DNA from: Actinomycetes bacterium
GTDB taxonomy: Bacteria > Actinomycetota > Thermoleophilia > Gaiellales > F1-60-MAGs149
Reading direction: 5' to 3'
NCBI GenBank assembly: GCA_025360225.1
Contig: JANYCN010000018.1
Span: 30,504-94,503 of the forward strand
Length of the DNA stretch: 64,000 bases
Shown in pieces: positions 1 through 64,000 of the stretch. The position numbers and the translations under genes were made by a program. The notes under the pieces were generated by a model. The model ran no database searches and had not been told where the DNA came from. It saw only the letters and a program-made list of their open reading frames with translations. How positions within the stretch are numbered: the first letter of the stretch is position 1; the number at the start of each line of letters is the position of its first letter.

Positions 1-3
1 GGC

Positions 4-1824
4 GTGAACGCTGACGAACCCGTCGGGCGACGAGGTGCGGAGCGATGGCCCCCGGTGCTCGTCGTTTCCTCGGCCAGGCCGAGATCGTTCGTTCGTCGCG
101 GAGCACGTGTTCAGCTGGAGTCTGGCGAGGAGGTTGCCCTGCCGTCGATGCTCCCCGGCGACCTCCCGTTCGGCTACCACCGGATCGTCGGCGCGGACGG
201 CGAGAGCGTCCTGACCGTCGCGCCTGACGCGTGCTACCTGCCGGAACATCTCGGAGGCGGGGAACGGGACTGGGGCTACTCGATCCAGCTCTACGCGATG
301 CGCTCCGCGCGCTCGTGGGGGATCGGCGACCTCGGCGACCTGCGACTGTTCGGCGAGCGTGCCGCCCGCCCGGACTTCGTGCTCCTGAACCCGCTCCACG
401 CCGCTCGGCCGACGACCCATCAGGAGAACAGCCCGTACTCGCCCTCCTCTCGACGCTACCGCAACCCGCTCTACATCGCGGTCGAGGAGGTGCCGGAGTT
501 CGGCTCCCTGACCGGCGACGACCGAACGGCGGCCGACGATGCCGCTCTCGCAGGTCGCGCGTTGACGGCGAACGCTCGGATCGATCGCGACGCATCGTTC
601 AAGCTCAAGGACGAGATCCTGCGTCGCGCGTTCCGCGCGGTCGGCGCGATCCCTGGGCGCGCGGAAGCCCTCGCCGCGTTCCGGGCGGCAGACCCTGTCC
701 TCGATCGGTTCGCGACGTTCTGCGTGATCGCAGCCCGCCACCAGGGCGGCTGGCAGGAGTGGCCGGAGAGCCTTCGCCGCGGCGACGGGGCGGCGCTCGA
801 CGCGTTCGCGACCGAAAACCAGGATGAGGTCGGCTATCACGCCTGGTTGCAGATGGTGGTCGACGAGCAGCTCGCGCAGGCCGGTTCCGGGCGGCTCGGC
901 GTGATCACCGACCTTGCTGTCGGCGTCGACGGTGGTGGCTTTGACGCCTGGTCGTTGCAGGGCGTCCTCGCCGAGGGCCTCTCCGTCGGCGCGCCGCCAG
1001 ACTTCCTTGACATCCGCGGACAGAATTGGGGGCTGCCGCCGCTCGTGCCATCCCAGATCCGGGAGCGCGCGTACGACGAGGTCGCAGCGGTCCTTCGCGC
1101 CAACATGCGCCATGCGGGCGGGCTCAGAATCGACCACGCGATGGCGTTCTTCCGCCTCTTCGTGATCCCCGCTGGCGGCACCCCCGCCGACGGGCTCTAC
1201 CTCCGCTACCCGGCCGAGGACCTGCTCGGCGTGCTGGCGCTGGAGAGCATGCGTGCTCGCTGCCTCGTTGTCGGCGAGGCGCTCGGCACCCTCGAGCCCG
1301 GGATGCTCGAGACCTTGGCGGCCCGCAACGTGATCGCCTACAACCTCGTTCTCTCGGGTCCTCGACGAGCTCGAAACCTGCCGCGACGCTCGATGGGCGC
1401 TGTCACGACCCACGACATGCCGACCCTTGCCGGACTGATCGGCGACACGAACCTGCCATACCTCCGTTCCATCGGCGTCGTGCCGGAAGGCGCGTATGAC
1501 ACCCTCGTCGGAGGCGAGGCGGAGACGCGCCGTGCGATCCGCGACCGCCTTCGCGCCGAGCGGCTTCCGCCGCTCTCGAAGATCGACCCGGTCGGCGACG
1601 CGATCCGCGGCATGTACACGTTCCTCGCACGGACGCCAAGCATGCTGACCTGTGTTGCGCTTGACGACGCGCTTGCTGCTGTCGAGCGACCAAACGTTCC
1701 CGGTACCGTCGACGAGCATCCGAACTGGCGCGTCCCGCTCCCCGTCCCGGTCGAAGGGATGGCGGCCCACCCGCTGTTTGACGACGTCAGGTCGATCATG
1801 GAGCGGCCGGTCGAGCCCGTATGA
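4..1824 (+). CDS. malQ: 4-alpha-glucanotransferase (amylomaltase, GH77); probably 5'-truncated by window edge
   Basis: WGYSIQLYAMRS..WGIGDLGDL, SPYSPSSR, DLAVG, GAPPD..GQNWGLPP, LRIDH, TTHDMPT, PNVPGT..HPNWR motifs; frame is open from position 1. Confidence 0.93.
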   Translation: MNADEPVGRRGAERWPPVLVVSSARPRSFVRRGARVQLESGEEVALPSMLPGDLPFGYHRIVGADGESVLTVAPDACYLPEHLGGGERDWGYSIQLYAMRSARSWGIGDLGDLRLFGERAARPDFVLLNPLHAARPTTHQENSPYSPSSRRYRNPLYIAVEEVPEFGSLTGDDRTAADDAALAGRALTANARIDRDASFKLKDEILRRAFRAVGAIPGRAEALAAFRAADPVLDRFATFCVIAARHQGGWQEWPESLRRGDGAALDAFATENQDEVGYHAWLQMVVDEQLAQAGSGRLGVITDLAVGVDGGGFDAWSLQGVLAEGLSVGAPPDFLDIRGQNWGLPPLVPSQIRERAYDEVAAVLRANMRHAGGLRIDHAMAFFRLFVIPAGGTPADGLYLRYPAEDLLGVLALESMRARCLVVGEALGTLEPGMLETLAARNVIAYNLVLSGPRRARNLPRRSMGAVTTHDMPTLAGLIGDTNLPYLRSIGVVPEGAYDTLVGGEAETRRAIRDRLRAERLPPLSKIDPVGDAIRGMYTFLARTPSMLTCVALDDALAAVERPNVPGTVDEHPNWRVPLPVPVEGMAAHPLFDDVRSIMERPVEPV

Positions 1825-1831
1825 TCGGGCC

Positions 1832-4296
<2,465 letters not shown>

Positions 4297-4304
<8 letters not shown>

Positions 4305-5592
4305 CGGCGCTTCCCCGCTGTGGGGGGGCCGGCTCGCCGGCGGGCTTGACCCGCGTGTCCTGGTGTTCTCCGAGTCGCTCTCGGTCGACGCGCGACTGCT
4401 CGCCCACGACGTCCGCGCCTCGATCGCGCACGTGCGGATGCTGGGCCGACAGGGGATCATCCCACCGGGCGACGCCGACGCCATCATCGGTGCGCTGGGT
4501 GACGTCGTCCTCGACGCCGGTGCGACGGACGAGGACGTCCACTCGCTGATCGAGCGTCAGCTTGTCGCCCGTCTCGGCGAGGTTGGCAAACGCGTCCACG
4601 CCGGTCGGTCGCGCAACGACCAGGTCGCGACCGCCTTCCGCCTCTGGTGCCGTGATGCGTGCGACGACGTCGCTGCCGCGATCACCGGCCTCGAGACGAC
4701 CCTCGTTGCCCGCGCCAGGGCCGACGGCGACGCGCTTCTGCCCGGGTACACCCACGTCCAGCGAGCACAGCCGATCACGCTTGGTCACCACCTCGCCGCC
4801 CACTGCTGGGCGCTGGAGCGCGACGTCACACGGGTTGCTGCCGCCAGGGTCGCCGCGGACATCTCACCGCTCGGCGCGGGCGCGCTCGCCGGGTCGAGCC
4901 TGCCCCTCGATCCGATCTCGGTCGCCGCCGAGCTTGGCTTTGCAGCGACTTTCGTGAACAGCGTCGACGCAGTAGCCGACCGGGACTTTGCTATTGATCT
5001 CTCGTATGCGGCGACGCTCTCGATGGTGCATCTCTCGCGCATGGCAGAGGAGCTCGTCCTGTGGACGAGCCAGGAGTTCGGGTTTGCCGAGCTGCCGGAC
5101 AGCGTCGCTCAGGGGTCGAGCATGATGCCGCAGAAGAAGAACCCGCAGATCGCCGAGCACGTCCGCGGACGGTCGGCCGTCTCGATCGGGCGTTTGACTG
5201 CGCTGCTTGGCGTCGTTAAGGGTCTTCCCCTGGCATATAACAGTGACATGCAGGAGGACAAGGAGATCGTCTTCGCGCTCGTTGACACGGTCGTTGGCTG
5301 CTCGACGATCCTCGCGATCGCCTACTCCGGTCTGCGGTTCGACACCGACCGGATGTCTGCCGCCGCCGGCGACGGCCTCGTCGTCGCGACCGACGTGGCG
5401 GAGGCACTCGTGCGCGCCGGGATGCCGTTCCGAGAGGCGCACGAGCAGGTTGCGCGCCGGATCGCCGCTGGGGAGCGATTTCTCTCGCCGACCGCCGCGG
5501 AGGCGGTCGCCGCGCGGGTCGGCGCCGGCAGCCCAGCCCGCTTCCGTGAACAGCTCGCAGCCCTCGACGAGCGGATCCTCAGCCGCCGATGA
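4297..5592 (+). CDS. argH: Argininosuccinate lyase
   Basis: LWGGR, EDVHSLIE, HAGRSRNDQV, PGYTHVQRAQP, GSSMMPQKKNP, GLPLAYNSDMQEDK. Confidence 0.96.
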
Positions 5593-6860
5593 TCGACACG
5601 CTCTACCCCTTGACGGCGTCGATTGAGGCCGGCAGGCTCCACCTCGGCGGCATTGACTGCGAGACGCTCGCGGAGCGGTTCGGCACGCCGCTATACGTCT
5701 ACGACGCCGCAACGTTGGCAGCACAGGCTGAGGCGTACCGCGGGCCGCTCGCCGCCGTCGGCGGCCGGGCCATCTTCGCCGCGAAGGCGAACTCGTCGGT
5801 GGGCGTGCTCCGCGCCGCGCGCGCGGCAGGGCTTGGGATCGACGTCGCCTCCGCAGGAGAGATCGCCGCCGCGGTCGCTGCGGGCTTCGCGGGCTCGGAG
5901 ATGGTCGTACACGGAAACGCGAAGGGTGACGACGACCTTACCGCTGCGCTCGACGTGGGCGCCGGCCTCGTCGTCCTCGATGCGCGGGAGGAGGCCGAGC
6001 GTCTAGGCGCCCTCGCCCGCGCCCGGTCGGTCGAGGTGGCGGTCCTCATCCGCGTCACGCCGGACATCGGCGTTGACACCCATGAGAAGGTGCAGACAGG
6101 TCACGCGGGCTCGAAGTTCGGGCTCGAGCCCGACGCTGTCGCCGCGTTGATCTCCGAGCTACCGGCTGGCCTCAAGCTGCGCGGGCTGCACGTCCATCTT
6201 GGCTCCCAGGTCGTCGATTCCGTGCCGTTGCGGTCGGCGGCCGGGTGGTGCGCCGCGTTCTGTCAGCGGATCGGCTACAGGCCATCCGTGCTTGACCTCG
6301 GCGGGGGGCTCGGCGTTGCCTACGTTCCCGGAGATGACGCACCTGACCCTTGCCGGTACGCGACTGCACTCGTCGAGGCGGTCCTCGCCGCCTTCGCCTC
6401 CCACGGTCTCGCCGCGCCGCAGCTCCTCGTCGAGCCCGGCAGGTCCGTCGTTGCTCGGGCGGGCGTCACCCTGTACCGCGTGCGCACGGTGAAGGAGACG
6501 TCGGCCGGCACGACGTGGGTGACCGTCGACGGTGGCCTAGCGGATAACCCGCGCGTCGCCCTCTACGGCGCGCGGTACGCCCCCGCGATCGCAACGCGTC
6601 TCCTCGCGCCGCCGACCGGGACGTTCGCCGTCGCCGGGCGTCACTGCGAGTCTGGCGACGTGCTTGCGACGAGCGTCGCCCTTCCTGATCCCCGTTCCGG
6701 CGACCTCGTCGTCGTCCCCGTGACGGGGGCATATCACCAGTCGATGGCCTCGACGTACAACCTGTTCGGTCGACCAGCTGCAGTGCTCGTCGAGAACGGC
6801 GAGGCGCGGGAGATCACCCGTCGCGAGTCGGTTGAGGACCTTCTGTCCCGCGACCTGTGA
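5589..6860 (+). CDS. lysA: Diaminopimelate decarboxylase
   Basis: FGTPLYVYD, FAAKAN (PLP Lys), SKFG, HVHLGSQ, LDLGGG, EPGRS, HCESGD, GAYHQSMASTYN; ATGA overlap with argH. Confidence 0.93.
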   Translation: MIDTLYPLTASIEAGRLHLGGIDCETLAERFGTPLYVYDAATLAAQAEAYRGPLAAVGGRAIFAAKANSSVGVLRAARAAGLGIDVASAGEIAAAVAAGFAGSEMVVHGNAKGDDDLTAALDVGAGLVVLDAREEAERLGALARARSVEVAVLIRVTPDIGVDTHEKVQTGHAGSKFGLEPDAVAALISELPAGLKLRGLHVHLGSQVVDSVPLRSAAGWCAAFCQRIGYRPSVLDLGGGLGVAYVPGDDAPDPCRYATALVEAVLAAFASHGLAAPQLLVEPGRSVVARAGVTLYRVRTVKETSAGTTWVTVDGGLADNPRVALYGARYAPAIATRLLAPPTGTFAVAGRHCESGDVLATSVALPDPRSGDLVVVPVTGAYHQSMASTYNLFGRPAAVLVENGEAREITRRESVEDLLSRDL

Positions 6861-6863
6861 GCG

Positions 6864-7607
6864 TTAGCGCTCGTCGCGGTGGTGCATGCCGCGTTGCTGC
6901 TGCTGGTGCTCGGGAGGAGCGACGGGCTTCTCGCCGGGCGCGCGCGTGCGCTGGGCGGAACGCTGCTCCTGGGCGGCCTCGACGAGCTGTTCGAACATCG
7001 CCTTGCCAGTTGCCTCCTCGAGGAACCTGCCGCCGTAGCGGTTGCGCACCGTCGGGTCAGCGCGGGTGACCTCGAAGTCGGCGCCAGCCTCCGGCTGCTT
7101 CGGCCCCTCGAGGAAGAGCACGTCGCCGGTGGCGAGCTTTGCGCCCGTCTCGACGCAGACGCCGCCGGCGGACGCGTCGACGACCTCGACGGAGACTGCC
7201 GCGCCAGCGGCGAGCGCCCCGCCCTTCTTCACCTGTCCCGTGAGCTGGATGCCGATCTTCTCGCGCCGATGCGCCCGCTCTGATGCGGGTTTCGGCTCGT
7301 GCAGCATGCGGATCGTCACCCGCTCGCGCATCCCGGGGAGCGAGGTTGACGTCAGCGCGAGGAACGACGCCCGGTGCCACCCGGCGTTGCTCATGTAGCG
7401 GGCGCTGAAGTACTGCCCCGGCTGGATGGTGCCGCGCGGCGCGTCGACGTCGACGGTGTCGAGCGTGCGCGGCGGTGCAAGGAAGGCGACGCCCGTCACC
7501 GACGGGATCGTCTGAAACGAGTCGACGCCTCCCAGCACGAGCGGGCTCGCGCAGGCGTTCATCCGGAATCCGCGCGTGTCCTCGGTCATCGTCATCGCTC
7601 CGTACAT
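6864..7607 (-). CDS. PilZ-domain c-di-GMP receptor (start may be 7595 or 7589)
   Basis: RAHRR (RxxxR) followed by DASAGG (DxSxxG) in the C-terminal half. Confidence 0.75.
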   Translation of the reverse strand: MYGAMTMTEDTRGFRMNACASPLVLGGVDSFQTIPSVTGVAFLAPPRTLDTVDVDAPRGTIQPGQYFSARYMSNAGWHRASFLALTSTSLPGMRERVTIRMLHEPKPASERAHRREKIGIQLTGQVKKGGALAAGAAVSVEVVDASAGGVCVETGAKLATGDVLFLEGPKQPEAGADFEVTRADPTVRNRYGGRFLEEATGKAMFEQLVEAAQEQRSAQRTRAPGEKPVAPPEHQQQQRGMHHRDER

Positions 7608-7777
7608 CCCCCTCGTCAGGTGGCGACTTCCGCGACGCCACGCACCTCACCGTACTGAAAACGACAGAAAATGCAGGCCGGAACGCGAAGATATTGCCTA
7701 TCGGATGGATGTAACCGGTATCCAGCACCCGACGACCCGGTTCGGGACGTCGACGACCAGCCGTGGCGGAACCAGCG

Positions 7778-8698
7778 TCAGTCCTCTCCGTCCCAGTAGT
7801 CGAGGCGTTCGACCCTACCGATGACGCCAACGCCCCGCCAGTAGATCTTGTTCGACCGCGGGTAGTAGCAGATGTCGTTCGGGTCGCGCTGCCCGTAGGC
7901 GAGCAGGCTCAGAGGCTCGGCGCCGGCCTGAAACGCGTGGGCGATGCGGGTCGCGGCAGGTCTGCTGATGACCGACCCTGCCGTCACTGCGTGCGTGGCG
8001 TCGCCGAGCAGCACGGTGCCGCTGCCGGCGAGCACGACGAACAGCTCCTCATCGGCCGAGTGACAGTGCTCGGGCCAGTTCAGCCTGCCTGGAGCGATCA
8101 CGACGTGGTTGAGGCCGGTCGTCTGCGCACCGGCGTGACGGCCAAGCGGTCGGGTTGCGGCGGCGCAACGCGGTCGGTCGGTCGTCATGGCGGTGACGGC
8201 GTCTCGATGCGCCACGTTCAGCCCTCGTTCGCCCGGCTCGGGAAAGGGTGGTTCCGGGAGCGAGGCCTCGCGATCCCATGGCGAGGAGCCGCCGCCCGCC
8301 TCGACCCAGTGATCGCCGAGCCACGCCCAGCCGGTTCGGGGCAACGGGCAGAGCTCGGCCGTGCGGCGCTCGCCGAACGCCAGCAGGTCGAGCCCGTCCG
8401 GGCCGGCGCGCAGCGTGTGCGCCACCGGTCCGGCGACGTGGACGATGCAGTCGCCCTCGCCGACGGCGGTCGTGCGTCCATCTTCCCAGAGAAGGCCGTT
8501 TCCGCCGAGGACGTAGAAGATCTCCTCCTCCGCGGCGTGCGCGTGACACGGCGTCGAGCGCTGGCCCGGCTGCACGCGAATCCGTCGTAACCCGACGCGA
8601 ACGCTTCCTGCAGCCTGGCCGAGGTTCTGCCAGGTGGCCTGGAGGCCGGCCTGTGGGACGTGCCGCGGACCGACATCTGCCATCTGAACGATGCTCAT
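7778..8698 (-). CDS. Tandem cupin-domain protein
   Basis: Two cupin motifs: HAHAAEEEIFYVLGG..AHTL and HCHSADEELFVVLAG..AHAF; DICYYPRSNKI tail. Confidence 0.88.
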   Translation of the reverse strand: MSIVQMADVGPRHVPQAGLQATWQNLGQAAGSVRVGLRRIRVQPGQRSTPCHAHAAEEEIFYVLGGNGLLWEDGRTTAVGEGDCIVHVAGPVAHTLRAGPDGLDLLAFGERRTAELCPLPRTGWAWLGDHWVEAGGGSSPWDREASLPEPPFPEPGERGLNVAHRDAVTAMTTDRPRCAAATRPLGRHAGAQTTGLNHVVIAPGRLNWPEHCHSADEELFVVLAGSGTVLLGDATHAVTAGSVISRPAATRIAHAFQAGAEPLSLLAYGQRDPNDICYYPRSNKIYWRGVGVIGRVERLDYWDGED

Positions 8699-8723
8699 GT
8701 GAGCAGTGTGGCAGCGCTGCCGG

Positions 8724-9275
8724 TCAGCTTGGCGGCGGCGCGTCCTCGCCCATCGCGATCGTCTCGGCGATCAGGTTGAGCGCACGGGCGAGCTCGTCGT
8801 TGTCGAACGCGCCCCCCTTCGTCGCGAACTCGCGTTGCGCCTGGCAGAGCCGGCGGATGAGGCGTGAGAGGCCTTCGCCGGACGTCCGGATCGCCGCTAC
8901 CTCCCCGTCCCAGCGGCCGACCTGCACGAGCATCGAGCGATGGTCGTTGCGCTCCGTGTAGGACCACTGCAGCTGCCGCCACTCGGCGCCGTCCGTGTCG
9001 ACCTCAGCGGACCACGCGCGGTAACAGTCTTCCGCGATCAACGCGAGCTCGCCGATCAGGGCGAACTCCTCACGGTCGAGCCGCTCGGCGAATGCCAGCG
9101 AGTTCAACAGCTCGCGCGACAGGTCGGCGCCGACGAGAGGGCTCCAGGCGGCGATGATGTCGCCCTCGGTAAAGATGGTCACGGGGGCGCGCAGGACCCG
9201 GTCGGCGCGTTCCCGCAACATCGAGGCCTGCCGAGGGTCGCTCAGGAGTCCACGGAGCTCGTCACTGATCGCCAT
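8724..9275 (-). CDS. Hypothetical protein, 183 aa
   Basis: Protein-like composition; TACCCT-N6-ATG leaderless-type start; no recognised family. Confidence 0.7.
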   Translation of the reverse strand: MAISDELRGLLSDPRQASMLRERADRVLRAPVTIFTEGDIIAAWSPLVGADLSRELLNSLAFAERLDREEFALIGELALIAEDCYRAWSAEVDTDGAEWRQLQWSYTERNDHRSMLVQVGRWDGEVAAIRTSGEGLSRLIRRLCQAQREFATKGGAFDNDELARALNLIAETIAMGEDAPPPS

Positions 9276-9304
9276 GGTTGAAGGGTAGAGCAGCTGGGTC
9301 AGAA

Positions 9305-9390
9305 GCTACACCATGGTGCCAGGCACGAGCTGTAGCGTTTGGCTCAAACGCAGGGGACGCGACAGCTCGTACCTGGCACCAGGGTGTAGC
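9305..9390. repeat. 29-bp inverted repeat (REP/REPIN-like hairpin)
   Basis: gctacaccatggtgccaggcacgagctgt (9305-9333) vs acagctcgtacctggcaccagggtgtagc (9362-9390): 27/29 complementary; alternative inner hairpin gcgtttg-gct-caaacgc. Confidence 0.85.
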
Positions 9391-9406
9391 GTCAATGGCA
9401 GGTAAT

Positions 9407-10300
9407 TTACTTGAAATAGGCGAGCTGTGGACCGATCTCATCCGCGATGTCAATGCCGTTTGCGAGGAGGGCGTCGAGGTCGTCCGGGTCGCCGATGTGG
9501 CCGTTGATCGGCACGACAAGGGCTCCACCCTCGACCTCCATGTGCGTTGGACCGTGGTCGAGAAACCAGACGATCGTCGCCGGCGAGAAGACCCGTCGGA
9601 GCGCCACGTCATCGGTCGCGTCCTGCACGGTGAGGCGGTAGCGCTTGGCGAACTCGACCGACTCGAGCTCGACCGTTCGCCCGTCTGTCACCGCCGAGGT
9701 GACCTTGTCGAACACCCGGAGCGAGAGCCCGCCGCGCTCCTCGAGGACGAGCCGGGGGATCGCCGGGTGGGGGAGGTCGACACGACAGACGGTGAAGTCG
9801 TGGTCGACGTCGACCTCGTACGTGCGGGTCGTCGTGTGTCCGTTGGCGTCTGTCGAGGTGGACGTTCGCGTCTCGCGCGTGACGTAGGTGAATGCGAACA
9901 GCGACACGGCGTGACCTTGGACGATCCCGGAGTATGCGACGCCGTACTCGCGACGGTAGCCGCTGCGGAGGAACGGCGTGTCCGTGAACGGTGGTGCCTG
10001 GGCGCTGAACGTCAGCGCGCGCGCGCTCGTCCACGCGGCGGTGGCGTCGGCGCGGGCGCGTCCGCGTGCCGCTCGAGCGAGCAGCAGCGCCCAGGTGGCG
10101 AGTCCGAGCAGAGCGCCGACTGCGCCGCCAGCGAGCCCAGCCGGTCCTGCCGCGGCGGCACCGAGGAGAGCACCAGCTACCAGGCCGCCGCCGACCGCCG
10201 CGATGCGACCCTGGCGCCAGCCCGTGGACGCGCGCAGACCGGCGCTGTACGTCGTCTGCAGAGCGTCCTCGTCGGGTAGCGTGATCGGCTCGAGCGCCAC
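9407..10300 (-). CDS. Hypothetical membrane protein (N-terminal TM hairpin, soluble C-terminal domain)
   Basis: Two hydrophobic helices; VELESVEFAKRY..DDVALRRVFSP pattern; TAGCCT-N6-GTG start. Confidence 0.7.
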   Translation of the reverse strand: MALEPITLPDEDALQTTYSAGLRASTGWRQGRIAAVGGGLVAGALLGAAAAGPAGLAGGAVGALLGLATWALLLARAARGRARADATAAWTSARALTFSAQAPPFTDTPFLRSGYRREYGVAYSGIVQGHAVSLFAFTYVTRETRTSTSTDANGHTTTRTYEVDVDHDFTVCRVDLPHPAIPRLVLEERGGLSLRVFDKVTSAVTDGRTVELESVEFAKRYRLTVQDATDDVALRRVFSPATIVWFLDHGPTHMEVEGGALVVPINGHIGDPDDLDALLANGIDIADEIGPQLAYFK

Positions 10301-10309
10301 GTCAACAGG

Positions 10310-10921
10310 CTAGCGGGCGTGGCGGGCGCGGAGCACCTCGAGCGCCGCGAGCGGATCGAGCCCGTCGCGAGCGAGGAGCACCATCGAGTGAAACCACAGG
10401 TCGGCGACCTCGCCGACGAGCGCTGCCGAGCCGGGCTCCTCCGTCAGCACCTCGGCCGCCTCCTCACCGACCTTCCGGGCGACGTGCGCGCGTGGCGCGC
10501 CAAGCAGGCGGGCGGTGTAGCTCTCGGCCGCGTCGGCCCCGACGCGTTCGACGATCGTGGCCCTCAGCTTGGCGAGCACGCCGCCACCGTCCTCACCGAA
10601 GCACGACCGCGACCCGGTGTGGCACGAAGCGCCTTCCGGTGTCACCTCGTAGAGCACGGTGTCCGCGTCGCAGTCCACGCGGATCGCCTCGATCATCAGC
10701 CGGTTTCCGCTCGTCGCGCCCTTCTCCCACAGCTCACCGCGGGAGCGGCTCCAGAACGTCGCGGTGCCTCCCTCGACGGTGCGTCGCAGAGCGTCGGCGT
10801 TCGCCCACGCCACCATCAGCACCTCTCCGGTCGCGGCGTGCTGGCAGACGCATGGCACGAGACCGTCAGCGTCACAACGGACGGTGGCGATCAGCGCATC
10901 GGCAGTCCACGCCTGCGACAT
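10310..10921 (-). CDS. hisIE: Bifunctional phosphoribosyl-AMP cyclohydrolase / phosphoribosyl-ATP pyrophosphatase
   Basis: FWSRSRGELWEKGATSGN, DCDADT, CHTGSRSCF; SYTARL..KVGEEAAE..EVADLWFH. Confidence 0.95.
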   Translation of the reverse strand: MSQAWTADALIATVRCDADGLVPCVCQHAATGEVLMVAWANADALRRTVEGGTATFWSRSRGELWEKGATSGNRLMIEAIRVDCDADTVLYEVTPEGASCHTGSRSCFGEDGGGVLAKLRATIVERVGADAAESYTARLLGAPRAHVARKVGEEAAEVLTEEPGSAALVGEVADLWFHSMVLLARDGLDPLAALEVLRARHAR

Positions 10922-11640
10922 TCGGCCTTCACCTCCGCAACGGTGAACGTACCGTCGTGGAAGATCGTCGCGGCGAGCGCGGCGCTCGTGCCCCGCGCGA
11001 GGGCCTCGGCGATGTGTGCTGGGCCGCTCGCTCCACCGGAGGCGATCACGGGGACGGCGACGCGGTCGACGATCGCACCGAGCAGCTCGAGGTCGTAGCC
11101 GGCGCCGGTCCCGTCCGCGTCCATGGACGTCACGAGCAGCTCGCCCGCGCCTAGGCGGGCGGCCTCCTCGGCCCAGTCGATCGCGTCGCGTTCCGTGGCC
11201 ACACGCCCGCCGGCAGCATGGGCGCGGTAGCCGGCGGCGGATCGGCACGCGTCGATCGCGACGACGATGCATTGTGAGCCGTGCGCCTCAGCGCACTCCT
11301 GCACGAGAGCCGGGCTGCGGAGTGCGGCGGAGTTGATCGAGACCTTGTCGGCGCCCGCACCGAGAAGCTCGCGGACGTGGCGTTCCTCGCTCACGCCGCC
11401 GCCAACGGTGACCGGCACGTCCACCTCGCGGGCGGCCTGCTCGACCTGGCGGAGAAGGGCGCTCCAGCTCTCCTTGTCGGCGGTGATGTTCAGCCAGCAG
11501 ATCTCGTCGGCCCCCTGGGCGGCGTACCGCACGGCGGCAGCGACGGGGTCGCCGCAGTCGCGGAGGTTGACGAAGTTCACGCCCTTCACGACACGGCCGG
11601 CGGACACGTCGAGGCACGGAATGATGCGTCTACGCAGCAT
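10891..11640 (-). CDS. hisF: Imidazole glycerol phosphate synthase cyclase subunit
   Basis: RIIPCLDV..VVKGVNF, GADKVSINS, VVAIDA, TSMDADGT..GYD, IASGGA. Confidence 0.96.
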   Translation of the reverse strand: MLRRRIIPCLDVSAGRVVKGVNFVNLRDCGDPVAAAVRYAAQGADEICWLNITADKESWSALLRQVEQAAREVDVPVTVGGGVSEERHVRELLGAGADKVSINSAALRSPALVQECAEAHGSQCIVVAIDACRSAAGYRAHAAGGRVATERDAIDWAEEAARLGAGELLVTSMDADGTGAGYDLELLGAIVDRVAVPVIASGGASGPAHIAEALARGTSAALAATIFHDGTFTVAEVKAECRRRGLPMR

Positions 11641-12241
11641 TCGACCAGCTCAGGAAGCCGCGGAGCATCGCTTGGCCCGCCGCGGCTGATCGTTCCGGGT
11701 GAAACTGCACGCCGGCGACGCGACCGGCAGCAACGACGCTCGCGAACGTCACGCCGTCGACCTCCGTCGTTGCGACCGTGCAGGGACCGGGATCGACGAT
11801 CGCGTAGGAGTGTGCGAAGTAGGCGCATGCCGGCAGGTCGGCTGCCAGCGGGTGGGGTGGGCCGACCGGCACGACGTCGTTCCAGCCCATGTGCGGCAGC
11901 AGGGCGACGCCGGTGAGATGTGTGACGCGACCAGGAAGCAGGCCGAGACCGGTAGTTTCCTGCTCCTCGCTCGACTCGAACAGCAGCTGGAGGCCGACGC
12001 AGACGCCGAGCAGGTAGGCGCCGCTCGTCAGCGCGGAGCGGATCGCACGTTCGAGACCGGTACGCCGAAGCGTCTCCATCGCCGGGCCGGCGGCACCCTG
12101 GCCGGGCACCATCAGCCGTGGGGCGAGGGCCACGATCATCGGGTCGCCCGAGACGACCACCTCTGCTCCGACCCGCTCCAACGCGGCCCGGAGCGAGCGG
12201 ACGTTGCCAGATCCGTAGTCGACGATGACGACCTCGCTCAC
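11630..12241 (-). CDS. hisH: Imidazole glycerol phosphate synthase glutaminase subunit
   Basis: DYGSGNVRS, PGQG, GVCVGLQ, PHMGWN, YFAHSY, QFHPE. Confidence 0.96.
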   Translation of the reverse strand: MSEVVIVDYGSGNVRSLRAALERVGAEVVVSGDPMIVALAPRLMVPGQGAAGPAMETLRRTGLERAIRSALTSGAYLLGVCVGLQLLFESSEEQETTGLGLLPGRVTHLTGVALLPHMGWNDVVPVGPPHPLAADLPACAYFAHSYAIVDPGPCTVATTEVDGVTFASVVAAGRVAGVQFHPERSAAAGQAMLRGFLSWSNAA

Positions 12242-13935
12242 AGCACCCCCTTCGTGGAGGGAGCCGCGCCGGCCCGTCGCGGGTCGGCGGCGCAGGCGAT
12301 CCGCAGAGCGCGGGCGAGCGCCTTGAACGCCGCCTCGACGATGTGGTGGTCATCGTCGCCGGTCGCGCTGAGGTGGAGGTTGACGCGAGCGGCACGCGCG
12401 AGCGAGTCGAGCATGTGCGGCCACAGGCTGGCCGCGATCCCGCCGACGGGCTGCCCCGAGAGCGCGAGCTTGATCACCGAGACGCCGCGTCCACCGAGGT
12501 CGATGACGCACGTTGCGAGCGCCTCGTCGAGCGGTGCGGAGGCGTCGGCGAAGCGGGCGATTCCCTGCCGCGCGCCGAGGGCTCGGTCGAGGGCCTGACC
12601 GAGCGCGATGCCGACGTCCTCGGTCGTGTGGTGCTCGTCGACGTGGAGGTCGCCGGTGACCTGCAGGTCGAGATCGATGCAACCGTGAAAGGCAAGGGCG
12701 TGGAGCATGTGGTCGAGGAAGCCAAGGCCCGTGTCGATCGTGCACGTCCCGCTGCCGTCGATCACGAGCCTCGTTGCGATCGTCGTCTCCCGTGTCGCGC
12801 GTCGCACCGTTCCGCGGCGTCCCCAGAGGCGGTCGTGCTCGACGGGCACGGGCTCGGGGGCCGGCGGTGTTCCGCCGGTGAGGGCGGCGATCGCGGCCAC
12901 CAGATCGTCGTTCTCCGGCGGCGTCTGCACCGTGACGCGGATCACATTGGCAAGGAGCGGCTCGTGCCCGAAGGTGCGCACCACGAGTCCCTCGTCTGCG
13001 AGCGTCTGCCAGGCATCGTCAGACGAGGCAACGGTGCGAACGGTGACGAATGGCCCGGCCTCTGCGAGCACCTCAGCCCCCGCGGCAGCCAGCGCCCGCC
13101 GAAGACGACCGCGTTCGGCAACGTACGCGACGCAGTCGGCGCGCATCTCCTCGACCTCGCTAAGGGCGAGCTCGACGGCGGTCGCGGCCTGAAGCGAGAG
13201 CGACCCTGGCGGTCGGAGCGCGTCGAGCGCACCGGCGATCGCCGGGTTGGCAAGCGCGTAGCCGACGCGTAGCGACGCGAGCGCCCAGCCTTTGGAGAAC
13301 GTCCGGCAGACGATCAGGTTGTCGTGCTCGGCGATCAGCGGAGCGTGGTCGATGCCGCCGAACTCGAGATAGGCCTGGTCGACGACGACGAGCCCTGGGC
13401 ACGCAGCACAGAGCTCCGCGACGGTCGCCGCTGGCACATCCTCGCCGGTAGGGTTGTTCGGCGAGCACAGCCAGATCATTCGGGCGCCCGGGGCTCGCTC
13501 GAGGAGCCCTTCAAGATCGAGCGCGAGACCGTCTCTTGGCGGCAGCGCAACGAGCGTGCCGCCGGCCATGGCCGTCGCGACGGAGTACATCTGGTAGGTC
13601 GGCTTGCAAACAAGGGCAGTGTCGCCGCGGCCCATCGCGAGCGTCCCGGCGAGCAACAGGACCTCGTCGCAGCCGGCCCCTGGCACGATCTGCGTCCAAG
13701 GCAGCCCGACGTACCGCCCGATCGCCTCGCGCAGCGGCCGATACGTCGCCTCCGGGTACGCGCACGCCTCGAGCCTCGCGACCTCGGCGGCGATGCGCGG
13801 CCAGGCGGCGGGGGAGAGCGGCAGCGTGTTCATGTCGAACCTGCTGACAGGGCCAGCCGGCACGTTGTCCTGCCAGCGGTACGGGGCCGGGCGGGCCAGC
13901 TCGGGCCGGACATGGGTGAGAAGCTGTTCGGTCAC
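12238..13935 (-). CDS. Fused histidinol-phosphate aminotransferase (HisC) + imidazoleglycerol-phosphate dehydratase (HisB), 565 aa
   Basis: N-half: CSPNNPTG, VDQAYLEF, RTFSKGWALASLRVGY; C-half: TRETTI, GFLDHML, DEHHTTED, PLDEAL, DDHHIVEAAFKA; one open frame; GTG start overlaps hisG stop (GTGA). Confidence 0.93.
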   Translation of the reverse strand: MTEQLLTHVRPELARPAPYRWQDNVPAGPVSRFDMNTLPLSPAAWPRIAAEVARLEACAYPEATYRPLREAIGRYVGLPWTQIVPGAGCDEVLLLAGTLAMGRGDTALVCKPTYQMYSVATAMAGGTLVALPPRDGLALDLEGLLERAPGARMIWLCSPNNPTGEDVPAATVAELCAACPGLVVVDQAYLEFGGIDHAPLIAEHDNLIVCRTFSKGWALASLRVGYALANPAIAGALDALRPPGSLSLQAATAVELALSEVEEMRADCVAYVAERGRLRRALAAAGAEVLAEAGPFVTVRTVASSDDAWQTLADEGLVVRTFGHEPLLANVIRVTVQTPPENDDLVAAIAALTGGTPPAPEPVPVEHDRLWGRRGTVRRATRETTIATRLVIDGSGTCTIDTGLGFLDHMLHALAFHGCIDLDLQVTGDLHVDEHHTTEDVGIALGQALDRALGARQGIARFADASAPLDEALATCVIDLGGRGVSVIKLALSGQPVGGIAASLWPHMLDSLARAARVNLHLSATGDDDHHIVEAAFKALARALRIACAADPRRAGAAPSTKGVL

Positions 13936-14795
13936 GGGATCAGGTGCTCGATCGGGAGGACGAGGATGCCGGTGGCTCCGGCCTGCTTGAGCGGTGCGAG
14001 GAGCCGGACGATATCGCTCGCGTCGACGACCGCGTGCACGGCGTGCATGCCGGGCCGTGCGAGCTCGAGCACGGTCGGCGCATCGATACCGGGCAGCAAC
14101 GCGAGGGTTCCGGGCAACTGGTCGTCGTGGACGTTGAGCATCAGGTACCGCTTGGGGCGAGCTGCGAGCACCGAGGCGAGGACGAGCTCGAGCTCCGCGA
14201 CCCGTTCCTCGGTCGCGCTGTCGAGCGCGACGGGGGAGAGGAGGACGGCCTCCGAGACGAGGACCGTCTCGACCTCGACGAGGCCGTTCTGACGCAGCGT
14301 GTCGCCGCTCGAGACGAGGTCTGCGATCGCCTCGGCGGCGTCGAGGGCCGGTGCGAGCTCGACCGAGCCGCTGATCGGGATGCACGTCGCCGCGACGCCG
14401 TAGCCCGCGAGGTGGGCGGTGACCGTGCGCGGGTAGGAGGTTGCGACGCGGAGGCCCGCCAGATCACGCGCCTCGCGGATCGCGCTCTCGGCCGGCGCCG
14501 CAAGCGCCAACCGGCAGCGCCCGAACCCGAGAGCAAGGCGCGTCTGGACGACAACGCCAGCTTCGATCACCTGGTTTGCACCGGCGATGCCGCAGTCGAC
14601 CGCGCGGTCCTCGACCCAGACGGGGATGTCGTCGGCGCGGGCGAAGAGGATCTCGAGATCGTGCTCGGGGAGCGGCAGACGCAGCCGTCGACCGTCCGGC
14701 TCGAAGGCGATGCCAGCCTCGCGGAACAGGCGGTATGCCGGCTCTGCCATGCGCCCCTTGGACGGCAGGGCGATCCGCAGCGGTCGCGAGCTCAC
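13932..14795 (-). CDS. hisG: ATP phosphoribosyltransferase (long form)
   Basis: LRIALPSKGR, DIPVWV..DCGIAG, LGFGRCRL, VATSYP, GSVELAP..AIADLVSSGDTL, C-terminal regulatory domain. Confidence 0.96.
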   Translation of the reverse strand: MSSRPLRIALPSKGRMAEPAYRLFREAGIAFEPDGRRLRLPLPEHDLEILFARADDIPVWVEDRAVDCGIAGANQVIEAGVVVQTRLALGFGRCRLALAAPAESAIREARDLAGLRVATSYPRTVTAHLAGYGVAATCIPISGSVELAPALDAAEAIADLVSSGDTLRQNGLVEVETVLVSEAVLLSPVALDSATEERVAELELVLASVLAARPKRYLMLNVHDDQLPGTLALLPGIDAPTVLELARPGMHAVHAVVDASDIVRLLAPLKQAGATGILVLPIEHLIP

Positions 14796-15082
14796 GACGC
14801 GTCCGCCACGCGATCGAGAACGAGCCGGTACCCGCCTTCGCCGTGGTTGAGCCAGTGCGCGACGCGGGTCACCGTCGTCGTCGACGTGCCGACCTCGCTG
14901 GCGATCTCGGCGTACGTCTGTCCGCCAATCGCAAGCGCGCGAGCCGCCGAGAGCCGATGGGTGAGGGCCGCGAGCTCACCGATCGTGCAGAGGTCGCGGA
15001 GGAAGGCCCGCACCTCGGCAACCGTCTCGAGCGCGAGGATGCCGGTGCAGAGGCGCGTCAGGTCATCGTCCAACGATTCCAT
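14792..15082 (-). CDS. TrpR-like YerC/YecD (HisR-type) transcriptional regulator
   Basis: FLRDLCTIGEL..R..A..L..G.TYAEI....GTSTTTVTRV..W...GEGGY; first gene of the his operon. Confidence 0.9.
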   Translation of the reverse strand: MESLDDDLTRLCTGILALETVAEVRAFLRDLCTIGELAALTHRLSAARALAIGGQTYAEIASEVGTSTTTVTRVAHWLNHGEGGYRLVLDRVADAS

Positions 15083-15102
15083 GATGCCATGTTAGCATGA
15101 TG
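15080..15102. promoter_or_regulatory. Imperfect palindrome over a leaderless extended -10 promoter of the his operon (candidate operator)
   Basis: catgatgccatgttagcatgatg matches its reverse complement at 16/23; minus strand reads TG-c-TAACAT-N6-ATG. Confidence 0.5.
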
Positions 15103-15134
15103 GACTGAGCTCGCGTGCTGCCCCCGAGCCACGC

Positions 15135-15608
15135 TCAGAGCGGAGCGAGCAGCACGAGCGCGATCTCGCGACCTGCTCGCAGCCGGTAGACACGGTACCC
15201 CGGATAGAGCGCGTCGAGCAGCGGCCAGAGCCGATCGCGCTCGGTGGTGCTCGCGGCACGGGCGACGACGCCACGGGTGACGCCGCGGCGCATGACGGAC
15301 GCCTCCGGGTTGGCGATGAGGTTCAGGCTCCAGGCAGGCACCCGGCCGCTGCCCCAGTTCGAGGCAACGACGACGAGCTCATCTCCCTCGGGCAGTGCAA
15401 GGAGCGGAACCGTCCGTTCCAGCCCGGTGCGGGCGCCGAGGGTCGTGAGCCACACGACCTCAACGCCGCCGACGAGCTCGGAGAAGCTCCGTCGCCCGCC
15501 GGTCGCGCGGGCGAACGCGGCATCGAGCGCCGGGAGGGCGCGGGAGAACAGCGCCGCGCCGGCGCGAGACGACGCGACGCGCGCGGAGAGCGTGTGGAGG
15601 AAGGCCAT
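15135..15608 (-). CDS. Deazaflavin (F420)-dependent nitroreductase family protein
   Basis: LTTLGARTGLERTVPL, VVASNWG...PAWSLNLIANP, YRLRAGREI. Confidence 0.88.
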   Translation of the reverse strand: MAFLHTLSARVASSRAGAALFSRALPALDAAFARATGGRRSFSELVGGVEVVWLTTLGARTGLERTVPLLALPEGDELVVVASNWGSGRVPAWSLNLIANPEASVMRRGVTRGVVARAASTTERDRLWPLLDALYPGYRVYRLRAGREIALVLLAPL

Positions 15609-15632
15609 CCCGACGCAGCGTACGATGCCTGC

Positions 15633-16364
15633 GTGGCGTTCGAGGTGATCCCGGCAATCGACCTCGTCAACGGCCGCGTCGTACGCCTCGTCCAGGGACG
15701 GTTCGACGCCGTGACCGACTTCGGCGACGACCCGCTCTCGATCGCCCGTGGCTTCTGGCGTGAGGGTGCTCGCTCGCTGCACGTCATCGACCTTGATGCG
15801 GCTCGCACGGGCGTGCGCCCCGACGCGCATCGTGCCCTGATCGAGCGGCTCGCGCGGGAACGACCGACCGGCGGCGTCCTCCAGGTTGGCGGCGGTTTCC
15901 GCACCGTGGAGGCGATCGACGACGCGGTCGCCCTGGGTGTCGACCGCGTGCTCGTCGGGACGATGGCGTTTCGCGAGCCGACGTTGTTGGACGAGGCGGT
16001 GCGACGCCACGGCTCGCGTATCTGCGTCACTGCTGACAATTTGGCCGGCTCGGTCCGCGTTGCCGGGTGGGAGGAGGACTCGGGCGTTGCCGTCGTCGAC
16101 GCGGTGATCGACCTCTCGGCGCGTGGCGTTGGCTGCTTCCTCGTGACGGCGATCGAGCGTGACGGGACGCTCGCCGGCCATGACGTGCGCCAGCTCACCG
16201 CGGTCAGGGCAGCCACCTCCGGCGTGCTGCTCGCAAGCGGCGGGATTGGCACCGTCGAGCACGTCCTCGCCACCCGCGATGCCGGGGCTGATGGTGTGGT
16301 CGTCGGTCGGGCGCTGCTCTCGGGCGCGATCCGGCTCGCCGACGTCCGCTACGCGATGCGGTAG
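15633..16364 (+). CDS. hisA: ProFAR isomerase (HisA/PriA family)
   Basis: VIPAIDLVNGRVVRLVQG, LHVIDLDAA, QVGGGFR, TAIERDGTLAG, ASGGI; TACGAT-N6-GTG start. Confidence 0.93.
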   Translation: MAFEVIPAIDLVNGRVVRLVQGRFDAVTDFGDDPLSIARGFWREGARSLHVIDLDAARTGVRPDAHRALIERLARERPTGGVLQVGGGFRTVEAIDDAVALGVDRVLVGTMAFREPTLLDEAVRRHGSRICVTADNLAGSVRVAGWEEDSGVAVVDAVIDLSARGVGCFLVTAIERDGTLAGHDVRQLTAVRAATSGVLLASGGIGTVEHVLATRDAGADGVVVGRALLSGAIRLADVRYAMR

Positions 16365-17464
16365 GGCTCGAGCGCGGCCAGGTCGGGCTCGACGCCGAGC
16401 CCGGGGCCGGGCGGGGGTGCGATCGTTCCGTCCGCCGCGATCTCCACCGTCGCCGGTAGCAGGAAGTCGCGGCGCGCCGTTGACCACGTTGGCGGGTCGT
16501 ACGGCACCTCGAAGTACGGGTGGCCGGAGAAGGCACACGCCGCGTGGAGGTTGGCGACGAACCCGACGCCGCCGCTCGACCAGCTGTGTGGCGACCACGC
16601 CCGGCCGTGCAGCTCGGCCAGGGCGCTGACCCGGCGACAGCCAGAGATGCCTCCCGAGAGCACGACGTCGCACTGGACGACGTCGATCTTGCCGCGCTCG
16701 ATCAGATCACGGGCGTTCGCCTCGCTGCGCACCATCTCGCCCGCGGCGATCCGGATCGGCGTGAGCGCGCGGAGCGCGGCATAGCCGTCGAGGTCGTCGG
16801 TCGCGAGCGGCTCCTCCAGCCACCAGACACCGAGCTCGTGCAGCGCGGCAGCGCAGCGTGCGGCGGTCGGCACGTCCCAACGCGGCGTGAGGTCGCCCGG
16901 CATGCGCCACCCTTGGTTCGCGTCGACCATCAGCTCGAGCCGGTCGCCGACGGACGCTCGGACCCGCGCGACGACCGCCACATCATCGCGCCAGTCCGCG
17001 TGGTGGAAGCGGATCTTCAGCGCCCGAACACCCGCATCAGCGAGCTCAACCGCCCGCTCGGCTCGGGTCTCCGGCGCGACCAGCGCGCCGGACGAGGCGT
17101 AGGCCGTGATGCGCTCTCGTCGTCCGCCGAGCAGCTGCCACAGCGGCAGTCCCGCCGCCTTCCCTGCGATGTCCCAGCAGGCAACGTCGACCGCCCAGCA
17201 TCTCCCACCATGGAAGTCGATCGTTGCGCAGACGCCGTTCACAACGTCGCTCGCGCGCGGATCGACACCGACGAGGAAGCGCTCCAGCAGCTCGCGGTCT
17301 GGGAGGCCGTCGCCACCAGAGGCGTATCCCGTGATGCCAACATCGGTGTGGACGATGACGAGGGTGCACAGCACCTGTCGACGCGGGATCGGGTCCCAGG
17401 CCGCGGGGAAGGGCGGGTCGAGCACCTGGCGATAGGTGCGCGTCTCGATCGCGGTGATCAGCAC
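16349..17464 (-). CDS. Mandelate racemase / muconate lactonizing (enolase superfamily) enzyme
   Basis: DVACWDIAGKAAGLPLWQLLGG; metal ligands VDANQ, LEEP, AGE; KxR at the KxK position. Confidence 0.92.
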   Translation of the reverse strand: MLITAIETRTYRQVLDPPFPAAWDPIPRRQVLCTLVIVHTDVGITGYASGGDGLPDRELLERFLVGVDPRASDVVNGVCATIDFHGGRCWAVDVACWDIAGKAAGLPLWQLLGGRRERITAYASSGALVAPETRAERAVELADAGVRALKIRFHHADWRDDVAVVARVRASVGDRLELMVDANQGWRMPGDLTPRWDVPTAARCAAALHELGVWWLEEPLATDDLDGYAALRALTPIRIAAGEMVRSEANARDLIERGKIDVVQCDVVLSGGISGCRRVSALAELHGRAWSPHSWSSGGVGFVANLHAACAFSGHPYFEVPYDPPTWSTARRDFLLPATVEIAADGTIAPPPGPGLGVEPDLAALEPYRIA

Positions 17465-17467
17465 GCG

Positions 17468-17986
17468 TCACTCCCCGTCGTAGAACGCGTTCGTGACCGT
17501 TCCGCGGGCGGCGAGGAGCGCGTCAACCTCGCCGGTCAGCGGGCCGCTGATCGCGCGGGCGATCGCGTCGCGCATCGCGATGCGGTTCGCCGCGCGTAGC
17601 GCCGTGTGGTCAGCGGCACTCGGGTCGACCCAGACGGCGACGAGCAGCACCGTCTCCGCGTCGGCGGCGACGAGTCCCTCCTCGACGGCGTCCATCACGC
17701 CCTCGCCGATGCCGAGCTGAGCAGCACCCCAGGTGAGGCGTTGGTGCAGCTCAGCCGTCGCCGTCGCCTTGTTCATCATGATCGTTGCTGGCCAGACTGG
17801 CGAGCCGCCGCCGAGGCAGACGAGGACCGGTGTGTGGCCGGGCGTCGGTGAGGCGAACGCGGAGGTCGCGACCGCTGCGGTGGCCGATCCTCGACGCGCG
17901 AGGACGACGTTGATGTGCGAGCCGTTTGGAACGGTTCCCGACCAGGCCTCGCCGATCAGGCCGTCGATGTCAGCGGGTTCGATCAT
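17468..17986 (-). CDS. Formaldehyde-activating enzyme (Fae)-like protein
   Basis: IGEAW..G...NGSHINVVL, PGHTPVL, PATIMMNKAT, WGAAQLGI..GV.DAV.EG, VAVWVDP. Confidence 0.85.
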   Translation of the reverse strand: MIEPADIDGLIGEAWSGTVPNGSHINVVLARRGSATAAVATSAFASPTPGHTPVLVCLGGGSPVWPATIMMNKATATAELHQRLTWGAAQLGIGEGVMDAVEEGLVAADAETVLLVAVWVDPSAADHTALRAANRIAMRDAIARAISGPLTGEVDALLAARGTVTNAFYDGE

Positions 17987-18017
17987 GACGATGGAGCGTA
18001 CTACGCTCTACCGCGGG

Positions 18018-20201
<2,184 letters not shown>

Positions 20202-20213
20202 GCGCGCTCCCTT

Positions 20214-20240
20214 GTGTATCGATTCACTGAAACGATACAC
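20214..20240. promoter_or_regulatory. 27-bp near-perfect palindrome (candidate operator) between the divergent Mo-enzyme and PLP-lyase genes
   Basis: gtgtatcg-a-ttca-c-tgaa-a-cgatacac; also parses as two CG-centred 12-mers, tgtatcgattca and tgaaacgataca; AT-rich relative to surroundings. Confidence 0.7.
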
Positions 20241-20285
20241 GACATTTCCCACGAGCGCGGCGCAGCGCCGCGGTACGGTGCCGAC

Positions 20286-21464
20286 ATGGATTGGGAACAG
20301 GGACCGTCAACGCGCGCGATTCACGCCGGCTCACAGGCTGGCGACGACGCCGTCGGATCGCTGCGGCGGTCGGTGATCGGGCGGTTCGACAGCTCCCGGC
20401 GGTTTGCCGCCGTGATGGCGGGCGAGGAGGAGGGCTACCTCTACGGGCGGCTCGGCAACCCGACGGTGCTCGAGACCGCGTCGGCGATCGCCGAGCTTGA
20501 GGGCGCCGGTGCCTGCGAGCTCACGGCGTCCGGGATGGCCGCGATCCACGCCACGCTGGTGGCGTTGCTGCCGAACGGCGGGCACCTCGTGCAGGCGATC
20601 CAGGCGTACGGCAACGCCGCGTCGCTGATCCGCGACACGATCGCTCCGCGCTTTGGCGTGCGGGTGACGGTCGTTGACATCACCGACCTCGCGGCGGTCG
20701 AGGCGGCCTGCGGTGGCGGCGTGAACGTCGTCTACTGCGAGACGATCGCCAACCCCGGCGGTGTCGTCGCCGACCTCGCCGCCCTCGCGGCGATCGCGCA
20801 CGGCGCCGGCGGCCGCCTCGTCGTCGACTCGACGCTCGCGACGCCGCTTCTCTGCCGCCCGCTCGCGCACGGCGCTGACGTCGTCGTGCACTCGGCGACG
20901 AAGTTCCTCAACGGGCATCACGACGTGACCGCCGGCGCGGTCTGTGCGGACCGCGCGACGATCGACAGTGTTCACCGGATCATCGTCGACACGGGAGGGA
21001 TCGCCGACCCGGACTCGGCGTGGCTCCTTCGCCGGGGCATGCGAACGCTGTCCCTGCGCGTCGATCGACAGTGCGCGACCGCGCTCACGCTAGCCCGCTG
21101 GCTCGTTGGCCGTCCGGAGATCGTTGCGGTCCCCTACACCGGCCTGCCGGAGCATCGCCAGCACGGGCTCGCGGCACGTCTTCTCGACGGCCGCTTCGGC
21201 GCGGTGCTTCCTGTCGAGGTGCGTGGCGGCCGGGCCGGCGGTGAGGCGTTGATGGACGCCACGAGGCTGATCGAACGGGTCACGTCGATCGGTGGCGTCT
21301 CCTCCGGGATCAGCCACCCGGCCTCCACGAGCCATCGACAGCTGTCGGAGGATGACCTGCTGCTTGCTGGGATTCCACCTGGCCTCGTGCGCATCGCCGT
21401 CGGCTGCGAGGACGCCGACGACCTGATCGCTGATCTCGCGCAGGCGCTCGCCCAGCTTGGCTGA
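20286..21464 (+). CDS. Cys/Met metabolism PLP enzyme (cystathionine gamma-synthase / methionine gamma-lyase family)
   Basis: [59 protein letters not shown]. Confidence 0.92.
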
Positions 21465-21536
21465 GCGCCTGCCCGGGTGGATGGTGTGACCCAGACGGGG
21501 CTCAAGCGCCGCGCGATCGCGGACGATACGACCCGC

Positions 21537-22562
21537 ATGGCCCGCCGTCACATCCGGAGGACTCTTCTCGCGCTGGGCGTCGCGATCGCCGCGCCCGCCG
21601 TGGCGGTCTCGTCGGCATCCGCCTCGACCTGGGCGTCGGCCTCGGTGCAGGCGGTGGTGGCGGCCCAGCTTCTGCCGGACACGACCGTCGACACGTTCGG
21701 GCCCGACCGTCCGCTCGACCACGCCACCCTTGCCTTGCTCGTCTGGGGCTCCGTTCCTGGGTCGATCGCAACGACCGACCTGCCGCTAGACGGCGAGCCG
21801 GCGACGATCGGCGAGCTCGATGCCGCGTTCGTCCAGGCATACGGCCTCTCCTCGGCCGCGCAGGCGGCGCATGATGGCCTCGTCGCGGCTGGCTACCTCC
21901 CGCGGGACGATGCGGGAACGGAGATCGTCGCGCGGTTGCTCAGCCTGCGCTACAACCATCCGGCTGCCGACGATGCCCTCGAGCTCGCAGACTTCGAGAT
22001 CGCGACGCGGGCCGAGGCCGCCTACACGACCGCGGTCGCGCTCGGCGGCGTCGATCGTACGAGCGTCGCGCGGGTCGTCGCGCGGATCGCCTCGCTACCG
22101 CAGACGACGGGTGAGCGCCATCGCGTTATCGATCGCGCCGTCGGCCTGATCGGTCGTCCCTACGTCTGGGGTGGCACCTGGGACGACACGACGGGTGGCC
22201 CTGCCGGGTTCCAGCTGCATGGGGGCTATGACTGCTCAGGTCTCGTGTGGCGGACGATGGCGTACGCACCGGGAGCCTCGCGCGCTGCCGGTCGTCGGCT
22301 CGGCGGGCGAACGACCTACGACATGGCCTCCACGACGGCGAAGGCGCGCAAGCTGCCGCCGTCGCGCGTTCGGCCTGGCGACGTGTTGCTCTTCTCGCCG
22401 CGCGGGCGGAAGGCTCGTTGGCAGGAGGTCGACCACTCAGCGATCGCGATCGGCAACGGTCTGATGATCCAGTCATCGAACGAGGGCGTCACCCTGACGG
22501 TGTGGGCCTACGGGCACTACGCGCACACGTTCGCGTTCGGCAAGTCTGTCCTTTCGGGGTAG
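21537..22562 (+). CDS. Secreted NlpC/P60 (C40) cell-wall peptidase
   Basis: Signal peptide; IGRPYVWGG, GYDCSGLV, PGDVLLF, DHSAI. Confidence 0.88.
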   Translation: MARRHIRRTLLALGVAIAAPAVAVSSASASTWASASVQAVVAAQLLPDTTVDTFGPDRPLDHATLALLVWGSVPGSIATTDLPLDGEPATIGELDAAFVQAYGLSSAAQAAHDGLVAAGYLPRDDAGTEIVARLLSLRYNHPAADDALELADFEIATRAEAAYTTAVALGGVDRTSVARVVARIASLPQTTGERHRVIDRAVGLIGRPYVWGGTWDDTTGGPAGFQLHGGYDCSGLVWRTMAYAPGASRAAGRRLGGRTTYDMASTTAKARKLPPSRVRPGDVLLFSPRGRKARWQEVDHSAIAIGNGLMIQSSNEGVTLTVWAYGHYAHTFAFGKSVLSG

Positions 22563-22567
22563 GGGGT

Positions 22568-25144
22568 CTACGGCACGACGACGCGCAGCGCCCGGCTCGG
22601 CGTGCCCGCGCCAAGGGTGCCCAGCGCGACGACGCGGATCGTCCATGTTCCCGGGACGAGTCGGAGCGTGACGATCCCGCGTGTCGTCCGCCGGACGACA
22701 CGGCGTCGCCCGGCGCTGGCGATGATGCGGTAGGCCGTCGTCCGTGCCGCGGCGATGTTGGCGGGCGCGGCGAACGTGACCGAGACGACGACGCCGCGCC
22801 GGCTGGCGCGGAGGCGTTGGGGAGCGGAGGCGCGCGCGAGCGTGATCGCGGTGCCTGCGTCGAGCGGCGTCGACAGCCCGGCCGCGTTGCGCGCGACCAC
22901 CTGGACGGCGTAGCCCGTGCCGGCGCGGAGTCCGTCGACGATCGCCGTCGTCCGACCAACGACGTGAACGGTGCGGCCGGGCCGGACGGTGACGTCGTAC
23001 CCGGTGACGGGTGAGCCGTTGTCGGAGAAGGGCCGGCCCCACGAGACGACGAGCGCGTGCTCGCGGACGCCGATCGCCGGCGCGGTTGGGGGCGTCGGGA
23101 CGTCGATCGGGGTCGCCGAGCCGGCGTCGAGCCACGGGGACGTCCCGGCGTCATCGACGGCGCGCACCCGGACGGCGTAGGTCTGGCCGTTCGTGAGGCC
23201 CGGGAAGGTGACGGAGGTGGTCGTCGTCGTCCGGGTGACGTCGCCTGGCTCGATGGCCACCTCGTAGGTGGGACGCGAGCCGTCCGCCGGTGAGCGCAGC
23301 ACCTGCACGTGCATCGCGGTCGGGCCGATCGAGAGGGTCGCGCCGGACGGGGCCGCTGGTACCCCGTAGGGCGTCACGGCGGGGAGGGCGACGGGCGCGG
23401 TCTGTCCCCACGCGCTCGTCGCGACGATCGTGGGGGTGTACGCGACGCCTGGGGTGAGCCCGGTGAAGGTCGTCGAGACGCCCTCGGCGTAGAACAGGTA
23501 GTCGAGGTGCTGCGTCGCGCCGCCCGGCGTGATCGTCACGTCGAGGCCGTAGGGTGCGCCGGCGAGCGTGCCGGGGATGCGGGCGACGATGTTCAGCCCG
23601 AACCCGATCGGGGCCACGGTAGCCGTTGGCCCGGGCGGGACGCCGTAGGGCGCGGCAGGCGGGCTGCTCACGAGGCTTGGGCGGGACGAGCCGACACCGT
23701 TCCGGGCAACGATCGTGAACGTGTAGGCAACGCCGTTGCGGAGCCCGTCAACGGTCACCGGGCTCGTGGAGCCGGTCACGGACCGTCCGCCCGGCATGGC
23801 GATGACGTCGTAGCCGAGAATCGGCGACCCGCCGTCGTCGGGTGTCGCGAAGCCGACGGTGACGCCGTCGAGGGACGGCGTCACCGACGGCACGCCCGGG
23901 ATCGGGGCCGGGACGCCGCCGACCACGACGTTCGCGACGGCCGGGGGCGAGGTGCCGAGCGGGTCCTCCGTCGTGACCGCGATCCGGTAGGTCGTGCCGT
24001 CCGTGAGCCCGGTAAGCACGACCGGACTGCGGCCGGTGAGGACGTCGGGTTGGCCATCGACGTGCACGCGGTAGATGGTCGCCATGCCGCTCTCCGGCTG
24101 CGGCATGAACGTCACGACCGCGCCGCCGCCCTCGGGCGCGACGCCGAGGGCGGTCGGTGGGTCGGGTGGGCGGGTGTGGAGGATGCAGCCGTTACCGCGG
24201 TTCGACCACTCGCTCTGAAGCAGGTAGCGGCCGGCACCGATACGCTGGTTGTAGGCGGTCGCCGGCGTCCCGTCTCGCGTGCCGAGCAAGCTTCCGAACT
24301 TCCACGCGCAGAGGTCGCCGACCTCCATGTTGTAGAGGTTGGTCGTCCACCACCCGTCAAGGTAGGGGTCGGTCTCGGCCTCGATCAGCTCGTGGCTGAT
24401 CACCCCGATCGCCGCGTCCTCGTTCGATACCGTCGGTAGCGTCGGTGTCGAGGAAGCGCGGCACCTCGCGCCCGGAAACCCGATCACGGCGTAGACCGTC
24501 CGGTTGCTCGTGAAGTAGTGGTATCCACAGAAGCCGTTGTTCGTGCAGAGGCTCGGCCCGTCGGTGACCTCGCAGGCCTCGAAACCGGGTGGCAGGAGGA
24601 GGACGACGAGCGTGGACCCGGCGACGGGCCAGCGCCGGGCAGCGACGAGGTTGGTCACGTGCGTGATGCCGTCGCCGACGTAGAAGCAGAGCTGCGGCGA
24701 GGGGACGGCATCACAGCCGACCGGGACCGGTGTGTGGTCGACGATCGAGCCGGCGAACCGCGTCGTCTGACCGGCGACGTCCCCGGCCAGGTCGGTGTAC
24801 TCGCGCGCCACGGCGAACACGTTCTCGGCGTCGTCGGTCGCGCTCGCGACGTCCGATAGGAAGCCGTCGATCGCAGAGCGGTACGTCGATGGGAAGGCGG
24901 CGCTGCCGGGTGGCGACCAGTAGACGACGTGGACGGAGATCGTCGCCATCACCGCGCCGCCGTGGTACCGGACTGGGCCACCACCGGTGGTGGCTGCGGC
25001 GTGGATGCGGTTTGCAGAGCTTCGCGCACCCTGGATGATCGGGAGCACGTGCGGGTGAGGCTGCGTCGTCGAGGCGCTCGCCTCGCCTGCTCCCGCGAGG
25101 ACGGCTGCCAGGAAACCCGCCGCTGCCAGCATCCGTCGCTTCAC
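22568..25144 (-). CDS. Secreted protein: PHI-1/EXORDIUM-like N-terminal domain plus several fibronectin type III repeats
   Basis: Signal peptide; YHGGAVM..VHVVYW, FCGYH, HELIEAETDP, EVGDLC, YLLQSEWSN; FN3 motifs DGGSPILGY..GLRNG.AYTF...ARN..G.S. Confidence 0.8.
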   Translation of the reverse strand: MKRRMLAAAGFLAAVLAGAGEASASTTQPHPHVLPIIQGARSSANRIHAAATTGGGPVRYHGGAVMATISVHVVYWSPPGSAAFPSTYRSAIDGFLSDVASATDDAENVFAVAREYTDLAGDVAGQTTRFAGSIVDHTPVPVGCDAVPSPQLCFYVGDGITHVTNLVAARRWPVAGSTLVVLLLPPGFEACEVTDGPSLCTNNGFCGYHYFTSNRTVYAVIGFPGARCRASSTPTLPTVSNEDAAIGVISHELIEAETDPYLDGWWTTNLYNMEVGDLCAWKFGSLLGTRDGTPATAYNQRIGAGRYLLQSEWSNRGNGCILHTRPPDPPTALGVAPEGGGAVVTFMPQPESGMATIYRVHVDGQPDVLTGRSPVVLTGLTDGTTYRIAVTTEDPLGTSPPAVANVVVGGVPAPIPGVPSVTPSLDGVTVGFATPDDGGSPILGYDVIAMPGGRSVTGSTSPVTVDGLRNGVAYTFTIVARNGVGSSRPSLVSSPPAAPYGVPPGPTATVAPIGFGLNIVARIPGTLAGAPYGLDVTITPGGATQHLDYLFYAEGVSTTFTGLTPGVAYTPTIVATSAWGQTAPVALPAVTPYGVPAAPSGATLSIGPTAMHVQVLRSPADGSRPTYEVAIEPGDVTRTTTTTSVTFPGLTNGQTYAVRVRAVDDAGTSPWLDAGSATPIDVPTPPTAPAIGVREHALVVSWGRPFSDNGSPVTGYDVTVRPGRTVHVVGRTTAIVDGLRAGTGYAVQVVARNAAGLSTPLDAGTAITLARASAPQRLRASRRGVVVSVTFAAPANIAAARTTAYRIIASAGRRRVVRRTTRGIVTLRLVPGTWTIRVVALGTLGAGTPSRALRVVVP

Positions 25145-25173
25145 GTAGCGATCGTACCAGCGTGCCGGCCATG

Positions 25174-25198
25174 ATCAATTCCGACAATTGATGACAAT
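25174..25198. promoter_or_regulatory. AT-rich inverted/direct repeat in the divergent promoter region of the LamG-Rhs operon
   Basis: atcaatt-ccgac-aattgat (25174-25192); gacaat repeated at 25183 and 25193 (10-bp period). Confidence 0.45.
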
Positions 25199-25272
25199 CA
25201 CTAGACATGGCCGGCCAGACATCGTACGGTGACCGACGTTCGGCAGCGACGACACGAGGGGTGGGGTTTTCG

Positions 25273-28138
25273 ATGGGCGTTCGAGGAGCAGCGGGTGTTC
25301 TGGTGCTCTCGGCTGTGGTCACGGCGACCGCCGCGTCTCTCACGGGCATGGGGGGGGGGATCGGGGCGGGCGGTGGCAGCGACGGCGCCCCCGCCGGTGG
25401 CGATGAGCGCTCCGACGGAGCAGCTCGCGGCGGCGCTGGCGCGCTCGCAGGGGACGCCGGTTGAGGTGTCGTCGAGGACGACCCCGACCGAGCAGACCCT
25501 TGCGAACCCGGATGGCTCGTTCACGCTGAGCATCTCGTCGGCGCCGGTCCGCGCGATGCGCGCAGGCGCGTGGGTTGCGGTTGACCCCACGCTCTCCGTC
25601 TCGGCCGACGGGCGGGTGCGGCCCTACGCCTCGGCGATCGATGTCTCGTTCTCGAACGGCGGCAGGGGACCGGCCGTGATCGTGACCGCGGAAGGCGCGA
25701 CCGTCGCCTGGTCGTGGCCGACGGCGCTCCCGGTACCGACCATCAGCAGCGACCGCGTGACCTACGCGAGCGTGTACCCCGGCGTCGACCTCGTGCTCCG
25801 CGCGACGTCGTCGTCGTTCGCGGACGTCCTCGTCGTCCACTCGGCGCAGGCGGCAACGAGCGTGGCCGGGAAGCCGATCACGCTTGCGATGGCGATTACG
25901 GGTGGCACCGTCTCCGCCGACGGTGGTGGCGGCTTCAAGGTCGTGAACGCCCTCGGCGGCGTGGCGCTCCGTGGCGACGCGCCGGCGGAGTGGGACTCGC
26001 GTGGCGCAACGGGCACGTCTGGCCCGGCCGCGCAGGCCTCCGTGGCGGGGCCGTCGGCGACGGTCACGGAACCCGGCGGAGGGCCGGTTGACCGCGTCGT
26101 CGCGCCGCTCGGCTCCGATCGCTTCGTGGGGCTCTCGGCATCCGTGACGGGCTCGTCGCTGGTGGTCACCGCTGCCTCCTCGCTGTTCAGCGATCCGGCT
26201 ACCGTCTACCCGGTGTACGTCGACCCCTCGACCAGCCTCAAGACCGGTAGCTGGGCGATGGCCGACCAGTACTTCCCGACCGCGAAATACTGGAACTGGT
26301 CCGATGCGGGGACGCCGGGCGGCCAGGGCGTCGGGCACTACGCCGACACGACGCAGTACCCGACGGTCGAGAGCAGGCGACTGTACTTCAGCTTCCCGAC
26401 CTCGACGCTGTCGAAGAAGGTGATCACGTCTGCCTCGTTCACGGCGACCGAGGTGTGGGCGTGGTCGTGCACGGCGGCCGCGGTGAACCTGTACGAGTCG
26501 CCGGCCGTCACCTCCGCGTTGACGTGGAACACGAGGCCGGCCTGGGGGAAGCTCGTCTCGACCAAGACCGTTGCGCACGGGTATCCCGGCTGCACGACGT
26601 CGTCGACGGTCTCGTCGTCCCCAACTCTCGTCTCGTTCGACGCGAAGGCGGTCGCAGTCGACGCGGCCGCGAAGGGGTGGGGCACGACCTGGGTCGGCCT
26701 CGGTGCCTCCGAGACGACGAACTCCTGGAAGCGATTCAAGCACGACGCGACGCTCGTCGTCGTCTACCGCTCCGTCCCGAACGTGCCGACGATCACGAAC
26801 CCGACATGCGGAGCTTCGCCGGGGCCCACGCACGCGCCGAGCGTGATCTTCAAAGCCAAGAATGTGGTGAGCCCGGATAAGGTCGCCGTGAAGGTGACGT
26901 TCGATGTAGCCCGAGCCGGGGGGACCGCGATTGCAAACCTTTCGACCCAACCCGTGACCGTGACCCCGACCACGGAACAACAGGTTGGGCCGATCACGCT
27001 GGTGGGCGGAACCTACACGATGGACGCCTACACCACTGACATGTCGGTGAAGCTCCTTCCATTGAGTAGTGCAAAGACACCAGTCTGCTACTTCCAGGTC
27101 GATGCGTCCACACCACCGTCCCCGCAGGTGTACCTCCCGGCAACCGGGCCATCTGGAGCGCCGGTTCCGGCCACGGTGGTGCTACCGGCCGGCACGACCA
27201 GGTATGCCTGGACGATCAACCGAGCGGGTGCGGCACCGGGAACTGGATCCTTCGTCACTGGTGCCGGAACGCTCTCCTTGCCCGTCACGTTCCCGACATC
27301 GGGGAACGAGACGCTGTACGTGTGGAGCATGAACGGGGTCGGAACCGTCTCCACCGATCCGGGGTCCGCGGGGATCACGATCAGCGGCACACCGGCCCTG
27401 GCGCGGTGGGGCCTCGACGATTCGTTGCCGGGAGGCGCGGGGCCCGCGGACGAGGCCTCGGCGTGCCCGGCGAACGTCCCGCTTCGATCGGGCCTTCTGT
27501 CGGGCGGGGTGTCGTCGGTCGGCGGGCGCTGGATCGCGTCTGACCCGTCTGACCTGGCGTTGCAGTTCGCGGGCACGGCGGCCGACACGCTGGTGTCGGG
27601 GGCGATCGCGATGCCCGGCCCCGATGATGTCTCCGCCACGGCCTGGGTAGCCCCGAACGGGTTGGCCGGGACGGCGTTCGCGCTCGGCGCCCCGGCTGGC
27701 GGGACGCCGCTCGTCTCGGTATCGCTGACACCCGACCCGGCTGACGCGACCGTCTCGCGATGGACGGCGACGCTCGGCGGGGTCTCCGTGCAGGTGCCGA
27801 CGATCGACGTCGTCGCGGGCGACTGGTACCACGTCACGGCCGGGTACTCGAGGAGCGATGGGCTGTTGACGCTCTCCGTCCTCCAGGTCGACGGGCTGCT
27901 GATCTTCCCCGACTCGGTGTCCGCCGTGATCGTGGCACCCGTCGTGGTACCAGCCCAGCTCGAGGCGACCGTGGGCGGCGTGCACGTGGCCACCGGTTTC
28001 GATCAGGGCTTCGTAGGGACGGTGGACGAGCTGCTCGTGTATGGCGGCTCGCTCAACGCCCAGCAGGTGACCTATCTGGATACAGCAGCAAGACCGTACG
28101 GCACCAATGATCCCTGCTCGCAGGCACCGCAGGGATGA
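25273..28138 (+). CDS. Secreted DNRLRE-domain / LamG-like jellyroll protein (Rhs partner), frameshifted at a G10 tract as given
   Basis: ATG 25273 (G-rich RBS) encodes signal-like MGVRGAAGVLVLSAVVTATAASLTG that stops at 25464; deleting one G from 25350-25359 joins it to the long frame (ANPDGSFT, YPVYVDP, RLYFSF..ITSASF...WAWSC..TWNTRP, LamG WYHVTAGY..FVGTVDELLVY). Confidence 0.8.
25350..25359 (+). repeat. G10 homopolymer tract
   Basis: cat-gggggggggg-atc; the longest homopolymer I noticed in the window. Confidence 0.9.
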
Positions 28139-31100
28139 AGAGGCCAGCCCTCATGCGGGTCGGCGTCGCGATGGTTCTCCCGGTCGTCCTCGCGACGGCC
28201 GCCGCGGCGACGCCGTCGGCCGCCGCGCATACGCCAACCGTCGCGCGGCCGGCGGTCGCCGCTACCGCGGCGTCATCGTTGCCTCCGGTCGTGCGGGCGG
28301 TGCGTCCGACGACCCACCCGTTCCACCTCGTGCCGCGGGCACCGCGCTACCGGGTGGCTGCGGCTGCAGCTGTGACTCGGTCGCCGATCTCGGTCAAGGT
28401 CGTGTCGGCCGGGCATGCGCGAGCATCCTCGGTCCGCGTGCGGGTCTCGGTGTCCGGAGCGGCTGTCGCCCGGGCTCGCGGAGCGGGGATCGTCTGGTCG
28501 CTACGTCCCACCGTCCGGGCGAGCATCCGCGTTACCCTCGACCTCGCGACGATCGCTCCACGGTTCGGTGGAGGTTGGGGCCCGCGCGCGCGACTCGTCG
28601 CGCTCGTGCCGTGCGCCGGGGCGGCGTTGCGGCGTGATCCCGGGTGTCGCCTCGAGGTGCCGGTCGCGACCAGGAACGTTCGCGGACGCGTGCTCGTCGC
28701 CACGGTCGCTGCCGGGCCATCATCGGCGGTCACGCTGGCGGCGGTCTCCTCCGCGACGGGAAGCGCGGGGTCGTACGCGGCGACGGCGATGGTGCCGTCC
28801 TCGTCCTGGCAGGCCGGTGGTCAGAGCGGCGACTTCCGCTGGTCGTATCCGATTCAGGCTCCGCCGGTGGCGGGCGGTCTCGGCCCGACGCTCGCGATCG
28901 ACTACGCCTCGGGCAGCGTCGACGGCCGCGTCGCGTCCACGAACGTGCAGCCGTCCTGGCTCGGACAGGGGTTCGGGCTCGAGCCCGGCTACATCGAGCG
29001 GCGCTACGTGTCCTGCGCCGACGACCTCGCGTCGGGGAACAACGCCACCCACGCGACGCCCGACCTCTGCTGGAGGTCGATGAACGCGTCGATCTCGCTC
29101 GGCACGCACTCCGGCATCCTCGTCCCGACGACGACCGCGAACGTGTACCGGCTACAGGAGGACGACGGCTCGCGGATCACGCACGTCGGAACCGGCCCGA
29201 CCGGTGGTGCCGCGGAGTCCTGGAAGCTCGAGACGACCGACGGCACCGTGTACACGTTCGGGCTCGGGAAGGATGCGCTGGGGAACGCGACCGGTAGCGC
29301 CTGGTCGGTGCCGGTGTTCGGGAACCAGGCGGGTGAGCCATGCTACAAGGCCGCGAACTTCGCCGGCTCGTCCTGCTCGCTAGGGTGGCGCTGGAACCTC
29401 GACTCGGTCGTCGATCGCCACGGGAACGCGATCGGGTACGCCTACGCGCCGGAGACGAACGAGTACGGCGCGAACCTGAACACGTCGATCGTGTCCTACA
29501 CCCGGGGCGGCGTCCTGACGCAGATCAGCTACGGCCAGCGTGTCGGCGCGCCTGCGCTGGGCGCCTCGGCGCGGGTGGTATTCACGACCGCGCAGCGCTG
29601 CATCCCGTCTGGCACGATCACGTGCGCTGCGACGCAGCTGACGGCGACGACGGCGAGCTCGTGGCCGGACGTGCCGTTTGACCAGATCTGCACGGCGGCG
29701 CTCGGCGCGGTGCCGGCCGGCAAGGGGTGTCCGAACGTGCAGGCGCCGGCGTTCTTCACGCGCCTCATGCTCACCGGGATTGCCACGCAGGTGGCGCTCA
29801 CCGCGAACGTGTTCACGGCAGTCGACTCGTGGGCGTTCGCGCACACGTGGCTGAACCCGGGGGATACGACGAGCGCGGTGCTGTGGCTCGACTCGATCAC
29901 GCGCACCGGCCTCGACGGCGGGTCGGTTGCCGTGCCGCCCGTGAAGCTGATCGCGTCGACGCAGATGCCAAACCGCGTCGACTCGGTGACGGACAACGCG
30001 CCGCCGATGAACAACTTCCGGCTGATAGGGATCCAGAACAACGTCGGTGGGGCGACGTCGATCGTGTACTCGTCCCCGGTTGAGGCCGGGGCGTGCACGC
30101 CGGCGTCGAAGCCGGTGCCGGCGACGAACACCCGGCTCTGCTTCCCGGTGTACTGGTCGGCGTTCGGCAACGTCGCGCCATCGTTGAACTGGTTCTACAA
30201 GTACGTCGTGCGGCAGGTGACGGAGGACACCGGCACGATCGGCAGCACCCAGAAGGTCACCCGCTACGCGTACGTCGGAGGTGGAGCCTGGCGGTTCGAC
30301 CGGGACGATCTGGTGCCGGCGAGGTACCGCACGTGGGGCCAGTGGCGCGGGTTCGCGACGGTCGATGCTGTCGTCGGCACTCCGAGGGTCGGCCCGTTCT
30401 CGGCGTCGCGGCAGCTGTTCATGCGTGGCATGAACGGAGACTGCGTCGACGCGACCTGCGTCGCGAAGAAGAGCGTGGTCGTCACGGACTCGCGCGGCGG
30501 GTCGGTCGTCGACCAGGACCGGATGAACGGCTTCCTGCGCGAGCAGATCATGTTCGGGGCCTGGAGCGACGCGACGATGGCCGGCTCGGCCGCAACGAGC
30601 GAGGAGCTCCAGACGCCGATCCTGGGCGCCGTCACGGCAACGGACGGGACGCATAGCGCCCAGCTGCTCGAGACCGCGAGCTCGAGCAAGCGGACGTACC
30701 GCACGACGTCTGGCGGGTACCTCGAGTCGGACCTCGCCTACACGTACGACGCGTACGGGCAGCCGCTGACGATCGACGACAACGCCGGCGAGTGCACGAC
30801 CTTCACCTACGACACGAACCTCGCGGTCTGGCTGGTCGACCTCGTGACGAGCAAGGCGATCGTCGCGCGCCCCTGTGCCACGGCGCCCTCGGCGACGGTT
30901 GCCGACACGCTGAGCGCGACCCGCACGGTGTACGACTCCGCTCCCTCGTGGGCGGCGGCTCCCGGATCGGCGGTCGGCGATCCGACGCGAACGCTCGTGC
31001 TCGACGGCCCCGCCGCCGGCCCAGGCGCGTGGGTGACGAACGCGACGACGACGTTCGACGGTCTCGGCCGGCCGCTCGTGGTGACGGACGGGCTCGGGCG

Positions 31101-34100
31101 TGCGACGACGACGACGTACACGCCGGCCGTGAGCGGCCCGGCGACGCAGGTCGTCGTCGCGAACGCGCTCGGCCAGGCCACGACGACCACCCTCGACCCG
31201 CTGCGGGGCCTGACGCTCGCGACGGTCGACCCGAACGGACGGCGCATCGACGAGGCCTACGACGGCCTCGGGCGGCTCACGTCCGTGTGGCTCGCGAACA
31301 GGGCGAAGGCAACGCAGACCCCGAACGTCCGCTACGCGTACACGCTGTCGGCAACCGCCGGCAGCGTCGTCGAGTCGGACGAGCTGCGCAACAACGGCAC
31401 CTACACGGCGACGTTCACCTACTACGACGGCCTGATGCGCGAGACCGAGACGCAGTCGCCGCTGCTTGACGGCACCGCCGGGCGCGTCGTCTACCAGACG
31501 CTGTATGACGGTCGCGGGCTGAAGGCGACCGTCACCGGCCCGGTCGGCCTGACCGGCGCGCCCGCCGCGACCGGCACGGTGATCGCGGCCGACAACCAGG
31601 TGATGGACCGCGTCGACACGAGCTACGACGTCTCCGGGCGCGTGACGTCCGTCACGGAGCGCCCCGGGACGCCCGGCGGCTGGCGGTACCTGACGACCTC
31701 CACGACCTACGACGGCGACACCGTGACGGTCACGCCGCCGACCGGTGGCACGATCACACGAACGACGGTCGATGCGCGGGGCAACACGATCTCGTCGGCC
31801 CAGTACGACGGCACGGCGTTCCTGACGAGCACGTACGCGTACCGGCCGGACGGGCTGATGACGTCGATGACGGATCCCGCCGGCAAGTCCTGGACGCGCT
31901 CCTACGACCTTCGTGGCCGGCTCGTCTCGACGGCCGATCCGGACGCCGGGACGACCCGGTTCACCTACGACGTGGCGGGCCAGCAGCTCACGCGGACGGA
32001 TGCCCGTGGCGTGCAGATCACGACGAGCTACGACGGTCTTGGCCGCCGCACCGGCGAGCAGCGCACCGACGGCCCCACGCCGGTGCCGCTGACGCAGTTC
32101 ACCTACGACGCCGCCACGGGCGGCATCGGGCAGCTCGCGACTGAGACGCGCACGGTGAACGGGAACGACTACACGCAGGCGATCACGGCCTACGACCCGC
32201 GCTACAACGTGCTGACCTCACAGACCACGATCCCGGCGTCCGAGGGCCTGCTCGCCGGGACGTTCCCGGGGAAGTCGGCCTACAACGTCGACGGACAACT
32301 CCAGTCGTACATCCCGCCGAACGTCCCCGGCCTCGCCGCCGTCGGCTACTCGTACGGCTACGACACGCTCGGGCAGCTTAAGTCCATGGCCACTGGCGTG
32401 GGCGCAATTGTGCCCGGTGTGCTGCACGACTACCTCGGCGACGTGTACCAGATGACGACGGGTGCGAGTCTCGGGCAGGGCGTGACGTATAACTGGAACT
32501 ACGAGACCGGCACGAACCGGCTCGTCGGCCGCATCATCCAACGCCAGTCGCAGCCTGGCTACACGATGAACCTGAGCTACACGTACGACGACGCCGGCAA
32601 CGTCACGAGCAGCAACGACGCTCCGAGCGGCGTCACGGACGGGCCGACCGGTGAGACGCAGTGCTACACGTACGACGGGCTGCGTCGCCTGACGGCGGCG
32701 TGGACGCCGGCCGCGGCGAGCTGTGCGGCGGCGCCGGCGAGCGCTGCCGCCCTCGGTGGCCCTGCCCCCTACTGGCGCACGTATGGCTACAACAATGAGG
32801 GGTCGCGGACCAGCGAGACGGATAACGCCGGCGTCACGCCGACCACGACGTCGTACCAGTACGCGGCCGGCGCCCCCCACGAGCTCGCCTCCACGACGAC
32901 GGGCGGCCGCACGACCGGCTACGGGTTCGACGCTGCCGGCAACCGGACGACGGTCACGCCGCCTGTTGGCCAGGCGACGACGACGACGTTCGACGAGTTC
33001 GGGAAGGTGTCGTCCGTCACGAGCGCCGCCGGCACCGTCACCTACATCCACGACGCCGAGGGGCGCCTTCTGCTGACGAAGGTCGGCACGGACGAGACGC
33101 TGTCATTGCCGGACGGTACCGAGGATCGCGTCACGAACGCCGTGGCGTCATCGACGCGGTCGATCTCGTTCCTCGGCAACGCGGTGACGGTTCAAACCCC
33201 CGGCGGGTTCGTGAACATCGTTCCCGACCCGCACAACACGGGCGAGCTGGCGATCGACGACCACACCGACGCGATCTCGATCCGGCGCAGCCTGCCGTTC
33301 GGCGGGCTGCGCACGACGCCAACCTCGTGGCCCGACCAGCACGGCTTCGTGGGTGGGCTAGCCGACCCGGTCGCCGTGACCGGAACCGTCCACGTCGGCG
33401 CGCGCGACTACGACTCGGGCACGGGCCAGTTCATCAGCCCCGACCCGGTGCTCGACGCCGGGAACCCGTCCGGCTGGAACCCGTACGCATACGGCGGCTC
33501 GAACCCGGTCACGAACAGCGACCCGAGCGGGCTGATGCTGGCGTCGCCGGACGGAGGTGGTGGTGGGGGTCTCACCGCTACCGCGCCGCGACCGGCTCCG
33601 GCGAAGCCGAGGATGATCGTGTACGGCCGGTGGGCTGCGATCTATCGCTCCACGAGCGGCACGAACAAGCACTCCGACTCCGGCGGCAGCTTCTTCTCGA
33701 ACATCGGGAACGCGTTCGCCGGGATGGGAGCCGGCGTCGCCGACCAGGTCGGCCTCGGCGACGTCTACACCGGCGCGATGAAGAGCGCCGGCGTCGACAC
33801 GAGCAGCGGCTGGTACACCGGCGCGCGCACCGTCACGAACGTCGCGATCATCGTCGCTTCCGTCGCCGTCCCGGGCGTCGGCGCCGTCCGCGCCGGCATC
33901 CAGGCCGCGCGCCTCGCGAACGACGCACACGAGGCGCTGAACGCCGTCCGCGCGGGCGAGTCGATGCTCCCCGAGGCAGAGAGCCTCGTGCGGGATGCGG
34001 CGGAGTCGTGTAGCGCGAACAGCTTCACCGCGCGGACGCTGGTGACGATGGCGGACGGCTCGCGCGAGCCGATCAGCCGGGTGGCGGTGGGCGACCGCGT

Positions 34101-34752
34101 CCTCGCGTCCGACCCGGAGACGGGCCGCACTGAGGGGCGTGCCGTGACGGCGACGATCGTCCACGGCGGCGCCCACACGATGGTCGACGTCAGGCTCGCG
34201 GACGGCACCACGACCACCGCCACCGATCACCACCCGTTCTGGGACGCCACCACCACCAGCTTCGTGTACGCCGACCACCTCCACGTCGGCGACCGCCTCC
34301 TCGAGGCGAACGGCACGCTGATCCAGGTCAGCGGGCTTCGCATCTACCAGGCGGACGTGACCGCCTACAACCTCGCGATCGACGGCATCCACACGTACTA
34401 CGCCGGCGACACGCCGGTGCTGGTTCACAACACGTGTGGCCCCCTGGTGATCGGCGAGAACATAAGCCGGGTCAGACGCTTCGCCGATGAGGTGGGAGGT
34501 CACGCATACCGACCTTGGACCCGGGCATCGGAGTCTGTAGCGCTCCGTCGGAACGAGCGCATGGTGCGTGACGCGATGAGCGCAGGCCGCGACATTATCG
34601 ACATCGGTCCGGACTTCGCACGACGCGCCGCCGGGCGGGAACCCAGTTTGTTCTACAACATGGAGCGTCAGGTCACGCGCGGCTACGATCGGTACCAACG
34701 CGTTTGGGACAGATCCGGCCAAGCTGGCGGCGTTCCAGGGTTCGACCCGTGA
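28135..34752 (+). CDS. Secreted RHS/YD-repeat polymorphic toxin with pretoxin HINT domain and unrecognised C-terminal toxin, 2205 aa
   Basis: Signal peptide; SpvB-like GDFRWSYPI..P...GGLGP; YD repeats; core GARDYD..GQFISPDP..NPYAYG..NPVTNSDPSGL; HINT SFTARTLV.MADG..DHHPFW..YNLAIDGIHTYY..VLVHN; ATGA overlap with upstream gene. Confidence 0.95.
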   Translation: MKRPALMRVGVAMVLPVVLATAAAATPSAAAHTPTVARPAVAATAASSLPPVVRAVRPTTHPFHLVPRAPRYRVAAAAAVTRSPISVKVVSAGHARASSVRVRVSVSGAAVARARGAGIVWSLRPTVRASIRVTLDLATIAPRFGGGWGPRARLVALVPCAGAALRRDPGCRLEVPVATRNVRGRVLVATVAAGPSSAVTLAAVSSATGSAGSYAATAMVPSSSWQAGGQSGDFRWSYPIQAPPVAGGLGPTLAIDYASGSVDGRVASTNVQPSWLGQGFGLEPGYIERRYVSCADDLASGNNATHATPDLCWRSMNASISLGTHSGILVPTTTANVYRLQEDDGSRITHVGTGPTGGAAESWKLETTDGTVYTFGLGKDALGNATGSAWSVPVFGNQAGEPCYKAANFAGSSCSLGWRWNLDSVVDRHGNAIGYAYAPETNEYGANLNTSIVSYTRGGVLTQISYGQRVGAPALGASARVVFTTAQRCIPSGTITCAATQLTATTASSWPDVPFDQICTAALGAVPAGKGCPNVQAPAFFTRLMLTGIATQVALTANVFTAVDSWAFAHTWLNPGDTTSAVLWLDSITRTGLDGGSVAVPPVKLIASTQMPNRVDSVTDNAPPMNNFRLIGIQNNVGGATSIVYSSPVEAGACTPASKPVPATNTRLCFPVYWSAFGNVAPSLNWFYKYVVRQVTEDTGTIGSTQKVTRYAYVGGGAWRFDRDDLVPARYRTWGQWRGFATVDAVVGTPRVGPFSASRQLFMRGMNGDCVDATCVAKKSVVVTDSRGGSVVDQDRMNGFLREQIMFGAWSDATMAGSAATSEELQTPILGAVTATDGTHSAQLLETASSSKRTYRTTSGGYLESDLAYTYDAYGQPLTIDDNAGECTTFTYDTNLAVWLVDLVTSKAIVARPCATAPSATVADTLSATRTVYDSAPSWAAAPGSAVGDPTRTLVLDGPAAGPGAWVTNATTTFDGLGRPLVVTDGLGRATTTTYTPAVSGPATQVVVANALGQATTTTLDPLRGLTLATVDPNGRRIDEAYDGLGRLTSVWLANRAKATQTPNVRYAYTLSATAGSVVESDELRNNGTYTATFTYYDGLMRETETQSPLLDGTAGRVVYQTLYDGRGLKATVTGPVGLTGAPAATGTVIAADNQVMDRVDTSYDVSGRVTSVTERPGTPGGWRYLTTSTTYDGDTVTVTPPTGGTITRTTVDARGNTISSAQYDGTAFLTSTYAYRPDGLMTSMTDPAGKSWTRSYDLRGRLVSTADPDAGTTRFTYDVAGQQLTRTDARGVQITTSYDGLGRRTGEQRTDGPTPVPLTQFTYDAATGGIGQLATETRTVNGNDYTQAITAYDPRYNVLTSQTTIPASEGLLAGTFPGKSAYNVDGQLQSYIPPNVPGLAAVGYSYGYDTLGQLKSMATGVGAIVPGVLHDYLGDVYQMTTGASLGQGVTYNWNYETGTNRLVGRIIQRQSQPGYTMNLSYTYDDAGNVTSSNDAPSGVTDGPTGETQCYTYDGLRRLTAAWTPAAASCAAAPASAAALGGPAPYWRTYGYNNEGSRTSETDNAGVTPTTTSYQYAAGAPHELASTTTGGRTTGYGFDAAGNRTTVTPPVGQATTTTFDEFGKVSSVTSAAGTVTYIHDAEGRLLLTKVGTDETLSLPDGTEDRVTNAVASSTRSISFLGNAVTVQTPGGFVNIVPDPHNTGELAIDDHTDAISIRRSLPFGGLRTTPTSWPDQHGFVGGLADPVAVTGTVHVGARDYDSGTGQFISPDPVLDAGNPSGWNPYAYGGSNPVTNSDPSGLMLASPDGGGGGGLTATAPRPAPAKPRMIVYGRWAAIYRSTSGTNKHSDSGGSFFSNIGNAFAGMGAGVADQVGLGDVYTGAMKSAGVDTSSGWYTGARTVTNVAIIVASVAVPGVGAVRAGIQAARLANDAHEALNAVRAGESMLPEAESLVRDAAESCSANSFTARTLVTMADGSREPISRVAVGDRVLASDPETGRTEGRAVTATIVHGGAHTMVDVRLADGTTTTATDHHPFWDATTTSFVYADHLHVGDRLLEANGTLIQVSGLRIYQADVTAYNLAIDGIHTYYAGDTPVLVHNTCGPLVIGENISRVRRFADEVGGHAYRPWTRASESVALRRNERMVRDAMSAGRDIIDIGPDFARRAAGREPSLFYNMERQVTRGYDRYQRVWDRSGQAGGVPGFDP

Positions 34753-35189
34753 GTCTTTCTACTTCGCCCGAGCTTCTTTCGAAGTGCCTTAGTGCGTTTA
34801 GCTTCCTCGAGGACTCTGGGGCTCGTGTGGAGGTGGAGGACGGTGCTTCGCGGTCGGTGGTTGGCTACGCTCTCGACGATTCCGTCTTCGAGGTCGAGTT
34901 CGATTGGAGCGAAATGGCCGTGTTCCTCCTCGTCTGTCAGCCGGGCCCATCAGGAGGGCGCCCTGGCGGCTACTATCGGGATCGCGGCCAACTTGTCCGA
35001 GTCCATCTACTCGAGGCGCTCGGTCGGGCGGGATTGGCCGACGATGGGTTGCGATCGGCGCTCCGAGCGGTAACGCGCCGCTCTGGAGCATCGGCCATGG
35101 AAGCTCAGATTGCTCTCGCGGCAAACACTCTCGCGGAGGTGCTCGCGGCCCTCCGCGATCGGTACGGGTCGGTCTTCGACTCTGGATAG
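34749..35189 (+). CDS. Putative immunity protein for the Rhs toxin, 146 aa
   Basis: GTGA overlap with the Rhs stop, small, visibly lower GC than flanks; function inferred from position only. Confidence 0.7.
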   Translation: MSLSTSPELLSKCLSAFSFLEDSGARVEVEDGASRSVVGYALDDSVFEVEFDWSEMAVFLLVCQPGPSGGRPGGYYRDRGQLVRVHLLEALGRAGLADDGLRSALRAVTRRSGASAMEAQIALAANTLAEVLAALRDRYGSVFDSG

Positions 35190-35249
35190 CGACCTGCGTG
35201 TGGAAGGCGCCAGTAGGACGCAGGCCGCGGATCGCGAACCTGTGAGGCG

Positions 35250-36236
35250 ATGATCCGCCTCCTCGAACCGGTCGCGCCGGGGGACTCCGATCACGCTGCG
35301 GTTCCGGTGACCGCCGTCGACCGGCTCGCGACGTACGTCGCGTCGCTGCCGTTCGCGTGGATCGACGTCGTCGCGCCGTCTGAGGCTGAGATCGCGGCGC
35401 TCTCGTCCGCCTTCGGCTGGCACGCGCTCGTTACGGAGGACCTCCGCAAGGGGAACCAGCGCCAGAAGGTCGAGCAGTTCCCGGGCAGCGTCTTCGCGGT
35501 GCTCCTGCGTCCGGCCCTGGTCGACGGTGTCGTCGTGTTCAGCGAGCTCCACGTGGTGCAGAGCGAGCGGCTCCTCGTGACGGTGCATGCGGCCGAGCCG
35601 CAGCTCGCGGAGCGCGCAGCGACGCGCTGCTCGGAGCGCGTCGACCTCGCCCAGAACGGTGCGATCGTTGCGACGACGCTCGTCCTCGACGCCGCGGTCG
35701 ACGCCTACGAGGACGCGATCGACGCGCTCGAGGAGCTCGTCCAGAACCAGGAGTCGCGGGCGCTCGAGCCCGGCGGCGGCGACCCGATCCCCGACCTCCG
35801 CCGCGCCTCCGAGACACGCACGGCCGTCGCGCAGGTGCGCCGCGCCTCGGGACAGCTGCGCGAGGTCGTGGGCGTCTTCGTGCGCCGCGAGCTCGTCGAC
35901 GTCGCGCACTCCAGCGAGCTCGACCTCGAGCTGCGCGACATCCACGACCACGCCGTGCGCGCGCACGAGGACCTCGACATGCTCCACGACCGCATGTCCG
36001 CGCTCGCCGACACGCGGCTCGCGGTCGTCGCGTTCCAGCAGAACGAGATCACGAAGCGGCTCTCGGCGTACGCTGCGATCCTGATCGTCCCGGCGATCGT
36101 GACGGGCTGGTTCGGCCAGAACTTCGAGCACATGGTCGGCCTCACCTGGCGCTTCGGCGAGGTCTACGCCCTCGGTGTGATCGTGGCGCTCTGCGGCGGC
36201 ATGTTCCTGCTCATGCGCCGCGCCCGCTGGCTGTAG
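35250..36236 (+). CDS. corA: CorA-family Mg2+/Co2+ transporter
   Basis: WIDV, LVTEDL..NQRQKVE, NEITKRLS..AAILIVPAIVTGWFGQNF (GMN-like motif), two C-terminal TM helices. Confidence 0.9.
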   Translation: MIRLLEPVAPGDSDHAAVPVTAVDRLATYVASLPFAWIDVVAPSEAEIAALSSAFGWHALVTEDLRKGNQRQKVEQFPGSVFAVLLRPALVDGVVVFSELHVVQSERLLVTVHAAEPQLAERAATRCSERVDLAQNGAIVATTLVLDAAVDAYEDAIDALEELVQNQESRALEPGGGDPIPDLRRASETRTAVAQVRRASGQLREVVGVFVRRELVDVAHSSELDLELRDIHDHAVRAHEDLDMLHDRMSALADTRLAVVAFQQNEITKRLSAYAAILIVPAIVTGWFGQNFEHMVGLTWRFGEVYALGVIVALCGGMFLLMRRARWL

Positions 36237-36274
36237 GTGAGGGAGCGGTGCCGCGAGCCGCGCAGGATGGAGGC

Positions 36275-36652
36275 TCAGTGCTCGGCGACGACCGCGCCGG
36301 CCGGTTCGGTCGGCAGCCCCTCCGCGTGCCAGTGCGTGAACCCGCCGCGAACGTTGTACGCGTCGTAGCCGATCGCACGGAAGGCGGTCGCGACCATCCC
36401 CGCGCGCACCCCACCTCGGCACATGAACGCGACGGGGACGGCGGCGTCCAGCAGCGGCGCGCGCGACGCGATCCGCTCGATCTCGTGGTGTACCGCTCCG
36501 GGGACCCGTCCGGCGTCCCACTCGTGCTGCTCGCGCACGTCGACGAGCACGATTGTCCCCGCCGCGAGCCGGTCGCGCACGTCGTCTGGCATGAGGTCGA
36601 GCGCGGGATCGGCGAACGCGCTCGGCAGGAGCGGGGGAGCGGAATCAGTCAC
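36275..36652 (-). CDS. Single-domain rhodanese (sulfurtransferase)
   Basis: LVDVREQHEWDAGRVPGA, CRGGVR, YNVRGGFTHW...GLP. Confidence 0.88.
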   Translation of the reverse strand: MTDSAPPLLPSAFADPALDLMPDDVRDRLAAGTIVLVDVREQHEWDAGRVPGAVHHEIERIASRAPLLDAAVPVAFMCRGGVRAGMVATAFRAIGYDAYNVRGGFTHWHAEGLPTEPAGAVVAEH

Positions 36653-36677
36653 GGGAGGTAGGGTACTCTCCGCCACC

Positions 36678-37910
36678 GTGAACGTCTCGCCGATTCGCGT
36701 CCCACGCTGGATCCAGCTCGTGGTCTTGCCGCTCGCGCTGCTCGCGGCGTGGACGCTCGGCGGCCTGTTGCAGCAGACGCTCGAGATCCTCATCGTCGCG
36801 TCGCTTGGTGCGCTGTTGCTGAACCCGTTGGTCCATGCCCTGACACGAGCACGGGTGCCGCGCGGGCTTGCCGTGCTCACCGTCTACCTGGTGGTGTTCT
36901 CGGTGCTGATCGGCGGGATCGCCGTCGCTGGTTCGCTTGTCGTCCAGCAGGTCGGCGATGCGGCGCGGGTGATCGATCACGAGGTGACGGTGCAGACGGC
37001 GACGGGGCGGACGCCGGCGGACGACCAGATCGACGCCTTCCAGCAATGGCTCGACCAGCACAACCTCGGCCAGCTGCAGGTGCGCTCGATCGGCCAGAAG
37101 GCGGTCGCACGGGTGCGCTCCGACATCTCCGGCTACGTGAAGAGCGCGATCGCGATCGGCGAGACCGTTGCGACAACCGTCGTCACCGGGATCTTTCGGT
37201 TCGTGCTCGTCCTCGTCGTCTCGATCTACCTCCTGCTCGACGCGCCGCGCCTCGCGCGCTTCGTCAATCGGCTCCTGCCGCCCGGCGAGGACGGGCGTGA
37301 GCTCGGGCGCGAGGTGCAGCGCTCGCTCGCCGCCTACGTGCGGGGTCAGCTCCTTGTCTCGCTCACGATCGGCGCCAGCGCGGGCCTCGCGATGGAGGCG
37401 TTCGGGCTGACCGGGCTGTGGCCAGCCGCCACCAGCTATGCCGTGTTCTTCGGGCTGTTCGTGATGGCGACCGAGACGATCCCGTACGTCGGGCCGATCC
37501 TCGGCGCCGTGCCGCCGATCGTCCTCGCGGTGATCGACGACCCGCTGATCGGCGTCTGGGTTGCGCTCGCGTTCCTCGCGATCCACCAGCTCGAGGGGCA
37601 CGTCGTCGTGCCGCGGATCATGGGGTCGGCGTTGCGCAGCCACCCGTTGCTGGTGATCTTCGGGCTGCTCAGCGGCGCCGAGATCTGGGGCATTCCCGGG
37701 GCGTTGATGGCGCTTCCGCTGCTCTCCGTCGGGCGGGCGGTGTGGGATTTCGTCCGGCCGCGACTTTGCTTTGAACGGTGGACAGCCGTTGATGCGCTGG
37801 CTGGCGTCGGCCTCACGGGCGCACCAGCGTCCGCTCCGTCCGACGCGGTAGGTAGTGTTCTTCACCCGCCCCGCGTGCCGATCGAGCATGGCGACGGACC
37901 CCACATCTAG
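36678..37910 (+). CDS. AI-2E (PerM/UPF0118) family transporter
   Basis: Multiple TM helices; YVRGQL, IPYVGPILG, QLEGHVVVPRIMG, HPLLVI..GIPGALMALP. Confidence 0.9.
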   Translation: MNVSPIRVPRWIQLVVLPLALLAAWTLGGLLQQTLEILIVASLGALLLNPLVHALTRARVPRGLAVLTVYLVVFSVLIGGIAVAGSLVVQQVGDAARVIDHEVTVQTATGRTPADDQIDAFQQWLDQHNLGQLQVRSIGQKAVARVRSDISGYVKSAIAIGETVATTVVTGIFRFVLVLVVSIYLLLDAPRLARFVNRLLPPGEDGRELGREVQRSLAAYVRGQLLVSLTIGASAGLAMEAFGLTGLWPAATSYAVFFGLFVMATETIPYVGPILGAVPPIVLAVIDDPLIGVWVALAFLAIHQLEGHVVVPRIMGSALRSHPLLVIFGLLSGAEIWGIPGALMALPLLSVGRAVWDFVRPRLCFERWTAVDALAGVGLTGAPASAPSDAVGSVLHPPRVPIEHGDGPHI

Positions 37911-37913
37911 GAG
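37898..37913 (+). promoter_or_regulatory. Candidate NrdR box overlapping the nrdJ RBS
   Basis: accccacatctaggag resembles actinobacterial NrdR boxes (CAACATCTAG core); no convincing second box found. Confidence 0.4.
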
Positions 37914-37919
37914 GCGCAC

Positions 37920-40900
37920 GTGAGGATCGAGAGGCGGTACACCGCACCGGGTGGCGACCCGTACGCTGGCATCGCGTTCGCTGAGCGCACGTCGCGCATC
38001 GTCAATCCGGACGGCTCCGTCGTCTTCGAGGCCACGCTCGATGCTCCTGCCGGGTGGTCGCAGGTCGCGGTCGACATCCTCGCGCAGAAGTACTGCCGCA
38101 AGGCCGGCGTCCCGGCCGCGCTGCGCCCCGTCGACGAGGACGGCGTGCCCGAGTGGCTGCGCCGGATGGAGGTCGACGAGAAGACGCTTGCGACGCTGCC
38201 GGCCGCCGAGCGCGAGGTCGGCGAGTCCGACGCGCGCCAGGTGTTCCGCCGGCTCGCCGGGTGCTGGACGTACTGGGGGTTCACCCATGGCTACTTCGGC
38301 GAGGAGGACGCCCACGCCTTCTACGACGAGCTGCAGGCGATGCTGGCGCGCCAGGCTGCTGCGCCGAACTCGCCACAGTGGTTCAACACCGGCCTGAACT
38401 GGGCGTACGGCATCGCCGGGCCACCGCAGGGACACTGGTTCGCAGAGCCCGAGACGGGCGAGCTAAAGCGCTCCACGAGCGCGTACGAGCGCCCCGCGCC
38501 GCACGCCTGCTTCATCCAGTCCGTTGCCGACGACCTCGTGAACGAGGGCGGCATCATGGATCTCTGGGTGCGTGAGGCGCGGGTGTTCAAGTACGGGTCA
38601 GGAACCGGCTCAAACTTCTCCGACCTGCGCGGCGAGAACGAGCGGCTGTCCGGCGGTGGCAAGTCGAGCGGGCTGATGAGCTTCCTCAAGATCGGCGACC
38701 GGGCAGCCGGTGCGATCAAGTCTGGAGGCACGACCCGCCGCGCTGCGAAGATGGTCACGCTCGATCTCGATCACCCGGACATCCAGCGCTACGTGCGCTG
38801 GAAGGTGGTCGAGGAGACCAAGGTTGCTGCGCTCGTTGCCGGCTCGCGGATGCTCGCGCGGCACCTGAACGCGATCGTCGCTGCGACGGAGGAGGGCGAC
38901 GGCGACGAGCGGTTCGTCGCGCGTACCAACCCGGCGCTCGCTCAGGCGATCCGCGGAGCCCGTGCGGGCTTCGTCCCGGACGTGGCGATCAACCGCACCC
39001 TTGAGCTCGCGCGCCAGGGCGTCCGCGAGCTGCGCATCGATGAGTACGACACCGACTGGCAGGGCGAGGCTTACCAGACGGTGTCAGGCCAGAACTCGAA
39101 CAACTCGGTGCGGGTCGACACCCGGTTCATGCGCGCCGTCGAGACCGACGACGTGTGGCACCTGTTCGAGCGCACCGAGAAGGCCCGCGCCGCCGTCGAG
39201 GATCGCCCTGCCCGCCCGTGCACGACGCTCCGTGCACGCGAGCTGTGGGACGAGATCGCCGAGGCGGCGTGGCAGTGCGCCGATCCTGGTCTGCAGTTCC
39301 ACGACACGACCAACGAGTGGCACACCTGCCCGGCGGACGGCCCGATTCGCGCCTCGAACCCGTGCTCGGAGTACGTCTTCCTCGACGACACGGCGTGTAA
39401 CCTCGCATCGCTGAACCTGCTGCAGTTCGAGGGAGCGAGCGGCTTCGACGTCGAGCTGTACCGTCATGGCTGCCGGCTCTGGACGATCGTGCTCGAGGTC
39501 TCCGTCCTGATGGCGCAGTTCCCGTCGCGGGAGATCGCTGAGCGCAGCTACGCCTATCGCACGCTCGGCCTTGGCTACGCGAACATGGGTGCGATGCTGA
39601 TGCGCCGTGGCCTGCCGTACGACGGACCCGTGTCCTACGCGCTCTGCGCCACGCTCACGGCAATCATGCACTTCACGTCGCTGGCAACGAGCGCCGAGAT
39701 CGCGGGCGAGCTCGGCGCGTTCCCGGCGTACGATCGCAACGCCGAGGCGATGCTGCGGGTGGTGCGTAACCACCGCCGTGCGATCTACGCGGCGCCCGAC
39801 GTCGACTACGAGCAGCTCTCGGTGCTGCCCGTGATGGTCGACGTGACACACGCCGATCCGGCCCTGCTGGCAGCGGCGCGTGCTGACGCTGATCGAGCGC
39901 TCGAGCTCGGCGAGAAGCACGGCTACCGCAACGCCCAGGTCACGTTGATCGCCCCAACGGGCACGATCGGCCTCGTGATGGACTGTGACACGACCGGTAT
40001 CGAGCCCGACTTCGCGCTGGTGAAGTTCAAGAAGCTTGCGGGCGGCGGGTACTTCAAGATCGTCAACGCCTCCGTTCCAGCGGCGCTCGCGAACCTCGGC
40101 TACCCCGCCGAGGAGTCGGAAGCGATCGTGCAGTACTGCGTCGGCGCTGGCACGCTCGAGGGCTGCCCCCACATGTCGCCGGACAAGCTTCGCCAGCTTG
40201 GCTTCCCGAGCACCGCGATCGACGCGATCGAGTCGCAGGTACGGTCCGCGTTCGACCTTCGCTTCGCGTTCACGCGCTTCGCGATCGGCGACGACGTGTG
40301 CACCGAGCACCTCGGCATTGAGCCGGAAGACCTACGGACGCCCGGCTTCGACCTGCTCACGGCCGTCGGCTTCTCCGCCGCCGAGGTCGAGGAGGCGAAC
40401 CTCTACGTCTGCGGCACGATGACGGTGGAGGGGGCGCCGTACCTGCGCGACGAGCATCTCCCCGTGTTCGACTGTGCGAACAGGTGCGGTCGTCTAGGCA
40501 CTCGAGCGATCGCCCCGCTCGCCCACGTGGAGATGATGGCCGCCGCTCAGCCGTTCCTCTCGGGTGCGATCTCGAAGACCGTGAACCTGCCGAACACGGC
40601 GTCGATCGCCGACATCGCCGAGATCTACCGCGTCTCCTGGAAGCGCATGTTGAAGGCGATCGCGTTGTACCGCGACGGGTCGAAGCTCTCGCAGCCGCTG
40701 AACTCGTCCGCCGCGGACGCTCTTACGGTGGAGGACGTCGAACCGGTCGTCGAGAAGGTGCTCTTGCCGAGCAGCGAGGAGATCGCCGAGCGCGTCGTCG
40801 TCGAGTACCTCCGCGAGCGGCGGCGCCTGCCCGACCGTCGCGCCGGTTACACGCAGAAGTCGACGATCGGCGGGCACAAGGTGTACCTGCGCACCGGTGA

Positions 40901-41501
40901 GTACGCCGACGGGCAGCTTGGCGAGGTGTTCATCGACATGCACAAGGAGGGCGCTGCCTTCCGGAGCCTGATGAACTGCTTCGCGATCGCCATCTCTCTT
41001 GGCCTGCAGCATGGCGTGCCGCTCGAGGAGTACGTCGACGCGTTCGTCTTCACCCGCTTCGAGCCGAACGGGATGGTGCAGGGCAACGCCCACATCAAGA
41101 TGTCGACGTCGGTGATCGACTACATCTTCCGCGAGCTCGCCGTCTCCTACCTTGGCCGTGACGACCTCGCCCAGGTGAAGCCCGAGGACCTGCGACACGA
41201 CACGATCGGCAGCACCAACCCGCGCTCGGAGCACCTCGCGCCGTTCGCGCCCACGACCTCGGCGTCGGCACCGGTCGCGTCTGCCGCCGTGGCCGCACCG
41301 AGCCCATCAGCGGCGGCGGTCGCCGTGCTTCCGGGCCGGGCAGTGAAGGCCGTCGCGCCGTTGCTCATGACCGACCGTGACGCCGCCCGTCTGCGCGGCT
41401 ACGAGGGTGACGCTTGCTGGAACTGCGGACAGTTCACCCTGGTGCGTAACGGCAGCTGCCTCAAGTGCAACAGCTGCGGCGAGACGTCCGGCTGTAGCTG
41501 A
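37920..41501 (+). CDS. nrdJ: Class II (B12-dependent) ribonucleotide reductase
   Basis: [24 protein letters not shown] (thiyl Cys), [27 protein letters not shown] region, C-terminal CxxC..CxxC. Confidence 0.97.
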
Positions 41502-41528
41502 TCGATCCCGTCGCGCGGGGTGCCCGGG

Positions 41529-41879
41529 TCAGGCTGCCTGGGCGCCCCGCCACTCGACCTGACGGCGGGCAGCGAGGGCGTCGATCAGACGCAACTGGCG
41601 GCCGTCGCCCTCGCTGAGGAACGGGCCGACGGCGGTGTAGCCGTGCTCGACCAGGTAGCCGCGCAGCGACTCCGAGAGGCTCCCTGTGCTGCGGTGCTGG
41701 TTGTTCTTCGTCTCCTGCTCGAGCCGTGCGCGCACGATTTCCTCGAGCGGCGCGATGTCCCCGGCGACCGGAAGGCGCACGAGCGCCCGCCCGCGCCCGT
41801 CGACGCCGTGCACCGTTAGACCGGTCGGTGAGAGGGCCTCGACGCAGAGCTGCTCGATCGGCGGGAGCTGGTCGCTCAT
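41529..41879 (-). CDS. Hypothetical protein, 116 aa
   Basis: ATGA-coupled to the upstream gene; protein-like composition. Confidence 0.6.
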   Translation of the reverse strand: MSDQLPPIEQLCVEALSPTGLTVHGVDGRGRALVRLPVAGDIAPLEEIVRARLEQETKNNQHRSTGSLSESLRGYLVEHGYTAVGPFLSEGDGRQLRLIDALAARRQVEWRGAQAA

Positions 41880-42292
41880 GACGTCTGGGTGCTGGTGGCG
41901 GCGGAGACCGCCTCGGTGCCGGCGCCGCCGCCGTTGGTGGCGACCTCCGCGTGGCCCTTCTCGAACGTCACGACGACCCCCGCGAGGACGATCCGGGTCG
42001 CGTGCCCGCCCGCCACGACGCGTCGCGCCGCGAGCTCGCCGGAGGCGACGATCGGGCCCGTGACGGCCACGCGCGTCCCGGGCGCGACGGGGTGCGTCCA
42101 GCGCACGCGCAGCGGCGTCCCGTCGGCGCGCGCGAGCACGAACGAGCCCGCGCCGGCCGTCACGACCGTCCCGCGGACGGGTCTGGTCGCTCCGAGCGCG
42201 GTCGTCGAGACGGCGAGGAGGGAGAGCACGGCGAGGAGGGAGAGCACGGCGAGGAGCGCGACGGGGCCGCGACGCGGGAGAGCCACCGTCAC
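41876..42292 (-). CDS. Hypothetical secreted beta-rich protein (start may be 42346)
   Basis: Signal-like N-terminus containing an 18-bp tandem repeat (LLAVLS); alternating beta pattern. Confidence 0.55.
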   Translation of the reverse strand: MTVALPRRGPVALLAVLSLLAVLSLLAVSTTALGATRPVRGTVVTAGAGSFVLARADGTPLRVRWTHPVAPGTRVAVTGPIVASGELAARRVVAGGHATRIVLAGVVVTFEKGHAEVATNGGGAGTEAVSAATSTQTS

Positions 42293-42342
42293 ACGTTGCA
42301 CCGCCGCAGCGAAGCACGCGTCCCCCGTTAGAGGGAGGAGCG

Positions 42343-43572
42343 TCACGGACCGCTGGCGCGTGCTGCGAGCTCGCGGATCCGCGGGTTCGCGGACACCTGT
42401 CCGGCATCGATCAAGCTGGTGCACACGACGTCGCCGGCCGCGAGGCGGCGCAACACCTCGTCCAAAACGCGGTCGGTGAGGCGGACCGCCGGCTGGTCGG
42501 CCAGGACAGCGAGCGTCTCCTGCACGCGAGCGGTCGTCGGATCATGCAACATCGTGAAGGCCAGCGAGGCGTCGTGCGGCTCGCGGCGCAACGCCGCGCA
42601 CGCAGCGTCCCAGAGGTCGATCGAGACGGAGGGCGCCAACCGGAGGGCGAGCGCCCGCTCTGAAGACGGACCTTTGAGGAACGCGGTGCGCACCAGGTCC
42701 TGCACCGCTGGCGTGGTGAGGATCGTCGTCGCTCGCGCCGCCGCCCCGTCACCGAACTGCGAGATGCTGACGAGCGCGTCGACGCGTGCGAGCCGGTCAC
42801 AGCGCCCGTTGACCGCCTTGAGGAAGGCGCGCGCCAGCGGCGCACGGGCGGTCTCATCGGCTGCGCGGGCGACGGCTACGATGATCGCCGCGGCGCCGTC
42901 GAGAACCCCGTCGGGTGCCGTGCGCACGACGGTCTCGACGAACCGTCCGGCGACGGCAGCCGGTGCCGCGAGCTGCTCCGCGACGTCGACACGGTCTCCG
43001 ACGACGGCGATCAACCACTCGCGATCGCCGTGTGCCGGCACCGGTCGGCTCGCGAGACGCTCTACCACCTCGATCAGGCCCCAGCCTTCTGCTGTTCGGG
43101 CGATCGCCATCAACGCGTCCGTCGGATCGTTTGAGAGTCGCTCGATTGCCTCACAGGCGAGGAGCGTGAGCTCCTCGTCGGCGCCCAGGACGACGAGCTC
43201 GTCGATGTCACGCTCGTCACCAACCGCTCCCGTGAGGACGATCGCGAGCTTGACGGGCTCGGCGTCGCGGGCCGTCCGCCGGAGCCAGCGCACGTTGGGA
43301 CGCAGGCGTGCGGCAGCGGCGCCGTCGAAGCGGCCGGGCGCCAAGAGCTCCTCCGCGTAGTCGGCGACCGGGTGAGCGAGCGCGAAGGCGTAGACGTCGT
43401 CGAGCGTCGCTTCGCCACTGCTCAGGGAGGCGACGACGGTGACCGCGGCCACGTGCACTGCGAGGTCGACGCGTCGCGCGTCGTCGACGTCGAGAAGGCG
43501 TTGCGGTGGACGCCTGCCGCCGCGGAGCCGCTCCAAGAGCGGTCGTTCGTCGCGATCGCTCGACGCTCCCAT
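42343..43572 (-). CDS. Hypothetical alpha-helical (HEAT-like) protein
   Basis: EPVKLAIVLTG..EELTL...AEGWGLIEVVERL pattern; TAGTGT-N7-ATG start. Confidence 0.7.
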   Translation of the reverse strand: MGASSDRDERPLLERLRGGRRPPQRLLDVDDARRVDLAVHVAAVTVVASLSSGEATLDDVYAFALAHPVADYAEELLAPGRFDGAAAARLRPNVRWLRRTARDAEPVKLAIVLTGAVGDERDIDELVVLGADEELTLLACEAIERLSNDPTDALMAIARTAEGWGLIEVVERLASRPVPAHGDREWLIAVVGDRVDVAEQLAAPAAVAGRFVETVVRTAPDGVLDGAAAIIVAVARAADETARAPLARAFLKAVNGRCDRLARVDALVSISQFGDGAAARATTILTTPAVQDLVRTAFLKGPSSERALALRLAPSVSIDLWDAACAALRREPHDASLAFTMLHDPTTARVQETLAVLADQPAVRLTDRVLDEVLRRLAAGDVVCTSLIDAGQVSANPRIRELAARASGP

Positions 43573-43605
43573 CGCTCTCACACTAGTCGCGAAAGGAGCC
43601 CTTCG

Positions 43606-45561
43606 TCAGGCCGCCTCGTCTCGTGGGTCGTCCCGACGGCGACCGTCCGACTGGCCCGGGTCACGGGCATGGAGGCGAGCGCTGTCGCTTGCCAACACGT
43701 TCAGCAACGCGTGCACGACGGTGGGATCGAGGTGGCTTCCGGCAGCGGCCTGGAGCTCGGCGATCGCGACCGACTCGGGCATGGCGTGGCGGTGAGGACG
43801 TTCCGACGTCATCGCCACGTAGGCATCGGCGGCGGCAACGATCCGCGCCTCGATCGGGATCGCCTCACCCGCGAGGCCGTCAGGGTAGCCGCACCCGTCC
43901 CAGCGCTCGTGATGGTGGCGCACCGCCCGCGCCGCCTCCTTGAGACCGGCGACGCGTCGGATGATCTCCTCGCCGATCGCTGGATGACCGCGCATCGTCG
44001 CCCACTCATCGGCGTCAAGCGCTCCGGGTTTCGTCAGGATCCGGTCGGGGATCGCAACCTTGCCGACGTCGTGCAGCCAGCCGCCGAGACGACAGCGCAA
44101 CACGACTGGCGGCGCCGACCCGAGCGTCTCTGCCGTGCGCGTGGCGAGGTCAGCGACGCGGATCGGATGCTTCGCGGCCGTCCCCTCCCGCAGGCTCGCG
44201 GCAAGAGCGAGCGCCTCGGCGATCCGTACGGCCTCGGGATCCTCGGCGATGAAGTCCTCGAACTGCCACTCGTCGTAGAGGCGGGTCTGGTTGCGGCCGC
44301 GGCGCTTCGCGGTGTAGAGCGCCCTGTCCGCCGCGTCAACGAGGTCGTCTGCGTCGCGCAGCGCGTCGACGGCGAGCGCGGCGCCGACGGAGACCGTCAC
44401 GGCAAGCTCGAGCCCCTCGACGATGATCGGCGCGCGCTCGATCGCGATCCGCACCGTCTCGGCAACCTCGCGCAACGCCGTCGCGTCACCGATCTGTCGG
44501 AGCAGGATGCAGAACTCCTCACCACCCCAGCGAGCGGCGCAATCGGTGGAGCGGACGGCGCCAGCCGTGCGCGCGGCGATCTCCACCAGCACGGCGTCCC
44601 CCGCGGCGTGTCCGTACGTGTCGTTGATCCGCTTGAAGTGGTCGACGTCGAGCAGCACGAGTCCGGGCGCGGGAAACGGCGGGCCGGTCAGCGCAGCGCT
44701 CAGCTCCTCGCCGAGATGGCGGCGGTTTGCGATGCCGGTGAGGGCGTCGGTGCGCGCCTGGCGGTCGGCCTCCGCGCGCGCCTCCTCGCTCGCCTCTGCG
44801 TGGCGCTGGGTGGCGCCGATCGTCGCCTTCAGCACACGCTCGAGCGCCATGCGACCCGTGACGTCGGCGGCGATCCCGAACACGTCGACGCCTGAGGCGG
44901 TGCGATACGGCCACGCGCGCAACGCGATCCAACGCGTCACGCCATCGAGGCCGACGAAGCGCATCGTGTCGTCGGTCTCCTCACCGTTGACGAGGCGCTG
45001 GAGGTGGTTGCGGAAGGTCGTGCGGTCATCCGGATGCAGCACGCGGCTCCAGGCAGAGGCGGCGTCGACGCCGGGAGGCACCGCGGCACCGAGGATCCGC
45101 TCGGCTCCCGGGCCGCTGAACGTTGTCTCGAGTCGGCCATCGGCGTGGATCGTGAACGCGTACAGGTGATCGCCGACGCCGTCCAGCAGGCGGGTGTACG
45201 TGCTCTCGTCGGCGTTCGGCGCTCGCACGGGCCGCGTCGCCGGCCCGAGCTCGCGTACCGTGATCACCCTTCGAGCGCCCCCGCCGGGAAGGAGGAGGTC
45301 GGTGGCCTGGACGATCAGCGCAAGACGCACGCCGTCTCGGCGGCGACCGATCACGTCCTGTGGCTCGTCGCGGTCGAGCTGCAGACCGGACGGCATCAGC
45401 GTGCTGACCGGCACTCCCTCGAGCGTGGCGAGCGTCGCACCGAACAGGTCTGCGAGCGCGCCGTTGCCGCCACAGATCGTCCCGGCGGCGTCCACGACGC
45501 ACGCAGCGAGCGCTCGTTCGGGCGGCCGGCCTCGGCGCGTGTTCGGCTCGCGCTTGTTCAC
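43606..45561 (-). CDS. PAS-PAS-GGDEF-HD-GYP diguanylate cyclase / phosphodiesterase
   Basis: PAS HPDDR; TDALTGIANRR, DVDHFKRINDTYGH..GD, I-site RSTD, GGEEF; LHDVGK, HHERWDGCGYP; start uncertain (45561-45651). Confidence 0.92.
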   Translation of the reverse strand: MNKREPNTRRGRPPERALAACVVDAAGTICGGNGALADLFGATLATLEGVPVSTLMPSGLQLDRDEPQDVIGRRRDGVRLALIVQATDLLLPGGGARRVITVRELGPATRPVRAPNADESTYTRLLDGVGDHLYAFTIHADGRLETTFSGPGAERILGAAVPPGVDAASAWSRVLHPDDRTTFRNHLQRLVNGEETDDTMRFVGLDGVTRWIALRAWPYRTASGVDVFGIAADVTGRMALERVLKATIGATQRHAEASEEARAEADRQARTDALTGIANRRHLGEELSAALTGPPFPAPGLVLLDVDHFKRINDTYGHAAGDAVLVEIAARTAGAVRSTDCAARWGGEEFCILLRQIGDATALREVAETVRIAIERAPIIVEGLELAVTVSVGAALAVDALRDADDLVDAADRALYTAKRRGRNQTRLYDEWQFEDFIAEDPEAVRIAEALALAASLREGTAAKHPIRVADLATRTAETLGSAPPVVLRCRLGGWLHDVGKVAIPDRILTKPGALDADEWATMRGHPAIGEEIIRRVAGLKEAARAVRHHHERWDGCGYPDGLAGEAIPIEARIVAAADAYVAMTSERPHRHAMPESVAIAELQAAAGSHLDPTVVHALLNVLASDSARLHARDPGQSDGRRRDDPRDEAA

Positions 45562-45677
45562 GCTCGGACTATCGGCGCGCCCGGCGTCAGGCGAGAGGGT
45601 GGACCGCGTCGGCCGGCTCCTCGTGGTCTGATTGCGAGATCGCCTGGTCACTCGACTGCCTGGATCGTCCTGCGCTT

Positions 45678-45712
45678 GCTGGCTCTGCCACCCGGTGGGT
45701 GGCAGAGCCAGC
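45678..45712. repeat. Perfect 16-bp hairpin (possible terminator or REP-like element)
   Basis: gctggctctgccaccc-ggt-gggtggcagagccagc; no U-tract on either side. Confidence 0.7.
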
Positions 45713-45840
45713 TAGCTGCGGCGTGGGCTTCGCGGGAGCGTCGCGCGCCGCTTGCGCTTGCCCCGGCAAGCCCTGCGCGACGCGCAACGATCCCGCTCGC
45801 TCCAGACACCTGATGAGCATGCCATCTCGCAATCACACCA

Positions 45841-46638
45841 CTAGCGCACCGCGACGAGCGTGCGTTCGCGGCCGCGGAACGCGGCGACAGCTGCGACGCC
45901 GTGCTCGCGCAGCAGCGCACGGGCACGCAGGACCCGGCCGGCGTTGTTCGGGCGGTGCGCGTCGGAGCCAAGGCTGACGACTGCTCCTTCGGCGGCGCAG
46001 GCGGCGACGAGGGCGCTGACGAGCTCTGGGTGGCGGTCGAGGTCGGTGCCGTTCACCTCGAGCGCGACGTCGCTTCCTGCCGCCGTTGCCGCGAGCTCGC
46101 GGTACCGCGAGGCGACGAACGGCGGCGCGTGTGGGGCGCTCCGGGCGAGCCGCGCCGGGTGCGAGATGACGTCGTAGCGACCGCTCGCGGCCGCTGCGAC
46201 GAGTCGATCCAGGTAGTCGGCCCAGGCCGCCTCAGGGTCGGCGTGATCGCCCTCACCTTCGACGGCGACGTCGTCCCTGATCACGTGGACGGAACCGATC
46301 ACGACGTCCCAAGCGCGGGAGTGCTCGGCGCAGAACGCGTCGGTCGCCGCCGTCGTCGTCGCGTCGTCGGCGCGGACGTCGAGCTCGATGCCGACACGCA
46401 CCTGGACGGGCGCAGCGATGCTCGCAGCGATCACGGCGTCGAGGTAGGTCGCATGGCTGATCGGCGGTCCCTCGGGGGTGAACCGCGTGGCGATGTACGA
46501 CGAGGCGGTTCGCGCCTCCTCGATGTGGTAGACGTGCTCGGTAAAGGCGATCGAGCCGACCCCGGCTACGGCAGCCGCGGCAACCATCTCGCTCGCTGAG
46601 CCGTGGTAGATGAAGTGGTTGTGGTTGTCGGGTAGCAC
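45841..46638 (-). CDS. PHP-family phosphatase, histidinol-phosphatase (HisJ/HisK)-like
   Basis: DNHNH, AFTEH, VGIE, DVVIGSVH, DVISHP, LEVN, SLGSDAH. Confidence 0.8.
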   Translation of the reverse strand: MLPDNHNHFIYHGSASEMVAAAAVAGVGSIAFTEHVYHIEEARTASSYIATRFTPEGPPISHATYLDAVIAASIAAPVQVRVGIELDVRADDATTTAATDAFCAEHSRAWDVVIGSVHVIRDDVAVEGEGDHADPEAAWADYLDRLVAAAASGRYDVISHPARLARSAPHAPPFVASRYRELAATAAGSDVALEVNGTDLDRHPELVSALVAACAAEGAVVSLGSDAHRPNNAGRVLRARALLREHGVAAVAAFRGRERTLVAVR

Positions 46639-46657
46639 TGGGAGCAGGGTAGCCCGC

Positions 46658-49600
46658 TCAACGGCGCCCCTGGGCGAAGTGCTGGGCGGGTGGCGCAACG
46701 GCGACCAGGTCGTTGGAGGGCACCGCGCGGCGGCCGCGTCCGCGGTCCTGGGAGCGTGCGCCGATCACGTGACGGCCGGGCGTTGCGAGCGGTTCGAGGT
46801 GGCTAACGAGCACGTTGATGTTGCGGTCGCGGCGCTCGAGCGTCCCCTCTGCGAGCAGCAGCGGCTCGGTTCGGGCGAGCAGCCGGTAGCGCTCGTAGAC
46901 GTCGGGGAACAGCACGAGGTTGACGAGGCCGTGCTCGTCCTCGAGCAGCAGGAACACGATTCCGTTCGCGCTCTGCGGTCGCTGTCGTGCGATCGCAAGC
47001 CCTGGGAGCGTGATCAGGCTGCCGCTCGGCAGGGCGCGGAGATCGGCGCTTGACACGATGTCTTCGAGACCACGCCGGATCGCTGCGATCGGGTGCTCGC
47101 GGATCGAAACGCCGGTCGTCGCGTAGTCGGCGACGAGCAGCTCCCACTCGCCCTGCGCGGGGAGGGCTGGTGCGTCGCCGACCGTGAGATCGAGCGCGAG
47201 CTGTCGGTGCCCGCCGCGCACCGGCGCCGAACGCGTCGCGAGGCCGAGCTCCCAGAGCAGCGTGCGTCGAGGGCCGAGGGCGTCACACGCGCCGGCGGCG
47301 ACGATCCGCTCGAGCTGGTCGAGCTTCAGGTCGAGCCGAACGGCGAGATCGCGGGCTGAGCGGAACGGCCCGCGCGTGTGGCGTTCCGCGATGACGGCCG
47401 CTGCGCCATCTGCACCGAGGCCGGTGACGTAGCCGAGGCCGATCCGCACGGCGTCACCTTCCAGGACGCACGCCGCCTGCGAGCGCAGGATGTCGGGCGA
47501 ACGCACCTCGACGTCGCGGCGTTGGCCATCACGGACGAGCGAGGCGGGAGGGTAGAAGCCCATCGGCTGAGCGTTCAGCAGCGCGCAGAGAAACGCAGCG
47601 GGGTGGTGTCGACGCAGCCATGCGCTCTGGTAGGCGAGCAGTGCGAACGCGGCGGCGTGGGCCTTTGGAAAACCGAAGGCGGAGAACGCGAGGATCTTCG
47701 CGAACACCAGCTCTGCGACGTGCTCAGGAACGCTGCGTGCGTGGCAGCCGTCACGGAACGCGTCCCACTGGGCGCGCATCGCTGCCTCCGACCTTCGTCG
47801 GCTCATCGCCCTGCGCAGCGCCTCGGCCTGTCCGGCGCTGAACCCGGCGAGCGCCTGCGCGGCGGAGAGCACCTGGTCCTGGAAGACGATCACGCCAAGC
47901 GTCTCCTCGAGCGGCCCTTCGAGCAGCGGGTGGTCGTATGGGATCGGGAACGCCGGGTCGTGGCGGCGTGCGAGGCGGCGCTGGATGTACGGGTGAACGG
48001 CGCCGCCCTGGATCGGGCCGGGGCGTACCAGGGCGACCTCGACGACGAGATCATCGAGGTTCTCCGGCTGGGTGCGCAGGAGCATCTGCATCTGTGCGCG
48101 CGACTCGATCTGGAACACGCCGACGGTGTCAGCAGCCTTGATCTCGGCGTACACCTCGGGGTCGTCGAGCGGGATCCGAGACAGATCGACCGCCTCGCCG
48201 CGTGATGCGAGGGCGACGACGCACTCCTCGACGGCTGAGAGCATGCCGAGCCCGAGCAGGTCGATCTTCAGGAAGCCTGCATCGGCGCACGAGTCCTTGT
48301 CCCACTGGCAGATCGTGCGCCCCGCCATCGCGGCCGGCTGGAGCGGCACCATCGTCGTCAGCGGCCGGTCCGAGATGATCATGCCGCCGGGGTGCTGGGA
48401 GAGGTGGCGCGGCATGCCGCCGATCGCGCGGCAGAGCGCCGCGAGCGCACGGAAGCGGCGATCTCCCGCACGCTCCGCGAGGCCGGGCAGGCGTGTCATC
48501 TCGTCGCCGACGGCGGCGGCGCTCCAGCCGTCGGATGATGCAGCGAGCCGCGCGACGTCGCTTGGCGGCAGGCCGAGCGCCTTACCGAGCTCGCGGATCG
48601 CGCCCCGTGCGCGGTAGGTGGAGTGCGCTCCGACGAGCGCCGCCTGGCGCGATCCGTAGCGTTCGTGCACGCGCAGGATCAGCCCCGCGCGGATGTCGCG
48701 CGGGAAGTCGAGGTCGATGTCGGGCACGGAGGCGAGCTCGCGGTTCAGGAACCGACCAAGCGACAGGCGTGCCTCGATCGGGTCGACGTGGGAGAGGCCG
48801 GTCAGGTAGCAGACGATCGAGCCGACGCTCGAGCCGCGGCCGCGTCCTGGTGGTAGCGTCATGCGTGGCGAGCCGGCACCGCGCACCTCGAGGGCCACCT
48901 CGCGCGCAAGCTCGAGCACCTCGTGGTGAAGCAGGAAGAAGCCTGAGAGGCGGTGGTGGCGGATCAGCGCGAGCTCGTCCGCGAGGCGGGTGACCCCTTC
49001 TGTGTGGTGACGCGAGCCGGCCGGGTAGCGCTCGACGAAAGCGTGAGCGCAGAGCTCTGCGAGGCCGACGTCCGGGTCATCGGTCGTCGTGGGTGGCCGG
49101 TAGCCGAGGTCGCGTGTCAGGTCGAAGGTGATCGACTCGGCGATCTCGCGGGTCGCTGTGATGGCGTGGGGGAGGTCGGCGAAGAGCGCGGCCATCTCCG
49201 TCGGACGCTTCAGCACGTGCTCGCGGTTGCCGCGCCGCGCACCCTCGCACCCGTCGAGCGTGGCGTGCGTGCGGATCGCAACCATGGCGTCCTGCAGCGG
49301 CCCGCGGTTGCGACGGTGCAGGTGCACGTCGTTCGTCGCGGCGATCGGGAGCGTGTGGCGTCGGGCGAGCTCGAGCAGGCTGCGCGTGCGGGCGCGGTCG
49401 CCGCGCTGGTACGGGCGGCTGATCTCGATCCAGAGCCGGCGGGCGAAGGCGTCGGCAAGCTTCCGTGCCCGGTGCGTCGCGAGCTCGCGGTCGCCCCGTC
49501 CGAGCGCTGCTGTGAGCGCGCCCGAGCGTGCGCAACCGCTGAGGCACAGCAGGCCGTCGGCGTGCTCGAGGACGTCGTGAAACGACACGTTGGGCGGAGC

Positions 49601-49933
49601 TGGCGAGCGGTCGGGGGCGTCGCGCGTGTGGACGTGCGCGAGGGTGATCAGCTCGCAGAGGTTGCTGTAGCCGGTAGTGGTCGCCGCGAGGAGCGTCAGA
49701 TGGAAGTCCTCGTCACCGTCGCGCACCGTCAGCTCGCAGCCCGTGATCGGCCGGATGCCCGCGTCGGCAGCGGCTTGGGCGAACACGAGCGCTCCACACA
49801 GGTTGTCGTGGTCGGTGAGCGCGAGCGCATCGTGCCCTTGCTCGACCGCGCGGTCGACGAGCTCCTCGGGCGTTGACGCGCCATCGAGAAACGAGAAGGC
49901 GGAGTGGCAGTGCAGCTCAACGTAGCCCGTCAT
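46658..49933 (-). CDS. dnaE2: Damage-inducible DNA polymerase III alpha homolog DnaE2 (ImuC)
   Basis: ELHCHSAFSFLDGAS, GRGSS, PDIDLD, PRHLSQHPGG, QWDKD, KIDLLGLGML, FQIESRAQ, GFPKAHA, LLNAQPMGFY; SOS box upstream. Confidence 0.95.
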   Translation of the reverse strand: MTGYVELHCHSAFSFLDGASTPEELVDRAVEQGHDALALTDHDNLCGALVFAQAAADAGIRPITGCELTVRDGDEDFHLTLLAATTTGYSNLCELITLAHVHTRDAPDRSPAPPNVSFHDVLEHADGLLCLSGCARSGALTAALGRGDRELATHRARKLADAFARRLWIEISRPYQRGDRARTRSLLELARRHTLPIAATNDVHLHRRNRGPLQDAMVAIRTHATLDGCEGARRGNREHVLKRPTEMAALFADLPHAITATREIAESITFDLTRDLGYRPPTTTDDPDVGLAELCAHAFVERYPAGSRHHTEGVTRLADELALIRHHRLSGFFLLHHEVLELAREVALEVRGAGSPRMTLPPGRGRGSSVGSIVCYLTGLSHVDPIEARLSLGRFLNRELASVPDIDLDFPRDIRAGLILRVHERYGSRQAALVGAHSTYRARGAIRELGKALGLPPSDVARLAASSDGWSAAAVGDEMTRLPGLAERAGDRRFRALAALCRAIGGMPRHLSQHPGGMIISDRPLTTMVPLQPAAMAGRTICQWDKDSCADAGFLKIDLLGLGMLSAVEECVVALASRGEAVDLSRIPLDDPEVYAEIKAADTVGVFQIESRAQMQMLLRTQPENLDDLVVEVALVRPGPIQGGAVHPYIQRRLARRHDPAFPIPYDHPLLEGPLEETLGVIVFQDQVLSAAQALAGFSAGQAEALRRAMSRRRSEAAMRAQWDAFRDGCHARSVPEHVAELVFAKILAFSAFGFPKAHAAAFALLAYQSAWLRRHHPAAFLCALLNAQPMGFYPPASLVRDGQRRDVEVRSPDILRSQAACVLEGDAVRIGLGYVTGLGADGAAAVIAERHTRGPFRSARDLAVRLDLKLDQLERIVAAGACDALGPRRTLLWELGLATRSAPVRGGHRQLALDLTVGDAPALPAQGEWELLVADYATTGVSIREHPIAAIRRGLEDIVSSADLRALPSGSLITLPGLAIARQRPQSANGIVFLLLEDEHGLVNLVLFPDVYERYRLLARTEPLLLAEGTLERRDRNINVLVSHLEPLATPGRHVIGARSQDRGRGRRAVPSNDLVAVAPPAQHFAQGRR

Positions 49934-49945
49934 TCACAAAGTATA

Positions 49946-49959
49946 CGAACAAGCGTTCG
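49946..49959. promoter_or_regulatory. LexA (SOS) box upstream of dnaE2
   Basis: CGAAC-aagc-GTTCG, next to the minus-strand -10 TATACT-N6-ATG of dnaE2. Confidence 0.92.
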
Positions 49960-49970
49960 TGTTGACAGGT

Positions 49971-49985
49971 TGGATACAGTATCCA
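49971..49985. promoter_or_regulatory. 15-bp palindrome in the P450 promoter (candidate repressor site)
   Basis: tggatac-a-gtatcca, between TTGACA (49962-49967) and the P450 start. Confidence 0.65.
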
Positions 49986-49987
49986 TT

Positions 49988-51247
49988 ATGGATCGAGTGA
50001 CGCTTGACCGGATCGACCTCTCCAACCACGATCTGTTCGTCGACGGCCCGCCGCACGCCGTCTTCGACACCCTCCGCGTGGAGGCGCCGGTGTTCTGGAA
50101 CGCCGAGAGGCCGCCGCGCAAGGGCTTCTGGGCGATCACGCGCTACCAGGACATCGTCACCGTGCTGGGCGATCCGACAACGTTCTCGAGCGAGCTCGGC
50201 GGCGTCACCCTCGAGGAGCAGTCGGCGGAGGAACTGGGAGAGCGGCGCAACTTCCTCGAGCTCGACCCACCGCGTCACGGTCGGTTCCGTAAGGTGCTCG
50301 CACCCGACTTCACACCAAAGGCGGTCGGGCGTTGGGAGGCGTGGCTGCGCGACCTGATCGTCCGCAACCTCGACGAGGTGCTGGTGACCCGCGAGTTCGA
50401 TTTCGTCGAGGCGATCGCTGCGCCCGTGCCGATCCGCGTCCTTGGCCACATCATGGGCGTCCCCGACGAGCACCACGACCGGTTGATCGTGCTCTCCGAC
50501 AGGCTGATCAACAGCAACGATCCAGAGCTCGCGACCGTCACGTCCGACTCTGCCGACTCCGACCCGTACCGCTTTGAGCCGTTCCGTAGCCCGGATGCGG
50601 CAGAGATCGTCGCGATCGGCCGCGCGCTGTTCGACGAGCGCCGCCGCGAGCCGCGCGAGGACGTGATCTCCTACCTCGTGAACGCGAGCCCGGACGGTGG
50701 TGCGTACACCCAACAGGAGCTCGAGATCAACTTCGTCACGATGGTCGTCGCCGGGAACGAGACGACGCGCTCGGCGATGGCGAACGGCATCCTCGCGTTC
50801 TGCGAGAACCCTGACCAGTGGCAGCTTCTGCTCGACCAGCCCGAGCTGATCAACGCCGCCGCAGACGAGATGATCCGCTACGCCTCGCCGGTGTGGCACT
50901 TCCGCCGTACGGCGACGCGGGACGTCACGCTCGGTGGCGTGACGATCCGCGAGGGAGACAAGGTCGTGGTCTGGTTCGGCTCTGGCAATCGCGATCCCTC
51001 CCGGTTCCCGGACGCCCATCGTTTCGACGTCACCCGCCCGCCGAGCAAGCACACGCACTGCGCCTTTGGCCGTGGCGGGCCGCACTACTGCATCGGAGCG
51101 CACCTTGCGACGCTCGAGGTTCGCGTGCTGCTCGAGGAGCTCGTCGCGCGCGTCCAGTCGATCGAGCTAGCGGGCGAGCCGCGCCGGGTGCGCTCGAACT
51201 TCGCCAACGGTCTCAAGACGCTCCCCGTGCGGGTCGCCTTGCGCTAG
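49988..51247 (+). CDS. Cytochrome P450 (CYP124/125/142-like; start 49988 or 49997)
   Basis: GFWAITRY, LDPPRH, AGNETT I-helix, EMIR, heme motif FGRGGPHYCIG. Confidence 0.95.
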   Translation: MDRVTLDRIDLSNHDLFVDGPPHAVFDTLRVEAPVFWNAERPPRKGFWAITRYQDIVTVLGDPTTFSSELGGVTLEEQSAEELGERRNFLELDPPRHGRFRKVLAPDFTPKAVGRWEAWLRDLIVRNLDEVLVTREFDFVEAIAAPVPIRVLGHIMGVPDEHHDRLIVLSDRLINSNDPELATVTSDSADSDPYRFEPFRSPDAAEIVAIGRALFDERRREPREDVISYLVNASPDGGAYTQQELEINFVTMVVAGNETTRSAMANGILAFCENPDQWQLLLDQPELINAAADEMIRYASPVWHFRRTATRDVTLGGVTIREGDKVVVWFGSGNRDPSRFPDAHRFDVTRPPSKHTHCAFGRGGPHYCIGAHLATLEVRVLLEELVARVQSIELAGEPRRVRSNFANGLKTLPVRVALR

Positions 51248-51266
51248 GAGCCCGTCGGTCTTCGTC

Positions 51267-51518
51267 CTATCCCCGCTGGCGGTACCAGGTGCCAGGGAGG
51301 CGCCGATCCTCGAACACGACGCAGACGCGACCGCCCGCGAGCACGAGCTCGAGGTAGCGGCGTCGGATCGGTGCGTCCGTCCACCAGCCCTCCTCGACGC
51401 GCCACTCCTCGCGGATCGCCTCGACCGCTCGGCCATCGACGGTGATTGGTCGGCTGCTCGTGTCGACGACCACCCGCGCCGGGACGGGAGCGTTCAGCGT
51501 CTGCAGGCGCCTGCTCAT
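51267..51518 (-). CDS. Stand-alone ImuB C-terminal-like domain (DUF6504-like), 83 aa
   Basis: P.P..V....P.....W.VEEGWW....RRY pattern; ATGA-coupled to imuB. Confidence 0.7.
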   Translation of the reverse strand: MSRRLQTLNAPVPARVVVDTSSRPITVDGRAVEAIREEWRVEEGWWTDAPIRRRYLELVLAGGRVCVVFEDRRLPGTWYRQRG

Positions 51519-52708
51519 CCGGGCGCGAGCCCGTACCGTCGCTCGGGCAGGCGGCTGTCGACGTCGATCGGGACGACCTGCAGCGCGGCGTCCTGCCCGA
51601 GCGCCGCGCGCACCTGGGTGACCGCGCCCGCAAGGCGGGCGGCGCGCACGTCACCGTCCTCGCGAAACAGCGGTGCCTGCTGGTTGCCAGGCGCGAGAGC
51701 GGTGATCTCGAGCGTGAGCTCCTCTGCCGGGGCGGGAAGCCGGGCGAGCTTGGCCTGAAGCGCCAGTCGGATGCGCGTGGGATCGGCGGTGGGTTCGCGC
51801 AACGACGCGTCGACGCACCAGGAGCCGCCGCCGACGAGCCGGGCGCCAAGCGTCAGCACTCGCGGCTCGCGCCCCTGTCGGTCAGCACGCGCCAGGAGGC
51901 GCTCGACGAGCACGCGTATGGCGTGGTCGAGCGCGCCCTCGGTGGTGGTTGCGTCTGGCATCGTGATCGTCTCGCGCATCGGCTCGCGCGGCGTGCGGGG
52001 GACGAGCGGTGTCGGGTCGTCACCGCTTGCAAGCCGCCAGGCGCGCTCACCGTCGGGTCCGAAGCGGTCGCGCAGACGAACGCGACCGAGCGCCTCGACG
52101 GCGCCCAGTCGATCGACGCCGAGCCGTTCGAGCGTCGTCACGAGCGAGCCGGGGACCGCGCCGTCGCTCTGCAGCGTCGACACGGCGAGCGGTGCGAGGA
52201 ACTCACGCACCGCCGGGCCGGTGACGACGACCGGCCGTCCAGGACGTGCGCGTCGCGTTGCGGCGAGCGCCGGGAACCGCCCGGGTGCCGCTCCGACCCG
52301 GCTGGACGGGGCGATCTCCTGGAGTCGAACGAGGACGGCCGCCCGTCCACCGTAGAGCAGCTCGACGGGCTCGGTTGCGAGCAGCGCACGGCCGGGGCCG
52401 GCCGGCTCGACGGGGATGCCGAGCGCCTCGATCCGCTCGAGGAGACGCTCGTTCGCGGAGGAGACGATGATCGGGTCGGAGGGCAGGAGCGCTAGACCGG
52501 GGCAGAGGGCGAGCGCCTCCGAGATGCGCATGCCCTCACGGACCCCCGCGGTGGACGCCGCTGCAGACGGCTCGCCAACGCGCGGGGGTCCGCCAGGCTC
52601 GGGCGCCAACGCGGCGGCGAGAGCGGGGTCGCGCAGACCGAGCCGGCTAGCGGTGACGGCGAACGCGAAGCGGGGGATGACCAGGGCTGCGATCACCCGC
52701 TCCAGCAT
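51515..52708 (-). CDS. imuB: ImuB-like inactive Y-family polymerase
   Basis: AA..AGVREGMRISEALALCP finger motif, LERLGVDRLG thumb, little-finger region; catalytic DMD/DE motifs absent; SOS box at start. Confidence 0.85.
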   Translation of the reverse strand: MLERVIAALVIPRFAFAVTASRLGLRDPALAAALAPEPGGPPRVGEPSAAASTAGVREGMRISEALALCPGLALLPSDPIIVSSANERLLERIEALGIPVEPAGPGRALLATEPVELLYGGRAAVLVRLQEIAPSSRVGAAPGRFPALAATRRARPGRPVVVTGPAVREFLAPLAVSTLQSDGAVPGSLVTTLERLGVDRLGAVEALGRVRLRDRFGPDGERAWRLASGDDPTPLVPRTPREPMRETITMPDATTTEGALDHAIRVLVERLLARADRQGREPRVLTLGARLVGGGSWCVDASLREPTADPTRIRLALQAKLARLPAPAEELTLEITALAPGNQQAPLFREDGDVRAARLAGAVTQVRAALGQDAALQVVPIDVDSRLPERRYGLAPG

Positions 52709-52729
52709 ACACGAACGTACGTTCGTGTA
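52708..52729. promoter_or_regulatory. LexA (SOS) box upstream of imuB
   Basis: CGAAC-gtac-GTTCG (52712-52725) inside the perfect 22-bp palindrome tacacgaacgtacgttcgtgta. Confidence 0.95.
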
Positions 52730-52799
52730 CTACGATCGCATCGATGACGATGCTGGCTTGCGCGGCGTGTGGCGAGCCGGTTGACGGGTTGCGCAACGG

Positions 52800-53423
52800 A
52801 TGAGTCCGGGCGTGGTGGACGTTGGCGACGCCGTCGTGCTGGGCGGGATTGCCGGCTATGCCGTCGCGATGCCGGTCGGCGCGATCTCGCTCCTGATTCT
52901 CGACACGGGGATCCGCCGCGGGCTCCGGCTCGCGCTGGCTGCAGGTCTTGGTACGGCGCTTGCCGACCTGCTGTACGCCGCGGGCGCTGCCCTTGGCGGC
53001 TCGGCGCTCGCGCGCCTGTTTGAGCCGGTAGCGGGAGCCGTTCGAGTGGTCGCTGCAGGTGCGTTGCTCGCGGTCGCGGCGGTGCTCGTCCGCCAAGCCC
53101 GATCGGTGCTGGTCGAACGCACCGTGCAGGCACGGAGCGCGGCGGCGACGTGCGTGCGGTTTCTCGCGCTCACGATCATCAACCCGGCGACTGCGGCGTC
53201 GTTCGCGGCGGTCGTGCTCGGGACCGGAGACCGGCAGCTGACGTTCGCGTCCGGCGCCGCGTTCGTCCTCGCCGCATTCGTCGCCTCGCTCTCCTGGCAG
53301 TGGGTTGTTGCTGCTGTTGGAGCGATGGCGCACCGGCGCCTCCCGGCATCGGCACGGCGGTTGACCAGCGGCGTCGGCGCCGGTCTGCTCGCGCTGCTCG
53401 CGCTGCGGGTCATCCTCAGCTGA
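52800..53423 (+). CDS. LysE/RhtB-family exporter
   Basis: AMPVGAI..L...G.R.G...GLG.ALADLLY, LTIINP, about six TM helices. Confidence 0.85.
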   Translation: MSPGVVDVGDAVVLGGIAGYAVAMPVGAISLLILDTGIRRGLRLALAAGLGTALADLLYAAGAALGGSALARLFEPVAGAVRVVAAGALLAVAAVLVRQARSVLVERTVQARSAAATCVRFLALTIINPATAASFAAVVLGTGDRQLTFASGAAFVLAAFVASLSWQWVVAAVGAMAHRRLPASARRLTSGVGAGLLALLALRVILS

Positions 53424-53484
53424 GGCGGGGCTCACCCTCCTGGGGGGTTTTCGCTCAAGGGCTGCGCCGAGCGGCTCGCCAGCG

Positions 53485-53510
53485 TCAACTCAGCCCGCGT
53501 TCTGCCGATA
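53485..53510 (+). promoter_or_regulatory. Sigma28 (FliA/WhiG)-type promoter
   Basis: TCAA(53485-53488)-N15-GCCGATA(53504-53510), 11 nt before the GTG at 53522. Confidence 0.7.
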
Positions 53511-53521
53511 GCTGATGAGGC

Positions 53522-56500
53522 GTGAGCGATGGCGATGTCACCTCGAGGCTTGCTCGGCTGGCCCACATGGATGGGCAGCCGCGATCGTTGCGCGGCGCGA
53601 TTGGCGACCGCATGCAGGCCGCCTCTGAGGAGGAGATCCAGGGCCGGATCCGCGAGGAGTCGCAGAAGCTTCTGAAGCAGTCCGAGAAGCTCCTGAACCA
53701 ACGCGAGGCGCAGCTTGAGGCTCGCGAACGGGCGCTGGCTGCTCACGAGACGGGCGTCGACCTCTCGACGATCAACGCAGACACGATCGCGCGGGTGGGC
53801 GAGCTTGAGGGCCACATCGGCGAGCTCGAGGAGAGGGCTGTTGCGCTCGAGGCCGAGATCGAGCGGGAGCGGCGTCGCGCCGGCGAGCTTGAACAGATGC
53901 TCGAGTACCACAGCTTCGCGCGGAGCGACGACGACGATAGCGGCGTCGAGGCTGACCTCCGTGCGGAGATGGAGGCGCTCCAGGCGCAGATCGCCGGGCG
54001 GGATCTCGATCTCGTGCAGGCGCGCGCCGCCGTGACGGGTGCCGAGGACCGCCGCCACGAGCTGGAACGGGTGCTCGCCGACATCCGCGCCGAGTCCGCG
54101 CGCAAGATCGACCCGGATGACATGCGCGTGCGGATCGTCGGTCTCGAGCGCGACGCGGCGCGCGCTGGCGAGCTTGCGGCGCGCGCCGAGGAGCTCGAGG
54201 CCCGCATCGCCGCCGGCGCCGCCGGGCCGGCGTCAGACGCTGAGCTGGCGGCGGAGGTCGACCGGCTCCGCGCGGCCCTCGCAACGGCGTCGACCCAGAC
54301 GGCGAGTGACGGCACGAGCGAGGAGATCGAGGCCTTGCGTGCCGAGCTTGTCGAGGCCCGCGCGGCGGTGCTCGCGGCGGAGCAGGCGATCGCTGCTCCG
54401 AGCACGATGGACGCCGAGACGGCGGAGGGTCGCGTCGCGATCCTCGAGGACGCGCTGTTTCGTCTGCAGCTCGAGCTGGAACAACGTCCCCTTGCCGGCG
54501 ACCACGCTCCCGACCCGCGTGCCGGCGAGCTGGCGGTCGAGATCGATGAGCTACGACGCGAGCTCGCGGGTCGTGAGGACGAGATCGCGAGCCTTCGACG
54601 GGCGTCCGACGTGGCAACGGAGATCGCTGCGCGGCTCGCCGCCGCGGAGCAGTCGCTCGCCGAGGAGGGTGCCGCTCGTGTGCTGGCCGAGTCCGATCGA
54701 GCCGAGCTCGAGCGCCGTGCCGGACTTGATGCCGATGCGTTGGTCGACGTCCGCGAACGGCTCGTCGTCGCTGAAGCTGCGGCTGCGGCGGCGCTGGCGG
54801 CGCGGGAGGCGTTCGCGGGCGACGTCCAGTCTGCCGATGCCGCGCTGACGGCGTTGCGGGACGAGGTCGCGGAGCGGACGCTCCAGCTCGAGCAGGCGAA
54901 CGCGCGGCTCGATGCCGTCGAGGCGGCCGCTGCCGACGCGACGCGGGAACGCGAGCGGGCGAGCGACGCTGCAGCGGGAGCCGTCGAGGCCCTTGCGGCG
55001 ATCGAGGAGCGGGCCGCGAGGGACGTGGCGGCGCTCGCCGAGGCGCGCGAGCAGCTGGCTCGTGCGCAGGACGCTGCCAGCGACGCGTTGCGTGCTCGGG
55101 ACGCGGGGCAAGGAGAGGCCGAGGCCGCTGTCCGGGAGCTGGACGAGCTGCACGGCCGGGTAGCTGAGCAGGCGCGTGCGCTGACCGCCGCGCACGAGGA
55201 GGTCGAGCGCGCGCTCGAGGCCACCGCGTCGGCGATCCGAGACCGGGAGACGGCGGACGAGAGCGCCGAGGTCGCGGCGCGCGGATATGCCGATCGTCGC
55301 GAGCAGCTTGCTGCAGAGGTCGCTGCTGCGCGTTCCGTGAGCGTTGAGCTCGAGCAGCGCCTCGCCGCGCAGGAGCACGAGCGCGCACTGCTGCAGCAGG
55401 CGCTCGTGAACGCCGACGCCGCAGCGAGCTCGTTGGCGGTCGAGCACGAGAGCGAGCAGGCAGCGCGGATCACGCTCGAACGCCGCTTGGCCGAGGTTGA
55501 GCAGACGCGTGCGGACGCCACCGGCGCTGTGATGGACGCGGAACGGCGTGCCTCGGAGCTCGCGGGGGAGCTGGAGGCGCTCCGGCGGTCCTCGACCGAG
55601 GAGTCCGACGAGCAGGACGCCTTGCGGGATGAGCTGACGACGGCGAAGCGCCTGCTTGACGAGGTTCGCGGCCGCACCGAGGAGCTTGAGGCTCGCGACG
55701 AGCAGCTCCGACGCGAGCGTGATCGTCTGGCTGAGTTGGCAGAACGCGCGCGCGCCGACGCCGACGCGACAGCCTCCGACCTCGCGGAGGCCGAGGGCGA
55801 GCTCGGCCGTCGCGCGACGGCCTTCGACGTCGAGCAGCAAGCGCGTGTGGGCGAGCTCGCTACGGCGCGTGAGGAGGTCGAGCGGCTGACGGCGGAGCTG
55901 GGCGCGACGCAGGCGCAGGCGAACGACCTCGCGACGGACCGAGCGCAGGCAGAGGATCGAGCTGCAGAGGCTGACGCGAGGCGTGCTGGCGCCGAGATCG
56001 AGCGTGCAGCGATCGCCACGACCCTGACCGATCTCGAGCACCAGCTAGCCGCAGTGCAGGCGGAGTCCCGTGACGCAGCCGATGCGCGCGCCGGTGCCGC
56101 GGCGCGCGCTGACCAGGCCGAGGCCGAGCGAGCCGGGGTCGAGTGCGACCTTGCCGCGCTCCGGGGAGAGGTCGCTCGGGTCGAGGAGCGGCTGGCGGAC
56201 GAGACGCGCTCGTCCGAGTCCGCGCTCGCCGAGCTCCAGCGACAGCTCGACGACGTCCTCGGTGAGGCGGCTGCGCTTCGACAACGCGAGGCGGACGCCC
56301 GTCAGCGCGAGGAGTCTCTCGAGTCGGCCGTTGCTGCGACCCGAGAGGAGGGCGAGCAGCAGGTCGCCCGACTGCAGCAGGAGCTCGCTGCCGCGACAGC
56401 GGCAGCGCAGGTGGAGATCGCACGGATCCGTGCTGCGGCGGACGAGGCGCGCGACGGCGACGCGGAACGCTCGGAGCGAGACGCCACGAGGCTTGCAGAG

Positions 56501-58918
56501 CTGGAACAGGCGCTTCGAGCGGCGACCGAGGCCGTCGACGCGGCGACCCACGACGCAGACCGGAGCCGTGAGATCGCTCGGGAGGTGACCGCGGCGGCGG
56601 AGCGCGAGCTGGCGAGCCTGCAGGCGAGCGCCGACGAGCGATCGGCCGCCCTCGAAGCGACGCTGGCGGAGGTCCGCGCGCTCGCCGACGGGCGGGTCGA
56701 TCCGCTCGAGGTTGAGGACCGGCTTTCGTCGCTCCGGCGCGACGTCGACGCGGCCCGCGCGGAGCTTCGACTGCGCGAGGAGCAGCTGACGGATGCCGCT
56801 CGTGAACGGGAGGAGCGTCACGCTGCGGCGCTGGTGGCGGCGGAGGCCGCTGCGGCGACGCGGCAGGGCTCGATCGCGGTCGCCCTCGCCGACGCGACCA
56901 CGGCCGTCGTGGCGATCACGGCCGAGCGCGACGCGCTCGTCGAGCAGGCCCGGTCGACGGCCGAGGCGCTGGAACTGGCAGGCGAGCAGCTCGCCGGCGA
57001 GCTGCGCTCCGGGGTCGAACACTTGCGGGTGATCAGCGATCTCCGCGCCGAGGCGGCACGACTGACGGCGGCAGTCGACGAGCTCCGCGGAGAGGTCGAT
57101 CGTCGCATCGATCCCGCTGAGCATCACACGCGTGTTGGTGCCGCGGAGACTGCATTGGAGACCGTCAGGGCGGAGCTTGCGGTTGAGCGGCTCCACGCCG
57201 TTGAGCAGCGAGAGGCAACGAGCGCCGAGGTGGCGGTGTTGCGGGCCGCGATCGCTGAGGCCGAGTCGGGCGCAGAGATCGTTCGGCGTGAGCGCGACGC
57301 CGCGGCCGCCCGGCTGGAGACGGCGATGCGCCGGGTCGGTGAGCTCGACGACGCCGTCCAAGCGGCCCGGCGTGAGGCGGAAGGTCGGCTTGACCCGGCG
57401 GTGGTGGCGCGCCAGCGCGACGAGCTCCTCGCGCAGGTCGCCGCGGCACGGGTCGAAGCTGCGGAGGCACGCACCGGGCGCGAGGCGACGCAGGTGTCCC
57501 TCGACACCCTCCGCATCGAGGCGACGAACCTGGCAATCCAGGTGCAGGCAGCCGAGGAGCGAGCTGGTCGGCTGAACGCAATGGAGGTCGACCTGAAGCA
57601 GGCGGTTGACGCACGTGAGCTGGCGCGGACGGACGCGATCCGCAGCGCTGCGCGCCTGGCACAGGTCGAGTCGGAGCTCGTGTCGGCACGCGCCGAGGCG
57701 CGCGAGCGGGCGATCTCTCTCGAGGAGCGTGCACGAATCGCCGAGGCGCGGATCAGCGACCTCGAGGACCAGCTCGGGGGCGCCCCTTCGAGCGTGCTTC
57801 TCACAGGTGACGATGCGCCGGACGTCGATGGCGCGCTGCGCCACGCCGCCGAGCTGCAGGCGCGGATCGCGACGCTCCAGTCGCGTGAGGAGGCGGCACG
57901 GTCGCAGATTCTCGCGCTGCGCGGCGAGCTCGAGTCGCTCCGGGGCGACGACGCGATGCGGGCCGGTGCGATGGCCGGCCTCTCCGGCCGAGAGCGCCAG
58001 ATCGCGGAGCGCGAGGCACAGCTTGCCGGTGATCGGACGAGGGTCGCTGAGCGTGAGGCGGAGCTTCGGGGCCTTCTCGAGCGCCACGAGCTCGACGGCG
58101 CCCGCCTGAAATCCGATCGCGGGGTGCTCGACGTGGCACGCACGGATCTTGCTGCCCGGGAGCGGCAGGTCCTCGCCGAGCTTGAGGAGCGCGAGACGAG
58201 GCTGGCCGCCGAGCTCGCCGATCGCAGCGACGCGCTCCAGCTTGCTGCCGCAGAGATCGAGGAGGCACGATCGCAGTCGCACCAGGTGGTCGCCGGTCGC
58301 GGTGACGACCTCGAGCGACGAGAGGTCGAGCTGACGACGATCGCGGAGTCACTGGCGCGGCGTCGCGACGAGATGCGGCGGCTCGATGACGCGCTCGCGA
58401 CACGCGAGCGTCAGCTCGACCGTCGCGCGAGTGACCTTGAGCGGCGCGCTGGAGAGGTCAAGCGACGTGAGGACGAGGTCGACTCGGCCGAGGAGGAGGT
58501 CGAGCGGATCCGGACGTCGATGCTGCGCAGCGAGCCGGTCACGCTACGGGCCGTCGCGCCGCTGCCGGAGGCGTCCGACGACGTCGAGCTCGACGAGGAT
58601 GGCAACCCGGTCCAGGCGTGGCTCGACCGCCGGCGCCGCAAGCAGGCATCGCTCGAGGCGAAACAGGCCGATCTCGACCGGCGTGAGGTCTCGGTGCGCG
58701 AGCTCGAGGGTCGCCTGCGCGCCCTCGAAGGAGCGCTGACGCGGAAGGAGGCCGATCTGGCATCGTTCGCCGAGATGCTGCAGCAGTCGCTCGGTCAGGC
58801 CGAGGACGCCGCGCTCGGCGAGGTCACCCGTTCGAAGGCTCCGTCGGACGAGGACCCGACCCAGCGGCTGCGGTTCTGGACGCGTGACAGCTCGACGGGC
58901 AACTCGAAGGCGTCCTGA
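53522..58918 (+). CDS. Giant coiled-coil protein, 1798 aa
   Basis: A/E/R/L-rich heptad pattern almost end to end; no Walker A/B motif, TM helix or signal peptide seen. Confidence 0.88.
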   Translation: MSDGDVTSRLARLAHMDGQPRSLRGAIGDRMQAASEEEIQGRIREESQKLLKQSEKLLNQREAQLEARERALAAHETGVDLSTINADTIARVGELEGHIGELEERAVALEAEIERERRRAGELEQMLEYHSFARSDDDDSGVEADLRAEMEALQAQIAGRDLDLVQARAAVTGAEDRRHELERVLADIRAESARKIDPDDMRVRIVGLERDAARAGELAARAEELEARIAAGAAGPASDAELAAEVDRLRAALATASTQTASDGTSEEIEALRAELVEARAAVLAAEQAIAAPSTMDAETAEGRVAILEDALFRLQLELEQRPLAGDHAPDPRAGELAVEIDELRRELAGREDEIASLRRASDVATEIAARLAAAEQSLAEEGAARVLAESDRAELERRAGLDADALVDVRERLVVAEAAAAAALAAREAFAGDVQSADAALTALRDEVAERTLQLEQANARLDAVEAAAADATRERERASDAAAGAVEALAAIEERAARDVAALAEAREQLARAQDAASDALRARDAGQGEAEAAVRELDELHGRVAEQARALTAAHEEVERALEATASAIRDRETADESAEVAARGYADRREQLAAEVAAARSVSVELEQRLAAQEHERALLQQALVNADAAASSLAVEHESEQAARITLERRLAEVEQTRADATGAVMDAERRASELAGELEALRRSSTEESDEQDALRDELTTAKRLLDEVRGRTEELEARDEQLRRERDRLAELAERARADADATASDLAEAEGELGRRATAFDVEQQARVGELATAREEVERLTAELGATQAQANDLATDRAQAEDRAAEADARRAGAEIERAAIATTLTDLEHQLAAVQAESRDAADARAGAAARADQAEAERAGVECDLAALRGEVARVEERLADETRSSESALAELQRQLDDVLGEAAALRQREADARQREESLESAVAATREEGEQQVARLQQELAAATAAAQVEIARIRAAADEARDGDAERSERDATRLAELEQALRAATEAVDAATHDADRSREIAREVTAAAERELASLQASADERSAALEATLAEVRALADGRVDPLEVEDRLSSLRRDVDAARAELRLREEQLTDAAREREERHAAALVAAEAAAATRQGSIAVALADATTAVVAITAERDALVEQARSTAEALELAGEQLAGELRSGVEHLRVISDLRAEAARLTAAVDELRGEVDRRIDPAEHHTRVGAAETALETVRAELAVERLHAVEQREATSAEVAVLRAAIAEAESGAEIVRRERDAAAARLETAMRRVGELDDAVQAARREAEGRLDPAVVARQRDELLAQVAAARVEAAEARTGREATQVSLDTLRIEATNLAIQVQAAEERAGRLNAMEVDLKQAVDARELARTDAIRSAARLAQVESELVSARAEARERAISLEERARIAEARISDLEDQLGGAPSSVLLTGDDAPDVDGALRHAAELQARIATLQSREEAARSQILALRGELESLRGDDAMRAGAMAGLSGRERQIAEREAQLAGDRTRVAEREAELRGLLERHELDGARLKSDRGVLDVARTDLAARERQVLAELEERETRLAAELADRSDALQLAAAEIEEARSQSHQVVAGRGDDLERREVELTTIAESLARRRDEMRRLDDALATRERQLDRRASDLERRAGEVKRREDEVDSAEEEVERIRTSMLRSEPVTLRAVAPLPEASDDVELDEDGNPVQAWLDRRRRKQASLEAKQADLDRREVSVRELEGRLRALEGALTRKEADLASFAEMLQQSLGQAEDAALGEVTRSKAPSDEDPTQRLRFWTRDSSTGNSKAS

Positions 58919-58974
58919 TCGTCGGTCGCCTGAGAACTTGTCGCTCGTAGCGTGATTTTCCGTTCCTCGGCGCC

Positions 58975-59004
58975 TTGACACGCGGGCTCTCGGAGCGGTA
59001 CATT
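58975..59004 (+). promoter_or_regulatory. SigmaA-type promoter
   Basis: TTGACA(58975-58980)-N18-TACATT(58999-59004); predicted start near G59011. Confidence 0.7.
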
Positions 59005-59010
59005 CTCCTT

Positions 59011-59128
59011 GCGCCGAGCACGGGGCCCGAGGAGATCTCGGCCCGGGTATCAGAGCCGCGACGAAGGGCAGCCGGAGTCGAGGGGACGGTACGCGGGCCG
59101 CGAAGGATGCGGGACACCGACTCGGCGC
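59011..59128 (+). ncRNA. Candidate rod-shaped small RNA (~118 nt), family unassigned
   Basis: Nested helices GCGCCGAG/CUCGGCGC, CCCG/CGGG, CGGCCCG/CGGGCCG, GUAUC/GGUAC, CGAC/GUCG with purine-rich internal loops; begins at the predicted TSS. Confidence 0.55.
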
Positions 59129-59180
59129 CTCGCGTCCTGCACCGTCCACGCAGACGTCGCCGTCCGGTACGCTGGTCGCC

Positions 59181-59945
59181 ATGTCGGTCAGACCTCGTGC
59201 GGTGATCAGCGGCGGCTCGTCCGGGATCGGGCTCGCCGTCGCGCGACGGCTTGTCGCGCTCGGCTACTCGGTGCACCTCGTGGCGCGCGGCGCCGATCGG
59301 CTCGACGCGGCGACGCGCGAGCTCGGCGAGCACGCGACCGGGACGGTGCTCGATGTTGCTGACCCGGCCGCCGTGGCGGCGTTCGCCGAACGTCTCCGCG
59401 TTGACGGTCTGCACGAGCTTGCGCTGCTCGTGTGCAACGCCGGCATCCCTGGTCGCGCGTCAGCGACGTCCGTTGACCCGGCGCTCGCACGAGTAGTTAT
59501 GGGCGTGAACTATCACGGGATGGTCGATCTGACCCGTGCGTTCTGGCCAGAGCTGGTTGCCGCAGGCGGTACGGTGGTGAACGTGTGCAGCGTCGCCGGC
59601 ACCGTCGCCCTTGCCGCCGCGGCGCCGTACAGCGCCTCGAAGCATGCAGCGCTCGCGTGGTCGAGGTCGCTCGCAGGCGTTGCGCGCACGACCGGCGTTC
59701 GCGTGCTCACCGTCAACCCCGGGCCGGTCGCGACCCCGGGGTTCCCGCAGGCGAAGCTGGTCGCGCGCCGACGGACAAGCCGGGTCGTGATCACCGCCGA
59801 CGCCTGCGCGGAGTCGATCATCCGCGGCCTCGAACGTCGGCGAGGCGAGATCTTCGTGCCACGGTGGTGGCGCGTGGCCGCCGTCGCGCAGAGCGTCCTG
59901 CCGACGCCGTTTGCCCGCCTTGCCGGTCGGGCGTGGCGGGGGTAG
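59181..59945 (+). CDS. Short-chain dehydrogenase/reductase
   Basis: SGGSSGIG, CNAG, NVCSVAG, YSASK, PGPVAT. Confidence 0.92.
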   Translation: MSVRPRAVISGGSSGIGLAVARRLVALGYSVHLVARGADRLDAATRELGEHATGTVLDVADPAAVAAFAERLRVDGLHELALLVCNAGIPGRASATSVDPALARVVMGVNYHGMVDLTRAFWPELVAAGGTVVNVCSVAGTVALAAAAPYSASKHAALAWSRSLAGVARTTGVRVLTVNPGPVATPGFPQAKLVARRRTSRVVITADACAESIIRGLERRRGEIFVPRWWRVAAVAQSVLPTPFARLAGRAWRG

Positions 59946-59996
59946 CGGGCTCGATCTCTCACCCACGCGCCATCGCCGACCCTGTTTGACGGGCTC

Positions 59997-60989
59997 CTAG
60001 AACGCGCGTGGGAGGAAGCCGACGCGGTCACGCGCGGCCTCGAGCGTGGGGGTGGCGAGCTCGCGTGCACGGTCGGTGCCGCGGCGCAGGAGGCGTTCGA
60101 CCTCGGCGCGGTCGCCCGAGAGCTCGCGGTAGCGCGCCTGGATCGGCGCGAGGTACTCGACGAGCGCCTCGAGCACCGCCTTCTTCAGCACGCTGTACCC
60201 CTGGCCCGCGAGCTCGTCCTCGAGCCTGGCGACCGGCGCGCCGGTCGTGATCGAGAGCAGCTCGAGCAGCGCGCTCACACCCGGCTTGTCCGCCGCCGCG
60301 CGAACGTCGCTCGCGGAGTCGGTAACGGCTGACATCACCTTCTTCTTCAGCCGCGCCGGCTCGTCGAGGAGCCAGATCGTGCCGAGCTCCGAGCCGTCGG
60401 TCTTCGACATCTTCCGGTCGGGCTGTTGCAGGTCCATGATCCGACCGCCCTGGCGCGGGATCGATGCCTCGGGGACCTGGAACGTGTCACCGTAGCGTCC
60501 GTTGAAGCGGATCGCGATGTCGCGCATCAGCTCGAGGTGCTGTCGCTGGTCATCGCCGACCGGCACCCGCTCGCCCTGGTAGAGCAGGACGTCGGCAGCC
60601 TGCAGCACGGGGTAGTCAAAGAGGCAGATGGAGATCGAGTCGCGACCCTCGCTCTTGGCCTTGAACTGGGTCATCCGCGAGAGCTCGCCCATGAACACGA
60701 CGGAGTTGAGGATCCACGCGAGCTCGGCGTGCTCGCCGCCGAGCTGGCTCTGCACGAACAGCGTCGCCCGCTCCGGATCGATGCCGACGGCGAGCAGCAC
60801 CGTCGCCATCTCCAGCGTGTTTGCGCGCAGCTCGGCCGGGTCGTGCGGGAGCGAGATCGAGTGCAGGTCGACGACGCAGTAGAGGCAATCGTGGTCGTCC
60901 TGGTCGGTCACCCAGTGGCGTAACGCGCCGAGCAGGTTGCCGAGGTGAACCTGGCCGGTGGGCTGGATGCCGGAGAAGACGCGTGCCAT
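59997..60989 (-). CDS. trpS: Tryptophanyl-tRNA synthetase
   Basis: FSGIQPTG..HLGN, VDLHS, YPVLQAADVL, VPVGDDQ.QHLE, KMSK. Confidence 0.97.
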   Translation of the reverse strand: MARVFSGIQPTGQVHLGNLLGALRHWVTDQDDHDCLYCVVDLHSISLPHDPAELRANTLEMATVLLAVGIDPERATLFVQSQLGGEHAELAWILNSVVFMGELSRMTQFKAKSEGRDSISICLFDYPVLQAADVLLYQGERVPVGDDQRQHLELMRDIAIRFNGRYGDTFQVPEASIPRQGGRIMDLQQPDRKMSKTDGSELGTIWLLDEPARLKKKVMSAVTDSASDVRAAADKPGVSALLELLSITTGAPVARLEDELAGQGYSVLKKAVLEALVEYLAPIQARYRELSGDRAEVERLLRRGTDRARELATPTLEAARDRVGFLPRAF

Positions 60990-61276
60990 CAGGGCGTTGA
61001 TGGTACCGGAGCGCCGCACAGCGTCGGGTCGGTGACGCAGGCGCCTGCGAGCGTCCGCGACACCGGGGCTTGAAGGAGCGCGCCGTGCGGGCGGGGGACG
61101 AGACGCACACCGACGTACGCCCAGCCGCCAAGGGCGCACACGGCGAGGATCGCCATCACGGCGAGGCTCGGCGCTGGCGGTCGACGAACGGTGCGGCGCC
61201 GCGTGACGACCACCGGTTGTGCGACCGGGACGGCGATGCCTCGAACGGGTGCCAGGACGGGCGTCACGGACGCCAT
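60989..61276 (-). CDS. Small hypothetical single-pass membrane protein
   Basis: Basic stretch followed by one TM helix; GATACT-N6-ATG start; stop overlaps the trpS start. Confidence 0.5.
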   Translation of the reverse strand: MASVTPVLAPVRGIAVPVAQPVVVTRRRTVRRPPAPSLAVMAILAVCALGGWAYVGVRLVPRPHGALLQAPVSRTLAGACVTDPTLCGAPVPSTP

Positions 61277-61340
61277 GCGGTCAGTATCGGGCTGACCGCG
61301 GTCGCACTTGAGCGCCGTCCGGTGCGCTACGCTCGGCTGC

Positions 61341-62189
61341 GTGCAGCCTTCGGACGAGCTTGCGGCGCTGATCGCCGCCAAGGACGGAGCGCTCTCACCG
61401 AACGACCGCCGGGTCGCCGACTACCTGCTCGAGCACGTCGAGGACGCGGCGCTCGCCTCAGCCGATGAGCTCGCCGGCCGGATCGGCCTCTCGAAGGCGG
61501 CGGTTGTGCGGTTTGGGATCCGGCTTGGTCTTGGTGGGTTCGCTGGGCTTCAGGCCGTCGCGGCCCGTGCGGTACGCCGACATCTCGACCTGGCGACCGA
61601 ACCGAGCGTGCCCGGACCGGCCGTTTCGGGCATCGCCGAACGCTGGCACCGCGCGGTCACGGACGATCTGCTGCGGTCGCTCGAGGCAACCGACGGCGGT
61701 GCGATCGACCGTGCTGCGGCGGTGCTTGACTCCGGCGAAGGGTGGATTCACGTGTTCGGGCAGCGCGCCTCTGCGGCCGTCGCCGAGTACGCCTACTTCC
61801 TGTTGAACCCGATCTTGCCGAACGTCGTGCGCGTCGAGTCGGGGGAGAGCGCGCTCGCTGACCACCTGCTCGACGTCGGCCCCGAGGATCGCCTGCTCGC
61901 CGTCACGTTCCGTCGCTACGCGAAGGTGACGACGGACGTTGTGTCGTACTTCGCGGAGGCCGGTGCCGCGACCGTCCTGGTCACCGACTCGCGTGGCGCG
62001 CCGGCGGCCGCCCGCGCGACCGAGGTTCTCGTCTGTGCCGACGACACGCCGGGCCCGTTTCCGACCGCCGTCCCCGGCGTGTTCCTGCTCGAGGTGCTCG
62101 CGCGCGCGCTCGTCGACCGGAACCCGGCGCGCGCCGAGCGACGCCGCGGCGATGCGGAGCGCGTCTGGGGCCGGTTCGGGACGTACTGA
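61341..62189 (+). CDS. MurR/RpiR-family transcriptional regulator
   Basis: LSPNDRRVADYLL..ELA...SKAAVVRF..LG..GF HTH plus SIS domain (VFGQRAS, LVTDS). Confidence 0.9.
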   Translation: MQPSDELAALIAAKDGALSPNDRRVADYLLEHVEDAALASADELAGRIGLSKAAVVRFGIRLGLGGFAGLQAVAARAVRRHLDLATEPSVPGPAVSGIAERWHRAVTDDLLRSLEATDGGAIDRAAAVLDSGEGWIHVFGQRASAAVAEYAYFLLNPILPNVVRVESGESALADHLLDVGPEDRLLAVTFRRYAKVTTDVVSYFAEAGAATVLVTDSRGAPAAARATEVLVCADDTPGPFPTAVPGVFLLEVLARALVDRNPARAERRRGDAERVWGRFGTY

Positions 62190-62191
62190 TC

Positions 62192-62956
62192 GTGTCTGTC
62201 GCCGTGATCGACTCGGGGTTGGGTGGCGTCGCGGTCCTGCGCGAGCTGCTCGCGATCGCACCTGGCGCGAACGTCGACTACCTCGCAGACCACGCCGGTC
62301 ACCCGTACGGAAACCGCTCGCCCGCTGACATCGCCGCGCGGATGGCTCGGCTCGCCGACGCAGCCCTCGGCCTTGGCGCGTCTGGCATCATCGTGGCCTG
62401 CAACACCGCCACCGCGGTGGCGGTCGATGCGTTGCGCAGCCGTCTCCCGGGCGTGCCGATCGTCGGCATTGAGCCACCCGTCAAACCGGCTGCGGCGCTC
62501 ACCCGCACCGGCGTGATTGGCGTGCTCGCGACCGCACCGACCGCCTCCTCCTCGCGTGTTGCGCGGCTCGTCGAGTCGCACGCCGAGGGCGTCCGCGTCC
62601 TCGTCACTGGGTGCCCGGGCCTTGCCGACGCGGTGGAGGCTGGAGCGATCGAGGCGCCTGCGACGACGGCGCTCGTGCGTCGCTACGTTGGCCCGCTCCT
62701 CGCCGCGGGGGCCGACGTGCTCGCGATCGGGTGCACGCACTACGCCTTCCTCGCTGACACGATCGCGACGATCGCCGGTGCCGACGTGGCGATCGTCGAC
62801 GGCTCGGCGGCGGTCGCACGCCGGGCCGCGACCGTCGTTCCCGGCCTTGCCGAAGGCGCCGGTCGTCTCCGCTGGTACTCGAGCGACGTGCGCGCCGCCG
62901 ACGGCCTCGCGCGCGCCTGGGGTGAGCCGGTGAGCGTGCGTCCCGTCGCGTGGTAG
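62192..62956 (+). CDS. murI: Glutamate racemase
   Basis: DSGLGG, PYG, VACNTA, IGCTHY. Confidence 0.95.
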   Translation: MSVAVIDSGLGGVAVLRELLAIAPGANVDYLADHAGHPYGNRSPADIAARMARLADAALGLGASGIIVACNTATAVAVDALRSRLPGVPIVGIEPPVKPAAALTRTGVIGVLATAPTASSSRVARLVESHAEGVRVLVTGCPGLADAVEAGAIEAPATTALVRRYVGPLLAAGADVLAIGCTHYAFLADTIATIAGADVAIVDGSAAVARRAATVVPGLAEGAGRLRWYSSDVRAADGLARAWGEPVSVRPVAW

Positions 62957-62965
62957 TGTCGGTCC

Positions 62966-64000
62966 GTGGAAGCGATTCTCCGACACGTCCACCCGTGGCT
63001 CCGCGAAGCGCCGAGCTTCGTCGTCGGTGATCCGCCGGCAGACGCGTTACGTCTCGATCTCAACGAGGGCGCCTACGGACCGACACCACGCGCGCTCGCG
63101 GCGATCGCTGATGGCGCGCTACGCGGTAACCGCTACCCCGATCCGGAGGCTGCGCATGGCCTGCGGGCCGGGCTCGCGAAGCACCTCGACGTCGACCCTT
63201 CCTGGCTGCTCTTCGGCCCTGGATCGAACACGCTCGGCAGCCTTCTTGTCCGCATCTGCGCCGGCGAGGGCGGTCGCGTCGTGTACTCGTGGCCGGGCTT
63301 CCCGACCTATGGCTGGTCAGCACGACGCAACGGTGGCATCGCTGTCGCGGTGCCGACGCTCCCCGATGGGCGGGACGACCTTGCGGGCCTCGCCGCCGCC
63401 GCGCCGGGCGCGTCGGTCGTGGTGCTCGCGACCCCGGCGAACCCGACCGGGCGGTACGTTGCGGACGGGTTGGCGGAGTTCGTCGCGGAGGCGTCGAAGC
63501 ACGCGCTCGTGATCGTCGACGAGGCGTACTACGAGTACGCGCCGGCCGGTCCGAGCGGTCTCGACCTCCTGCGCGATGGCGCTGAGGTCGTCGTGTTGCG
63601 CACGTTCTCCAAAGCGTGGGGACTCGCCGGTCTCCGTATCGGCTACGCGATCATGTCGCCGGCGCTCCGTGCGGTGGCGCGCTCGGCGCAGGACACCTTC
63701 GAGGTCTCCGCGCTGGCGTTTCGTGCTGCCGAGGCCTCGCTGCAGGATGCCGCCGAGATCGTTCGACGCGCCGAGGAGAACGCCCGTGTCCGCGCTGCGC
63801 TGCAGGAGGCGCTCGGGGCTCGTGGCGTGCCGTTCTGGGAGTCGGGCGCAAACTTCGTCTGCGCGTCGCCTGCCGAGCCTGCGGCGTTCATCGCTGCCCT
63901 CGCCGCAGAGGGCGTGATCGTGCGTAGCACCGCGGCGTTCGGCGATCCTGACCGGGTGCGCATCGGCGTGCCGGCCGAGGGCGACCTGCCTAGGCTGCTG
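62966..64000 (+). CDS. HisC-family aminotransferase, 3'-truncated by window edge (absent from ORF track)
   Basis: Manual translation: LRLDLNE, NRYPD, GPGSN, PANPTG, VDEAYYEY, LRTFSKAWGLAGLRIGY. Confidence 0.88.
   Translation, partial: MEAILRHVHPWLREAPSFVVGDPPADALRLDLNEGAYGPTPRALAAIADGALRGNRYPDPEAAHGLRAGLAKHLDVDPSWLLFGPGSNTLGSLLVRICAGEGGRVVYSWPGFPTYGWSARRNGGIAVAVPTLPDGRDDLAGLAAAAPGASVVVLATPANPTGRYVADGLAEFVAEASKHALVIVDEAYYEYAPAGPSGLDLLRDGAEVVVLRTFSKAWGLAGLRIGYAIMSPALRAVARSAQDTFEVSALAFRAAEASLQDAAEIVRRAEENARVRAALQEALGARGVPFWESGANFVCASPAEPAAFIAALAAEGVIVRSTAAFGDPDRVRIGVPAEGDLPRLL

Follow-up and report, generated by a model that had tools for sequence, protein, structure and literature searches.

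We analysed a window of 64,000 nt from contig JANYCN010000018.1 of the assembly GCA_025360225.1, a draft of 89 contigs (3.24 Mb, 96.9% complete) that represents an actinobacterium from rock or sediment metagenomes. Within this window, a gene with a C-terminal LamG-type domain heads an operon with an Rhs toxin gene and a candidate immunity gene, and a short reading frame upstream of the first gene runs into a tract of ten G residues. The features, numbered from the first letter of the window, are the following:

25256..25266, + strand: Shine-Dalgarno-like G-rich stretch, 6-13 nt 5′ of ATG 25273 (direct read)
25273..25349, + strand: start codon, n-region and hydrophobic core of the leader (MGVRGAAGVLVLSAVVTATAASLTG, then M; translation and hydropathy)
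25273..25464, + strand: 63-aa product of the putative OFF state, the leader followed by an out-of-frame Gly/Ala-rich tail, ending at TGA 25462-25464
25336..25341, + strand: (TC)3, TCTCTC (direct read, compared with paralogue leaders)
25350..25359, + strand: G10 homopolymer, candidate slipped-strand switch (direct read, both frames and the joined reading)
25361..28138, + strand: body of the predicted secreted protein in the main frame, with N-domain, middle part and C-terminal Laminin_G_3 (translation and profile matches)
28135..34752, + strand: Rhs toxin gene, 2205 aa, with RHS/YD repeats, Rhs-associated core and PT-HINT
34749..35189, + strand: candidate immunity gene, 146 aa from GTG 34749, overlapping the Rhs stop

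The Shine-Dalgarno-like stretch consists of GAGG (25256-25259) followed by GGTGGGG (25260-25266), and a consensus scan of positions 24900-25500 found neither a sigma-70-type promoter nor a terminator. Downstream of it, ATG 25273 opens a leader that, judged from its translation, is signal-peptide-like: Sec-type signal peptides combine a positively charged n-region with a hydrophobic core of about 10-18 residues that is free of charges, followed by small residues at −3 and −1, and the leader contains R4, a core at about residues 6-23 with a Kyte-Doolittle 11-residue maximum of 2.6 (residues 6-16), and small residues at −3 and −1. A further ATG (25348-25350) abuts and overlaps the tract, at which the leader frame is shifted by one base relative to the main frame. 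Direct reading and translation confirmed G10, ATG 25273, the stop at 25464 and the 63-aa length. With one four-letter step (GGGA) at the tract, the leader becomes continuous with the body and reads MGVRGAAGVLVLSAVVTATAASLTGMGGGSGRAVAATAPPPVAMSAPTEQ..., exactly the joined leader-LamG reading that the earlier note had given; the resulting precursor comes to 954 aa by arithmetic, and the small-residue pattern places candidate cleavage sites between ATA and AS and between AVA and AT. The (TC)3 just upstream of the tract is possibly a remnant of the longer (CT)n leader repeats found in the paralogues described below.

The main frame is uninterrupted from 25229 to 28138, and the body comprises 925 stop-free codons with a GC3 of 0.87. 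A conserved N-domain of about 240 aa is followed by a middle part that matched no family and by a Laminin_G_3 domain (PF13385; residues 737-889 of the recorded 911-aa form; 32 bits, E 1.6e-07), which exceeds the gathering score of 27.6 bits. The protein had earlier been described as DNRLRE/LamG; the LamG part of this description holds, while DNRLRE_dom (NCBIfam NF033679, cut-off 34 bits) matched neither the whole protein nor, at E ≤ 1, its middle part, and matches the paralogues instead. The literal DNRLRE motif is absent from the 911-aa protein, which also has no Pfam CBM96 match.

As recorded, this 911-aa protein begins at ATG 25403. Were this the true start, the protein would not be exported by Sec or would leave by another route, and the 63-aa frame would be an unrelated reading frame or noise. 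GC3 over the 77-nt leader is uninformative in this respect (0.68 vs 0.73, so that the leader frame is not favoured, over a stretch too short to tell). However, the N-terminus of the 911-aa form is not hydrophobic (Kyte-Doolittle maximum 1.05), only 16 residues, none hydrophobic enough, precede the conserved G.PVEV, and a signal-like leader that lies one base out of frame and ends in the tract is hard to call noise. The relatives also speak against this start. Of eight fetched homologues, six (P0003, P0004, P0007, P0008, P0009 and P0011) are homologous over 89-98% of the body. A hydrophobic leader is present in seven of the eight and in all four genes of the family genomes G003 (two genes), G006 and G008 (one each); it directly precedes the conserved A..A...G.PV.V..NPDGS segment (alignment A1), and the one exception, P0004, starts inside that segment. 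The earlier note had counted orthologues starting at ATG 25403 as a refutation; the distant homologues have a contiguous signal peptide and another start, and no true orthologue was found, the closest relative sharing 32-33% identity and a protein search of metagenome contigs and genome contigs returning no relatives. We consider it hardly likely that translation truly starts at 25403.

The stop of the LamG-type gene overlaps the Rhs start in ATGA (28135-28138) and the Rhs stop overlaps the start of the candidate immunity gene in GTGA (34749-34752), so that both overlaps previously claimed for the three-gene operon are present in the sequence. The Rhs protein has the build of a polymorphic toxin, with repeats (Pfam RHS_repeat, 8e-20; NCBIfam YD_repeat_2x), an associated core (NCBIfam Rhs_assc_core, 8.7e-14), a pre-toxin domain (Pfam PT-HINT, 1.6e-17) and then a C-terminal tip of about 105 aa that matched no Pfam family even at E ≤ 1. 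The 146-aa candidate immunity frame likewise matched no family (Pfam even at E ≤ 1; NCBIfam), and GC content dips to 0.60-0.62 across 34500-34950, around its start. By way of the ATGA overlap alone, a switch in the first gene might be passed on to the toxin through polarity or translational coupling. Since the Rhs protein bears a hydrophobic N-terminus of its own, which makes independent translation possible, we infer control of the toxin by the switch rather than read it from the locus.

To place the tract in the context of its genome, we compared all genes that share the N-domain. An HMM search found exactly five, and all five carry a long frame-shifting repeat 53-167 nt 5′ of the N-domain: G10 at the studied locus and (CT)9, (CT)10, (TC)11 and (TC)12 among the four paralogues (C33:10435-10454, C45:179744-179765, C56:33934-33957 and C88:19498-19515, by contig), each of which has a hydrophobic leader at the equivalent place. 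These four repeats are four of the five long CT repeats in the 3.24 Mb genome, in which a census of CT/AG repeats counted 27 with n=4, three with n=5, none with n=6-8 and five with n=9-13, alongside nine G/C runs of at least 9. Thus, 5 of 14 long frame-shifting repeats fall within about 850 nt of 3.24 Mb, a clustering for which a rough, post-hoc estimate gives a chance probability of about 1e-15. Of the five, the studied protein has diverged furthest (25-34% identity to the paralogues) and has only the N-domain in common with the others, of which C33 (52.8 bits), C56 (41.2 bits) and C88 (46.5 bits) match DNRLRE_dom and C33 additionally matches CBM96. A counterpart of the GGGSG in the joined reading is GGGSGG in C45, which includes a G7 run. 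C88 is a second full-length Rhs toxin, combining the N-domain and a DNRLRE domain with DUF6531, RHS repeats and a phospholipase A2 tip.

Elsewhere in the genome, a (CT)13 on contig C82 (33788-33813) is the candidate leader repeat of at least one other giant secreted protein, and a C9 between the Shine-Dalgarno sequence and the ATG on contig C53 is possibly a second case of this kind. Repeats with units of 3-9 nt (17 found) added no further switch candidates; 11 preserve the frame (3, 6 or 9 nt) and six, with units of 4, 5 or 7 nt, have only 3-4 copies. An ATGAC/GTCAT operator common to the family was considered and rejected: seven stretches of 210 nt, each made up of 200 nt 5′ of a gene and its first 10 nt, contained nine matches vs about 1.7 expected, a figure taken from a rounded 7 x 200 nt, and three of the seven were empty. 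Exact look-up in the protein collection did not return C33, C45, C82, other starts of C56, C11, the immunity frame or the 63-aa peptide.

A repeat-length difference between near-identical genomes was seen at C56. In this genome, the locus carries (TC)12 with its ATGATG out of frame, and the recorded protein, at 1108 aa, has no leader. A second member of its cluster, P0170 (1204 aa), comes from another contig, 39,448 nt long, in a near-identical record. Past the first residue, the two agree at each of the 1107 shared positions, and the P0170 N-terminus, MMYGRRSPSSLSLSLSRSVSW..., corresponds to ATGATG read in frame through 11 units and carries a predicted signal peptide. As read from these two records, C56 with (TC)12 in the OFF state and P0170 with (TC)11 in the ON state are a natural ON/OFF pair.

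A contingency locus is recognized by a hypermutable repeat in the promoter or the 5′ part of the coding sequence (a long dinucleotide repeat, or a homopolymer of roughly 8 or longer) and by a change in unit number that toggles between in-frame and out-of-frame; G10 lies inside the leader, and a one-base step at the tract separates the two frames. A fuller definition adds length differences among cells or close strains, as seen at C56, and frequent, reversible switching in a clonal population that alters expression. Taking these observations together, we propose, with a probability of roughly 0.68, that the LamG-type gene heading the Rhs operon has in its leader a simple-sequence contingency switch, G10, assembled in its OFF state. 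Because sister repeats occupy the same spot and C56 occurs both ON and OFF, the tract is most likely a reversible switch and not a sequencing mistake. Slippage during replication would lengthen or shorten the run by one G. At a length of 9 or 12, the leader from ATG 25273 and a Gly-rich linker would be in frame with the 925-codon body and the protein would be exported by Sec, whereas at 10 or 11 translation would stop after about 63 aa, leaving a body without an export signal. G10 would be one of several switches in the family, including that of the C88 Rhs toxin locus. Slippage at G10 itself, a high switching frequency and reversibility are what we infer from this arrangement; the paralogue repeats are CT dinucleotides and not G runs, so their behaviour is applied to G10 by analogy. 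Phase variation, as the earlier note had suggested, thus gains from the leader repeats in five of five genes and in a second genus (below) and from the C56 pair. At G10 itself, the two Logan contigs that span it, one from each of runs X1 and X2, showed no length variation at the contig level.

The uniform tract might instead mark a gene that is no longer used, fixed as a pseudogene by a one-base insertion in the G run and without meaningful switching. Both X1 and X2 have G10, the unfused 911-aa protein, found on two contigs, stands alone in its cluster, and the protein collection contains no fused counterpart of about 954 aa; the divergence of the studied protein from its four paralogues and its lack of a DNRLRE_dom match point the same way. 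Against such decay, the body has kept its stop-free frame, its high GC3 and an intact Laminin_G_3, the leader is still open and hydrophobic, and a G10 in a genome without MutSL repair would be inherently reversible. Sister genes of the same design, one of them caught ON and OFF, argue further against it, and we regard a fixed pseudogene as unlikely.

The two frames could also be joined without any change in the DNA, by slippage of RNA polymerase or a +1 step of the ribosome on the G run, giving a constant low level of full-length product. A +1 step inside G10 yields a complete in-frame precursor, and re-pairing on runs of identical codons is an established frameshift mechanism; on identical GGG codons, tRNA-Gly would be expected to re-pair perfectly. 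Transcriptional slippage at homopolymers is mentioned in the discussion of PMC9900821. The dinucleotide repeats of the paralogues, however, are not put back in frame by a ribosomal +1 step, and the difference between the ON and OFF forms of C56 lies in the DNA. Recoding of this kind therefore appears very unlikely to us, and a switch by tract length in the DNA remains our preferred reading.

The tract could finally be an error of sequencing or assembly, with a true length of G9 and an intact gene, which the earlier note had called an equally live explanation. Homopolymers of length 10 are error-prone, the evidence is at the level of contigs rather than reads, and in this draft of 89 contigs several end in G12, C12, G17 or C8. 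Nevertheless, the X1 and X2 Logan contigs (23,862 nt; depth 14.6 and 13.7), which were made by an assembler other than that of the record and from which rare variants are dropped, so that minority alleles cannot be judged, both have G10 and show 0 differences from a 5,001-nt stretch around it. X1 and X2 may be source samples of the assembly. In two further runs, X3 and X4 (depths 4.8 and 2.5), the listed Logan pieces end at 25332 and resume at 25412, a gap over 25333-25411 that makes these runs uninformative for the tract. Frame-breaking errors left no trace among 20 G/C runs of at least 7 with strong flanking codon periodicity: 14 keep phase, and four of the six that change it lie at gene junctions or a hairpin (C11:5232, C13:2058 and two runs on C46), no junction or hairpin being assigned to C28:14692 and C87:37583. 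With the leader-repeat design recurring in the paralogues, the C56 pair and G10 in X1 and X2, phase variation is now much better supported than an error, which we judge highly improbable.

The length of the tract by itself is not clearly beyond chance. The genome contains five G/C runs of at least 10, three of them at contig ends, where 5.3 are expected from a first-order model vs 0.32 from an order-4 extension rate of 0.164 per base. Its position in a leader is beyond chance, because all five genes of the family have a long leader repeat.

Long CT repeats are confined to few genomes. Among 37 genomes of the family, (CT)9 or longer occurs only in the studied genome (G000) and in G006, a member of a second genus, whose sole repeat of this length sits in the leader of its sole N-domain gene. 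Where DNA was examined for the eight fetched homologues and the three genes of G003 and G008, a leader repeat was absent. Across the order, 26 of 401 genomes (including G000, G006 and G238) contain (CT)9 or longer. We examined 24 such loci, leaving out that of the unpublished genome G238, and an N-domain gene adjoins one of them, that of G006; the other 23 comprise five after tRNA-like 3′ ends, as judged by eye, and assorted intergenic sites. The idea that leader CT repeats are widespread in this protein family was accordingly rejected.

The repair complement of the genome is compatible with unstable tracts: NucS is present, and neither MutS_I nor MutL_C turned up, at a completeness of 96.9%. 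According to PMC11551767, which cites Vargas et al. 2023 (PMC10334774), mycobacterial NucS leaves indels of 1-2 bp unrepaired, and this gap in repair is linked there to homopolymer phase variation. The studied genome resembles in this respect the actinobacteria with homopolymer-tract phase variation, namely the Mycobacterium tuberculosis complex, Cutibacterium acnes and Gardnerella (to which PMC4746626 and PMC11287997 relate), where length changes of G/C runs in high-GC genomes without MutSL silence and restore genes. These actinobacterial cases differ from the present one in that the species are host-associated and the genes serve metabolism, the cell envelope or adhesion. We know of no homopolymer phase variation in free-living environmental actinobacteria.

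Simple-repeat phase variation is textbook knowledge for Neisseria, Haemophilus, Helicobacter and Campylobacter and lately for M. tuberculosis. The sabA and babB genes of Helicobacter pylori carry 5′ CT repeats. In oipA of the same species, a 5′ CT repeat toggles the exported protein by slipped-strand mispairing, as stated in PMC10564699. This closely resembles the four paralogues, whose (CT)9-12 repeats lie within or next to the sequence coding for the signal peptide, including the ON and OFF alleles of C56; the studied locus differs in using a G run, and H. pylori is a Gram-negative, host-restricted pathogen that switches adhesins, in contrast to an environmental actinobacterium with a DNRLRE/LamG/Rhs family. 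The opa genes of Neisseria carry CTCTT repeats in the leader-peptide coding region of each family member, and the copies switch independently. All five N-domain genes likewise have their repeat in the leader coding part, although the opa unit is a pentamer in adhesins of human pathogens whereas the units here are mono- and dinucleotides, for which independent switching would hold by analogy. A parallel in a Gram-positive toxin-secretion locus is essC of group B Streptococcus, part of a type VII secretion locus, where strains differ in the length of a Gn tract that cuts the product short and where the authors hypothesise that this tract regulates type VII secretion (PMC9900821). Both are G homopolymers in such a setting, but the essC tract lies in the secretion ATPase of the T7SS and G10 in the leader of a toxin partner that is predicted to be exported by Sec.

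Streptomyces, Micromonospora and Frankia encode DNRLRE proteins of about 2000 aa, many with RHS domains as judged from their names and Pfam domains, which combine N-domain, DNRLRE and RHS in one chain, as in C88. In the studied operon, by contrast, the N-domain protein and Rhs are encoded by separate genes that overlap, and the N-domain protein has LamG instead of DNRLRE_dom. In the literature searched, we found no report of repeat-mediated switching of Rhs toxins or their partners.

A practical consequence concerns annotation, since gene callers record 5′-truncated forms (911 aa at the studied locus and 1108 aa at C56), so that the export signal and the proposed switch both escape annotation pipelines. 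The C56 ON/OFF pair in near-identical genomes makes the switch testable with existing metagenomic reads. If the proposed switch is real, it would be new in its setting, an uncultured actinobacterium of the environment, and in its target, the partner and the N-terminal module of Rhs polymorphic toxins. More tentatively, and with somewhat less than even confidence, we speculate that the five N-domain genes, including both Rhs loci, together with C82 and perhaps C53, form a phasome for interbacterial warfare that provides combinatorial bet-hedging. To our knowledge, combinatorial bet-hedging by repeats has so far been described almost only for host-adapted pathogens that evade immunity. In this uncultured environmental actinobacterium, the selective agent could not be an adaptive immune system; selection would more likely come from competitors, from phages whose receptors are surface proteins, or from the cost that the toxins impose. 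Without indel repair, any one cell would present its own chance selection of the toxin-delivery proteins.

The sequence and frame reading bears out the start of the gene as the earlier note described it, a G10 tract behind a leader that stops after 63 aa, together with the two start-stop overlaps of the operon.

25273, + strand: ATG, leader start, with a G-rich Shine-Dalgarno-like stretch upstream
25350-25359, + strand: G10 homopolymer, from sequence reading
25229-28138, + strand: long open frame, recorded as a 911-aa protein from ATG 25403
28135-28138, + strand: ATGA overlap of the studied gene's stop and the Rhs start
34749-34752, + strand: GTGA overlap of the Rhs stop and a downstream GTG

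The frame from ATG 25273 reads MGVRGAAGVLVLSAVVTATAASLTGMGGG and continues as an out-of-register tail to TGA 25462-25464, giving the 63-aa product, with TCTCTC immediately 5′ of the G run. One four-letter step at the tract yields a continuous leader, ...TGMGGGSGRAVAATAPPPVAMSAPTEQ..., containing one arginine, a hydrophobic core (Kyte-Doolittle maximum 2.6, residues 6-16) and two small-residue sites, ATA/AS and AVA/AT. By the same measure, the N-terminus annotated from ATG 25403 has no hydrophobic stretch, and since only 16 residues separate that ATG from the conserved segment, the leader has to be supplied by the other frame.

The first ~240 residues make up a conserved N-domain, which recurs in four paralogues in the host genome and in homologues from three other family genomes. 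A hydrophobic leader lies directly 5′ of the conserved segment in all four paralogues, in 4 of 4 genes of the three other genomes (G003, G006 and G008), and in seven of the eight distant homologues fetched, the exception, P0004, beginning inside the conserved segment in the alignment. A leader is thus expected ahead of the studied protein as well, and a true start at ATG 25403 is highly improbable. No orthologue of the studied protein was found, its best relative being 32-33% identical, and scans of metagenome and genome contigs returned no relatives.

The host genome, G000, is a 3.24-Mb draft of 89 contigs with 70% GC, rated 96.9% complete; it is the sole member of its genus in the genome set compared, and its DNA was detected in four rock and sediment metagenome runs of one study. 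A genome-wide dinucleotide count gave 27 CT/AG repeats of 4 units, three of 5, none of 6-8 and five of 9-13, and four of the five long ones fall in the leaders of the N-domain paralogues, there specifying (SL)n within the sequence that codes for the signal peptide (loci L010-L013).

C33, 10435-10454: (CT)10
C88, 19498-19515: (CT)9
C45, 179744-179765: (TC)11
C56, 33934-33957: (TC)12

An N-domain HMM run on the six-frame translation of G000 found exactly five N-domain genes, and all five carry a long frame-shifting repeat 53-167 nt 5′ of the domain, that of the studied gene being G10. Thus, 5 of 14 long frame-shifting repeats lie within ~850 nt of 3.24 Mb, for which rough, post-hoc arithmetic gives a chance of ~1e-15. 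By itself G10 is unremarkable under a first-order model, which predicts 5.3 G/C runs of at least 10, as against 0.32 at the observed order-4 extension rate; nine runs of at least 9 occur in G000, four of these at contig ends, and the run extension ratio, 0.13-0.20, rises to 0.55-1.0 from length 9 up.

Other repeats in G000 also lie near genes for exported proteins. At C82:33788-33813 (L014:1288-1313), (CT)13 directly precedes GAGGAG-N8-ATG of a gene outside the N-domain family, encoding a secreted PPC-domain protein of >2437 aa that is truncated by the contig end; an upstream ATG lies near a TTGACA-18-TATCGT promoter-like site, and one extra unit would join its frame. G8 tracts stand 7 nt 5′ of the GTG of a trypsin-like protease gene (C11:5232-5239) and ~150 nt 5′ of the gene for a 1281-aa Ig_J-domain protein (C59:4108-4115), and a C10 tract falls between divergent genes, beside a small gene whose leader is signal-like (C87:23740-23749). 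Five contigs have long G/C runs at or near their ends, G12 (C40:22824-22835), C12 (C43:6-17), G17 (C76:38681-38697), C8 (C55:9433-9440) and G9 (C30:12535-12543), which may mark variable tracts at which the assembly broke, or else artefactual poly-G from read ends.

The upstream ATG is in frame through the repeat (ON) in C33, C88 and C45, and out of frame in C56, C82, G006 and the studied gene. A second start 3′ of the repeat, still giving a signal peptide, is present in C56, C82 and G006 and absent from the studied gene. The C56 protein is recorded as 1108 aa, called 96 residues inside the gene without its leader; the one other member of its 90% cluster, P0170 (1204 aa), comes from another contig, 39,448 nt long, and beyond the first residue shows no difference across the 1107 that the two share. 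The N-terminus of P0170, MMYGRRSPSSLSLSLSRSVSWRVRWSFAAALAIALGGVGVGSAVA..., is what ATGATG gives when 11 TC units keep it in register with the signal peptide; with the 12 units of C56 in G000, the upstream frame ends after 33 residues. These are therefore near-identical natural genomes one unit apart, one ON and one OFF, which is direct evidence for switching within the family. At C53, a C9 run (15613-15621, minus strand, L015) separates the Shine-Dalgarno AGGAGAGAGG from the ATG of a gene for a 2508-aa secreted DUF7743 protein; the near-identical P0125 (2566 aa) has L for the initiator M at the run edge and matches the other 2507 residues, so its recorded start is an ATG that lies 58 codons further upstream.

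No fused form of the studied protein is on record, and the assembled sequence of the Logan contigs from metagenome runs X1 and X2 showed no variation in G10 length. That the gene is a pseudogene fixed in this state seems unlikely. The homopolymer error that the earlier note raised beside a switch is less probable still. The X1 and X2 contigs, both 23,862 nt long and at depths of 14.6 and 13.7, show 0 differences over 5,001 nt; as these runs are possibly the source of the assembly, the agreement is only one between two read sets and another assembler. Moreover, 20 of 58 internal G/C runs of at least 7 are strongly codon-periodic on both sides, and phase is kept across 14 of the 20; four of the six phase changes (C11, C13 and two C46 runs) are gene junctions or a hairpin, and the other two, C28:14692 and C87:37583, are assigned to neither. 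The assembly gives no indication of systematic frame errors at homopolymers.

We consider that the G10 tract is most likely a switch working as classical contingency loci do. The G run would slip during replication, and slips would stay uncorrected without indel repair. G000 encodes NucS and a MutS_V-only protein, and no MutS_I or MutL_C was found in the 96.9% complete draft; according to passages of PMC11551767, indels of 1-2 bp escape repair by NucS in mycobacteria, a gap its authors tie to phase variation at homopolymers in these bacteria. A tract of 9 or 12 G would yield a precursor (954 or 955 aa) for Sec export, the run forming a Gly-rich linker; paralogue C45 has a comparable linker, GGGSGG, which includes a G7 run. 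A tract of 10 or 11 G would end translation early, leaving the 2.8-kb body without its start. An improbable alternative is recoding, in which RNA polymerase or the ribosome slips on the same G run.

The studied protein has a Laminin_G_3 match in Pfam and NCBIfam, while the DNRLRE label that the earlier note gave it fell away, with neither a DNRLRE_dom model match nor a literal DNRLRE motif. By the same databases, the 2205-aa second protein carries RHS/YD repeats, an Rhs-associated core and PT-HINT; its last ~105 residues and the 146-aa downstream ORF have no family match. GC dips to 0.60-0.62, against ~0.72 either side, at 34500-34950, a stretch that spans the Rhs tip and runs into the 146-aa ORF, the candidate immunity gene. 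We regard such a dip as usual for exchangeable toxin-immunity cassettes, and the pair looks like one. The ATGA overlap suggests that Rhs translation would be fed at least partly by upstream ribosomes, so an OFF leader could cut toxin output through coupling loss or polarity. The Rhs protein has its own hydrophobic N-terminus.

The link between N-domain proteins and Rhs toxins is drawn from three observations: C88 encodes, behind its (CT)9 leader, one 2173-aa chain of N-domain, DNRLRE domain, DUF6531, RHS repeats and phospholipase A2 tip; DNRLRE proteins of ~2000 aa with RHS domains are many in Streptomyces, Micromonospora and Frankia; and both full-length Rhs loci in G000 stand behind repeat-bearing leaders. 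Two more Rhs-associated core matches lie in short frames, C76:3881-4072 (638 aa) and C88:26492-27823 (L011:8492-9823, 443 aa), the latter directly 3′ of the C88 Rhs gene and orphan-toxin-tip-like. The divergent neighbour of the operon (22568-25144, minus strand) encodes 858 aa, in which three fibronectin type III domains accompany a Phi_1 (phosphate-induced protein 1) region. AT-rich, partly palindromic ATGAC/GTCAT motifs lie upstream of four of seven repeat-leader genes (9 matches in seven windows versus ~1.7 expected for a total length rounded to 1.4 kb) and may be a shared operator, a signal too weak to claim.

Window, ~25185-25205: ATGAC/GTCAT motif
C33, ~10299-10315: ATGACA-N4-TGTCAT
C88, ~19408-19423: ATGAC-N6-GTCAT
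C56, ~5472-5500 (minus strand, oriented coordinates): four GTCAT

Beyond G000, (CT)9 or longer occurs in 2 of 37 family genomes, G000 itself and G006, of another genus, whose one such repeat lies within the leader of its one N-domain gene, preceded by a TTGACA-17-GAGAGT promoter-like site and then a short ATG frame; the N-domain leaders of G003 (two genes) and G008 (one gene) are contiguous, without repeats. Across the order such repeats occur in 26 of 401 genomes, a tally that counts one unpublished genome on which no result rests. Because an N-domain gene adjoins the repeat at only one of 24 loci examined, that of G006, the leader-repeat trait is confined to this small lineage and the N-domain family. 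In other families of the order, loci L033, L034, L052, L053 and L055 have CT repeats of 10-25 units directly after tRNA-like 3′ ends, read from the sequence as GGTTCGAGTCC-type T-arms.

Among the closest analogues is the Neisseria opa family, with its leader repeats. Others are the CT-repeat leaders of Helicobacter pylori outer-membrane protein genes, in the abstract of PMC10564699, and, for G runs, homopolymer switching in Mycobacterium tuberculosis, as touched on in PMC11551767, and the Gn tract of the streptococcal T7SS gene essC, in passages of PMC9900821. Full-text searches of the literature returned no report of repeat-mediated switching of an Rhs system, the matches concerning capsule or other genes (e.g. 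PMC4287609). The proposed mechanism is ordinary, and what is distinctive is its setting in a free-living actinobacterium, its target (the partners of Rhs toxins), a design shared across the gene family, and an ON/OFF pair found in nature.
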